Shown here: positions 1-7,358 of the stretch, one piece after another
Position numbering within the stretch: the first letter of the stretch is position 1
How the letters are laid out: every line of letters starts with the position of its first letter
The notes under the pieces: model-generated
What the model saw: the letters and a program-made list of their open reading frames with translations, nothing else
Told to the model about the DNA's origin: nothing
Database searches by the model: none
Made by a program: the position numbers and the translations under genes
Source: a virus
Lineage: Duplodnaviria > Heunggongvirae > Uroviricota > Caudoviricetes
IMG/VR virus record: IMGVR_UViG_2703718800_000016
Span: 1 to 7,358 of that record
Direction: 5' to 3' (one strand)
Length of the DNA stretch: 7,358 nucleotides

Positions 1-1242
1 ATGGCGAGAAAAACACACCCATTAACCACAGTGCAGATCAAAGCAGCCAGACCAGCGCAAAAGGAGTACACCCTGCAGGACGGCGGAGGGCTTTTTCTCC
101 TGGTCAAACCGTCTGGATCAAAACTCTGGAGATTTTCCTACTACCGACCATCGGACAAAAAAAGAATATTGCTGAGTTTTGGATCGCTTGAAGATGTTTC
201 CCTGGCTGATGCCAGAAAACGCCGTAGCGAGTACAGGACGTTAATCAGTGCCGGAACTGACCCGCAGGACCACGAGAGGCAAAAAAGAGAGACAGAGGCC
301 CGAAGACAAGGGAACACGTTCGAAAATGTGGCGGCGGCATGGTACCAGGTGAAAATCAGCCAGAATCTGGCCCCCAACACGATTAAAGACATCTGGCGTT
401 CGCTGGATAAATATGTATTCCCGTTCATCGGCAACACGCCAATAGATACCCTCACCGCCCGAAGGTTCGTTGAAGTGCTTACCCCCATCAAGGAGCGCGG
501 CAACCTGGAAACACTCAAGCGGGTTTTACAGCGCGTTAATGAGGTAATGGATTACGCCGCCAACAGTGGGCTGATTGATGCCAATCCGGCTATGAATGTG
601 CGTAAGGCGTTTCCCTCACCTGTAAAAAAACATATGCCAACAATCCGCCCCGAACAGCTGCCCGAGCTTATGCAGGCTTTATCAGTATCGGCAACAGAAC
701 GGCAGACCAGATTACTGATTGAATGGCAGTTACTGACCGTAACCCGTCCCGCCGAAGCGTCATCAACGCGGTGGGATGAAATCAACCTGGACGCGAAGCA
801 ATGGACGATACCTGCCGGACGCATGAAGATGCGCAGGGATCACGTTATCCCGCTTTCCGGTCAGGCTATGGCGGTGCTGGAGGCCATGAAACCAATCAGC
901 CACCACCGCAATTACGTTTTCCCAAGTCTGAAAGACCCACAGCAGCCGATGAACAGCCAGACAGCTAACGCAGCATTGCGGCGTATGGGATTCGCTGGCG
1001 TGCTGGTGTCTCATGGATTACGCGCCATATTCAGCACAGCAGCGAACGAGGAAGGATTCGAGCCGGACGTAATAGAGGCGGCACTTGCCCACGTCGACAC
1101 CAACGAAGTTAGACGGGCATACAACCGGAGCAACTACATAGAAAAACGCATCGTGCTGATGCGCTGGTGGGGCGAATTTGTCGAGGCTGCGGCGACGGGC
1201 GTAACCCTCGCCAGTGGTAAAAGGGGTATCCGAGCCGTGTAG
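1..1242 (+). CDS. int: Tyrosine recombinase / site-specific integrase, P4 (IntA)-like
   Basis: 413-aa ORF. The N-terminus (MARKTHPLTTVQIKAARPAQKEYTLQDGGGLFLLVKPSGSKLWRFSYYRP) is typical of the P4-integrase N-terminal domain. The C-terminus carries the catalytic signature HGLR ... LAH ... RRAYNRSNY (His-x-x-Arg, His, Tyr nucleophile). Recognition is from memory, not a search. Confidence 0.95.
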   Translation: MARKTHPLTTVQIKAARPAQKEYTLQDGGGLFLLVKPSGSKLWRFSYYRPSDKKRILLSFGSLEDVSLADARKRRSEYRTLISAGTDPQDHERQKRETEARRQGNTFENVAAAWYQVKISQNLAPNTIKDIWRSLDKYVFPFIGNTPIDTLTARRFVEVLTPIKERGNLETLKRVLQRVNEVMDYAANSGLIDANPAMNVRKAFPSPVKKHMPTIRPEQLPELMQALSVSATERQTRLLIEWQLLTVTRPAEASSTRWDEINLDAKQWTIPAGRMKMRRDHVIPLSGQAMAVLEAMKPISHHRNYVFPSLKDPQQPMNSQTANAALRRMGFAGVLVSHGLRAIFSTAANEEGFEPDVIEAALAHVDTNEVRRAYNRSNYIEKRIVLMRWWGEFVEAAATGVTLASGKRGIRAV

Positions 1243-1319
1243 CTGTACAGAAAACCAGTAAAAACTACGAAAACCATGTAAAACCGTCGTATAATTGCAT
1301 CAAATTTAACGACAAGGCC

Positions 1320-1571
1320 GTGAAACATGAAACCGTTAAGATGCAAAAAAATATCAGATGCAATTGCGACGGGCTGCAACTGGCCCTGATGGTTCAGCAT
1401 GAATTTTGGTCAACCTACGATCCGGAGGACAGAACGACGGCCCCATCAAAAAAACAGGTAGTAGATTTTCTGGTATCCCGTGGCGCTTCCAGAAATCTGG
1501 CGGTAAGTATTGATAAGGTCGTACGTCCGGCATCTATGAAGATCGGAGGCAGGCCTAAAAAATGGCGGTAA
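1320..1571 (+). CDS. Hypothetical small protein (start uncertain: GTG 1320, or ATG 1341 / 1389)
   Basis: 83-codon open frame between int and alpA with no convincing Shine-Dalgarno at any candidate start. It is followed 10 nt later by a strong intrinsic terminator, which mildly supports transcription through it. The product has no motif I recognise. Confidence 0.3.
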   Translation: MKHETVKMQKNIRCNCDGLQLALMVQHEFWSTYDPEDRTTAPSKKQVVDFLVSRGASRNLAVSIDKVVRPASMKIGGRPKKWR

Positions 1572-1580
1572 CAATCCTGG

Positions 1581-1606
1581 AAGCGGCAGAAATGCCGCTT
1601 TTTTTA
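1581..1606 (+). terminator. Rho-independent terminator
   Basis: Perfect 7-8 bp stem AGCGGCA (1582-1588) / TGCCGCT (1593-1599) with a GAAA tetraloop, followed by a run of seven T (1599-1605). Confidence 0.75.
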
Positions 1607-1632
1607 TAATTCCATTTCAAATCATCAATATA

Positions 1633-1720
1633 AAAAACGGTGTATACCGTTTAAAAACGGTGGGAACTGTTTTTACCCATATCCGATGATTTACCGTATT
1701 TGTCACCGGAATACACCGGA
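1633..1720 (+). promoter_or_regulatory. Repeat-rich region upstream of alpA (putative operator / promoter region)
   Basis: AAAAACGGTG occurs twice (1633-1642, 1654-1663). ACGGT-gtat-ACCGT is an inverted repeat (1637-1650). CACCGGA occurs twice, 10 bp apart (1704-1710, 1714-1720). A further ACCGT lies at 1693-1697. I could not find a canonical sigma70 -35/-10 pair by eye. Confidence 0.3.
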
Positions 1721-1738
1721 TTCACAAGGTAAATCACG

Positions 1739-1945
1739 ATGGAAGCAATCAGAAAAATTATCTTTCGCCAGGAAGTAAAAAAAATTATCCACATCAAGGC
1801 AGACAGCACGCTGCAAAGCATGATCAACGCCGGAGAATTTCCGCAGGGTTTTCGCGTTGGTTTACGCCGTCGCGGATGGTATGAGGATGATGTGTTGTCC
1901 TGGCAGAAAGAACGCGAAGAGGAAGCACGCGGAACGGCTGCTTAA
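1739..1945 (+). CDS. alpA: AlpA/Vis-family phage regulatory protein (MerR-like HTH; excision/activation regulator)
   Basis: 68-aa product IIFRQEVKKIIHIKADSTLQSMINAGEFPQGFRVGLRRRGWYEDDVLSWQ matches the AlpA pattern R-x-x-E-V ... S-x-S-T-L ... G-x-F-P ... G-x-R ... W-x-E-x-x-V-x-x-W. AAGG lies upstream of the ATG. Position directly after int is as in CP4-57 and P4-like elements. Confidence 0.85.
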   Translation: MEAIRKIIFRQEVKKIIHIKADSTLQSMINAGEFPQGFRVGLRRRGWYEDDVLSWQKEREEEARGTAA

Positions 1946-2324
1946 CGGGTATCACAGATATGACAAACACGAAAAAAGCGGCCCCGATATGGAGCCGCCT
2001 TTCTGAACAATTAACCCGCTGCGCCTTATGTGTATGTGATCCCAAACATAAGCACGGGGATGATAGCCGCTATCAGGCTGGTGGGCAATGCAATCAGTCT
2101 GGTTCAGTTCGTTGCCATACCTGCAATGAGCGCTTTTCCCTGTACTCTTTAAGGAATTGCTCAAGGGCAAAAGCACATGGTGCGAATCTTTCTGATTCAT
2201 GCTCTATCTTTCTGCGCCGTCTTTTTCGTGCAGGTGATGTTTTTTCGGTTGATTCTTCGTTGGTCATTGTGTGCGCCTGTAAAGCAATGCGCCGTAGTAC
2301 CTCACACCACGGCGCTGGTGATGG

Positions 2325-2504
2325 TTACTCCTGCTCTTTGGCCTTGCGGCGCTGGCGGCGTTTGATTTCGCCTTTAACGGCAGTAACTATAAATTGCGCT
2401 TTGCTTTCACCTTCATCTAAATTTTTTTCTAAGTCTGCAACAACATCATGCGGGAATCTGGCATTTAACTGTTGCGACTTATTATTTGTTGAACCTGTTG
2501 CCAT
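2325..2504 (-). CDS. Ribbon-helix-helix (Arc/MetJ-like) DNA-binding protein, putative repressor
   Basis: 59-aa product from the internal ATG at 2504 (rc of CAT 2502-2504): MATGSTNNKSQQLNARFPHDVVADLEKNLDEGESKAQFIVTAVKGEIKRRQRRKAKEQE. It resembles the Arc repressor fold pattern (strand QQLNARFP, helix HDVVADLEKNL, helix SKAQFIVTAVKGEIKRRQ). Good Shine-Dalgarno GAGG 8 nt upstream on the minus strand (AGAGAGGATTCAGTA-ATG). The ORF track extends the frame to 2669 (114 aa), but that N-terminal extension looks non-protein-like and would leave no promoter space. Confidence 0.6.
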   Translation of the reverse strand: MATGSTNNKSQQLNARFPHDVVADLEKNLDEGESKAQFIVTAVKGEIKRRQRRKAKEQE

Positions 2505-2687
2505 TACTGAATCCTCTCTAAGTTGGTGCGATTCAGTATACACAAAAAAATTCAGAGAAAAAGGCTTGAAGTGCGATTCACATGCTGATAGGTTAAAAAC
2601 AGATGGTGCGATGCACCAAATAACAACGCCCCGCAGTGCGGGAACACATACGGGGCGTCTAACCAACAACGTAAACTAGGAGCCGTT
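2505..2687. promoter_or_regulatory. Divergent intergenic control region with three 10-bp direct repeats (putative RHH operator) and hairpins
   Basis: GTGCGATTCA at 2526-2535 and 2571-2580 (identical) and GTGCGATGCA at 2606-2615, spaced 45 and 35 bp. The third copy sits in the palindrome GGTGC-GAT-GCACC. An 8-bp inverted repeat ACGCCCCG (2625-2632) / CGGGGCGT (2652-2659) encloses CCCGCA-G-TGCGGG. The region lies between the divergent RHH gene and icd-like gene 1. Confidence 0.45.
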
Positions 2688-2885
2688 ATGGTTGCCGTAA
2701 ATCATATACCACACCTTGTACACACACAAACGGCCTTTGTGTGGCGTTTTCTGGCACTGAGTGCCGGAGAATCTCAAATCATCCACGTAACCGCCTGGAC
2801 GGAACGCGAAGCGCGTAACCGTTGCCCGTCCGGTTGTGTTGCTGTATTCGCCGCCCGTATTCGTCAGGGGTCACATCATGCGTAA
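2688..2885 (+). CDS. Host cell division inhibitor Icd-like protein (paralog 1)
   Basis: 65-aa product ending ...FVWRFLALSAGESQIIHVTAWTEREARNRCPSGCVAVFAARIRQGSHHA. The motif set W-R-F ... VTA-x-TEREAR ... F-x-ARI-x-QG matches what I remember of Icd-like proteins of P1 and P4-like prophages. Shine-Dalgarno TAGGAG 5 nt before the ATG. Confidence 0.75.
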   Translation: MVAVNHIPHLVHTQTAFVWRFLALSAGESQIIHVTAWTEREARNRCPSGCVAVFAARIRQGSHHA

Positions 2886-3171
2886 AAACCGCTTGCAAAA
2901 AATTATCACGGGGCTGTATGCTTCCCGCGTCACCCACATGGTGACCGGGTTTGACAGCCTGAATACTACAGCGGACAGCCGCTTACATTCCGATATGCGG
3001 TTTTTTTGTGTCCGTAAACCTACCCATACCCGCATTATGGCGGGGCGTAACGGGGGAGCCTTTGCGCTCGCTGGTTCCTGTAGTGCCAGTCTGTCAACCC
3101 TGTTACGTCTCGCCACCATGTTTGACAGCGTAGTAGCGAGACTCCTTAATTTCACTACAGGAGCCTTTCAC

Positions 3172-3345
3172 ATGGCTGTATCCACACGCCCTTATTTTAT
3201 CTGGCGCTTCATGCAGTGCCATGAAAAACAAACCTCACTCTTTACCGTCACGGCTGCCACTGAGCGCGAAGCACGCGCGCAGCTGCCGCACGCACATCTG
3301 ATTTTTGTCGCCCGTATTCGTCAGGGGGAAACCTATGCACAATAA
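3172..3345 (+). CDS. Host cell division inhibitor Icd-like protein (paralog 2; may instead be the C-terminal domain of a longer ORF starting at 2878)
   Basis: 57-aa product MAVSTRPYFIWRFMQCHEKQTSLFTVTAATEREARAQLPHAHLIFVARIRQGETYAQ aligns with paralog 1 (FIWRF / VTAATEREAR / FVARIRQG). AGGAG at 3159-3163 lies 8 nt before ATG 3172. A candidate promoter TTGACA (3122-3127) - 17 bp - CTTAAT (3145-3150) has a perfect -35 but a weak -10. The same frame is open back to ATG 2878, so a 155-aa fusion cannot be excluded. Confidence 0.6.
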   Translation: MAVSTRPYFIWRFMQCHEKQTSLFTVTAATEREARAQLPHAHLIFVARIRQGETYAQ

Positions 3346-3565
3346 AACCACACCGGACGCAGCAGAAGAAGCAATGCAAATACTGATACGTGCGCTCGTT
3401 GATGTTACCCACATGGTGGAGATTATGGAGAGAAAATCACAGTCGGAGCACGACAAAAGAAAACTTAAAACAATAAAAATAATTGCCAAAAACTCGCTGA
3501 TAAAAGTTACAGACATCCTTAATGAGGACATTAAAAGAATAAGGGAGAAAATTTGTGATGCATAA
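3335..3565 (+). CDS. Hypothetical small protein (AT-rich cassette gene 1; lysine-rich, predicted helical)
   Basis: 76 aa: MHNKTTPDAAEEAMQILIRALVDVTHMVEIMERKSQSEHDKRKLKTIKIIAKNSLIKVTDILNEDIKRIREKICDA. Shine-Dalgarno AGGGGG (3323-3328) 6 nt before ATG 3335; overlaps the stop of icd-like paralog 2 by 11 nt. The antisense ORFs here are hydrophobic low-complexity artifacts. No motif recognised. Confidence 0.55.
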   Translation: MHNKTTPDAAEEAMQILIRALVDVTHMVEIMERKSQSEHDKRKLKTIKIIAKNSLIKVTDILNEDIKRIREKICDA

Positions 3566-3785
3566 AATCCCTTTTGAAGTATTAATCCACTCTGAAAACG
3601 CATTAATTAAAGCACGCGAAATGAATGCGTTGTTAATTAAATTAATTGAAGTGCCGGAAGGTGGTGAGGAATCAGGTGTATTAATGTTTGCAGCCATTCA
3701 GACATTACTATCGCCTGTTATTGATGAACTGGATAAGGCAATGGCAATTCACGAAAATAATAACGCGCCCCACACCGGAGAATAA
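3558..3785 (+). CDS. Hypothetical small acidic protein (AT-rich cassette gene 2)
   Basis: About 75 aa from ATG 3558 (the track starts at GTG 3555): MHKIPFEVLIHSENALIKAREMNALLIKLIEVPEGGEESGVLMFAAIQTLLSPVIDELDKAMAIHENNNAPHTGE. GGGAG lies about 10 nt upstream. There is an 8-nt start/stop overlap with gene 1 (ATGCATAA), suggesting translational coupling. Strongly acidic. No motif recognised. Confidence 0.55.
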   Translation: MHKIPFEVLIHSENALIKAREMNALLIKLIEVPEGGEESGVLMFAAIQTLLSPVIDELDKAMAIHENNNAPHTGE

Positions 3786-3790
3786 AAATA

Positions 3791-4090
3791 ATGAAACTTA
3801 AATATTCTGGCTTAACTGCCAGTGGCAACACTCACCCTAAATTTACGCGCGGTGATATTTACCGCGACCAGTACGGCGGCACGGTAATGATTAAGGGCGT
3901 GGCGGGACGGTGCGTAACTTACCGCCGTGAAGGTTACGAATATGATTGCGTGATGCCTGTTTATCAGTTCCGGCGTGATTTTTCTCTGGTACAGGCAGCG
4001 CCCCGCAGTAAACCAACCAGCAGGGAGAAAGCACGCGCCAATATTCAGGAAATAAGAAAGATGTTGAATGTATTCAGGGGTAAAAAATGA
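3791..4090 (+). CDS. Hypothetical small protein translationally coupled to the primase gene
   Basis: 99 aa (MKLKYSGLTASGNTHPKFTRGDIYRDQYGGTVMIKGVAGRCVTYRREGYEYDC...). GGAG lies 10 nt before the ATG. Its stop overlaps the primase start (ATGA at 4087-4090). GC content is normal, about 53% in a hand-counted 60-nt sample. By position it is analogous to the small genes preceding alpha in the P4 replication operon; that is inference only. Confidence 0.6.
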   Translation: MKLKYSGLTASGNTHPKFTRGDIYRDQYGGTVMIKGVAGRCVTYRREGYEYDCVMPVYQFRRDFSLVQAAPRSKPTSREKARANIQEIRKMLNVFRGKK

Positions 4091-5835
4091 AACTTGCACC
4101 GAACGTAAAAAAACAACCACGCGGAATAAAACACAAAGACACAGAGGTAATTATTTTCGCGGGTAGTGATGCGTGGGCACATGCAAAACAGTGGCAGGAG
4201 CAGGACGGCCCCGCATCCGGCGATAATGTGCCGCCTGTGTGGATTGGGCCAAATCAGCTTGCCGAACTTGATGCACTGAAAATTGTTCCTGATGGAAAAA
4301 AACGCGTAAGGCTGTACCAGGCCGGAGAACTGGATTTGGTGGAGACCAAAAAGATTGGTCAGAAGCTGGCGGCGGCAGATATTCAGGACGCAAATTTTTA
4401 CCCCGAAGGAATGCACGTCCAGAAGTGTGAAAACTGGCGGCGCTATCTGAATGCTGAGCGTGAAAATATTGCCGCAGGGCTTACCATGCCGGAGCAGAAA
4501 AATACGCAACTGGCACAAATGGCAGACAGTGAGCGCGCGCAGCTGCTTGCCGAGCGCTTTGATGGCGTTTGTGTGCATCCGGAAAGTGAAATCGTTCACG
4601 TATGGCGCGGCGGGGTATGGTGTCCGGTCAGCACAATGGAACTTAGCCGCGAAATGGTGGCGATCTATTCAGAGCACAGGGCCACTTTCAGCAAGCGCGT
4701 AATCAATAACGCCGTGGAAGCGTTAAAAGTTATTGCCGAACCAATGGGCGAGCCGTCCGGCGATTTGTTGCCGTTCGCCAATGGTGCGCTTGACCTGAAA
4801 ACGGGGGAATTTTCCCCGCACACGCCGGAGAACTGGATCACCACGCACAACGGCATTGAGTACACGCCACCAGCACCAGGGGAGAATATATGCGACAACG
4901 CGCCAAACTTTCATAAATGGCTTGAGCACGCAGCCGGAAAAGACCCGCGCAAGATGATGCGTATATGTGCCGCGCTGTACATGATTATGGCGAACCGGTA
5001 CGACTGGCAGATGTTTATTGAGGCCACCGGAGAGGGCGGTAGCGGTAAAAGTACATTCACGCACATAGCCAGCCTTCTGGCAGGGAAACAGAACACGGTA
5101 AGCGCTGAAATGACCTCACTTGATGATGCTGGTGGACGTGCGCAGGTTGTCGGGAGTCGTCTTATCGTCCTGGCTGACCAGCCGAAATATACAGGCGAAG
5201 GAACGGGCATCAAGAAAATCACGGGCGGCGACCCCGTGGAAATAAACCCGAAATATGAGAAGCGTTTTACGGCGGTAATCAGGGCGGTGGTGCTGGCTAC
5301 CAACAATAACCCGATGATATTCACCGAGCGGGCCGGAGGTGTGTCACGCCGTCGGGTGATTTTCCGGTTCGACAACATTGTAAGGGAGGACGAAAAAGAC
5401 AAGGATTTGCCGGAGAAGGTCGCGGCTGAAATCCCCGTAATTATCCGTCGCTTGCTGGCTAATTTTGCCGACCATGAAAAGGCACGGGCTTTATTACTGG
5501 AACAGCGCGACGGTGATGAAGCTCTGGCAATAAAGCAACAGACGGATCCGGTTATTGAGTTTTGCCAGTTCCTGAATTTTCTGGAGGAAGCACGCGGCCT
5601 GATGATGGGCGGCGGTGGCGATTCAGTGAAGTACACGACCAGAAACAGCCTTTACCGCGTCTATCTGGCGTTTATGGCATACGCAGGCAGGAGCAAACCG
5701 CTAAACGTGGCTGAGTTCAGCAAGGCCATGAAGCCAGCGGCAAAAGTTTACGGACATGAATATATTACGCGGAGAGTTAAGGGAGTAACGCAGACCAACG
5801 CAATTACAACTGATGATTGTGACGCGTTTTTATAA
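4087..5835 (+). CDS. Replication initiator: primase-associated SF3 helicase (P4-alpha / D5-like C-terminal NTPase; PICI Pri-Rep-like)
   Basis: 582 aa. Walker A GEGGSGKST and Walker B-like RLIVLADQP lie in the central region, matching the phage/plasmid primase P4-family C-terminal helicase domain. The classic P4 alpha primase motif EGYATA is absent, so the N-terminal domain is of uncertain type. Shine-Dalgarno GGGG 6 nt before the ATG. It is immediately followed by the iteron cluster. Confidence 0.9.
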   Translation: MKLAPNVKKQPRGIKHKDTEVIIFAGSDAWAHAKQWQEQDGPASGDNVPPVWIGPNQLAELDALKIVPDGKKRVRLYQAGELDLVETKKIGQKLAAADIQDANFYPEGMHVQKCENWRRYLNAERENIAAGLTMPEQKNTQLAQMADSERAQLLAERFDGVCVHPESEIVHVWRGGVWCPVSTMELSREMVAIYSEHRATFSKRVINNAVEALKVIAEPMGEPSGDLLPFANGALDLKTGEFSPHTPENWITTHNGIEYTPPAPGENICDNAPNFHKWLEHAAGKDPRKMMRICAALYMIMANRYDWQMFIEATGEGGSGKSTFTHIASLLAGKQNTVSAEMTSLDDAGGRAQVVGSRLIVLADQPKYTGEGTGIKKITGGDPVEINPKYEKRFTAVIRAVVLATNNNPMIFTERAGGVSRRRVIFRFDNIVREDEKDKDLPEKVAAEIPVIIRRLLANFADHEKARALLLEQRDGDEALAIKQQTDPVIEFCQFLNFLEEARGLMMGGGGDSVKYTTRNSLYRVYLAFMAYAGRSKPLNVAEFSKAMKPAAKVYGHEYITRRVKGVTQTNAITTDDCDAFL

Positions 5836-5849
5836 TTTTTTGTAAAAGC

Positions 5850-6073
5850 CCTCTACCCCATCTACCTGAATGAAATAAACGCATATTATTCAACATGATA
5901 AGTGGGTAGAGGGCTAGGTAGAAGGCTAATAAAACCTCTCTACCTCTTCTACCATGATTAAGATCGTTTGTGAGGGGCGGGTAGAGGATGGGTAGAGGGC
6001 CACGAAAGCCCTCTACCCATCTGAAAGCCGCGCCATTACTGACATGAAAGATGATTAGGTAGAGAGGTAGAGG
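5850..6073. repeat. Iteron cluster / putative origin of replication
   Basis: Eleven copies of the 8-mer GGTAGAGG or its complement CCTCTACC (core GGTAGA), arranged as adjacent pairs of alternating orientation at 5850, 5859, 5905, 5917, 5937, 5946, 5980, 5991, 6010, 6058 and 6066. They are separated by AT-rich spacers such as 5867-5904. Two longer units AAAGCCCTCTACCC-CATCT recur at 5845 and 6005. The cluster sits directly downstream of the primase/helicase stop. Confidence 0.7.
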
Positions 6074-6199
6074 AGGTGCACCACAACCTAAAACTTTTTA
6101 AACACGAGGGTAAAAATAAAAATGCACACATCAGGAAGATTTAACAAATCACTCAAAAAACGCAGAGACAGAACAGAACCGAAATATCGCGCGTTAGAC

Positions 6200-6401
6200 A
6201 TGACAGAGCACGCTTTAAAGGTGGCAATCAGAACGATAGACCGCCACGCGGGGGGAAGGATACGCGAAAGCACATCCCGAACTGATAAGCGCATTCATGA
6301 CCACGACGGCGGCAAATTTTGCCACGCTGACAGAACGGGAGATTGCCGAAGCGGAACAGGTAACAACCATCAACGTTAAAACCGGAGAGGTGGAATCATG
6401 A
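6200..6401 (+). pseudogene. Small protein gene apparently interrupted by a 1-nt frame change at a G6 homopolymer (6250-6255); may be an assembly/sequencing indel or a genuine frameshift
   Basis: The frame from ATG 6200 (MTEHALKVAIRTIDRHAGG...) runs into an arginine/glycine-rich, non-protein-like tail ending at 6379. The +1 frame from 6252 reads GEGYAKAHPELISAFMTTTAANFATLTEREIAEAEQVTTINVKTGEVES and ends with TGA overlapping the ssb ATG (ATGA at 6398-6401). Removing one G would give a continuous ~65-aa ORF coupled to ssb. The track ORF 6122..6379 is the upstream frame. Confidence 0.35.
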
Positions 6402-6808
6402 CAGCACAGATAGCAGCTTACGGGCGGCTGGTGGACGACCCGCAGGTAAAACAGACCAGCAAGGGCACACCAATGACGCTGGCACGTATGGCGGTATCGT
6501 TGCCATGTAGTCAGGCGCAGGATGGGCAGGCGACGTTATGGCTATCGGTCATCGCATTTGGTAAGCAGGCCGACTTCCTGGCTAAACATCAAAAAGGCGA
6601 CGTTGCCAGCGTATCCGGCACGATGCAGGTCAGCCAGTGGACCGGACAGAACGGGGAAACGCGGCAGGGTTATCAGGTTATTGCAGACAGCGTAATCAGT
6701 GCCCGTGCGGCACGTCCTGGCGGGAACAGACGCAAAACCACAGGCACACAGGGTAATCAGCCACCAGCGGGAGACGATGACCCCTACGGGGATAACATAC
6801 CGTTTTAA
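6398..6808 (+). CDS. ssb: Single-stranded DNA-binding protein (compact SSB-like)
   Basis: 136 aa. The OB-fold region aligns by eye to E. coli SSB ([26 protein letters not shown] vs [74 protein letters not shown] vs [49 protein letters not shown]). A short Gly/Pro linker leads to an acidic tip [11 protein letters not shown] (canonical SSB tip is DDDIPF). Shine-Dalgarno GGAGAGG 7 nt before the ATG. Confidence 0.85.
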   Translation: [136 protein letters not shown]

Positions 6809-6812
6809 GCAA

Positions 6813-6838
6813 CGAGTGACAGAAGCCTGAGCAATCCG
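6813..6838 (+). terminator. Possible rho-independent terminator after ssb
   Basis: Short stem AAGCC (6814-6818) / GGCTT (6828-6832) followed by a T-run (6832-6837). The stem is only about 5 bp with a 9-10 nt loop, so this is moderate at best. Confidence 0.4.
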
Positions 6839-6899
6839 GCTTTTTTACGGGTCCTCCTGGCGGGGTGGGCCTGAACACGGGGCGGAGGGGCGCGGAAAA

Positions 6900-7076
6900 A
6901 AGCGCATTTTTGTGATTTTATCGTCATCATCATCATGTGTGTAACCTGTTGTTTTTAATGTGGTTGATGCAAAAAAGATGATGATTGTGGTTAATTTTTG
7001 TTCGACATCTTTTAGCGTGACAGATTCTTTACAAAAAATCTGAGCTTGTTTTCTTCACCAGCGCGATGGGGGCACA
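6900..7076 (+). promoter_or_regulatory. AT-rich intergenic region with repeated TGTG-N-TT-N-AT motifs (putative regulated promoter for the downstream gene)
   Basis: TGTGATTTTA (6911), TGTGGTTGAT (6960) and TGTGGTTAAT (6986), with ATCATCATCAT and GATGATGAT runs. No clean sigma70 -35/-10 pair and no P2-type TGT-N12-ACA activator site was found by eye, so the promoter may be activator-dependent. GGGGG Shine-Dalgarno at 7068-7072. Confidence 0.25.
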
Positions 7077-7358
7077 ATGACAGAAGCCGAACTACTGGGA
7101 TTAATCCGCCGCGTTACCGGAATCAGCCAGCAGCATGACGAACAGGCCACGCAGCCGGACAGCGTGACCGCCGAAAATTATGTGCGTGTTGTTGCTGAGG
7201 TGATGCGCCGTGATGGTATCCAGCTTAATGATGTGGATATGCGCAACATACGGATCCGCGTTCTTGAAATGCTGGCCTACCGTCGCCGCGTGCAGACGTA
7301 CAGGGAAAAAGCAAAAATAACGTACCAGTGGAAGAAGCCGGAGCGATTACGGCGGTAA
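7077..7358 (+). CDS. Hypothetical protein (93 aa, helix-rich with basic C-terminus)
   Basis: Complete ORF (stop TAA at 7356-7358) with GGGGG 4 nt before the ATG. Product MTEAELLGLIRRVTGISQQHDEQATQPDSVTAENYVRVVAEVMRRDGIQLNDVDMRNIRIRVLEMLAYRRRVQTYREKAKITYQWKKPERLRR. No family recognised. Confidence 0.6.
   Translation: MTEAELLGLIRRVTGISQQHDEQATQPDSVTAENYVRVVAEVMRRDGIQLNDVDMRNIRIRVLEMLAYRRRVQTYREKAKITYQWKKPERLRR

Follow-up and report, generated by a model that had tools for sequence, protein, structure and literature searches.

The small gene that diverges from the icd-primase operon raises the question of whether satellites of this kind possess a repressor that holds their replication genes off. 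For the Gram-negative PICIs the presence of a global repressor "is unclear", and the contrast with the Gram-positive islands has been called "a mystery" (PMC6092414), which agrees with the original prediction, where these islands were described as AlpA-activated with no known repressor. The window analysed here, a stretch of 7,358 nucleotides from a Caudoviricetes virus record, carries a module that is a candidate for the repressor thought to be missing. Judged from comparative sequence data, its YlcI-type protein is probably an autoregulated, likely ribbon-helix-helix (RHH) type repressor of the icd/replication operon, which would act through three operator sites, O1, O2 and O3.

The host element is a PICI-type satellite, and the label "P4-like" that had been given to it fits poorly. 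The window encodes an integrase, an AlpA-like HTH protein (Pfam 17.9 bits, cutoff 21), a P4-family primase and an SSB, and its closest full-length relative, L001, is a ~9-kb island at tRNA-Pro with genes for an integrase, an AlpA-like HTH protein, a replicase and an SSB, closed by genes for the small terminase subunit and a capsid-family member. In gene content the two agree with the Gram-negative PICIs, where integrase and AlpA-type regulator stand at one end, ahead of primase/replicase and packaging genes, and L001 agrees with them in size and mode of integration as well (~9–15 kb, site-specific). The genes psu, delta, sid and epsilon, which belong to the P4 core along with the alpha primase and integrase, are unannotated in L001 and were undetected in the window, and only the P4-family primase domain and a C4/CI-type RNA are shared with P4.

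The ylcI-type gene occupies positions 2325–2504 on the minus strand, with its ATG at 2504, and encodes a putative RHH repressor of 59 aa (MATGSTNNKSQQLNARFPHDVVADLEKNLDEGESKAQFIVTAVKGEIKRRQRRKAKEQE); the earlier claim of a gene divergent from the icd-primase operon holds. The protein matches the uncharacterised YlcI/YnfO family (NCBIfam NF041551) with 63.3 bits, above the curated cutoff of 30, its residues 9–50 spanning the whole 42-position model, and it corresponds to phrog_949, which is listed as function unknown. For the YlcI/YnfO family no function is assigned in Pfam, PHROGs or the searchable literature. The K-12 YlcI matches Pfam DUF3950 (PF13132) with 72.8 bits, whereas the window protein has no match to DUF3950 or to any other Pfam family even at an E-value of 10 and sits in a separate subfamily. 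Homologues form 134 clusters in Enterobacterales, and a tblastn search against 50,697 phage records gave no match. Within a class the dN/dS of ylcI is 0.03–0.17 at saturated synonymous sites (pS 0.5–0.84), and ylcI is a real gene under selection. A Shine-Dalgarno sequence read from the minus strand (GAGG, 2513–2516) precedes the ATG by 8 nt, and motifs containing GGAG or GAGG occupy the same position in related loci. Just past the stop codon, where the exchangeable cassette described below has its left edge, a terminator scan found a minus-strand hairpin (2289–2315) with a 12-pair stem, seven GC pairs and a weak T tail, which may serve as a terminator. A 57-aa ORF matching phrog_21027 follows ylcI on the same strand; among the relatives it occurs in L001 and L045, which are the closest, and is absent from the other 42 loci.

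The region between the ylcI ATG and that of the first icd-like gene (2688) is 183 bp long, as noted earlier, and the three repeats originally described are present in it, GTGCGATTCA at 2526–2535 and 2571–2580 and GTGCGATGCA at 2606–2615, at spacings of 45 and 35 bp. The pattern GTGCGATKCA occurs three times in the whole window, always inside this divergent region, while 0.07 occurrences are expected by chance from shuffles and none of 200 shuffles reaches three. The repeats are real, but their description as three direct repeats needs revision: each is part of a 13-bp pseudo-palindromic site, GGTG-N5-CACC, of which the earlier reading had caught 10 bp; it missed the constant GGTG/CACC arms and did not register that the sites run into promoter hexamers. 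In many relatives the third site is inverted. On the plus strand, the putative operators are O1 at 2525–2537 (GGTG-CGATT-CAGT), O2 at 2570–2582 (AGTG-CGATT-CACA) and O3 at 2605–2617 (GGTG-CGATG-CACC), the last being the sole perfect GGTGN5CACC in the window; no further operators above chance were found elsewhere in it. The palindromes reported for the region were also recovered, namely TACTGAATC/GATTCAGTA at 2505–2513/2530–2538, the GGTGC...GCACC arms of the third repeat and a hairpin at 2626–2658. The TACTGAATC/GATTCAGTA pair was considered as a conserved 5′ UTR hairpin and rejected, because its complementarity is not kept in other classes.

In a comparison set of 47 loci from ~25 genera, to which six more E. 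coli loci were added, the conservation of the repeats that the original prediction had named as a check is borne out, the sites being present in 47 of 47 loci in a fixed layout. O1 lies at +21 from the ylcI ATG throughout, with conserved arms and a class-specific core, and O2 lies at +65 to +67, again in all 47, with the same core as O1 within each locus. Every locus has a third site at +88 to +102, oriented either way, which begins 9–10 bp past the −10 of the rightward promoter or abuts it. The promoter elements follow the same pattern. The predicted −10 of the ylcI promoter (TATACT on the minus strand, 2535–2540) reads TATACT or TATAAT in 41 of the 47 loci, and is preceded by an A/T-rich region with no clear −35; O1 overlaps this −10 and the predicted start. 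The predicted −35 of the rightward, icd operon promoter (TTGAAG, 2566–2571, plus strand), recognised by its conservation, reads TTGAnn in 45 of 47 loci and stands directly before O2, and the predicted −10 (TAGGTT, 2589–2594, plus strand), 17 nt after it, reads TAnnnT with a 17–18-nt spacer in all 47. O2 thereby fills the −35/−10 spacer, and O3 spans approximately +4 to +16 relative to the predicted rightward start; both start sites are predictions from the conserved hexamers. A generic scan of the window did not call these promoters, the support for which is their conservation over the 47 loci, and the rightward promoter was missed because the scan thresholds are stricter. Sites and promoter hexamers alike are conserved in position.

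The protein and the sites are also connected by covariation. The 5-bp core changes together with residues 12–14 of the predicted β-strand, in at least 12 pairings. Core columns have an identity of 0.96 within classes and 0.36 between them, and the corresponding values are 0.90 and 0.86 for the arm columns and 0.72 and 0.61 for other columns; the divergence of the cores between classes and their identity within classes are seen despite the saturation of synonymous sites. In the protein, information on core class is highest at positions 12, 13 and 14 (0.71, 0.84 and 0.77), and there are no within-class exceptions at 11, 12 and 14; a correlation with class is likewise found at positions 5, 22 and 43, which lie outside the strand. 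Independent tests point the same way. Second copies in two of the loci, L005 and L016, have the same strand-core pairings as are found in other genera, a further copy, L008b, pairs a new strand with a new core, and among the added E. coli loci all five whose strand type was known have the predicted core. Cores and strand co-vary, and the comparative data strongly support the earlier proposal that a small protein would recognise the repeats.

The gene, the promoters and the operators are also swapped as one unit. A BLASTN comparison with the O157:H7 relative L045 shows homology at 1972–2317 (92.8%) and 2617–2868 (98.4%), and between these segments, with boundaries at exactly 2318 and 2616, the cassette comprising ylcI, its promoter, the rightward promoter and O1–O3 (2318–2616) is replaced by 239 bp of unrelated DNA that holds another small gene, also RHH-like, accompanied by repeats of its own. 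Another relative, L046, has the leader and icd in common with the window on the right side but carries another YlcI class and other cores. Neighbouring genes behave differently. Icd1 is ~94% identical whether a locus has CGATT sites, TGTTT sites or neither; the YlcI and operators of L001 are identical to those of the window at only 40% replicase identity; and in other loci of the CGATT class (class A) the integrases are 34–36% identical to that of the window and AlpA has no detectable homology. The sites vary independently of Icd, AlpA, integrase and replicase, and on the strength of this dissociation analysis the repeats were rejected as iterons of an origin and as binding sites of AlpA or Icd.

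The fold of the protein is less clear than its linkage to the sites. The Arc-like RHH assignment made originally retains a pattern resemblance, Q-L-N-A-R-F-P in the window protein against Q-F-N-L-R-W-P in the Arc strand, but the hhalign probability is just 23.5%. In the alignment of the family, polar and hydrophobic residues alternate from K9 to F17, R16 and P18 are invariant, and a G32-E33-S/T34 turn is present, which reproduces the RHH order of an alternating strand, helix A, a G-x-S/T/N turn and helix B. An AlphaFold2 monomer has coil or unstructured residues at 1–18 and helices at 19–30 and 35–58, with no strand and a low pLDDT of 68. Sub-threshold profile matches among family members were to CB_ParB_C (8 of 30) and PSK_trans_fac (6 of 30), distant members gave weak matches to PSK_trans_fac (2.9e-4), RHH_1 (0.029) and TacA1 (0.03), and PDB sequence searches with two profiles returned marginal matches only, among them 3no7 at an E-value of 0.029. 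These weak matches, together with that to Arc, concentrate on RHH families, 3no7 likewise being an RHH protein, and weakly suggest an RHH fold for the YlcI-type protein.

Downstream of the cassette, the operon carries a second potential control. The first icd-like gene (2688–2885, plus strand; NCBIfam NF033153, 64.8 bits), the first of the putatively regulated operon, encodes a protein of which 61–63 of 65 residues are identical in loci with other cassettes; some Icd-like families are labelled "transcriptional repressor" in PHROGs. Its leader is common to L045 and L046 whichever cassette is present. The plus-strand leader hairpin at 2626–2658 (inverted repeat I12; fold z-score −1.7) was rejected as part of the switch, given its place beyond the cassette border, its presence in loci with other cassettes and a fold no better than that of shuffled sequences. 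Directly downstream of the first icd are a1/b1-like targets (2916–2965), and the plus-strand segment 2916–3007, with c4-a1b1-like targets and an isrK-like element ending in a T-run, gives sub-threshold Rfam matches to RF03163 (42.1 bits, gathering 46.7) and RF01394 (33.7 bits, gathering 50). A C4/CI-type antisense immunity RNA follows at 3033–3120 on the plus strand, matching RF01695 over its full length with 72.3 bits (gathering 45), and after it come a second target-like element, TGTTTGACAGC, at 3120–3130 and a second icd-like gene read from the sequence (3173–3345, plus strand); two Icd-like genes are likewise annotated in L001. With a complete C4/CI-type RNA system 230–430 bp downstream, the contrast that had been drawn with P4, of a protein in place of an RNA, is wrong here. 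Because the window carries the C4/CI-type RNA and its targets, YlcI would be an extra layer on RNA immunity and not a replacement for it. Matches to C4 and isrK in Gram-negative PICIs have already been published (PMC10111431). In twelve related loci from other genera the ylcI cassette is present, but no C4 RNA reaches the gathering score.

In the mechanism proposed here, the YlcI-type protein would form a small dimer and bind the three 13-bp GGTG-N5-CACC sites of the 183-bp divergent region. At O1 it would cover the end of the −10 and its own start, resulting in negative autoregulation, and at O2, in the −35/−10 spacer, and O3, just past the start, it would block the rightward promoter; O1–O3 overlap the promoters, so bound YlcI would block RNA polymerase. 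The icd, C4 and replication operon of the satellite would in this way be kept off while it is resident in the chromosome. Specificity likely lies in residues 12–14 of the N-terminal strand, which would read the central 5 bp, and the invariant K9, S10, R16 and EIKRRQR tail presumably touch the invariant arms. The cassette travels as a unit, and its diversification has produced at least 12 strand/core pairings, so that satellites sharing a cell would not cross-regulate. Derepression could be brought about by a helper-phage anti-repressor, as for SaPI Stl, or by AlpA-driven transcription from upstream that reads through the convergent ylcI. The RHH fold, DNA binding by YlcI, repression over activation and the two start sites are what we infer here.

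Other readings of the locus account for parts of these observations. If the repeats were bound by another factor, such as AlpA, an Icd-like protein, the replicase at iterons or a host or helper protein, YlcI would be a linked passenger, and adjacent genes and sites would co-diverge through linkage; the class correlation of positions 5, 22 and 43 outside the strand and the repressor label of some Icd-like families would fit such a scheme. It is nevertheless improbable, as Icd1 stays ~94% identical over CGATT, TGTTT or absent sites, the replicase diverges between the window and L001 despite identical sites, and AlpA and the integrase are unrelated or distant in other CGATT loci. Moreover, a host factor could not explain how E. 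coli by itself comes to have at least 12 cores specific to their classes, the sites coincide with promoter elements and do not form an array like that of an origin, and L045 has lost them exactly together with ylcI. A different role at the same sites, with YlcI mainly an activator or a two-way switch as in the Mnt/Arc and CopG-type circuits, is unlikely, though there is precedent: P22 Mnt represses Pant and stimulates its own promoter. YlcI might then switch on its own promoter, which has no recognisable −35, or be needed for production of the C4 RNA, for which the rightward promoter is the only obvious source; the placements of O1, O2 and O3 are, however, typical of steric repression.

Antitoxins and centromere binders are common among RHH proteins, and the weak matches to PSK_trans_fac, TacA1, CB_ParB_C and 3no7, as well as the 57-aa phrog_21027 ORF after ylcI, could be taken to mean that YlcI serves as the antitoxin to a partner toxin, or that it binds a centromere in the manner of ParG or omega and so partitions the element once excised. 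Either role is very unlikely given that the 57-aa ORF is restricted to L001 and L045, that neither the window nor L001 has a ParA-like gene, and that the element is integrated and has three single sites on promoter elements instead of a repeat array. An unexpressed ylcI ORF with repeats that are merely promoter-associated sequence might be suspected from the very small size of the protein and the empty Pfam result, yet it is scarcely credible: the selection analysis has effectively refuted it, and the 134 Enterobacterales clusters, the curated NCBIfam model and the conserved Shine-Dalgarno motif and −10 all speak against it.

Repression by YlcI, the preferred reading, has parallels in several known systems. 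P22 Mnt and Arc are likewise very small RHH repressors, mnt is divergent from the operon it represses, and Mnt is autoregulated through operators overlapping divergent promoters, as is proposed for YlcI; YlcI variants of 101–103 aa have a C-terminal extension, where Mnt has a tetramerisation domain. Arc and Mnt, however, have no significant sequence match to the window protein and use one operator of 21 or 17 bp in place of three separated 13-bp sites, and in P22, a phage, it is ant that is regulated, whereas in the satellite icd and the replication genes would be. Omega of pSM19035 and ParG bind one dimer per short repeat at sites overlapping promoters, as YlcI would, and their sites work in direct or inverted orientation, as the third YlcI site is inverted in many classes; Omega binds cooperatively on contiguous heptad arrays, whereas the sites of the window are 22–45 bp apart and have palindromic arms. 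K-12 YlcI (DLP12) and YnfO (Qin), of Pfam DUF3950, are small prophage-associated proteins of the same NCBIfam family with the same R-x-P ... helix pattern. K-12 YlcI scores 37.6 bits against NF041551, compared with 63.3 bits for the window protein, and its gene is part of a lambdoid prophage, where it diverges from nohD, a terminase gene; GGTG-N5-CACC sites are absent upstream of it, and the operator design was not found there.

With regard to circuit logic, the P1 immI region, which ends in ant, has a C4-family RNA, a/b-type targets and icd-like genes in the order seen in the window, and in the window a protein operator at the promoter would sit atop the RNA control, as the C1 operator Op51 does in P1; the P1 repressor C1 is unlinked, whereas the 59-aa YlcI-type protein is encoded beside the promoter. 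Lambdoid heteroimmune modules resemble the cassette in that repressor and operators co-vary and are swapped together, giving immunity classes, and in that co-resident elements carry different classes, but they employ a CI/Cro pair with tripartite operators instead of an RHH-type protein with single 13-bp sites in satellites. The closest positional counterpart is Stl/Rpr of the SaPIs and other Gram-positive PICIs, whose gene lies towards the integrase and is transcribed away from the excision/replication operon (PMC6092414), and which keeps the island silent, as YlcI is proposed to do; ylcI shares both the divergent position and the operator placement of this class. Fold and size are unrelated, since the Stl proteins are large HTH proteins, and the ylcI element also has an AlpA-type regulator.

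As the ylcI module sits where Stl/Rpr sits, it offers a concrete and testable repressor candidate. More tentatively, the YlcI cassettes and the unrelated RHH cassette in the O157 slot could together be the missing master repressors of many Gram-negative PICIs, defining at least 12 non-cross-reacting immunity classes that are induced by an anti-repressor or by AlpA read-through, with residues 12–14 and the core as a re-programmable code; this wider scenario is plausible but stands somewhat short of an even chance. If confirmed, YlcI repression would give a function to a named but uncharacterised family, explain how several satellites share one cell without cross-talk, make satellite "immunity types" predictable from sequence, and provide at least 12 orthogonal pairs of tiny repressors and operators with a simple specificity rule, useful for synthetic circuits. 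A related module is carried by ~29% of complete E. coli genomes and by many other Enterobacterales.

The 59-aa ORF of the original prediction is present on the minus strand at 2325-2504, separated by 183 bp from the icd-like ATG at 2688, and the three repeats described between them were likewise found: two copies of GTGCGATTCA, starting at 2526 and 2571 (45 bp apart), and one of GTGCGATGCA, starting at 2606, a further 35 bp on. The consensus GTGCGATKCA has three matches in the whole 7358-bp window, all of them these repeats; 0.07 matches are expected from shuffles, and 0/200 shuffles held three. The sites are also conserved in related elements at near-fixed positions across 47 loci (42 with one genome per species, three second copies within those, the window and its closest full-length relative L001). 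With the upstream regions in register, every repeat sits in a 13-bp GGTG-N5-CACC motif whose palindromic arms stay constant while its 5-bp core varies. The site of locus L049, ACTGGA-A-TCCAGT, is perfectly palindromic over its full length, which is what a symmetric dimer would be expected to bind. Counted from the ylcI ATG, site 1 lies at +21 in 47/47 loci, site 2 at +65 to +67 and site 3, in either orientation, at +88 to +102. A conserved TATAC after site 1 reads TATACT on the ylcI strand (TATACT/TATAAT in 41/47 loci), TTGA precedes site 2 (TTGAnn in 45/47), a TAnnnT hexamer follows 17-18 nt past TTGAnn in 47/47, and site 3 starts 9-10 bp beyond this hexamer or abuts it. In the window, O1 (2525-2537) thus overlaps both the start of the ylcI promoter and its predicted -10 (2535-2540, minus strand), O2 (2570-2582) takes up the spacer of the rightward promoter (predicted -35 at 2566-2571, predicted -10 at 2589-2594), and O3 (2605-2617) covers about +4 to +16 of the latter. 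The icd leader further holds a GC-rich hairpin at 2626-2658 (ACGCCCCG...CGGGGCGT), terminator-like on the minus strand and kept in L045 (E. coli O157:H7) and L046 (a locus with another YlcI class) with different cassettes; this hairpin might insulate the cassette against leftward transcription, or it might represent an RNA element of the leader.

The core varies among the loci in step with the β-strand sequence of YlcI. KSQQLNARF goes with CGATT (class A), KSQMTTVRI with TATGT/TATTT, KSQQIVSRV with GCATT, KSLQVSVRL with GTGTT, KSRQKTARV with GGAGT, KSQS(V/I/L)T(V/A)R(V/I) with TAAGA/TAAGC, KSQL(F/T)TVRV with TGTWT, KSQK(I/L)QARA with GAATC, KSKRFDVRV with TCCGA, KSQALKARV with GGCCA and KSQKMQARV with GAGCA. 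Column identity within and between classes is 0.96 and 0.36 for the cores, 0.90 and 0.86 for the arms, and 0.72 and 0.61 for the remaining columns; since the core columns are both the best conserved within and the most discriminating between classes, the pattern carries the sequence signature of a specificity determinant, unlike the product of simple linkage. The best class predictors in YlcI are positions 12, 13 and 14, with zero within-class exceptions at 11, 12 and 14; positions 5, 22 and 43 correlate with class too, and some phylogenetic structure is therefore present in the data. As a control for shared ancestry, the class A cores remain unchanged between Escherichia and Xenorhabdus though synonymous sites are saturated. 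Second copies in Pectobacterium and Superficieibacter show pairings already found in other genera. Out of sample, the predicted core was found in 5/5 additional E. coli loci of known strand type.

YlcI is probably an autoregulated repressor of the rightward operon comprising icd, the C4 RNA and the replication genes, with specificity classes that would act like immunity types; protein bound at the positions of O1-O3 would exclude RNA polymerase. A role as an activator or two-way switch appears unlikely. That another factor binds the sites is rather improbable, as Icd, the replicase, the integrase and AlpA are all dissociated from the site classes, and a host factor is disfavoured by the class diversity found inside one species. 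Icd1 retains 61-63 of 65 residues among the window (CGATT), L046 (TGTTT) and L045, which has no such sites; YlcI and the operators are identical between the window and L001 and the replicases only 40% identical; the integrases of other CGATT loci are 34-36% identical, and no homology to the window AlpA is detectable in those loci.

That the ylcI ORF is unexpressed is scarcely credible. Within classes, non-synonymous divergence is 0.03-0.14 and synonymous divergence saturated at 0.5-0.84, and because dN/dS is 0.03-0.17 despite this saturation, ylcI is, by its substitution pattern, a real gene under purifying selection. YlcI belongs to the NCBIfam family NF041551 'YlcI/YnfO family protein' (63.3 bits, cutoff 30) and to phrog_949, which lacks functional annotation, and the literature outside paywalls yielded no paper giving the family a function. 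The Arc-like ribbon-helix-helix (RHH) assignment of the original prediction stands as to layout: polar and hydrophobic residues alternate over K9-F17 in the alignment, R16 and P18 are invariant, and a helix, a G-E-S/T turn and a second helix closing with invariant EIKRRQR follow, an order typical of RHH proteins. The RHH fold is the likely one, but no fold search was significant, and hhalign pairs the class A strand Q-L-N-A-R-F-P with the similar Arc strand, Q-F-N-L-R-W-P, at only 23.5% probability. The AF2 monomer (coil 1-18, helices 19-30 and 35-58, pLDDT 68) matches an expected RHH monomer, since the RHH strand forms solely in the dimer. Pfam gave no match to the window YlcI. The weak matches cluster in RHH families: CB_ParB_C and PSK_trans_fac among its relatives, PSK_trans_fac (2.9e-4), RHH_1 and TacA1 among distant members, and 3no7 in the PDB (E 0.029). 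A function as an antitoxin or centromere binder is very improbable. Variants of 101-103 aa (L046 3347-3652, L050, L052, P0079, P0088) carry a C-terminal extension (...NPLVSSLDALAKVEQIGIKAAEEIGQLVTVAREELQRRK...) that may act as an oligomerisation domain, as in Mnt.

The proposed contrast between an RNA-based switch in P4 and a protein-based one in this element does not hold, as the window itself encodes P1/P4-type RNA immunity. Rfam detects a full-length C4/CI-type antisense RNA at 3033-3120 (72.3 bits vs gathering score 45), together with an a1/b1-like target region at 2916-2965 (42 bits, just under the gathering score) and an isrK-like element that closes with a T-run at 3007. A second TGTTTGACAGC target-like element sits at 3120-3130, immediately ahead of the second icd gene. 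Window 2916-3130 is a complete immunity unit, 230-430 bp downstream of the repeats. For Gram-negative PICIs, matches to both the C4 and the isrK model were published earlier (PMC10111431). In other genera, however, twelve related loci carry the small gene with its sites but lack a C4 RNA that reaches the gathering score; the protein module is the more general of the two, the C4 RNA being an addition in the window's lineage. Closest in logic to the YlcI module are P22 immI with Mnt/Arc and P1 immI, where a protein operator lies on top of C4 RNA, and its position is shared with Stl/Rpr of Gram-positive PICIs. In line with the original prediction, the 2018 publication that defined Gram-negative PICIs describes AlpA as an activator and says that a global repressor 'is unclear' (PMC6092414). 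Speculatively, YlcI repression might be lifted by a helper anti-repressor or by AlpA-driven read-through against convergent ylcI. In contrast to the window gene, the namesake ylcI of the E. coli K-12 prophage DLP12 (L044 8252-8446) is transcribed away from the terminase gene nohD, and the 388 bp between the two genes are expected to hold cos; the K-12 ylcI/nohD region contains no GGTG-N5-CACC sites, and its role may differ, perhaps lying in late or packaging control.

Homology between the window and L045 covers 1972-2317 (92.8%) and 2617-2868 (98.4%), while window 2318-2616, from just beyond the hairpin after the ylcI stop to the penultimate base of O3, is swapped for 239 bp of unrelated DNA (3847-4085, Balcarce_14.2). 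This replacement encodes an unannotated 57-aa minus-strand RHH-like protein (MSTPLEKRSPPYQMRLPEDF..., gene 3854-4027; weak matches to Pfam Arc, E 0.038, and NCBIfam YlcI_YnfO_N, E 0.0014) preceded by ACATGGTAATTACC twice, at 4024-4040 and 4054-4070, and the slot thus holds alternative small putative repressor/operator cassettes. L046, a helper-embedded PICI integrated into the portal gene of a phage, shares leader and icd with the window but encodes a 101-aa YlcI of another class, with matching cores. L005, L008 and L016 each carry two ylcI/icd modules ~5 kb apart on one contig, which suggests tandem or adjacent satellites; the two modules always differ in class. What RefSeq places across the L045 slot is instead an Icd-like pseudogene, on the other strand. 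A plus-strand ORF of 239 aa (1960-2679) runs antisense through ylcI, its L045 equivalent (3411-4355, 314 aa) shares the reading frame of icd, and Icd1 matches the C-terminus of the 188-aa phrog_29966; the ORF may be a remnant of a longer Bro-zone/Icd gene that received the cassette. Downstream of ylcI, another 57-aa minus-strand ORF (2094-2267; phrog_21027, E 3e-13) could be part of the leftward transcript; its homologue in L045 (3623-3811) lies beside the unrelated RHH cassette, and it is absent from the other 42 loci.

The element carries a tyrosine integrase (1-1242), an AlpA-like HTH (1739-1945), two icd-like genes (2688-2885 and 3173-3345), a DUF4222 gene, a P4-family primase (4087-5835) and an SSB (6398-6808). 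L001, 96.6% identical over 1900-3000, is a ~9 kb island adjoining tRNA-Pro; its last genes are those for a small terminase subunit and a capsid-family protein, and psu, delta and sid are absent. Given this content, the window element is a PICI-type satellite, and the label 'P4-like' applies only to its primase domain and C4/CI-type RNA. Between the two, int, alpA, ylcI and icd1 are nearly identical and DUF4222 and SSB 87-91% identical, whereas the replicases, a 582-aa D5_N P4-type primase in the window (4087-5835) vs a RepA-family helicase in L001 (16411-17820), reach their 40% in a local match, a replicase module swap. The Rfam int-alpA RNA motif RF02996 gave no hit in the window at E <= 1 and occurs in 5/12 related loci (L003, L005, L017, L018, L034). 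YlcI was absent from 50,697 phage records by tblastn; its relatives form 134 clusters, all from Enterobacterales, and profile searching carried out exhaustively across 1.84 billion representatives returned only 90 YlcI clusters. Among 5426 complete E. coli genomes, 1595 carry a related module.

What the first reader, a model, noticed from the sequence alone, without database searches (positions are those of the whole stretch)
2688..3345. Tandem diverged Icd-like paralogs sharing a perfectly conserved 19-bp segment, with an in-frame open linker
Two Icd-like genes lie in tandem. Their proteins are only partly similar, yet their 3-prime ends share an identical 19-mer CGCCCGTATTCGTCAGGGG (2852-2870 and 3309-3327), which encodes ARIRQG and also supplies the ribosome-binding site for the next overlapping ORF in each case. 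The frame between them (2878-3171) is open and in frame with paralog 2, so paralog 2 may be either a 57-aa protein with its own ribosome-binding site and promoter or the C-terminal domain of a 155-aa protein. The repeated junction could act as a recombination or insertion scar; the AT-rich cassette begins exactly at the second copy.
Basis: seen in the sequence. Interest (0 to 1): 0.4.

Follow-up and report, generated by a model that had tools for sequence, protein, structure and literature searches.

The report
P4/P1-type RNA immunity cassette between Icd genes
The "open linker" between the two small Icd-like genes holds a known phage immunity switch, a C4/CI antisense RNA with its promoter and target sites, and the shared 19-mer is the family's usual gene-end/ribosome-restart junction, so the locus is a new example of a known phage P4/P1 design.

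Summary
Two Icd-like ORFs (2688-2885, 3172-3345) share an exact 19-mer, and frame 2878-3171 is open and in phase with the second.

The interpretation missed the main feature. The linker is an RNA immunity cassette homologous to phage P1 immI and phage P4 immunity:
- a promoter aligned with P1 P51b (2893-2922);
- an isrK/seqA-like leader with targets a1 and b1 (2929-3007);
- a C4 antisense RNA (3033-3120, Rfam 72.3 bits);
- targets a2 and b2, with b2 covering the Shine-Dalgarno of Icd #2.

Loop and target sequences co-vary across 48 related cassettes.

The open frame is conserved. It has no stop in 32 of 34 unique cassettes, while the other two frames always have stops. This matches P4, where kil (shown here to be Icd-like) is the end of the longer ORF eta that spans the cI RNA. 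So the 57-aa and 155-aa products are probably both made, as nested genes.

The 19-mer (ARIRQG codons plus a GGGG Shine-Dalgarno) is conserved across the family and is followed by at least ten different downstream sequences. Twelve relatives lack the cassette and join Icd#1 body to Icd#2 tail at this block. It therefore works as a translational-coupling joint and a homologous-recombination boundary, not as a special scar.

Verdict: new member of a known kind, modest interest.

The parts
1960..2679 (+). Long open frame (239 codons) that fills the alpA-to-Icd#1 interval and runs antisense to the YlcI/YnfO gene. It stops inside the Icd#1 Shine-Dalgarno. Candidate upstream part of an eta-like 'keep-translating' ORF chain.
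   Evidence: In 28 unique related loci the longest + strand open frame covers a median 97.6% of this interval, against 31% on the - strand and 28% in shuffles. No Pfam or PHROG match. Called as a gene in the source assembly.
2325..2507 (-). YlcI/YnfO-family small protein, transcribed divergently from Icd#1. Candidate repressor of the Icd#1 promoter.
   Evidence: NF041551, 63.3 bits. Its N-terminal sequence variants co-vary one-to-one with the repeated operator-like 9-mers in the intergenic region across loci.
2526..2615 (.). Three operator-like direct repeats GTGCGAT(T/G)CA at 2526, 2571 and 2606. They overlap a putative promoter TTGAAG (2566-2571)-17-TAGGTT (2589-2594) that would drive Icd#1.
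   Evidence: the repeat finder family D4. The repeats change in concert between loci (L001 GTGGCTGACA, L003 GTGTGTTTCA) while TTGACG-17-TAATAT/TAACAT stays at the same position. The promoter is inferred from the alignment and was not called by the consensus scan.
2628..2656 (+). Conserved GCCCCG...CGGGGC hairpin in the Icd#1 leader. Role unknown.
   Evidence: The stem is conserved and the interior varies in L001-L003.
2688..2885 (+). Icd-like paralog 1 (65 aa), with Shine-Dalgarno AGGAG at 2678-2682.
   Evidence: NF033153, 64.8 bits. The same gene, 89-99% identical, is the only Icd gene in 12 relatives that lack the cassette.
2852..2870 (+). 19-mer copy 1: the ARIRQG codons plus a GGGG Shine-Dalgarno for the ATG at 2878 (start of the eta-like ORF).
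   Evidence: The ATG overlapping the Icd stop is present in all 30 junctions that are followed by a C4 cassette.
2878..3345 (+). 155-codon eta-like ORF. It starts overlapping the Icd#1 stop, runs through the promoter, leader, C4 and targets, and ends as Icd#2.
   Evidence: The frame has no stop in 32 of 34 unique cassettes, whereas the other two frames have a mean of 6.7 and 4.0 stops and are never open. PGAP annotates the homologues as 154-155-aa 'Icd-like' proteins. The P4 counterpart is eta.
2893..2922 (+). Internal promoter TTGCAA-18-TATGCT, homologous in position to P1 P51b (P1c4) and P4 PLE.
   Evidence: The -10 aligns with the annotated P1 -10 TATAGT, immediately before the same TCC(A/C)CCG..hairpin. 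The other cassette type conserves TTGATC-18-TATGAT. Position 1 of the Rfam isrK model falls at 2929, 7 nt after the -10. The site scores 8 of 12 consensus matches, so the simple scan did not call it.
2929..3007 (+). isrK/seqA-like leader: 5' hairpin, a1 (TTGACAG, 2951-2957), b1 (TACTACAG, 2964-2971), a weak stem (2979-2982 / 2997-3000) and a U7 run (3001-3007).
   Evidence: Rfam isrK 33.7 bits (GA 50, E 1.8e-4) and c4-a1b1 42.1 bits at 2916-2965 (GA 46.7, E 3.4e-8). The a'-a1 duplex is -19.3 kcal/mol, reached by 0 of 500 shuffles.
3033..3120 (+). C4/CI-type antisense immunity RNA. The b' loop is at 3073-3085 and the a' single strand at 3087-3100.
   Evidence: Rfam RF01695, 72.3 bits (GA 45, E 4e-13), full model length. 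About 80% DNA identity to the annotated P1 c4 gene. MFE -45.4 kcal/mol with the family fold.
3122..3165 (+). Targets a2 (TTGACAG, 3122-3128) and b2 (CACTACAGGAGCC, 3153-3165). b2 contains the Icd#2 Shine-Dalgarno AGGAG at 3159-3163.
   Evidence: Inverted repeats I9 and I17. The b'-b2 duplex is -23.8 kcal/mol, reached by 0 of 500 shuffles. Changes are compensatory in relatives.
3172..3345 (+). Icd-like paralog 2 (57 aa), the kil/icd equivalent. It is the first ORF after the C4 RNA and its ribosome-binding site is masked by C4.
   Evidence: NF033153, 55.7 bits. Same position as P1 icd and P4 kil, which scores 73.9 bits on NF033153.
3309..3327 (+). 19-mer copy 2: the ARIRQG codons plus a GGGG(G) Shine-Dalgarno for the ATG at 3335.
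   Evidence: The same type of junction occurs in P1 (icd-ant1, CAGGGGGGTTTATGA).
3335..3565 (+). First downstream ORF (76 aa, unknown function), overlapping the Icd#2 stop. It heads an uninterrupted chain: 3558-3785, DUF4222 at 3791-4090, primase at 4087-5835.
   Evidence: The same ORF follows the single Icd gene in L003, L040 and L042.

Best explanation
The segment is the early-control region of a small P4-like / PICI-like satellite island. The island carries int, alpA, a YlcI-family gene, Icd, a primase and SSB, and lies next to tRNA-Pro/yejM.

Between the two Icd-like genes lies a self-contained RNA-immunity cassette of the phage P1 immI / phage P4 cI type. A promoter at 2893-2922 starts a transcript at about 2929. 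That transcript carries target sites a1/b1, then the C4 RNA, then target sites a2/b2, then Icd#2.

Processed C4 RNA pairs through its a' and b' elements with a1/b1 and a2/b2. The b'-b2 duplex covers the Icd#2 Shine-Dalgarno, so Icd#2 is not translated. By polarity and loss of translational coupling, the downstream genes (orf76, orf75, DUF4222, primase) then stay silent. This is the immune state.

A second, upstream promoter (about 2566-2594) carries operator repeats and is probably controlled by the divergent YlcI-family protein. It transcribes Icd#1. The last codons of Icd#1, which form the 19-mer, carry a Shine-Dalgarno and are followed by an ATG that overlaps the stop codon. Ribosomes finishing Icd#1 can therefore restart on the 155-codon ORF that runs in frame through the whole cassette into Icd#2.

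As shown for P4 eta, ribosomes travelling over the targets and the RNA gene should make these transcripts insensitive to C4 and to Rho-dependent termination. Both a 57-aa and a 155-aa product are therefore expected, each from a different transcript.

The 19-mer is present twice because the cassette brings its own Icd gene, and every Icd gene in this family ends with the same coupling block. The same conserved block, and other conserved parts of the gene, act as homology for gaining, losing and stacking cassettes.

Shown here: the RNA family match, the complementarity and its covariation, the conservation of the open frame, the homology to P1 and P4, and the presence/absence variants.

Inferred: the promoters, translational coupling, ribosome shielding, the role of Rho, and toxicity of the Icd products.
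For: C4 RNA:
- C4 RNA scores 72.3 bits over the full model; the a1b1 and isrK models match just upstream.
- Window 2943-3130 is 75-82% identical in DNA to the c4 region of P1, P7 and D6, where c4, a1, b1, a2, b2, icd and ant1 are annotated in the same order.

Pairing and covariation:
- b'-b2 forms 13 bp at -23.8 kcal/mol and a'-a1 forms a duplex of -19.3 kcal/mol; 0 of 500 shuffles reached either value.
- Window and L001/L002 differ by GAC>AGC in both a1 and a2, matched by GTC>GCT in a'. L001 also has C>G in b1 and b2, matched by G>C in b'.
- 48 cassettes give 20 loop combinations with matching targets.
- The cassette's own loop 7-mer is found in both flanks in 27-30 of 42 unique modules. Foreign loops are found in 0 of 1328 and 0 of 1558 tests.

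P4 parallel:
- In P4 the C4 model (74.9 bits) and the isrK model (60.8 bits) lie inside the old 'cI 137 aa' ORF.
- The translation of that ORF is Pfam Phage_ASH followed by NF033153 Icd-like (73.9 bits), and the frame is open for 210 codons.
- PMC10111431, summarising Forti et al. 1999, states that Kil is a truncated Eta, that a promoter internal to eta gives the immunity-sensitive transcript, and that Eta translation prevents termination. It also notes that the C4 and isrK profiles hit Gram-negative PICIs.

Open frame:
- The Icd frame has no stop in 32 of 34 unique cassettes. The other two frames carry 227 and 136 stops in total and are never open.
- The ATG overlapping the Icd#1 stop is present in all junctions that precede a cassette.

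Cassette as an optional unit:
- Among 86 sources, 47 have a single Icd gene and no C4. Twenty of these were checked with Rfam and none had C4. Twenty have icd-C4-icd and 10 have two C4 units.
- Twelve loci are the exact 'window minus cassette' form.
Against: - The isrK (33.7 bits) and c4-a1b1 (42.1 bits) matches are below Rfam gathering scores (50 and 46.7).
- The leader's terminator stem is weak in this cassette type (4 bp with a 14-nt loop). RNAfold prefers other small hairpins and the terminator scan did not call it.
- Both proposed promoters are sub-consensus and were not called by the scan.
- The b'-b1 and a'-a2 duplex energies taken alone are no better than shuffles. Their support comes only from covariation.
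- The related loci come from one biased, phylogenetically non-independent sample (IMG/VR hits to an Icd alignment), so counts such as 32 of 34 overstate independent evidence.
- No expression data exist for this element. Translation of the 155-codon ORF and its protective effect are extrapolated from P4.
- P1 itself lacks the open frame.
Confidence: 0.75

Rival explanations
1. ORF 2878-3345 encodes one genuine 155-aa two-domain protein (Ash-like N-terminus plus Icd-like C-terminus) whose amino-acid sequence is what matters. The RNA-family match would then be secondary or embedded, and the 57-aa form would not be a separate gene.
For: - The frame is open in 32 of 34 cassettes.
- PGAP and GenBank call the long ORF.
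- A Pfam family, Phage_ASH, covers this region in the other cassette type and in P4.
- PMC10111431 treats such ORFs as 'Bro network' proteins.
Against: - The window's linker translation matches neither Phage_ASH nor any Pfam, NCBIfam or PHROG family.
- Between cassette types, several indels that are not multiples of 3 shift the reading phase, and only 72% of aligned columns share phase. The frame stays open but the peptide is not conserved.
- Sequence change follows RNA pairing rules, with compensatory a/b changes.
- Icd#2 has its own strong Shine-Dalgarno and ATG exactly where P1 icd and P4 kil have theirs.
- P1 has stops in this frame.
Confidence: 0.12
2. Only the 57-aa Icd#2 is made. The upstream open frame is an inherited accident with no function.
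For: - P1, the best-studied relative, works without the open frame.
- The region is GC-rich structured RNA, which lowers stop-codon frequency.
- The related loci are not independent.
Against: - The other two frames of the same sequences carry a mean of 4-7 stops and are never open, while the Icd frame is open in 32 of 34, including cassette types only about 50% identical and P4.
- The same openness extends over the whole alpA-Icd interval, at a median 97.6% coverage.
- According to PMC10111431, nonsense codons in P4 eta were shown to cause termination.
Confidence: 0.08
3. The 19-mer is a dedicated recombination or insertion site (att-like core or scar) at which cassettes are inserted by a site-specific mechanism.
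For: - Twelve cassette-less relatives join Icd#1 body to Icd#2 tail exactly at this block.
- At least 10 different sequences follow the block in relatives.
- The repeat flanks the cassette directly.
Against: - The block is the conserved C-terminal coding sequence plus Shine-Dalgarno of essentially all Icd-like genes sampled (82 unique DNAs), including single-copy ones.
- Several cassette-less loci carry a synonymous variant (GCAAAAATCCGCCAGGGA) at the same junction.
- Other breakpoints exist: hybrids at the TEREAR codons (P0033-P0039), a cassette inserted after about codon 25-30 of Icd (L001 type), and a deletion between a1 and a2 (L088).
- The block has no dyad symmetry, the only recombinase nearby is the island integrase, and the junction has no local structure.
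Confidence: 0.05

Closest known systems
Phage P4 immunity region (PLE - seqA - cI RNA - seqC - kil nested in eta - replication genes up to the alpha primase)
   Same: - A C4-family RNA (P4 74.9 bits, window 72.3 bits) preceded by an isrK/seqA-like leader and a promoter internal to a long ORF.
- The first translated gene after the RNA is an Icd-like small protein (P4 kil 73.9 bits on NF033153) whose Shine-Dalgarno lies in the downstream target.
- That gene is the end of a longer in-frame ORF spanning the RNA gene.
- The long ORF starts coupled to an upstream gene.
- A primase operon follows, in a P4-type integrase/alpA island.
   Different: - The long ORF here starts at the stop of an additional, complete Icd-like gene (Icd#1) that has its own operator-bearing promoter. 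In P4 it starts at the alpA/vis homologue.
- A further 239-codon open frame and a divergent YlcI-family gene lie between alpA and Icd#1.
- The RNA part is of the P1 sequence type (about 80% identity to P1, same a specificity TTGACAG), not the P4/'Ash' type. Its translation does not match Pfam Phage_ASH.
- The leader terminator is weak.
Phage P1/P7 immI operon (P51 - a1 b1 - c4 - a2 b2 - icd - ant1/ant2)
   Same: - Same order of elements.
- 75-82% DNA identity from a1 to a2.
- Identical a elements.
- b2 overlaps the icd Shine-Dalgarno.
- icd ends in a CAGGGG..ATG junction that overlaps the start of the next gene.
   Different: - The b specificity differs: window CUGUAGU/ACUACAG versus P1 CACUAAC/GUUAGUG.
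- The downstream genes are small unknown ORFs plus a primase, not the antirepressor.
- P1 has no upstream Icd copy and no open frame through c4.
Salmonella Gifsy-1 isrK - orf45 - anrP locus (PMC4825925)
   Same: - An isrK-type leader with a terminator, read-through into a short ORF whose translation is needed for the next gene.
- Pairing between the isrK middle part and a region about 130 nt downstream.
   Different: - The isrK match here is below the gathering score (33.7 versus 50).
- In Gifsy-1 the short RNA activates translation in trans, and no C4 processing was described.
- The downstream genes differ.
NCBIfam NF033153 Icd-like / P1 Icd cell-division inhibitor / P4 Kil
   Same: Both window ORFs pass the curated cut-off and share the W-R-F, T-E-x-E-A-R and A-R motifs with P1 Icd.
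   Different: Function is untested here. The two copies are only 45% identical, and recombinant forms between the two types are common.

Membership tests
Rfam RF01695 C4 antisense RNA (P1 c4 / P4 CI) | Covariance-model score at or above the gathering threshold over the full model. | tested here: met
   72.3 bits against GA 45, model positions 1-87 of 87, at 3033-3120 +.
Rfam RF01695 C4 antisense RNA (P1 c4 / P4 CI) | Two exposed elements (a', b') complementary to sites on the same transcript, upstream (a1, b1) and downstream (a2, b2). | tested here: met
   a1 2951-2957, b1 2964-2971, a2 3122-3128, b2 3153-3165. Compensatory changes are seen in relatives.
Rfam RF03163 c4-a1b1 and RF01394 isrK (leader with targets) | Score at or above the gathering threshold. 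| tested here: not met
   42.1 bits against 46.7 (E 3.4e-8) and 33.7 bits against 50 (E 1.8e-4). The match is homologous by alignment to P1 but below the curated cut-offs.
P1 immI operon | b2 overlaps the ribosome-binding site of an icd gene immediately downstream of c4. | tested here: met
   The 13-nt duplex covers AGGAG at 3159-3163, with the ATG at 3172. Icd#2 scores 55.7 bits on NF033153.
P1 immI operon | An antirepressor (ant) gene translationally coupled to icd. | tested here: not met
   The downstream ORFs are phrog_5146 and phrog_2196 (unknown function), DUF4222 and a primase. No ANT or KilA domains were found.
P4 kil/eta nested-gene immunity design | The small Kil/Icd-like ORF is the 3' part of a longer in-frame ORF that spans the immunity RNA gene and the internal promoter. 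| tested here: met
   ORF 2878-3345. The P4 equivalent was verified. The frame is conserved in 32 of 34 cassettes.
P4 kil/eta nested-gene immunity design | The long ORF is translationally coupled to an upstream gene transcribed from an upstream (late) promoter. | tested here: inconclusive
   The ATG at 2878 overlaps the Icd#1 stop and has GGGG 7 nt upstream. This arrangement is present in all cassette-preceding junctions. Coupling and the upstream promoter are inferred only.
P4 kil/eta nested-gene immunity design | Translation of the long ORF prevents Rho-dependent termination (timm). Immunity acts by transcription termination. | not testable with these tools
   This needs transcript mapping and nonsense mutants. 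It is known for P4 from Forti et al. 1999, as summarised in PMC10111431.
NCBIfam NF033153 Icd-like protein | HMM score above the curated cut-off (25 bits). | tested here: met
   64.8 bits (Icd#1) and 55.7 bits (Icd#2).
NCBIfam NF033153 Icd-like protein | Inhibits cell division or is toxic when expressed. | not testable with these tools
Known for P1 Icd (annotation) and P4 Kil.
Pfam PF10554 Phage_ASH | HMM match to the translation of the region upstream of Icd. | tested here: not met
   No hit at E<=1 for 2878-3171 or 2791-3342. The family does match the other cassette type and P4, always over the isrK+C4 DNA.

The most novel reading that the evidence does not exclude
In these satellites the long + strand frames may be kept open only so that ribosomes can shield induced transcripts from the immunity RNA and from Rho. 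These frames are the 155-codon ORF through C4 and the 239- to 805-codon frames that fill the whole alpA-Icd interval antisense to the YlcI genes. On this reading the selection is for translatability, not for any protein, and Pfam Phage_ASH would be the protein shadow of an RNA gene. Icd-like ORFs would then act as interchangeable 'landing pads' placed after each internal promoter. Their invariant 3' coupling block would double as the joint that lets immunity cassettes of different a/b specificity be plugged in, stacked (two C4 units in 10 of 86 loci) or lost.
Probability: 0.3. Interest if true: 0.55.

Novelty: new member of a known kind. Interest (0 to 1): 0.3.

Why it matters
It corrects the reading of a very common enterobacterial island region, which has matches in 1305 of 5426 complete E. 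coli genomes. The stretch that reference annotation labels a 155-aa 'Icd-like protein' contains an antisense immunity RNA gene, its promoter and its targets.

It links three separately described systems (P1 c4-icd, P4 cI-kil/eta, Gifsy-1 isrK) into one modular design. It also gives a concrete, testable explanation for why the Icd gene ends are identical: they are the translational-coupling joint reused at each cassette boundary.

The natural variants found here are ready-made material for studying satellite immunity and cross-immunity. They are cassette-less loci, loci with two cassettes of different specificity, and a C4 deletion that retains the targets.

Tried and rejected
- I looked for an antisense partner of the 19-mer. 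No match with up to 3 mismatches exists on either strand other than the two copies, so it is not an RNA target of something in the window.
- I tested for local RNA structure at both junctions. Both fold less stably than shuffles (z +1.7 and +1.1), so a sequestering hairpin is rejected.
- I scanned the linker and the long ORFs against Pfam, NCBIfam and PHROGs. Nothing matched the window's linker.
- The genome-contig scan with the Icd alignment returned only one locus and was of little use. The IMG/VR scan supplied the comparison set.
- The simple promoter/terminator scan found none of the elements proposed here. They rest on alignment to P1 and P4.
- An attempt to read Forti et al. 1999 (PMC94026) failed because the paper is not held. 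A loose literature query for P4 eta/kil returned noise.
- I considered that C4 might also target the Icd#1 ribosome-binding site or the GGGG of 19-mer copy 1. Only partial, G-U-rich, generic anti-Shine-Dalgarno pairing was found, so this was not pursued.
- I considered that single-Icd loci might hide a divergent C4. Rfam at gathering threshold found none in 20 representatives.
Full report
**1. Observation**

The window carries two ORFs, 2688-2885 (65 aa) and 3172-3345 (57 aa). Both match NCBIfam NF033153 'host cell division inhibitor Icd-like protein', at 64.8 and 55.7 bits against a cut-off of 25. They are 45% identical as proteins and 56% identical over aligned codons.

The 19-mer CGCCCGTATTCGTCAGGGG occurs exactly at 2852-2870 and 3309-3327. 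It occurs nowhere else with up to 3 mismatches, and none of 200 shuffles gave a match. It encodes ARIRQG with six identical codons. Elsewhere only 6 of 17 shared degenerate residues use the same codon, so synonymous sites are otherwise saturated.

In both copies the GGGG lies 6-7 nt before an ATG (2878, 3335) that precedes the Icd stop codon. The frame from 2878 to 3345 is open and in phase with the second gene.

**2. What the linker is**

An Rfam scan finds three matches in the linker:
- a full-length C4 antisense RNA (RF01695) at 3033-3120, 72.3 bits against gathering score 45;
- the 'a1, b1 targets of C4' motif at 2916-2965, 42.1 bits against 46.7;
- an isrK match at 2929-3007, 33.7 bits against 50.

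BLAST against phage genomes shows 75-82% DNA identity of window 2943-3130 to the c4 region of P1, P7, D6 and relatives. In the P1 record, promoter P51b, a1, b1, c4, a2, b2, icd and ant1 are annotated in exactly this order, and the window aligns element by element.

The expected intramolecular complementarities are present:
- The C4 loop b' (3073-3085) pairs over 13 nt with 3153-3165, which contains the Icd#2 Shine-Dalgarno AGGAG, 9 nt before the ATG at 3172. The duplex is -23.8 kcal/mol, reached by 0 of 500 shuffles.
- The single-stranded a' (3087-3100) pairs with 2946-2962 at -19.3 kcal/mol, also reached by 0 of 500 shuffles.
- The a' core heptamer is complementary to TTGACAG at both 2951-2957 and 3122-3128.

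**3. Covariation**

Close E. coli relatives show textbook compensatory change:
- The window has a1/a2 TTGACAG and a' CTGTCAA. L001 and L002 have TTAGCAG and CTGCTAA.
- L001 changes b1 and b2 from ACTACAG to ACTAGAG (C>G), and b' from CTGTAGT to CTCTAGT.

In 86 sequences (window, P1, E. coli loci and 80 IMG/VR loci) I found 49 C4 genes by nhmmer. Adding P4 and dropping those too close to a contig end leaves 48 usable cassettes with 20 different a'/b' combinations, each with matching targets. A cassette's own loop heptamer is found in both flanks in 27-30 of 42 unique modules. Heptamers from other types are found in 0 of 1328 and 0 of 1558 tests. The antisense interactions are therefore real and define specificities, as for P1 versus P7.

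**4. The open frame**

Several results bear on this.
- The frame in phase with the downstream Icd gene is stop-free from 150 nt upstream of C4 to the Icd ATG in 32 of 34 unique cassettes. The other two frames carry a mean of 6.7 and 4.0 stops and are never open. The exceptions are P1 and L013.
- The set includes a second, strongly diverged cassette type and phage P4.
- Between cassette types there are several indels that are not multiples of three. Only about 72% of aligned columns share reading phase, so the frame is kept open but the peptide is not kept.
- Pfam Phage_ASH matches the translation of the isrK+C4 DNA in the other cassette type and in P4, but not the window's version.

Phage P4 gives the precedent:
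- Its CI RNA is an Rfam C4 hit (74.9 bits) and its seqA leader an isrK hit (60.8 bits).
- Both lie inside the old 'cI 137 aa' ORF, whose translation is Phage_ASH followed by an NF033153 Icd-like domain (73.9 bits).
- The frame is open for at least 210 codons.

That Icd-like end is P4 kil, and the long frame is eta. PMC10111431 summarises Forti et al. 1999 as follows:
- Kil is a truncated Eta.
- Full-length Eta is translated only from an upstream late promoter and is coupled to the alpA homologue.
- Eta translation prevents termination.

The same paper notes that the C4 and isrK profiles hit Gram-negative PICIs.

**5. Promoters**

- TTGCAA (2893-2898)-18-TATGCT (2917-2922) aligns with the annotated P1 promoter P51b, TTGACC-17-TATAGT. 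Its -10 sits immediately before the same hairpin.
- The other cassette type has TTGATC-18-TATGAT, and P4 has TTGCCT-18-TATAGT at the same place.
- Position 1 of the isrK model falls at 2929.
- Upstream of Icd#1, TTGAAG (2566-2571)-17-TAGGTT (2589-2594) overlaps three GTGCGAT(T/G)CA repeats. These repeats change in concert between loci while the hexamers stay in place.

Neither promoter reaches the threshold of the consensus scan. Both are inferences from alignment.

**6. The 19-mer**

Across 82 unique Icd-like DNA sequences the block GCC CGT ATT CG(T/C) CAG GGG is nearly invariant. Its codon usage is more uniform than at the equally conserved T and A positions of the TEREAR motif.

An ATG or GTG and the Icd stop always follow the block within about 15 nt. 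After that, at least ten unrelated downstream sequences occur. P1 (icd-ant1, CAGGGGGGTTTATGA) and P4 (kil-epsilon) have the same type of junction. There is no antisense partner and no local structure.

I therefore read the block as the conserved C-terminal codons fused to the Shine-Dalgarno of a translational-restart junction. Copy 1 feeds ribosomes from Icd#1 into the eta-like ORF. Copy 2 feeds them from Icd#2 into orf76 and the replication genes.

**7. Recombination**

Architectures among the 86 sources:

| Architecture | Count |
|---|---|
| icd-C4-icd (the window's type) | 20 |
| Two C4 cassettes in series | 10 |
| Icd fragment-C4-icd | 3 |
| C4-icd only (including P1) | 6 |
| Single Icd gene, no C4 | 47 |

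For the single-Icd group, Rfam at gathering threshold confirmed absence of C4 in 20 of 20 representatives.

Twelve cassette-less loci have an Icd gene whose body is 89-99% identical to Icd#1. It joins, at the ARIRQG block, to the tail of Icd#2 and the same orf76. In L003, L040 and L042 the next 400 nt are 95-99% identical to the window. The window and these loci thus differ by presence or absence of the 457-bp unit bounded by the repeat.

Other breakpoints also exist:
- hybrids at the TEREAR codons (P0033-P0039);
- cassettes inserted after about codon 25-30 of Icd (L001 type);
- a precise deletion between a1 and a2 that removes C4 (L088).

Some cassette-less loci carry a synonymous variant of the block. 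This pattern fits homologous exchange at conserved sequence, not a dedicated site.

**8. Context**

The window comes from assembly GCA_001606675.1, contig LOGV01000023.1. It is a small island beside yejM; its close relative L001 lies beside yejM and tRNA-Pro. Gene order is: int, alpA, [YlcI on the opposite strand], Icd#1, cassette, Icd#2, two small ORFs, DUF4222, a D5_N/DUF5906 primase, iteron-like repeats, SSB. On the + strand, ORFs from alpA to the primase follow one another with overlaps or gaps of at most 15 nt.

**9. Verdict**

The locus is a further member of the P1 immI / P4 cI-kil-eta class of RNA-based immunity modules, which has already been noted in Gram-negative PICIs. Its local peculiarities are worth a note but are not a new kind of system:
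- an extra Icd gene with its own operator-controlled promoter serving as the launch point of the eta-like ORF;
- P1-type RNA in a P4-type nested-gene setting;
- modular gain, loss and stacking of cassettes.

Noticed in passing
window 1946-2687 (ORF 1960-2679); L075 1751-4168; 28 related loci: The whole interval between alpA and the first Icd gene is one open + strand frame: median 97.6% of 685-2230 nt, against 31% on the - strand and 28% in shuffles. The recognisable genes there (YlcI/YnfO family) are on the opposite strand. In the window the two strands share wobble positions. The translations look junk-like (Cys/Ser-rich, no family hits). L075 has an 805-codon frame containing a tandem duplication of the whole regulatory region.
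   Followed up: partly
window 2325-2507 (-) and 2526-2615: Variants of the YlcI/YnfO-family protein N-terminus co-vary one-to-one with the repeated operator-like 9-10-mers in the YlcI-Icd intergenic region. Examples: GTGCGATTCA with MATGSTNNKSQQLNARFPH, GTGGCTGAC with MATKAVNAKSKKLEARVPH, GTGTGTTTC with MATANKNAKSQLTTVRVPL. This suggests the protein is the cognate repressor of the Icd#1 promoter, although linkage by descent is not excluded.
   Followed up: partly
L001 4029-4692; also L008, L009, L015, L019, L020, L022, L024, L025, L032: Ten related loci carry two complete C4 cassettes in series, about 478 bp apart. Their a'/b' loops and matching targets differ (for example L001: AGGCTAA/TTAGCCT and CTGCTAA/TTAGCAG). 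This amounts to stacked immunity specificities, each followed by its own Icd gene.
   Followed up: partly
L088 1460-1660 (Logan SRR14117789 contig): A natural variant has a precise deletion between the a1 and a2 direct repeats. It removes b1, the leader terminator and the whole C4 gene, but keeps the promoter, one a site, b2 and Icd#2. It is a C4-less, target-bearing element. It rests on a single contig, so an assembly artefact is not excluded.
   Followed up: partly
L001 3825-4238, L086 (P4) 8168-8584, window 2878-3345: There are annotation conflicts. Pfam PF10554 Phage_ASH always maps onto isrK+C4 DNA. PGAP names the 155-aa ORF over the RNA gene an 'Icd-like protein', and calls a pseudogene over another C4 an 'ash family protein'. 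PHROGs label Icd-like families 'transcriptional repressor', apparently inherited from the old P4 'cI protein' annotation.
   Followed up: partly
window 5836-6080: A dense set of direct and inverted GGTAGAGGG / CCCTCTACC-type repeats lies immediately downstream of the primase gene. It is probably the island's iteron-type replication origin (seen).
   Followed up: no
window 2628-2656: A GCCCCG...CGGGGC hairpin sits in the Icd#1 leader. The stem is conserved while the interior varies between L001, L002, L003 and the window. It has no U-run and no known role.
   Followed up: no
window 3055-3063 vs 3160-3168 and 2679-2684: The 5' arm of the first C4 hairpin (GGAGCCTTT) is identical to the Icd#2 ribosome-binding region (GGAGCCTTT) and close to that of Icd#1 (GGAGCCGTT) (repeat finder D3 and D17). 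This could be chance, or a decoy or duplication remnant.
   Followed up: no
proteins P0033-P0039: Recombinant Icd proteins have an Icd#1-type N-terminal half and an Icd#2-type C-terminal half, with the breakpoint at the TEREAR codons. Exchange between the paralog types therefore happens inside the gene as well as at its end.
   Followed up: no
window 3350-3800: GC content drops to 29-42% over the two small unknown ORFs (phrog_5146, phrog_2196). The same two ORFs follow the single Icd gene in cassette-less relatives.
   Followed up: no

Follow-up and report, generated by a model that had tools for sequence, protein, structure and literature searches.

Two small overlapping genes that lie between an icd-like gene and rgdR in an E. 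coli satellite are a rare, AT-rich, divergent allele set of genes resident in this slot. In the window, by which we mean the whole 7,358-nt stretch of DNA that was analysed, these genes (designated ORF1 and ORF2) are separable, translationally coupled members of the satellite's early operon. The ORF2 type behaves like a core gene with deep alleles, since 75 of 77 related loci have it and it recurs in a second cfPICI clade (32 loci). We tentatively propose that both products act as small protein-binding modulators of a variable phage or host partner.

A coupled gene pair in the early operon of a satellite of the P4/PICI type

The window is an E. coli satellite of the P4/PICI type, with the order integrase, AlpA, C4 antisense RNA, icd, ORF1, ORF2, RgdR (DUF4222), primase, iteron origin and SSB. 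Pfam matches identified an integrase, an AlpA-type regulator and a primase-replicase, all in the same orientation, as is characteristic of Gram-negative PICIs and P4-like satellites of about 8-17 kb. The nearest full copy of the element is about 8.7 kb long, is inserted in adeP and is without capsid or terminase genes, although related elements with both exist, and the best whole-window match is 97.7% identical, in 4 pieces. A C4-type antisense RNA (the P1/P7/P4 immunity RNA) is encoded on the + strand at 3033-3120 (Rfam RF01695, 72.3 bits against a gathering score of 45), 5′ of the second icd paralog, and a1/b1-like target sites of this RNA lie at 2916-2965 on the same strand (RF03163, 42.1 bits, just under the gathering score of 46.7). 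Many relatives that do have icd show no C4 RNA at the gathering score, so C4 gating is not general. We also considered a further C4 RNA target within ORF1, as a 15-nt repeat, GT(C/T)ACCCACATGGTG, occurs at 2929 and 3404 and the C4 3′ end finds a complement at 11 of 12 positions. The site in ORF1 was outside the top 12 in RNA duplex scanning, and the a1 copy is found only in the window, L001 and L007; chance or coding constraint is the preferred explanation.

Icd-like paralog 2 (57 aa, + strand, 3172-3345; NCBIfam NF033153, E 3.6e-15) ends in an 11-nt overlap (ATGCACAATAA) with the start of ORF1 (+ strand, 3335-3565), which in turn overlaps ORF2 (+ strand, 3558-3785) by 8 nt (ATGCATAA, 3558-3565). 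Both genes start with ATG and are preceded by Shine-Dalgarno-like sequences, GGGGGA for ORF1 and AAGGGAG for ORF2, and RefSeq annotates the same two coding sequences in identical copies (WP_000551676.1 and WP_000549006.1). The conserved right-hand flank of the slot is a 99-aa RgdR-family protein (DUF4222; + strand, 3791-4090; PF13973, E 2e-23), an orthologue of which is named rgdR in RefSeq, with RGD at residues 20-22 and a C-terminal tail rich in lysine and arginine. It is followed on the + strand by a D5_N/DUF5906 primase-helicase (4087-5835) whose residues 141-571 share 40% identity with P4 alpha, and then by a cluster of GGGTAGAGGGC iterons at 5843-6077, which is likely the replication origin. 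The position of the iterons places the origin outside the AT-rich cassette and the slot contains no repeat family, leading us to reject the AT-rich block as an origin.

The original prediction of two overlapping + strand frames with ribosome-binding sites and an 8-nt overlap is borne out by these features, with the exception that only ORF1 encodes 76 aa, ORF2 being one residue shorter at 75 aa. It had also described ORF1 as lysine-rich and ORF2 as acidic. ORF2 has a net charge of -7, and ORF1 does contain 15 lysine and arginine residues, yet its net charge is merely +1.8; the other slot proteins are small, helical and acidic, with net charges of -2 to -7. It is barely conceivable that these frames are non-functional and lie in an AT-rich spacer. 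While the signs of translation are those of sequence features, a pair of open runs of 75 codons or more arose in only 0.06% of shuffles of the 451-nt composition, homologues down to 75% identity retain the 76- and 75-aa lengths, and the ribosome-binding sites and coupling overlaps speak against a spacer as well. Furthermore, dN/dS is 0.21 across 14 distinct ORF2 alleles. The ratio rises to 0.43 in the central loop of ORF2, and selection is purifying overall, not diversifying. Among the ORF2 alleles dS is 0.48, against 0.19 for RgdR from the same loci.

The AT-rich block is an allele of a modular slot

Exact GC content reproduced every hand-counted 60-nt sample of the earlier description, with 0.317 at 3421-3480, 0.317 at 3481-3540 and 0.333 at 3601-3660, against 0.533 at 3841-3900 and 0.617 at 4201-4260. 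ORF1 (0.377) and ORF2 (0.382) differ from every other gene of the window (0.48-0.57), and the lowest-GC 450-nt stretch of the entire window is 3366-3815 (0.36; window mean 0.498, sd 0.046). The block had been said to begin at the icd stop. However, GC is 0.477 in the first 86 nt of ORF1 and 0.424 in the last 125 nt of ORF2, and thus the AT-rich core (3421-3660, GC 0.325) begins about 85 nt from the start of ORF1. In other versions of the slot, GC content is 0.41-0.47. Recent import from a low-GC donor was rejected, as no donor was found and the closest relatives are all from E. coli, Shigella or E. albertii; one remote cluster of relatives is in Yersinia.

To place the pair among its relatives, the interval from icd to RgdR was compared across the 77 related elements or loci; a scan of genome contigs with the primase gave 3 loci. 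The slot proved variable and modular, as had been suspected, ranging from 229 to 1266 bp and from 1 to 5 small genes with junctions at gene boundaries. An ORF2-type gene (phrog_2196, F2) is the last gene of the slot, directly before rgdR, in all 75 loci that have it. ORF1 is always accompanied by ORF2 (13 of 13 loci), whereas ORF2 occurs without ORF1 in 7 loci, being alone in 6 and preceded by another gene in 1, which makes the two genes separable modules. In L055 and L065, ORF1 is precisely absent through a deletion of 3329-3554. Exchange of both genes is seen in a blastn segment map against the closest element, L003, whose primase is 96% identical. Homology ends 30 nt into ORF1 and is regained 15 nt before the ORF2 stop, defining an exchanged block at 3366-3770 (+ strand). 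Between versions of the slot, ORF1-type and ORF2-type alleles are 30-40% identical, with the adjacent RgdR at 84-97%. Neighbouring slot genes are also found fused, commonly as F1.1-F1.2 proteins of 150-155 aa, and also as the F1.1-F2 proteins P0120-P0122.

These comparisons do not uphold the idea of a one-off foreign two-gene insertion. The ORF1 and ORF2 families occupy the slot in nearly all relatives, and the cassette is therefore a divergent allele of a resident gene pair; nothing but its sequence version and low GC is unusual in the window. The original prediction had added that core regulators, as opposed to cargo, would appear as the same two genes at the same position and with similar GC in all related elements. 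The ORF2 type follows this pattern in its distribution, but ORF1 is optional and the low GC is particular to this version.

Sequence families and predicted folds

ORF1 gave a full-length profile match to phrog_5146 (E 4.8e-6, residues 1-70 of 76), of which it is the divergent allele F1.4, and matched a local HMM of the common F1.1 alleles at E about 1e-15. Its full-length alignment with phrog_5146-type alleles has L44, A51, L55, I61 and D65 invariant. ORF2, allele F2.2, matched phrog_2196 over residues 1-68 of 75 (E 2.1e-8) and is linked by HMMs to F2.1 (1e-8), F2.3 (1e-5) and a 72-aa protein of KppS-Ant (4.5e-11). The common slot alleles match the same two families at 2.3e-42 and 8.4e-42, respectively. 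Both families have no assigned function, and ORF1 and ORF2 are outlying AT-rich members that are about 30-35% identical to the common alleles. As expected from the report of no recognisable motif, neither protein matched Pfam (E <= 0.1) or NCBIfam, and in PADLOC-DB 0 families were matched by ORF1, ORF2 or the DUF4222 protein. When 1.84 billion representative proteins were searched with a profile, the only relatives to emerge were 12 small, stand-alone proteins of 34-84 aa, and domain fusions were thus set aside as a clue to function. Plasmids gave no match, phage records gave a single distant match in the cfPICI vB_KppS-Ant, and the Yersinia homologue used as a query found nothing in viral contigs.

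Both proteins are predicted by AF2 to be soluble, antiparallel two-helix hairpins of about 75 residues. The model of ORF1 (pLDDT 88) has helices at 7-34 and 38-75, and that of ORF2 (pLDDT 80) has helices at 6-30 and 37-68. The alignment behind the ORF2 model was shallow (75-99% identity) because the concatenated ORF1 and ORF2 profile search listed mostly common ORF1-type alleles. Fold comparison, which had been suggested as a route to functional relatives, led only to generic hairpins, with nothing below E 0.1 for both models in the PDB and for ORF1 in BFVD. Among the top PDB matches, none of them significant, are designed hairpin heterodimers and hairpin-dimer ferritins.

Candidate functions of the slot proteins

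We speculate that the predicted hairpins pair, with themselves or ORF1 with ORF2, into four-helix bundles, and that such bundles would serve as stoichiometric protein binders. By analogy with P4 epsilon and P1 Ant, the proteins would be made only once the early operon of the satellite is on. The most likely target would be a regulatory protein of the helper or of a co-resident phage, giving an anti-repressor-like activity, or otherwise another phage or host protein. Deep allelic divergence between conserved flanks suggests that the target is variable. Also consistent with modulators of this kind are the position next to icd, as for P4 epsilon and P1 ant, the modularity of the slot, purifying selection, the hairpin folds, the fusions and the co-occurrence of the two genes. 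Since neither protein resembles epsilon, Ant or any characterised protein in sequence or fold, the proposed function is drawn from position and evolutionary pattern. Against it, a housekeeping role within the cycle of the satellite itself would explain the near-universal ORF2 type equally well, purifying selection acts on ORF2, the published description has Gram-negative PICIs induced by their helpers via AlpA (PMC6092414) and C4 gating is not a general feature.

Such a housekeeping role is possible, although we consider it doubtful. The ORF2 type, with ORF1 as an accessory, would run the satellite's early programme and leave the helper untouched, and might act on RgdR, on the N-terminal domain shared by the replicases, on AlpA-dependent transcription or, like Cnr, on copy number. 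The constant position before rgdR and purifying selection on ORF2 fit this role, as does the second cfPICI clade with its fixed order of icd, 64-aa gene, F2-like gene and replicase, where the F2-like gene directly precedes or overlaps the replicase. Acidic ORF2 also adjoins RgdR, a protein with a lysine/arginine-rich tail and weak non-specific DNA binding (PMC3378721). All replicase types have their first 60-140 residues in common, and there is some association between subtypes, with F2.2 paired with replicase type R1 in 17 of 20 loci. However, one ORF2 subtype can be found with different replicase types in both clades, an observation that also led us to reject a replicase-specific partner role, and ORF2-like genes occur without RgdR. 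Similarity to Cnr/DUF5375 is absent, and alleles at 30-40% identity beside flanks at 84-97% make an unusual pattern for a protein with a housekeeping role and conserved partners.

Roles in conflict with the host or with other phages fit the data less well. Small acidic early proteins could counteract a defence or nuclease of the host or of a prophage, for instance by mimicking DNA, when replication starts or the satellite enters a new cell. The acidic, helical character of the slot proteins other than ORF1, the early operon position and the counter-defence-like variation in gene number and alleles point in this direction. We nevertheless find such a role quite unlikely, given that no known anti-defence protein or fold was matched, that a hairpin of 75 residues would make a small DNA mimic, that a universally present family is not what counter-defence cargo typically looks like, and that the variable hotspots described for P4-like satellites are located elsewhere (bioRxiv 10.64898/2026.02.27.708500). 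A toxin-antitoxin-like, abortive-infection or defence pair, as had been proposed, is highly unlikely. The genes are small, overlapping and opposite in charge, and the finding that ORF1 never occurs without ORF2, whereas ORF2 can stand alone, would fit a toxin and its antidote, respectively. Yet PADLOC, Pfam and NCBIfam were all without a match, and the models are plain soluble hairpins with no enzymatic or membrane fold. On the + strand there is no promoter-like site ahead of the pair, which sits inside a long operon, and several unrelated upstream genes partner ORF2-type genes. Neither a known type II family or fold nor an obligate, autonomous pair was found. Toxin-antitoxin, defence and replicase-specific roles are all disfavoured.

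Returning to protein-binding modulators, we hypothesize a more specific version, which we regard as unlikely. Here the hairpin proteins of the slot would be previously unrecognised specificity determinants of Gram-negative PICIs and cfPICIs, with every allele or additional copy recognising a different regulator from a helper or a co-resident phage. They would work as anti-repressors or helper-manipulating factors whose fold is unrelated to that of P4 epsilon. If so, the contents of the slot would determine the phages open to exploitation or awakening by a satellite. Part of how these elements communicate with their helper phages is known, AlpA being the activator. Our analysis shows that, at the site taken in P4 and P1 by anti-repressor functions, there is a compact slot that recombines and encodes uncharacterised small proteins; it separates the near-universal ORF2 type from the optional ORF1 types and gives exact swap boundaries. 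If ORF1 and ORF2 are ordinary internal regulators, the result is a routine annotation of two hypothetical proteins.

Comparison with known systems

The closest parallel in gene order is P4, where the icd ORF is followed by epsilon (8-nt overlap), orf151 (8-nt overlap), cnr and alpha. As anticipated from the small helper-manipulating genes of P4, ORF1 and ORF2 match the position of epsilon, which derepresses the helper, and orf151; they lie directly after an icd ORF with overlapping starts and stops, 5′ of a small gene and an alpha-type primase, and a C4-type RNA is upstream in both elements. ORF1 is the gene that directly follows and overlaps icd, by 11 nt where P4 has 8 nt. Epsilon and orf151 differ in size, at 95 and 151 aa, and epsilon hardly varies (97-100% conservation in 78 of 80 P4-like loci), in contrast to the highly variable slot of the window. 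Homology to epsilon, orf151 or cnr was rejected, with no Pfam match (E <= 0.1), no BLASTP alignment and local HMM E values above 1; the epsilon family PF25738 detected P4 epsilon itself at 4.2e-50. Cnr (orf106, DUF5375), a regulator of copy number encoded next to alpha, likewise is a small protein between icd and the primase. In the window, however, the primase-proximal position belongs to RgdR, and Pfam and local HMMs showed no similarity of ORF1 or ORF2 to Cnr/DUF5375, the kind of replication-control homology that would have pointed away from cargo.

P1 Ant is a far larger protein than ORF1 or ORF2, and neither of these matched an antirepressor family in Pfam. The immI operon of P1 and P7 (C4 antisense RNA, icd, ant) nonetheless resembles the window, where the C4 RNA with its a1/b1-like targets precedes icd on the same strand and the next gene is coupled to icd. 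In P1, the C4 RNA and Icd control the expression of Ant (PMC8201110). Unlike immI, the operon in the window runs on into replication genes, as does that of P4.

The description of Gram-negative PICIs is that the helper induces them through AlpA, not that they act as inducers of their helpers (PMC6092414). In the publications consulted on these PICIs and on cfPICIs we found no functional description of the small genes of the slot. The PICIs and cfPICIs EcCICFT073, EcCIEDL933/CP-933C, EcCIMP1 and vB_KppS-Ant share with the window an integrase, AlpA, icd/ash, primase, SSB, PerC and RgdR. The nearest full copy of our element differs from cfPICIs in having no capsid or terminase genes, while vB_KppS-Ant, like the window, carries an ORF2 homologue, which is immediately 5′ of its primase.

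Two AT-rich genes in a P4/PICI-type satellite

The AT-rich region holds two plus-strand genes, ORF1 (3335-3565, 76 aa) and ORF2 (3558-3785, 75 aa), which share an 8-nt overlap, ATGCATAA, and are each preceded by a Shine-Dalgarno-like run. ORF1 in turn overlaps the stop of icd paralog 2 by 11 nt. Coordinates and overlap are as originally predicted, although that prediction gave both proteins 76 residues. RefSeq annotates the same two CDS, labelled hypothetical proteins, in the identical copies carried by E. coli S19-651. Only 0.06% of shuffles at the same composition gave two open runs of 75 codons or more, and dN/dS across 14 distinct ORF2 alleles is 0.21. These ORFs are not products of chance, and the tests make a non-coding reading highly improbable.

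Exact GC values reproduce the earlier hand counts for all five samples (0.317, 0.317 and 0.333 inside the genes; 0.533 and 0.617 in the flanks). Gene GC is 0.377 for ORF1 and 0.382 for ORF2, with all other window genes at 0.48-0.57, and the 450-nt stretch with the lowest GC in the window, 3366-3815, stands at 0.36, about 3 SD under the mean. The low-GC core is 3421-3660. The block had been predicted to start at the icd stop, which does not hold, since the first 86 nt of ORF1 have a GC of 0.477. Homologue searches found no low-GC donor for either gene.

As originally assumed, and as its capsid-forming relatives bear out, the element is a P4/PICI-type satellite. Its genes run from a P4-type integrase, an AlpA-like regulator, an oppositely oriented YlcI/YnfO gene, an ash remnant and two Icd-like genes through ORF1 and ORF2 to a DUF4222 protein, a D5_N/DUF5906 primase, an iteron cluster, SSB and a PerC-family gene, the last assigned from how near-identical copies are annotated. 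Terminase, capsid and portal genes are present in many relatives, which are therefore capsid-forming PICIs (cfPICIs). Over residues 141-571 the primase shares 40% identity with P4 alpha. Eight or more copies of GGGTAGAGGGC / GCCCTCTACCC lie just 3′ of it, at 5843-6077, in both orientations, and are likely an iteron-type origin. [quoted passage not shown] Replicases following rgdR in relatives (window 4087-4500; loci L008-L087) are of at least four types (582, 466, 714 and 601 aa), with the first 60-140 residues in common and the remainder different.

Among complete RefSeq E. coli genomes there is no identical copy of the window; the best match is S19-651 (97.7% over 98% of the length), where a copy of the element of about 8.7 kb interrupts adeP. 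The icd-to-PerC block occurs twice in that genome (L001, 550997-559575; L007, 2670340-2678466) with identical protein accessions and different integrases, one copy adjoining an e14-like prophage at the icd locus and the other inside adeP. The same record also holds a third copy of the cassette.

A resident slot with exchangeable small genes

We compared 80 viral-contig loci whose RgdR is 84-97% identical to that of the window, and measured the slot from icd stop to rgdR start in the 77 with both flanks, including the window, the two S19-651 copies and the closest element, L003. The slot spans 229-1266 bp, with one to five small genes drawn from a handful of families: F1.1 (phrog_5146), F1.2 (phrog_24341, plus the C-terminal half of phrog_2512), F1.3 and F1.6 (phrog_1478), F1.4 (ORF1), F2.1 (phrog_2196), F2.2 (ORF2), F2.3 (phrog_5796) and F3 (phrog_340). 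None is present in Pfam, all lack an assigned function, and the published accounts consulted give no function to the slot's small genes. The most frequent layout is [F1.3] F1.1 [F3.1] F1.2 F2.1; 13 loci have the window's, [F1.3 or F3.2] F1.4 F2.2, and six have F2.2 by itself. An F2-type gene comes last, directly 5′ of rgdR, in 75 of the 77. ORF1 is always accompanied by ORF2 (13/13 loci), and ORF2 occurs without ORF1 in seven. Slot versions without the ORF2 allele have a GC of 0.41-0.47.

In a second clade, made up of 32 Klebsiella-type cfPICI loci, icd, a gene of 64 aa, an F2-like gene and replicase follow one another in fixed order. A 62-64 aa family with consensus LD.A.YK..ASSLF..ILE, distinct from the other slot families, separates icd from the ORF2-like gene in L168-L199, in vB_KppS-Ant and in a Morganella morganii P4-like element whose alpha primase is full-length. 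Conservation of this family is 88-97% in most loci and 69% in one; the ORF2-like gene beside it varies from 54 to 99%.

Homology to L003, whose primase is 96% identical, ends at 3365, 30 nt into ORF1, and returns at 3771, 15 nt ahead of the ORF2 stop, so the exchanged block is 3366-3770. ORF1 is exactly deleted in L055 and L065 (3329-3554 missing), the icd end is joined to a point 16 nt ahead of ORF2 in L009, and an extra gene is inserted 5′ of ORF1 in L024 and L011. ORF1 and ORF2 are therefore separate modules recombining at gene boundaries. Alleles of either family are 30-40% identical between versions, with flanks at 84-97%; dS within the ORF2 allele is 0.48, these same loci give 0.19 for rgdR, and dN/dS in the ORF2 central loop is 0.43. 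In F1.1 and ORF1 the first ~25 residues are constant and the remainder variable. These versions are old alleles under purifying selection, reshuffled by recombination, and are neither fast-evolving nor decaying.

The feature is thus a rare, AT-rich allele of a modular slot for small genes that is resident in E. coli PICI/P4-type satellites, built here from two uncharacterised families of predicted hairpin proteins. The original prediction had seen a candidate foreign accessory cassette inserted in the icd-primase operon. Its observation is confirmed and its interpretation partly supported: the same families occupy the same position in relatives, which counts against it, while deep alleles, variable gene number and higher GC elsewhere count for it.

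C4 RNA and a possible icd insertion or duplication

The interval 2916-3120, between the icd paralogs, is a P1/P4-type RNA immunity region, with a1/b1-like targets at 2916-2965 and a C4 antisense RNA (Rfam RF01695) at 3033-3120 scoring 72.3 bits against a gathering score of 45. A sub-threshold IsrK-like segment also falls within it. C4 RNA scored in P4, the Morganella element and L065 as well, and did not reach the gathering score in many relatives (L003, L013, L024, L042, Klebsiella-type cfPICIs). Both icd paralogs carry a 24-nt direct repeat at their 3′ end (2847-2870 and 3304-3327), and the two copies flank a 457-bp unit of a1/b1, C4 RNA and icd paralog 2. With this unit missing from L003, L013 and L042, the second icd and C4 look like a tandem insertion or duplication.

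A 15-nt repeat, GT(C/T)ACCCACATGGTG, occurs in the a1 target (2929-2943) and in ORF1 coding sequence (3404-3418), where it is 11/12 complementary to the C4 RNA 3′ end. RNAduplex did not rank this duplex as outstanding, and the pair is not conserved in other loci.

Homologues and predicted structure

Pfam, NCBIfam and PADLOC returned no match to either protein, and plasmids none. PHROGs gave full-length but weak matches to families without assigned function (ORF1, phrog_5146, 4.8e-6; ORF2, phrog_2196, 2.1e-8). Homologues at 75% identity or more are confined to Escherichia and Shigella (24 clusters for ORF1, 95 for ORF2). An ORF2 profile found only 12 relatives among 1.84 billion representative proteins, all stand-alone and of 34-84 aa, the most distant named one from Yersinia enterocolitica. 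Phage records held a single distant ORF2 homologue (37.5% identity), directly 5′ of the primase in the cfPICI vB_KppS-Ant. With group HMMs, ORF1 is a full-length homologue of F1.1 (E ~1e-15) and ORF2 is homologous to F2.1 (1e-8), F2.3 (1e-5) and the KppS-Ant protein (4.5e-11); F1.2, F1.3 and F3 are unrelated to these families and to one another.

AlphaFold2 predicts antiparallel two-helix hairpins for ORF1 (pLDDT 88; helices 7-34 and 38-75) and, from a shallow alignment, ORF2 (pLDDT 80; helices 6-30 and 37-68). Foldseek found nothing under E 0.1 in PDB for either model or in BFVD for ORF1; the top non-significant matches were hairpins forming four-helix bundles, among them designed heterodimers and encapsulated ferritins. 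Most slot proteins, ORF2 included, are acidic (net charge -2 to -7), and ORF1 is near neutral (+1.8). Adjacent slot genes are also naturally fused: F1.1-F1.2 fusions (150-155 aa, phrog_2512) are widespread, and F1.1-F2 fusions (152-155 aa) occur in one to three contigs each (fusion examples are P0120-P0122, P0147 and P0161). Such fusions hint that neighbouring hairpins may act together.

Possible role and comparison with known systems

ORF1 and ORF2 are icd-coupled genes of the early operon, modular and allelic, with predicted hairpin folds. Because of their P4/P1-like position and allele pattern, we tentatively favor their being small protein-binding modulators that would act on a variable phage or host partner. 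Caution comes from Gram-negative PICIs, which have been described as helper-induced through AlpA (PMC6092414), from the lack of similarity to epsilon, Ant or Cnr in Pfam, BLASTP and HMM comparisons, and from C4 RNA being undetectable in many relatives. The main rival, a doubtful one in our estimate, is that the ORF2 type is internal, serving the satellite's own regulation or replication. That type is near-universal, as such a role would suggest; ORF2 subtype is only loosely tied to replicase type, and the same subtype accompanies different replicases in both clades, which argues against a replicase-specific partner. We rank an anti-defence role below this, as unlikely, and family, fold and co-occurrence tests leave a toxin-antitoxin or defence function very unlikely.

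The feature is a variant of an already known kind of operon and not a new system, and the slot offers a clean, testable locus. P4 has epsilon, which encodes its helper derepression protein, overlapping the 3′ end of the icd ORF, and then orf151, cnr and alpha; despite their dissimilarity to epsilon, ORF1 and ORF2 are the positional equivalents of epsilon and orf151. P1 encodes its antirepressor, Ant, after icd, with C4 RNA and Icd controlling it (PMC8201110), and ORF1 and ORF2, while unlike Ant in sequence, hold its place after icd, 3′ of the C4 RNA.

Follow-up and report, generated by a model that had tools for sequence, protein, structure and literature searches.

The array of short repeats at positions 5850–6073, together with its AT-rich flanks (approximately 5826–6121), is very probably a replication origin of the EcCICFT073 type that works as proposed for this origin. 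The stretch of DNA analysed here over its full length of 7,358 bp, in the following called the window, represents a PICI of E. coli, i.e., a phage satellite of the EcCICFT073 type, which is a described family. Within this island, we found an array that is conserved among relatives, that is orthologous to the one of EcCICFT073 and that follows a rep gene whose product carries a C-terminus homologous to the one of P4 alpha; repeats and Rep C-termini furthermore covary at the level of clades. These data support the view that the feature is an already described PICI origin, present as an allele close to the experimentally tested one, and the initial call as an origin was consequently correct, but not new. 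As a discovery it carries little weight: what it adds is the assignment of the window to the EcCICFT073-type satellites and the position of the origin therein.

Repeat array and AT-rich tracts downstream of pri-rep

The hexamer GGTAGA occurs 11 times in the window, compared with 1.56 expected copies, and every copy lies within 5850–6073; in shuffled windows the maximum was five, and 11 or more were reached in 0 of 200. For the 8-mer GGTAGAGG (reverse complement CCTCTACC) we counted six exact copies, where 0.07 would be expected, and five copies with a single mismatch at position 7 or 8 (Table 1). Across all 11 sites the invariant unit is RGGTAGA, and it is most likely this core, not the 8-mer, which is recognised. 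A first-pass annotation of the sequence had described eleven iterons of an 8-bp motif in alternating paired orientation: the 11 sites are real, whereas the 8-bp motif is exact in six of them only. The orientation was borne out as --++--++-++ with iteron 9 standing single, the start-to-start distance inside the pairs being 8–12 bp, and so was the position directly downstream of the helicase gene, as iteron 1 begins at 5850, 14 nt after the pri-rep stop codon (5833–5835). Its mention of AT-rich spacers, in turn, holds for the first long spacer, while the remaining ones reach 36–67% AT; strong AT-richness is thus a property of this first spacer only.

Table 1. Positions of the repeats, surrounding cis features and genes in the window.
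Feature	Position	Strand	Sequence or basis
integrase	1–1242		ORF scan, Pfam
pri-rep, 582-aa initiator/helicase	4087–5835	+	Pfam D5_N, DUF5906, Pox_D5; TIGR01613
putative winged-helix origin-binding domain (Rep 486–574)	5542–5808	+	1KA8 and Pox_D5 matches
AT-rich tract over rep stop codon, left flank of first iteron pair	5826–5847	.	30-mer 5827–5856 of low stability
iteron 1	5850–5857	-	GGTAGAGG
iteron 2	5859–5866	-	GGTAGATG, one mismatch
spacer between convergent iteron pairs, proposed DNA unwinding element	5867–5904	.	38 nt, 74% AT
iteron 3	5905–5912	+	GGTAGAGG
iteron 4	5917–5924	+	GGTAGAAG, one mismatch; site present in subtype A origins, subtype B without + core at this offset
iteron 5	5937–5944	-	GGTAGAGA, one mismatch
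iteron 6	5946–5953	-	GGTAGAAG, one mismatch
iteron 7	5980–5987	+	GGTAGAGG
iteron 8	5991–5998	+	GGTAGAGG
iteron 9	6010–6017	-	GGTAGAGG
candidate decayed partner of iteron 9	6019–6026	-	CATCTGAA on + strand; compare CATCTACC at 5859–5866
conserved non-iteron block inside third spacer	6021–6041	.	21 bp, CTGAAAGCCGCGCCATTACTG
iteron 10	6058–6065	+	GGTAGAGA, one mismatch
iteron 11	6066–6073	+	GGTAGAGG
distal AT-rich conserved block including ribosome-binding site of next ORF	6082–6121	+	conservation profile
conserved 85-aa ORF, first gene past the origin	6122–6379	+	also in EcCICFT073
island-encoded single-stranded DNA-binding protein	6398–6808	+	Pfam SSB, E 4e-17

The 30-mers 5827–5856 and 5873–5902, which flank the first iteron pair, belong to the least stable 0.7% of all 30-mers of the window, and a low duplex stability was also found for the 30-mer 6090–6119. 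Within the array neither a DnaA box nor an IHF consensus was detected, which fits a self-loading initiator. An Rfam scan of the whole window in E-value mode returned nothing in 5836–6121. The unpaired iteron 9 is followed by an octamer (CATCTGAA) which, from a reading of its letters, is probably a decayed partner site; it is included in an imperfect 27-nt inverted repeat, I1, with the arms 5974–6000 and 6008–6034.

The array takes up the space from rep to the operon-like set of genes that comes next, and plasmid iteron arrays often double as copy-control sites. Both points would also suit a mainly transcriptional operator or autoregulatory (handcuffing, copy-control) site for the 85-aa ORF, ssb and perC, in which initiation is secondary or absent, and so would the conservation of the blocks 6082–6121 and 6021–6041 independently of the iterons. 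However, neither a sigma-70-like promoter nor an intrinsic terminator was detected on either strand of 5600–6400, and the orthologous region was reported to be required for replication (PMC6092414). Gram-negative PICIs are moreover described to be transcribed in one direction (PMC6092414), so that read-through from rep would need no promoter at this place. Altogether, we consider a predominantly regulatory role of the array to be very unlikely.

Comparison with the origin of EcCICFT073, and the Pri-Rep initiator

In Gram-negative PICIs, the origin is located immediately 3' of rep and consists of an AT-rich region between two iteron sets (Fillol-Salom et al., 2018, ISME J, PMC6092414). For EcCICFT073, the pri-rep-ori segment was reported to keep a temperature-sensitive plasmid at the restrictive temperature (Fillol-Salom et al., 2018); the rep mutant gave 0 colonies and deletion of ori led to significantly fewer (PMC6092414). 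The window features the same arrangement, i.e., a position 3' of rep, 11 cores, and two minus-strand sites followed by a gap and two plus-strand sites, next to a gene for a helicase-type Rep with a C-terminal winged helix as predicted by homology (1KA8, 7OLA).

We compared the window with the sequence of EcCICFT073, the prototype of the Gram-negative PICIs, which was taken from CFT073 at the published coordinates. Its gap after rep likewise contains 11 GGTAGA cores, at offsets from the stop codon of 17, 26, 72, 94, 105, 114, 145, 156, 178, 224 and 233, and those of the window are found at 17, 26, 70, 82, 104, 113, 145, 156, 177, 223 and 231, so that 10 of the 11 window sites lie within 2 nt of an EcCICFT073 offset. 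In both islands, the array separates pri-rep, at whose 3' side it lies, from the 85-aa ORF, ssb and perC, and the AT-rich first spacer as well as the CTGAAAGCCGCGCCATTACTG block are common to both, while the C-terminal domains of the Rep proteins are nearly identical. Differences concern the bases after the core (YAG in EcCICFT073, mostly nGG in the window), the fourth site, which is on the minus strand at offset 94 in EcCICFT073 (--+---) and on the plus strand at offset 82 in the window (--++--), Rep residues 542–545 (NDFG versus AEFS) and the chromosomal location, with EcCICFT073 between ycfD and phoQ and the window's island beside an icd fragment. Since the GGTAGA offsets in the gap after rep match, the window array is, on these comparative grounds, the orthologue of the experimentally supported EcCICFT073 origin. 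The earlier reading as an iteron origin is therefore backed by position, by synteny with EcCICFT073, by 89% Rep identity and by the 11 GGTAGA copies in both, as far as sequence comparison reaches.

Pri-Rep matches the Pfam families D5_N (residues 151–280), DUF5906 with the P-loop region (314–415) and Pox_D5 (485–573) as well as the NCBIfam model of the P4-family "primase C-terminal" (TIGR01613), and residues 186–429 resemble PriRep5 of SaPI5 (E 1.8e-14), whose structure entry is 7OLA (PMC9371898). Residues 486–574 match the origin-binding domain of P4 alpha (1KA8; phmmer, E 5.5e-6). AlphaFold2 modelling of the C-terminal 128 amino acids without an alignment reached a pLDDT of 51.7; since this model is poor, the putative winged helix is assigned from sequence homology only, and a homologue search with the Rep C-terminus returned near-identical fragments only. 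For residues 1–150 (window 4087–4536) there was no match to a Pfam family and a primase domain is not recognisable, although the RefSeq name of the protein is "DNA primase family protein". The substitutions that separate this Rep from the EcCICFT073 Pri-Rep are found mostly in residues 1–150, with four in the last 100. As the N-terminal 150 residues are the most diverged part in this comparison, yet the first ~120 residues are the best-conserved stretch between the window Rep and the one of the RM13514 PICI, the alignments suggest that Rep is a mosaic protein.

The SaPI model features a self-loading Rep helicase that recognises iterons via a C-terminal winged helix (Qiao et al., 2022, NAR, PMC9371898), and SaPI origins comprise 6–12 iterons immediately downstream of rep, with an AT-rich region parting the opposite orientations (PMC9371898). 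Like the origins of SaPIbov1, SaPI1 and SaPI5, the window has short iterons 3' of rep that flank an AT-rich region, two or more per side and in opposed orientation, an SF3-type helicase Rep with a C-terminal DNA-binding domain, and no boxes for a host initiator. In contrast, the iteron sequences are unrelated, detectable homology is confined to the helicase core, and the AT-rich region, which is central in SaPIs, is off-centre in the window, preceded by two iterons and followed by nine.

By analogy with the work on EcCICFT073 and SaPIs, we infer Rep binding, melting and helicase loading for the window allele as follows. Upon induction of the island, Pri-Rep would bind RGGTAGA via its predicted C-terminal winged-helix domain, with the iterons of a pair being spaced by about one helical turn and opposed pairs facing each other across the spacers. 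The stretch 5867–5904, bracketed by convergent pairs, would be the likely melting site. In the manner of the SaPI Reps, Rep hexamers could then load onto the opened DNA with no help from a host loader and act as SF3-type helicases, and the island's own SSB, encoded downstream, may coat the unwound strands. This explanation has to be weighed against the off-centre position of the AT-rich region, the functional test having been done on EcCICFT073, in which the flanks are YAG instead of nGG, the assignment of the winged helix from sequence homology, the lack of a recognisable primase domain in the N-terminal part of Rep, and the conservation of a 21-bp block at 6021–6041 besides the iterons.

Covariation of iterons and Rep C-termini across relatives

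A scan of IMG/VR with the window Rep yielded 80 loci at 86–100% identity, and a Rep scan of genome contigs yielded three loci. The loci from IMG/VR, E. coli and Shigella comprise 63 distinct origins with 18 Rep C-terminal alleles, and nearly all of these origins contain 9–11 copies of GGTAGA. In alignments made within each subtype (see below), conservation was higher at the cores than outside them, with values of 0.972 and 0.882 for one subtype (Mann-Whitney, p 1e-6) and of 0.991 and 0.926 for the other (p 5e-9). GGTAGA is present in 85/85 loci of the window's Rep clade, and TGTTCA-type iterons are present in 81/81 loci of the RM13514 clade, 80 of them from IMG/VR.

The Rep of the RM13514 PICI is 47% identical to the one of the window, and the same gap contains GGTGAACA/TGTTCACC repeats at offsets of 14, 24; 68; 87, 99, 107; 129–163; 183; and 228, 236. 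Relatives in Serratia and Morganella, with Reps of 52–53% identity, carry the iterons TGTTCAC and TGTTCAT. In all these relatives, the layout is in register with the window, i.e., a pair, an AT-rich gap and inverted sites, at a Rep identity of 47–53%, but the iterons are TGTTCAC(C) or TGTTCAT of the P4 type and the C-terminal domain is P4-alpha-like and ends in a tail EDW(L/M)P, which the window Rep does not have. The gap after the first pair measures 36–40 nt with 73–89% AT in CFT073, RM13514, Serratia and Morganella, the sequences themselves being unrelated. Over the C-terminal 125 residues, the Reps of the TGTTCA group, to which P4 alpha belongs, share 45–48% identity with each other and only 31–36% with the GGTAGA group.

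If the C-terminal domain binds the repeats and the first gap melts, one would expect just such a layout in register and such a covariation. In this context, the relatives represent a natural experiment, in which homologous origins keep their layout while the iteron and the C-terminal domain of the initiator change together; this is of use for the engineering or typing of PICI replicons and for testing the cross-talk of co-resident satellites. The clade-level covariation likewise backs the idea, proposed before from the motif, of a distinct initiator specificity. Side observations extend this range of combinations: downstream of Pri-Rep, a large group of PICI-like loci of E. coli, comprising the RM13514 PICI (L008, 7600–7880) and the loci L090–L169, carries the exact P4 type I sequence TGTTCACC, in a site layout like that of the window and with a C-terminal domain that groups with P4 alpha. 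The PICI of E. coli 042 (L007, 5204–5403) shows the same gene neighbourhood, with a non-homologous RepA-family helicase and six AAGTGAG repeats in the gap that follows; given this non-homologous helicase and the different repeats, initiator and origin seem to have been swapped together, as one module.

The P4 record contains sixteen annotated "ori type 1 repeats", which are TGTTCACC or variants thereof with one mismatch. The P4 iteron given in the first-pass annotation is thus correct, as is its difference from the window motif (GGTAGAGG versus TGTTCACC). Likeness to P4 is found in the origin-binding domain of alpha (1KA8), which is homologous to the Rep C-terminus with 33% identity, in the 8-bp repeats in both orientations and in the crr site directly 3' of the initiator gene (crr 4291–4590, adjoining alpha at 4636–6969 on the minus strand). 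However, P4 needs two cis sites, ori and crr, whereas the window has one cluster, and alpha, with 777 aa, carries the annotation DNA primase, while no family is matched by residues 1–150 of the window Rep. With another iteron, a single site and no recognisable primase domain, the window origin is not of the P4 type.

The same resemblance raises the question if the array could be a crr-like cis enhancer of replication instead of the origin itself: in P4, crr lies directly 3' of alpha and has 8-bp iterons in both directions while the true ori is 4.5 kb away, and the Rep C-terminus is, as mentioned, homologous to the alpha origin-binding domain. However, no further cluster was found in the window or in 30 kb around the island (L001), where GGTAGA occurs outside the array as three isolated singletons only. 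In addition, a spacer of the AT-rich melting type is situated inside the array, and the rep gene of EcCICFT073 with the adjacent ori was reported to be enough for plasmid maintenance (PMC6092414). An enhancer function in place of an origin thus receives very little probability from us.

A further class of candidates are the classical iteron origins of plasmids. Those of pSC101, F, R6K and RK2 feature direct iterons of 17–22 bp in one orientation and with regular spacing, DnaA boxes and often IHF sites. We rejected this class for the window, the core of which measures 6–9 bp and occurs in both orientations, with no DnaA or IHF consensus.

Within the GGTAGA clade, two subtypes can be distinguished. 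Subtype A, to which the window belongs, has mostly RGGTAGA-nGG in the layout --++--++-++, and subtype B, represented by EcCICFT073, has RGGTAGA-YAG in the layout --+---++-++; the change in the bases that follow the core is a concerted one over 10–11 iterons (window 5850–6073 versus L002 7013–7235). Rep residues 542–545 read AEFS or ADFS with subtype A and NDFG with subtype B, a difference of three residues, and this pairing was observed in 79/80 loci where both are readable, the exception (L049), a recombinant, combining AEFS with a subtype B origin. The codons 542–545 and the origin are separated by less than 150 bp, so that linkage accounts for the pairing adequately and equally well, although the concerted change over all sites is notable. 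That the coupling of subtype and Rep is functional, forming fine-grained replication specificity groups of E. coli PICIs, with the 21-bp block as second cis element of the origin, is a tentative and rather unlikely proposal. If true, specificity groups of this kind might enable several islands to coexist in a cell and not to activate each other.

The 21-bp block CTGAAAGCCGCGCCATTACTG itself is at least 90% conserved over 65 distinct origins and was found in 81/85 loci of the GGTAGA clade, in both subtypes, and in 0/81 loci of the TGTTCA clade. At 6021–6041 we detected no promoter, Rfam family or conserved hairpin, and the block is not an iteron. Its conservation shows that selection in this region also acts on something besides the iterons. 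A hairpin TTACTGGC...GCCAGTAA in the third spacer of CFT073 was rejected, as it is conserved neither in the window nor in the family consensus.

The island and its neighbouring genes

Sequences matching the 601 bases around the array were found in 1329/5426 complete E. coli genomes, two of them with 100% identity. A query consisting of the rep end and the origin had up to five matching places per E. coli genome, and four in the strain with the 100% match, so that several related PICI origins are co-resident in one cell. BLAST of the origin against phages gave no match, and the origin is hence not common to a known helper phage. Against plasmids, one partial match was obtained, which represents a PICI-like element within a 32.5-kb circular record. 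In this record (CP088587.1), which is filed as a non-mobilizable plasmid, the element (L170, 13498–21614) carries the same pri-rep, a subtype B origin, ssb and perC in this order, next to the genes for a capsid, a prohead protease and a portal. This could point to a capsid-forming PICI or to an element that has been excised.

The window belongs, in strain S19-651, to a small island that adjoins an icd fragment. Its genes code for an integrase, a small protein with an HTH, Ash and Icd-like proteins, DUF4222 and a "DNA primase family protein", followed, after the gap with the array, by an 85-aa ORF, SSB and PerC. The gene order of the window follows EcCICFT073, with int, AlpA-like HTH, Icd-like, DUF4222, pri-rep, gap, 85-aa ORF, SSB and PerC. 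The HTH ORF (1739–1945) matches Phage_AlpA only weakly, with an E-value of 0.0028 that falls short of the cut-off, and shares 27% identity with AlpA of EcCICFT073; it may tentatively be regarded as an AlpA-type regulator. PICIs are marked by an integrase, an AlpA-type regulator, rightward unidirectional genes, a size of ~8–12 kb and the lack of a full phage set for morphogenesis and lysis; the integrase, this candidate regulator and the synteny with EcCICFT073 are in line with residence of the array in such an island. In the three RefSeq records examined, the origin is unannotated.

Partition sites, e.g., parC of plasmid R1, are also arrays of short repeats, and the array could in principle be a centromere-like partition or packaging site without a role in replication. 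Partition genes were, however, found neither among the ORFs scanned nor in the RefSeq annotation of the island, and the sequence of the repeats tracks the Rep clade. Moreover, the cos site of the EcCICFT073 type is lambda/phi80-like and unrelated to the array (PMC6092414, supplement). Partition or packaging is, in our view, extremely improbable, even less probable than an enhancer or operator function, and the array is preferably read as the origin.

Further observations concern the genes on both sides of the origin. The 85-aa ORF (6122–6379) has no family match; it is intact in the window, whereas RefSeq lists it as a frameshifted pseudogene in S19-651 (L001, 15423–15702). In E. coli JNEC-KY203 (L171), an IS1 is inserted inside the start of this ORF with the target duplication GGAAGATT, equivalent to 6134–6141 of the window, and the iteron array itself is intact. 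Upstream of pri-rep, Rfam identified the C4 antisense RNA (RF01695) at 3033–3120 on the plus strand with 72.3 bits, above the gathering score. An a1/b1 target element (RF03163) at 2916–2965 (+) reached 42.1 bits, just below gathering, and a match to isrK at 2929–3007 (+) was sub-threshold. The region 2916–3120 is an antisense immunity module of the P1/P7 type, located upstream of the Icd-like genes of the island.

Follow-up and report, generated by a model that had tools for sequence, protein, structure and literature searches.

Gene content of the island

The window, by which we mean the whole stretch of 7,358 nucleotides that was analysed, is by its gene content a P4-like phage satellite of E. 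coli, a phage-inducible chromosomal island (PICI). It comes from draft contig LOGV01000023.1 of assembly GCA_001606675.1. On this contig a DUF3413/sulfatase gene, which we take to be yejM, immediately precedes the island, and an AIDA-type autotransporter gene lies on the far side; in the relative STEC2018-607, yejM is followed by tRNA-Pro at the matching position. We found an integrase (Phage_integrase, 5.7e-29), an AlpA-type regulator and a primase/initiator, the set of genes that characterizes PICIs, arranged in a single direction. The match to AlpA is a weak one (E=0.0028; its 17.9 bits fall short of the Pfam cut-off of 21), and PGAP annotates the relatives' copy as a helix-turn-helix regulator.

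The P4-type primase, or replication initiator, is encoded at 4087..5835 (+ strand) and matches D5_N (1.1e-15), DUF5906 (2.4e-10) and TIGR01613 primase_Cterm (2.5e-31); the exact protein is deposited as WP_062864043.1 / KYT01938.1. Between the primase gene and the small gene studied here lies a field of iterons (5843..6077), composed of GGGTAGAGG and its variants in both orientations (repeat families D1-D4, inverted repeats I1-I12), which is presumed to be the replication origin. The putative origin thus sits immediately 3' of the initiator, the layout described for the iteron origins of Gram-negative PICIs, which directly follow pri/rep (PMC6092414). In EcCICFT073, pri and ori alone were sufficient for plasmid replication (PMC6092414).

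Downstream of the small gene, ssb (6398..6808, + strand) encodes a single-stranded DNA-binding protein of 136 aa, identified by Pfam SSB (PF00436, 4.2e-17) and TIGR00621 (1.2e-15) and so annotated in all relatives examined. Its C-terminus, ...DDDPYGDNIPF, carries the acidic tail with a DNIPF tip. A putative Shine-Dalgarno-like sequence, GGAGAGG, can be read at 6384..6390 (+ strand), 7 nt upstream of the ssb ATG. A scan for promoters and terminators around the small gene gave no signal that exceeded the shuffled background.

No capsid, terminase or interference genes were found in the window. The relatives STEC2018-607 and JNEC-KY203 carry lambda E-like capsid and D-like decoration genes that are absent here, and the perC gene that trails ssb in the closest relatives is also missing, about 274 bp being deleted compared with S19-651 (window 6805-6823 against 10300-10592 of its island L005). 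The island is a shortened derivative with other signs of decay or streamlining.

A C4 antisense RNA (RF01695) was also detected at window 3033-3120 (+ strand), with 72.3 bits where the gathering score is 45 (E=4.4e-13). Members of this RNA family are the P1/P7 c4 and P4 CI immunity RNAs. In Gram-negative PICIs, relatives of P4 CI and seqA are reported to be picked up by the C4 and isrK profiles (PMC10111431).

The small gene is divided between two reading frames

The initial annotation had described the small gene upstream of ssb as interrupted at a run of six Gs, and had placed the junction at GGGGGG 6250-6255 and the TGA of the downstream frame over the ssb ATG. Both positions are confirmed by the window sequence, in which two reading frames join at this run and the TGA at 6399-6401 overlaps the ssb ATG at 6398-6400 (ATGA). 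The frame of the ATG at 6200 is also the frame of an upstream ATG at 6122. From 6200 it encodes MTEHALKVAIRTIDRHAGG and then continues out of frame to a TAA at 6377-6379, giving an ORF of 85 aa when counted from the upstream start (6122-6379). The +1 frame is open from 6240 and encodes TATRGEGYAKAHPELISAFMTTTAANFATLTEREIAEAEQVTTINVKTGEVES, its C-terminal part being ...EGYAKAHPELISAFMTTTAANFATLTEREIAEAEQVTTINVKTGEVES before the stop at 6399-6401. In the annotation of the source contig, no gene is called at this locus.

In complete E. coli genomes, the intact relatives of this gene are a single 279-nt CDS for 92 aa with the N-terminus MHTSGKFNKSLKKRRDRTEPKYRALDM. This CDS begins with the ATG that corresponds to 6122 in the window and ends in a stop codon that overlaps the start of ssb. 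Other lineages encode versions of 80-85 aa whose N-termini vary while the residues upstream of ATG 6200 are retained. Since the intact relatives begin at the equivalent of ATG 6122 and these N-terminal residues are kept, the gene spans 6122-6401, and ATG 6200, at first taken as the start, is its internal codon 27. For the same reason the fused product is 92 aa and not the 65 aa originally proposed. The restored frame likewise begins with the codon GAA at 6255, rather than at 6252.

Based on the frame of ATG 6122, the profile match and the annotation of intact relatives, codons 1-44 of the gene occupy 6122..6253 (+ strand) and cover an N-terminal basic tail and helix 1. Codons 45-92 with the TGA (6255..6401, + strand), which carry the conserved motif EGYAKAHPELISAFMTTAANF and helix 2, now lie in the +1 frame relative to the start. 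The 85-aa ORF itself runs into an out-of-frame tail of 41 codons, GRIRESTSRTDKRIHDHDGGKFCHADRTGDCRSGTGNNHQR, at 6254..6379 (+ strand), ending at TAA 6377-6379.

To which family the gene belongs was seen from the PHROG profile phrog_1231. In the 85-aa ORF, residues 12-44 align with profile positions 3-35 (E=8e-14), and the +1 frame matches positions 35-83 (E=3.5e-31), so that the match passes from one frame to the other exactly at profile position 35. Once repaired, the 92-aa sequence is matched in one piece over positions 3-83 of 83 (E=2.9e-51). The conserved motif is likewise present but divided in the window, with ...AIRTIDRHAG on one side of the junction and EGYAKAHPELISAFMTTTAANF on the other. 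This division of the profile match between two frames indicates that the window holds a frameshifted allele, a pseudogene, of phrog_1231.

The ancestral run is G5 and the restored frame is the coding frame

We compared the junction among relatives. In the closest ones it reads CACGCGGGGGAAGG (G5), and in more distant ones GTAGGGG, ACGCGGG, GCGGGAG or GCCGGGG; every one of these is single-frame. The intact single-frame homologues that the initial annotation had proposed to seek are therefore present, the G5 form in 182 complete genomes and 50 IMG/VR contigs. When one G is removed from the window, the exact resulting protein is found as an intact ORF on 20 other contigs, and its K6 variant on at least 1000. 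Two annotated intact proteins of 92 aa illustrate how close these alleles are. WP_000557476.1 (strain URN1) is 99% identical to the repaired window protein, with the single difference K6R, and WP_000557477.1 (ATCC 25922) is about 95% identical, 5 of 92 residues differing. Their loci have the same position, with the stop overlapping the ssb start, and keep a single frame through G5 or AGGGG, whereas the window has one G more.

The 85-aa product, in contrast to the restored protein, does not look like a conserved gene product. Its exact sequence was not found in a collection of about 15 billion proteins, and no homologue was found that ends where the frame of ATG 6200 ends; the initial annotation had named such homologues, or conservation of the 85-aa product, as observations that would speak against an interrupted gene. 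For the 39 codons past the junction, compared among nine alleles, pN/pS was 0.13 when they were read in the restored frame and 3.3 when they were read as in the 85-aa ORF (0.35 over the whole gene). Taken together, alignment with the G5, AGGGG and GCGGG relatives and the allele counts identify the homopolymer at 6250..6255 (+ strand) as the frameshift site. The run was ancestrally G5, one G has been inserted into it in the window (+1G), and the restored frame is the coding frame.

The phrog_1231 family and its predicted fold

PHROG labels phrog_1231 as ‘unknown function’. The repaired 92-aa protein had no match in Pfam or NCBIfam. In 73 distant relatives phrog_1231 was the sole PHROG-type match throughout, and Pfam gave nothing meaningful for them, with three scattered matches (E 0.002-0.01) in 1-2 members each. 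An exhaustive HMMER search returned 679 representatives of 50%-identity clusters at E <= 0.001. A profile search returned 654 proteins at E <= 1e-5, all labelled ‘hypothetical’, with Pseudomonas, Rhodomicrobium and metagenomes among their sources. The family shares the core motif AI..ID..FG.GYAK.HPELI.AFM.TAA.(D/N)F, which the window retains in divided form. Searching annotated phage genomes by tblastn gave no match for the E. coli protein; a distant family member hit one unannotated Pseudomonas phage. No papers were found in a literature search for phrog_1231.

AlphaFold2, run with 73 sequences, predicts a helical hairpin with a mean pLDDT of 83.7 and about 98 over residues 31-70. The model has helices at residues 20-43 and 52-81, and the turn is formed by G44-E45-G46. 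The frameshift falls at this hairpin turn, in the middle of the near-invariant motif ID..FG.GYAK.HPEL, where a break is structurally severe, and by the model the frameshifted product is one that would retain only the basic tail and helix 1. With the better model as query, Foldseek found no PDB structure at E <= 0.001.

We also examined the genomic context of the family. Distant homologues lie in early regions of prophages and satellites, for example near integrase and excisionase genes, near a DNA methylase, or near HTH_17 followed by a large ORF. Since they are not consistently beside ssb, no function can be transferred from context. In the E. coli loci, which have either a RepA helicase or a P4-type primase as replicase, ssb follows the gene directly, and the stop of the one overlaps the start of the other at every locus examined except GPEC1042, where 12 nt separate them. 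We also observed a natural in-frame phrog_1231-SSB fusion (P0011, 202 aa, on 4 contigs), which arose by a deletion that spans the final codons of the small gene and about 15 codons at the start of ssb. The stop/start overlap, an arrangement typical of translational coupling, and the existence of a natural fusion make the protein a candidate SSB- or replication-associated factor; gene order and sequence thus suggest that phrog_1231 may have a role linked to replication or to SSB.

The G6 allele is confined to one clade

To count alleles we required identical flanks of 34-35 nt. Among 5426 complete E. coli genomes (records), G5 was found 182 times and G6 three times, with no G4 and no G7. IMG/VR contigs, searched for G5 and G6, gave 50 and 2, respectively. 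With the same flanks, G6 was found in none of the JGI metagenome contigs and in none of the GTDB species representative genomes. In total, G6 is carried by eight island copies in six assemblies, namely LOGV01, S19-651 (two copies), STEC2018-607, JNEC-KY203 and two IMG isolate genomes, whose sources are at least Swiss and Japanese.

Over window 5836-6808, from the origin to ssb, no G6 copy falls below 99.2% identity, whereas the nearest G5 loci reach at most 97%. G6 is found in every member of this clade of modules and only there. Over 280 nt the members of the clade differ by a single substitution, at position 6335, which is synonymous in the true frame, and this divergence is too low for a test of relaxed selection. 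PGAP has independently marked the same allele as ‘hypothetical protein; frameshifted’ in RefSeq relatives, at JFY28_RS02850 and JFY28_RS13060 (S19-651), JFX52_RS04070 (STEC2018-607) and AC0JZ7_RS16270 (JNEC-KY203). These loci share with the window the G6 run and the module of primase, origin, small gene and ssb (99.2-99.8% identity), but the islands around them are unlike it in the type of integrase, in the site of insertion and in whether perC or capsid genes are present, and JNEC-KY203 has an additional IS1.

Because G6 tracks phylogeny across independent laboratories, unlike an error, we regard it as one real inherited mutation. As judged from these sequences, the single G insertion arose once, in the ancestor of the near-identical primase-origin-ssb clade. 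The islands that now harbour G6 modules have different integrases and occupy about four chromosomal sites: at tRNA-Pro downstream of yejM, within adeP, beside a prophage tail region, and near clpS. This distribution implies that the frameshift has been no bar to spread of the module by mobility or recombination.

Two of the G6 islands merit separate description. S19-651 contains two islands (L001 and L005) with identical Icd-like, DUF4222, primase, ssb and PerC proteins and the same G6, and with different integrases; one interrupts adeP and the other adjoins prophage tail-fibre genes. The pair suggests that modules are exchanged between satellites resident in one genome, or else that the arrangement is helper-embedded. 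In JNEC-KY203, an IS1 (L007 7166-7863) is inserted near codons 3-7 of the same gene, corresponding to about window 6129-6141, as a second hit.

Weighing the alternative explanations

A homopolymer run invites the explanation that the true sequence is G5 and that the extra G is a miscall of sequencing or assembly. Homopolymer indels are indeed a frequent type of error, and two error-ridden assemblies show G4 and G3 at this run along with many other broken genes. The G6 of the window does not behave in this way. It is identical in six assemblies from different laboratories, it is present throughout the clade of at least 99.2% identity, and none of the 182 and 50 G5 loci elsewhere shows it; random miscalls would scatter across lineages. 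The adjoining primase and ssb genes of the window are also intact. An artefact is thus extremely unlikely, the least probable of the alternatives. Apparent compensated frameshifts at the same run (P0063, with G4 and an upstream +1; P0150, with G3 and A5 shortened to A4) could be taken for a selected indel hotspot. We rejected this reading, since the primases on these contigs are shattered into many small ORFs, which makes the indels assembly errors. The loci L009 (3001-3279) and L010 (3001-3255) are homopolymer errors of this kind that entered protein databases. Another possibility is that the gene has been split into two functional fragments, helix 1 with a junk tail and a 34-aa peptide from ATG 6297. 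The latter ORF does match phrog_1231 profile positions 50-83, but it has no Shine-Dalgarno-like sequence before 6297 and lacks the most conserved motif, GYAK.HPELI.AF. Moreover, no homologue is divided in this way among 166 close and 654 distant database matches, and the break would fall at the turn of a predicted two-helix fold. We consider a split gene very unlikely.

It is also conceivable that the run is read through by leaky or programmed recoding, in which a +1 slip of the ribosome on GGG-G, or a slip of RNA polymerase, yields some full-length protein or a phase-variable switch. In such a model, the tRNA-Gly in the P site would shift its pairing to the overlapping GGG during a pause with GGA in the A site, the codons AGG and AUA coming next. 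GGA, AGG and AUA are rare codons in E. coli, and at programmed +1 sites of the prfB type the P-site tRNA can re-pair in the +1 frame on a run beside a slowly decoded 0-frame codon. The window resembles such sites in that its run permits perfect +1 re-pairing and the next three 0-frame codons are GGA AGG AUA; in addition, every G6 copy still has the downstream frame open and without change, and the lineage has spread. It differs from prfB in that the site is not conserved, no upstream Shine-Dalgarno stimulator is seen at the required spacing, the 0-frame codon is a sense codon, and the run arose by recent insertion in one clade. Outside the G6 clade all homologues are single-frame and the site varies (G5, AGGGG, GCGGG, GGGAG or CCGGGG), so the two-frame architecture expected of programmed recoding is not kept. 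Nor does the tract vary in length among close copies as a phase-variable tract would: G6 is found in 8/8 clade copies, G4 and G7 with identical flanks are absent from the complete E. coli genomes, and the G3 and G4 variants come only from error-ridden assemblies. Apart from the codons after the run, no separate stimulatory element is apparent, with a z of -0.96 for the downstream RNA fold and no distinct upstream SD-like element seen. Six Gs are short for transcriptional slippage or a classical contingency locus, which also argues against such mechanisms, and one copy of the gene additionally carries an IS1. Given the tRNA-Gly re-pairing that the run allows and the GGA-AGG-AUA that follows, low-level leakiness is conceivable at a low probability. 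Overall, recoding in any of these forms is very unlikely, though slightly less so than a split gene or an artefact. We give a very small probability, similar to that of the split gene, to the narrower idea that the G6 allele is alive, with low-level +1 slippage on GGG-G, aided by the GGA-AGG-AUA that follows, still giving some full-length phrog_1231 protein. If so, slippage would explain why the downstream frame stays open while the lineage has spread to several islands and sites, and the tract would serve a phage satellite as a natural means of attenuating a replication accessory protein that is linked to SSB.

Interpretation of the frameshifted gene

Among the three alternatives named by the initial annotation, the recent inactivating mutation is the one that stands, as G6 is rare, limited to one clade and inherited; neither a sequencing error nor a slippage-prone site was borne out. 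We consider it very likely that the G6 run results from a lineage-specific insertion into G5 that arose once, and that the gene is now probably a dispensable accessory pseudogene with little effect on ssb. In this course of events, one G was inserted into the ancestral G5, giving the G6 at 6250-6255. Owing to this insertion, translation from ATG 6122 would depart from the conserved frame past codon 44, run through 41 unrelated codons and end at TAA 6377-6379. The conserved C-terminal 48 codons would then be left untranslated in the +1 frame. The insertion was subsequently inherited, or moved by recombination, into several islands at different chromosomal sites.

The sequences show the mutation, its ancestral state, its single origin and the frame that is conserved; from these observations we infer loss of function, dispensability and the absence of a polar effect on ssb. 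The stop of the shifted frame (TAA 6377-6379) lies 18 nt upstream of the ssb ATG, and ssb has its own GGAGAGG; both make a polar effect unlikely. Judging from this arrangement, ssb should be little affected and should be translated without coupling to the broken gene. An accessory role of the small gene may also be proposed by analogy, being consistent with the sufficiency of pri and ori in EcCICFT073 (PMC6092414). The persistence and spread of the G6 lineage with an open C-terminal frame also fits residual expression by slippage, or a very recent origin of the insertion.

The window can be placed beside the EcCICFT073-type PICIs (Fillol-Salom et al. 2018, PMC6092414), with which it shares the integrase, the AlpA-like regulator, the primase/initiator followed by an iteron origin, and the rightward unidirectional layout; in the window's relatives the likeness extends to ssb/perC downstream. 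It differs from them as a short derivative (~7.4 kb) that lacks perC, capsid-like and packaging genes.

The broken gene is an ordinary lineage-specific pseudogene, already flagged as ‘frameshifted’ by NCBI PGAP in RefSeq relatives. A single-base frameshift pseudogene in a decaying satellite island has little weight for biology, and the value of the finding is in annotation: this locus should be recorded as a frameshifted gene for 92 aa with its start at 6122, and not as an 85-aa or a 34-aa ORF. The family itself is widespread, has a sharp motif and no Pfam entry or PDB neighbour, and phrog_1231 is thus a candidate for a domain-of-unknown-function entry.

Follow-up and report, generated by a model that had tools for sequence, protein, structure and literature searches.

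A compact SSB gene in a small putative Escherichia coli PICI of the EcCICFT073 type: a probable accessory role in island replication

What does a satellite gain from an SSB of its own, for example in competing with its helper for the host replisome? This question is raised by an ssb gene in a stretch of DNA of 7,358 nt (hereafter the window). The gene is already known: its product is annotated as SSB in RefSeq, it is present in the model island EcCICFT073 and it is listed among the PICI replication genes by Mageeney et al., who assigned 'Primase, SSB and DUF5906' of Gram-negative PICIs to replication on the grounds that these genes colocalise with origins that had been mapped (PMC10111431). 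NCBI already contains an identical protein (e.g. KYT01939.1), on 5 contigs, and the 90%-identity cluster that holds it has 1200 members named 'single-stranded DNA-binding protein'. A functional study of a PICI SSB was not found in the literature. An extra SSB under purifying selection in every third complete E. coli genome marks a real gap, albeit one of low weight as a discovery.

The ssb coding sequence is an ATG-started ORF on the plus strand (6398–6808) of 136 aa plus stop, assigned from the ORF itself, from matches to PF00436, TIGR00621, PHROG 44 and SSBs of the PDB, and from its identity to RefSeq proteins. A Shine-Dalgarno-like sequence, GGAGAGGTGG, can be read 4 nt 5′ of the ATG (6384–6393, plus strand); the same letters are found upstream of ssb in CFT073, Nissle and S19-651, and a ribosome-binding role for ssb seems probable. 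The protein scored 62.5 bits against the Pfam SSB profile PF00436 (cut-off 26; residues 5–99) and 58.2 bits against NCBIfam TIGR00621 ssb (cut-off 53.95), the two profiles of the bacterial SSB family. Its match to PHROG 44 'single strand DNA binding protein' (1.4e-39) spans the whole protein, and a PDB sequence search returned SSBs only among the solved structures, with E down to 2.6e-11. The AlphaFold2 monomer model, for which 32 family members served as input, displays an OB fold at residues 1–103 (block pLDDT 81–91; strands at 2–11, 16–19, 25–36, 44–54, 69–82 and 88–102; helix at 55–62), in which the helix between strands 3 and 4 is present; residues 104–136 are disordered (pLDDT <50). The top Foldseek matches of this model in the PDB are all bacterial SSB OB domains (E 2e-9, probability 1.0). 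Three parts can be delineated on the plus strand: the OB-fold ssDNA-binding domain (residues 1–103; 6398–6706), based on the model, Foldseek, the EcSSB alignment and dN/dS; a short, disordered, basic linker (residues 104–125; 6707–6772), based on pLDDT, its length relative to EcSSB and the linkers of relatives; and an acidic C-terminal tip that ends in IPF (residues 126–136; 6773–6805), read directly from the sequence. As in bacterial SSBs, a disordered linker is followed by an acidic tip with a hydrophobic-Pro-Phe end.

The ORF is no product of chance: DNA homologous to it was detected in 1784 of the 5426 complete E. coli genomes, and dN/dS of the OB domain is 0.06–0.29. The window gene is a real, intact gene of the bacterial SSB family: the 'SSB-like gene' of a preliminary description is borne out by PF00436, TIGR00621, the PDB matches, AlphaFold2 and Foldseek. 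That description had also called the protein compact, with a short linker, and both hold in comparison to the E. coli K-12 SSB (b4059, taken from the MG1655 record): 136 aa versus 178 aa, a tail after the OB fold of ~33 versus ~65 residues, and a linker (pLDDT <50) of ~22 versus ~56 residues. Members of this family bind ssDNA with high affinity as homotetramers or as dimers of chains with two OB folds, and the window protein would be expected to bind ssDNA, presumably as an oligomer too.

The surroundings of the gene point to a satellite. A tyrosine integrase gene lies at one end of the window (1–1242; Pfam domains) and an alpA-type regulator gene follows downstream in the same orientation (1739–1945), an arrangement by which PICIs are recognized. 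This 68-aa ORF matches PHROG excisionase/regulator families (2.5e-6) and, weakly, Pfam AlpA (17.9 bits, under the cut-off of 21), and its identity to the HTH regulators encoded by the islands of Nissle and S19-651 is 97–100%. Next come a YlcI/YnfO gene (2325–2669, minus strand), two Icd-like ORFs (2688–3345) with a C4 antisense RNA among them (3033–3120), and DUF4222 (3791–4090). The island replicase gene (pri-rep; 4087–5835, plus strand) encodes 582 aa with a D5_N/DUF5906/P4-family primase C-terminal region, as seen with Pfam (D5_N, DUF5906, Pox_D5), TIGR01613 and PHROG 864 (DNA primase, 2.6e-167); its product shares 89% aa identity with the CFT073 and Nissle proteins. It is followed by an iteron-type replication origin (5845–6078), recognized from its repeat families, in which GGGTAGAGG and CCTCTACCC repeats occur in both orientations and form families D1–D5 and inverted pairs I1–I15. 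A pri-rep gene with an iteron origin behind it corresponds to the published PICI layout, which has two iteron sets 3′ of rep (PMC6092414).

A small ORF of 85 aa lies between origin and ssb (6122–6379, plus strand; PHROG 1231, unknown function). It is frameshifted: the window and S19-651 share one extra G in the G-run at 6250–6255, and RefSeq labels the S19-651 copy 'frameshifted'. In CFT073 and Nissle the homologous ORF runs into the start codon of ssb (ATGA); the extra G has cost the window this overlap. Directly 3′ of ssb we found a cos-like segment (6842–7044, plus strand) common to lambdoid Stx phages, with 86–88% identity to unannotated Stx1/Stx2 phage DNA; in VT1-Sakai the matching DNA has Rz on one side and, on the other, the ORF that precedes the large terminase. 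This Rz-to-terminase interval is a cos region in lambdoid Stx phages, and the segment may well act as cos. A scan for terminators after ssb yielded none, a hairpin at ~6820–6848 being no better than shuffled sequence (z = −1.1). The last ORF (7077–7358) encodes 93 aa. Genes for capsid, head decoration, terS/rppA and perC are all lacking between ssb and this ORF, so the packaging/interference module (capsid homologue, Rpp or TerS) that characterizes PICIs downstream of ori is missing; ~3.2 kb of the Nissle island, and the CFT073 equivalent too, are absent from the window.

As the packaging/interference module is missing and only the cos-like segment is left, the window is best seen as a reduced member or derivative of the EcCICFT073-type family. 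Judged by its gene content, it appears to be a small, stripped-down Gram-negative PICI (7.4 kb) of EcCICFT073 type, in which the functions for integration, regulation and replication are retained along with ssb and a cos resembling that of helpers. Compared over its whole length, the window is most similar to an island located in adeP of E. coli S19-651 (97.7% identity). The gene had been described as satellite-encoded, and its place in such an island, just 3′ of primase-helicase and iteron origin, agrees with this. It had also been put right after the origin, which is true insofar as the iterons at 5845–6078 are close by, but the 85-aa ORF intervenes.

How widespread and how constant is this arrangement? 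The homologous DNA in one third of the complete E. coli genomes is chromosomal at 2325 of 2327 places, 1675 genomes carry full-length copies, and the homologues are almost always found just 3′ of an island replicase and origin. A query composed of the 3′-terminal 600 bp of the primase gene fused to ssb found primase type and ssb adjacent in ~509 genomes; the primase fragment is fully covered in 575. An adjoining ssb is therefore present in roughly nine of every ten islands that have a window-type primase. The order replicase, ori, small ORF, ssb recurs in CFT073, Nissle, S19-651, O157:H7 strains and Klebsiella islands, and also in a capsid-forming PICI and a helper-embedded PICI; perC and/or proQ often lie beyond ssb in the sampled contexts. 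A single-protein query of genome contigs gave 6 loci, 3 of them useful (Klebsiella), so breadth across genera is under-sampled. Pairwise Nei-Gojobori comparison of island SSBs, spanning dS values of 0.03 to >1, yielded the above dN/dS of the OB domain, and ssb is intact in the window even though capsid, decoration, terS/rpp and perC genes are lacking there. By its dN/dS, ssb is kept by purifying selection.

The replicase in front of ssb varies. Besides the D5_N/DUF5906 type, we observed a DUF927 helicase (O157:H7 86-24 and others), a RepA-family helicase (O157:H7 F6667; the capsid-forming PICI), a TOPRIM/Zn-ribbon-DUF927 primase-helicase (an E. coli island, Klebsiella islands and a circular 22.8-kb Klebsiella element) and a D5_N primase in the helper-embedded PICI, which splits a prophage capsid gene. 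SSBs that are 92–98% nucleotide-identical to that of the window pair with D5_N/DUF5906, DUF927 and RepA-helicase replicases, which are unrelated to each other. As near-identical SSBs stand behind three unrelated replicase families, window SSB is not tailored to one replicase.

In a library-wide search (E <=1e-10) the window protein was found to belong to a large set of compact SSBs comprising 322 clusters at 50% identity; among the best 150 representatives IPF (23) and LPF (13) are the commonest endings. Its own clade is limited to islands of Escherichia, Shigella, Klebsiella and relatives. Among 50,697 phage records no relative above ~35% identity was detected, by which a recent phage origin is ruled out, and the lineage is specific to satellites/islands.

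The preliminary description had drawn attention to a variant acidic tip. The letters are as it gave them. The anchor Ile-Pro-Phe-COOH is retained, position −7 is aromatic and four residues are acidic; the tip differs from the host SSB tip MDFDDDIPF. D132 (−5), P135 (−2) and F136 (−1) do not vary in the 32-sequence family alignment, and there is almost no variation at D127, D128, P129 and I134. Position 133 (−4), an Asn in the window, is the sole freely varying site of the tip, with D, N, G, E or S in relatives. The commonest ending of 120 cluster representatives is DDPYGDDIPF, and DNIPF, DGIPF, DEIPF and DSIPF are also seen; most relatives, EcCICFT073 SSB included, carry the host-like DDIPF end. 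With Asp −5, Pro −2 and Phe −1 invariant and the Asn at a variable position, calling the tip non-canonical was an overstatement: the variant is ordinary allelic variation at the least constrained position, with the partner anchor intact. Linkers of relatives are alternative sequences of 22–40 residues. SSBs of sampled islands have D, N or G at −4 regardless of replicase type, and the idea that the tip tracks the replicase was rejected for IPF-type SSBs, as the same SSB occurs behind three replicases. Truly divergent tails (PPFDDETPF, YDDDF, DDSIPL) are confined to the more distant lineage of SSBs behind TOPRIM/Zn-ribbon-DUF927 replicases.

On balance we favour, with some reservation, the reading that window SSB is an accessory replication SSB of the PICI replication module that uses host partners. 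A generic, host-facing role is supported by the fold, the conserved stacking residues, the invariant tip anchor, the constant position next to replicase and ori, purifying selection and the persistence of ssb in a minimal island, and the pairing of near-identical SSBs with three replicase families fits such a role better than a replicase-specific one. Going by published EcCICFT073 work, a lambdoid helper would induce the island, the rightward operon with ssb would be transcribed, the island would excise, and its primase-helicase would open the iteron origin. Island SSB could then coat the exposed single strands via its OB fold, with stacking by W48, F54 and W81, while its tail (acidic stretch plus Ile-Pro-Phe-COOH) may dock host SSB-interacting proteins, e.g. 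Pol III chi and DnaG. The host replisome would then copy the island and helper terminase would cut at the cos-like site adjoining ssb. In this sequence of events SSB would be an accessory booster without an essential initiator role, of use when host SSB becomes limiting because helper and island replicate simultaneously. We infer the host partners and the replication benefit, which is likely quantitative. Several points speak against the accessory reading: rep plus ori of EcCICFT073 suffice for plasmid maintenance (see below), two conserved EcSSB residues (W40 and H55) are missing, host SSB has a linker of another kind than the short basic one of the window protein, and about one in ten genomes with the window primase type show no adjoining ssb.

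Published experiments on EcCICFT073 bear on this role. Helper-dependent induction, replication and high-frequency transfer have been shown by experiment only for this island and a few others (PMC6092414). Fillol-Salom et al. (2018) report that EcCICFT073 rep plus ori maintain a thermosensitive plasmid in DH5alpha, so that island SSB is dispensable for origin firing given host SSB; deletion of pri-rep strongly cuts transfer, and SSB is unmentioned (PMC6092414). Fillol-Salom et al. (2019) expressed post-ori EcCICFT073 genes singly from pBAD18: only c1503 (RppA) reduced lambda plaquing, and deletion of c1503 restored lambda (PMC6739421). The ssb gene was presumably among the genes tested; the locus tags c1494–c1498 do not appear in the text of that paper.

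Other roles can be imagined, and we weighed them against the same data. The preliminary description had proposed that host or helper partners might be retargeted; in this reading, the tail would have diverged to recruit the island primase-helicase or a helper protein and not host partners. The short basic linker, a tip unlike host MDFDDDIPF and the DDETPF, YDDDF and DDSIPL ends of the TOPRIM/Zn-ribbon-DUF927-associated SSBs would be in line with this. However, IPF-tipped SSBs with >92% nucleotide identity stand behind three unrelated replicases, which speaks against retargeting; the host-partner anchors P−2, F−1 and D−5 are invariant and the differing −4 residue is the least constrained; and the divergent tips change together with the entire SSB lineage, for which co-inheritance is an equally good explanation. 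We therefore regard a dedicated adaptor as improbable. It is very unlikely, too, that the short basic linker and the varying −4 residue tune the partners engaged by satellite SSB, perhaps including its sensing by Retron-Eco8, AbpAB, DARNA or DRT10, with the distinct DDDF/ETPF/SIPL tails behind TOPRIM-DUF927 as a second, replicase-directed docking mode; if this were true, the ssb allele would help to set which cells permit PICI replication. These defence systems also enter a different proposal, namely that SSB masks ssDNA or acts as a decoy against SSB/ssDNA sensors or, alternatively, sets satellite host range by triggering them. The statement of the preliminary description that phage SSBs trigger defence systems is in agreement with the literature, in which phage SSBs activate Retron-Eco8, AbpAB, DARNA and DRT10, and a satellite-specific lineage with at best 35% identity in 50,697 phage records would suit a defence role. 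On the other hand, PADLOC, run on SSB and its neighbours, gave no defence-family match except a marginal mad3 for the primase, ssb is part of the replication module rather than of an accessory hotspot, its syntenic partners are replicases, not defence genes, and support for such a role was not found in the literature; we consider it unlikely.

Genes 3′ of ori in PICIs frequently have an interference role (PMC6739421), and a host-like tip could compete for partners; satellite SSB might poison helper replication, either because it titrates the partners of host SSB or because it enters mixed oligomers with host SSB. The pBAD18 experiments, in which RppA alone among the singly expressed genes reduced lambda plaquing, argue against this, and with 29% identity to host SSB and H55 replaced, mixed tetramers are unlikely, which leaves interference with the helper scarcely credible. 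A contribution mainly to recombination is decidedly unlikely: SSB would assist recombination-dependent concatemers or strand annealing by helper recombinases instead of origin-dependent replication, and in its favour cos packaging needs concatemers and phage ssb genes are often paired with genes for single-strand annealing proteins (PMC5779228), but no gene for an annealing protein or recombinase adjoins ssb in the sampled islands, where the constant neighbour is replicase plus ori. We rejected the cited paper as a precedent for island SSBs, its subject being phage ssb genes beside SaPI inducers. Finally, given the lost packaging/interference genes and the frameshifted small ORF upstream, ssb might be a decaying passenger in a degraded island. 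This is highly improbable in view of the intact ORF, the low dN/dS of the OB domain over dS up to >1, full-length copies in 1675 genomes and the invariant anchor residues of the tip. The five rivals to the accessory role, namely dedicated adaptor, helper interference, defence modulation, recombination co-factor and decaying passenger, have little or no support and some evidence against them.

As a probable accessory replication SSB, the window protein can be compared with several known systems. E. coli chromosomal SSB (b4059) is 29% identical over aligned residues and has the PF00436 OB fold, the disordered tail and the acidic IPF tip in common with it. Three of the four EcSSB stacking aromatics W40, W54, F60 and W88 are matched in the alignment: W54, F60 and W88 correspond to W48, F54 and W81, whereas the position of W40 is taken by C37 within a shortened L23 loop. 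The tetramer-interface residue H55 is replaced by L49. Lacking W40 and H55, the window protein may differ from EcSSB in how it binds and in its oligomeric state. The EcSSB linker is Gly/Gln/Pro-rich, that of the window SSB basic. The window protein falls far below the cut-offs of the enterobacterial chromosomal SSB model NF006533 (29.1 bits, cut-off 260) and the F-type plasmid SSB model NF010292 (24.7 bits, cut-off 265).

The SSBs of conjugative plasmids (F-type, NF010292/PRK13732) are likewise extra SSBs of mobile elements beside the essential SSB of the host, with OB fold and acidic tip as in the window protein, and F SSB can partly replace host SSB. They differ in context: plasmid ssb genes lie in the leading region and their products act on transferred ssDNA, whereas PICI DNA enters as dsDNA and PICI ssb adjoins replicase and ori. 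With the phage SSBs of PHROG 44 the window protein shares, besides the profile match (1.4e-39), the same general role in a replication module. Closest are the island SSBs themselves: the RefSeq-annotated S19-651 SSB is 97.8% identical at the aa level and the Nissle 1917 island SSB 73%. EcCICFT073 SSB (CFT073, C_RS06995, WP_000126698.1) likewise shares 97.8% aa identity, both proteins having 136 aa, and its gene has the same place after primase-helicase, iteron ori and small ORF. Downstream of it, EcCICFT073 carries perC, capsid, decoration and rppA genes that are lacking in the window. The EcCICFT073 tip reads GGDDPYGDDIPF; compared with it, the window has D in place of G at −11 and N in place of D at −4, so that the number of acidic residues is the same in both, namely four.

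Within the small ORF between the origin and ssb (window 6122-6379; PHROG 1231, of unknown function), the G-run at 6250-6255 contains a +1 frameshift, reading G6 in the window versus G5/AG4 in CFT073 and Nissle 1917. In the latter two islands the homologue of this ORF and the start codon of ssb overlap (ATGA). The small ORF of S19-651, the best whole-window match, contains the identical frameshift, which is flagged by RefSeq.

SSBs of the same clade were found in several other genetic contexts among the sampled loci. Those encoded behind TOPRIM/Zn-ribbon-DUF927 primase-helicases (L005, L006 and L007, each at about 10001-10444; L019, 7001-7462; L021, 7589-8035) end in YDDDF, PPFDDETPF or PPFDDSIPL rather than in IPF; these ends may represent a second docking mode or mere lineage drift. 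A gene of the ProQ/FinO family and a regulator of the PerC family recur in synteny with ssb (L011-L016, 9001-10196; L020, 6992-7878; L025, 4501-5696; L026, 4501-6091), and in one strain the ssb-perC-proQ block persists as a remnant amid IS elements. This arrangement pairs an RNA chaperone with an adjoining SSB in satellites.

At L018 an SSB-carrying island interrupts the major capsid gene of a prophage, with capsid fragments at either side (441-686 and 11810-12598); it belongs with the helper-embedded PICIs that PMC10111431 describes. An abortive-infection family gene is also aboard. L021 is a 22.9-kb K. pneumoniae 'plasmid' (NZ_CP033626.1), deposited as non-mobilizable. Its genes run in the order HTH, AntA, DUF4222, Icd-like, primase-helicase, ssb and perC, which is that of an integrase-bearing PICI-like island, and a tape-measure gene is present as well. 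This 'plasmid' may be a circular satellite after excision.

Within the window, a C4 antisense RNA (3033-3120, + strand) matches the Rfam model RF01695 over its full length at 72.3 bits (gathering score 45). It lies inside the Icd-like region and is an immunity RNA of the P1/P4 type; C4/isrK matches in Gram-negative PICIs have been noted previously (PMC10111431). The two overlapping ORFs of the Icd-like region ('host cell division inhibitor'; 2688-3345, + strand) are faced by an oppositely oriented gene of the YlcI/YnfO family (2325-2669, - strand). The interval from alpA to DUF4222 differs greatly among islands that are otherwise alike.

Downstream of ssb, a segment at 6842-7044 (+ strand) shows 86-88% identity to DNA that carries no annotation in lambdoid Stx1/Stx2 phages. 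Its counterpart in VT1-Sakai is flanked by Rz and by the ORF ahead of the large terminase, which is a cos region; the window segment is a putative cos site. Because of this resemblance, Stx-type lambdoid phages are suggested as candidate helpers of the island.

No known interference or packaging-redirection gene was found in the 7.4-kb island. We compared the interval between ssb and the last ORF (window 6808-7077) with the corresponding regions of Nissle 1917 (L002, 16158-19395) and CFT073 (L003, 9422-12835). Whereas perC, capsid-homologue, head-decoration and terS/rppA genes are absent from this interval in the window, both known islands carry them there; the island studied here is a minimal 7.4-kb derivative.
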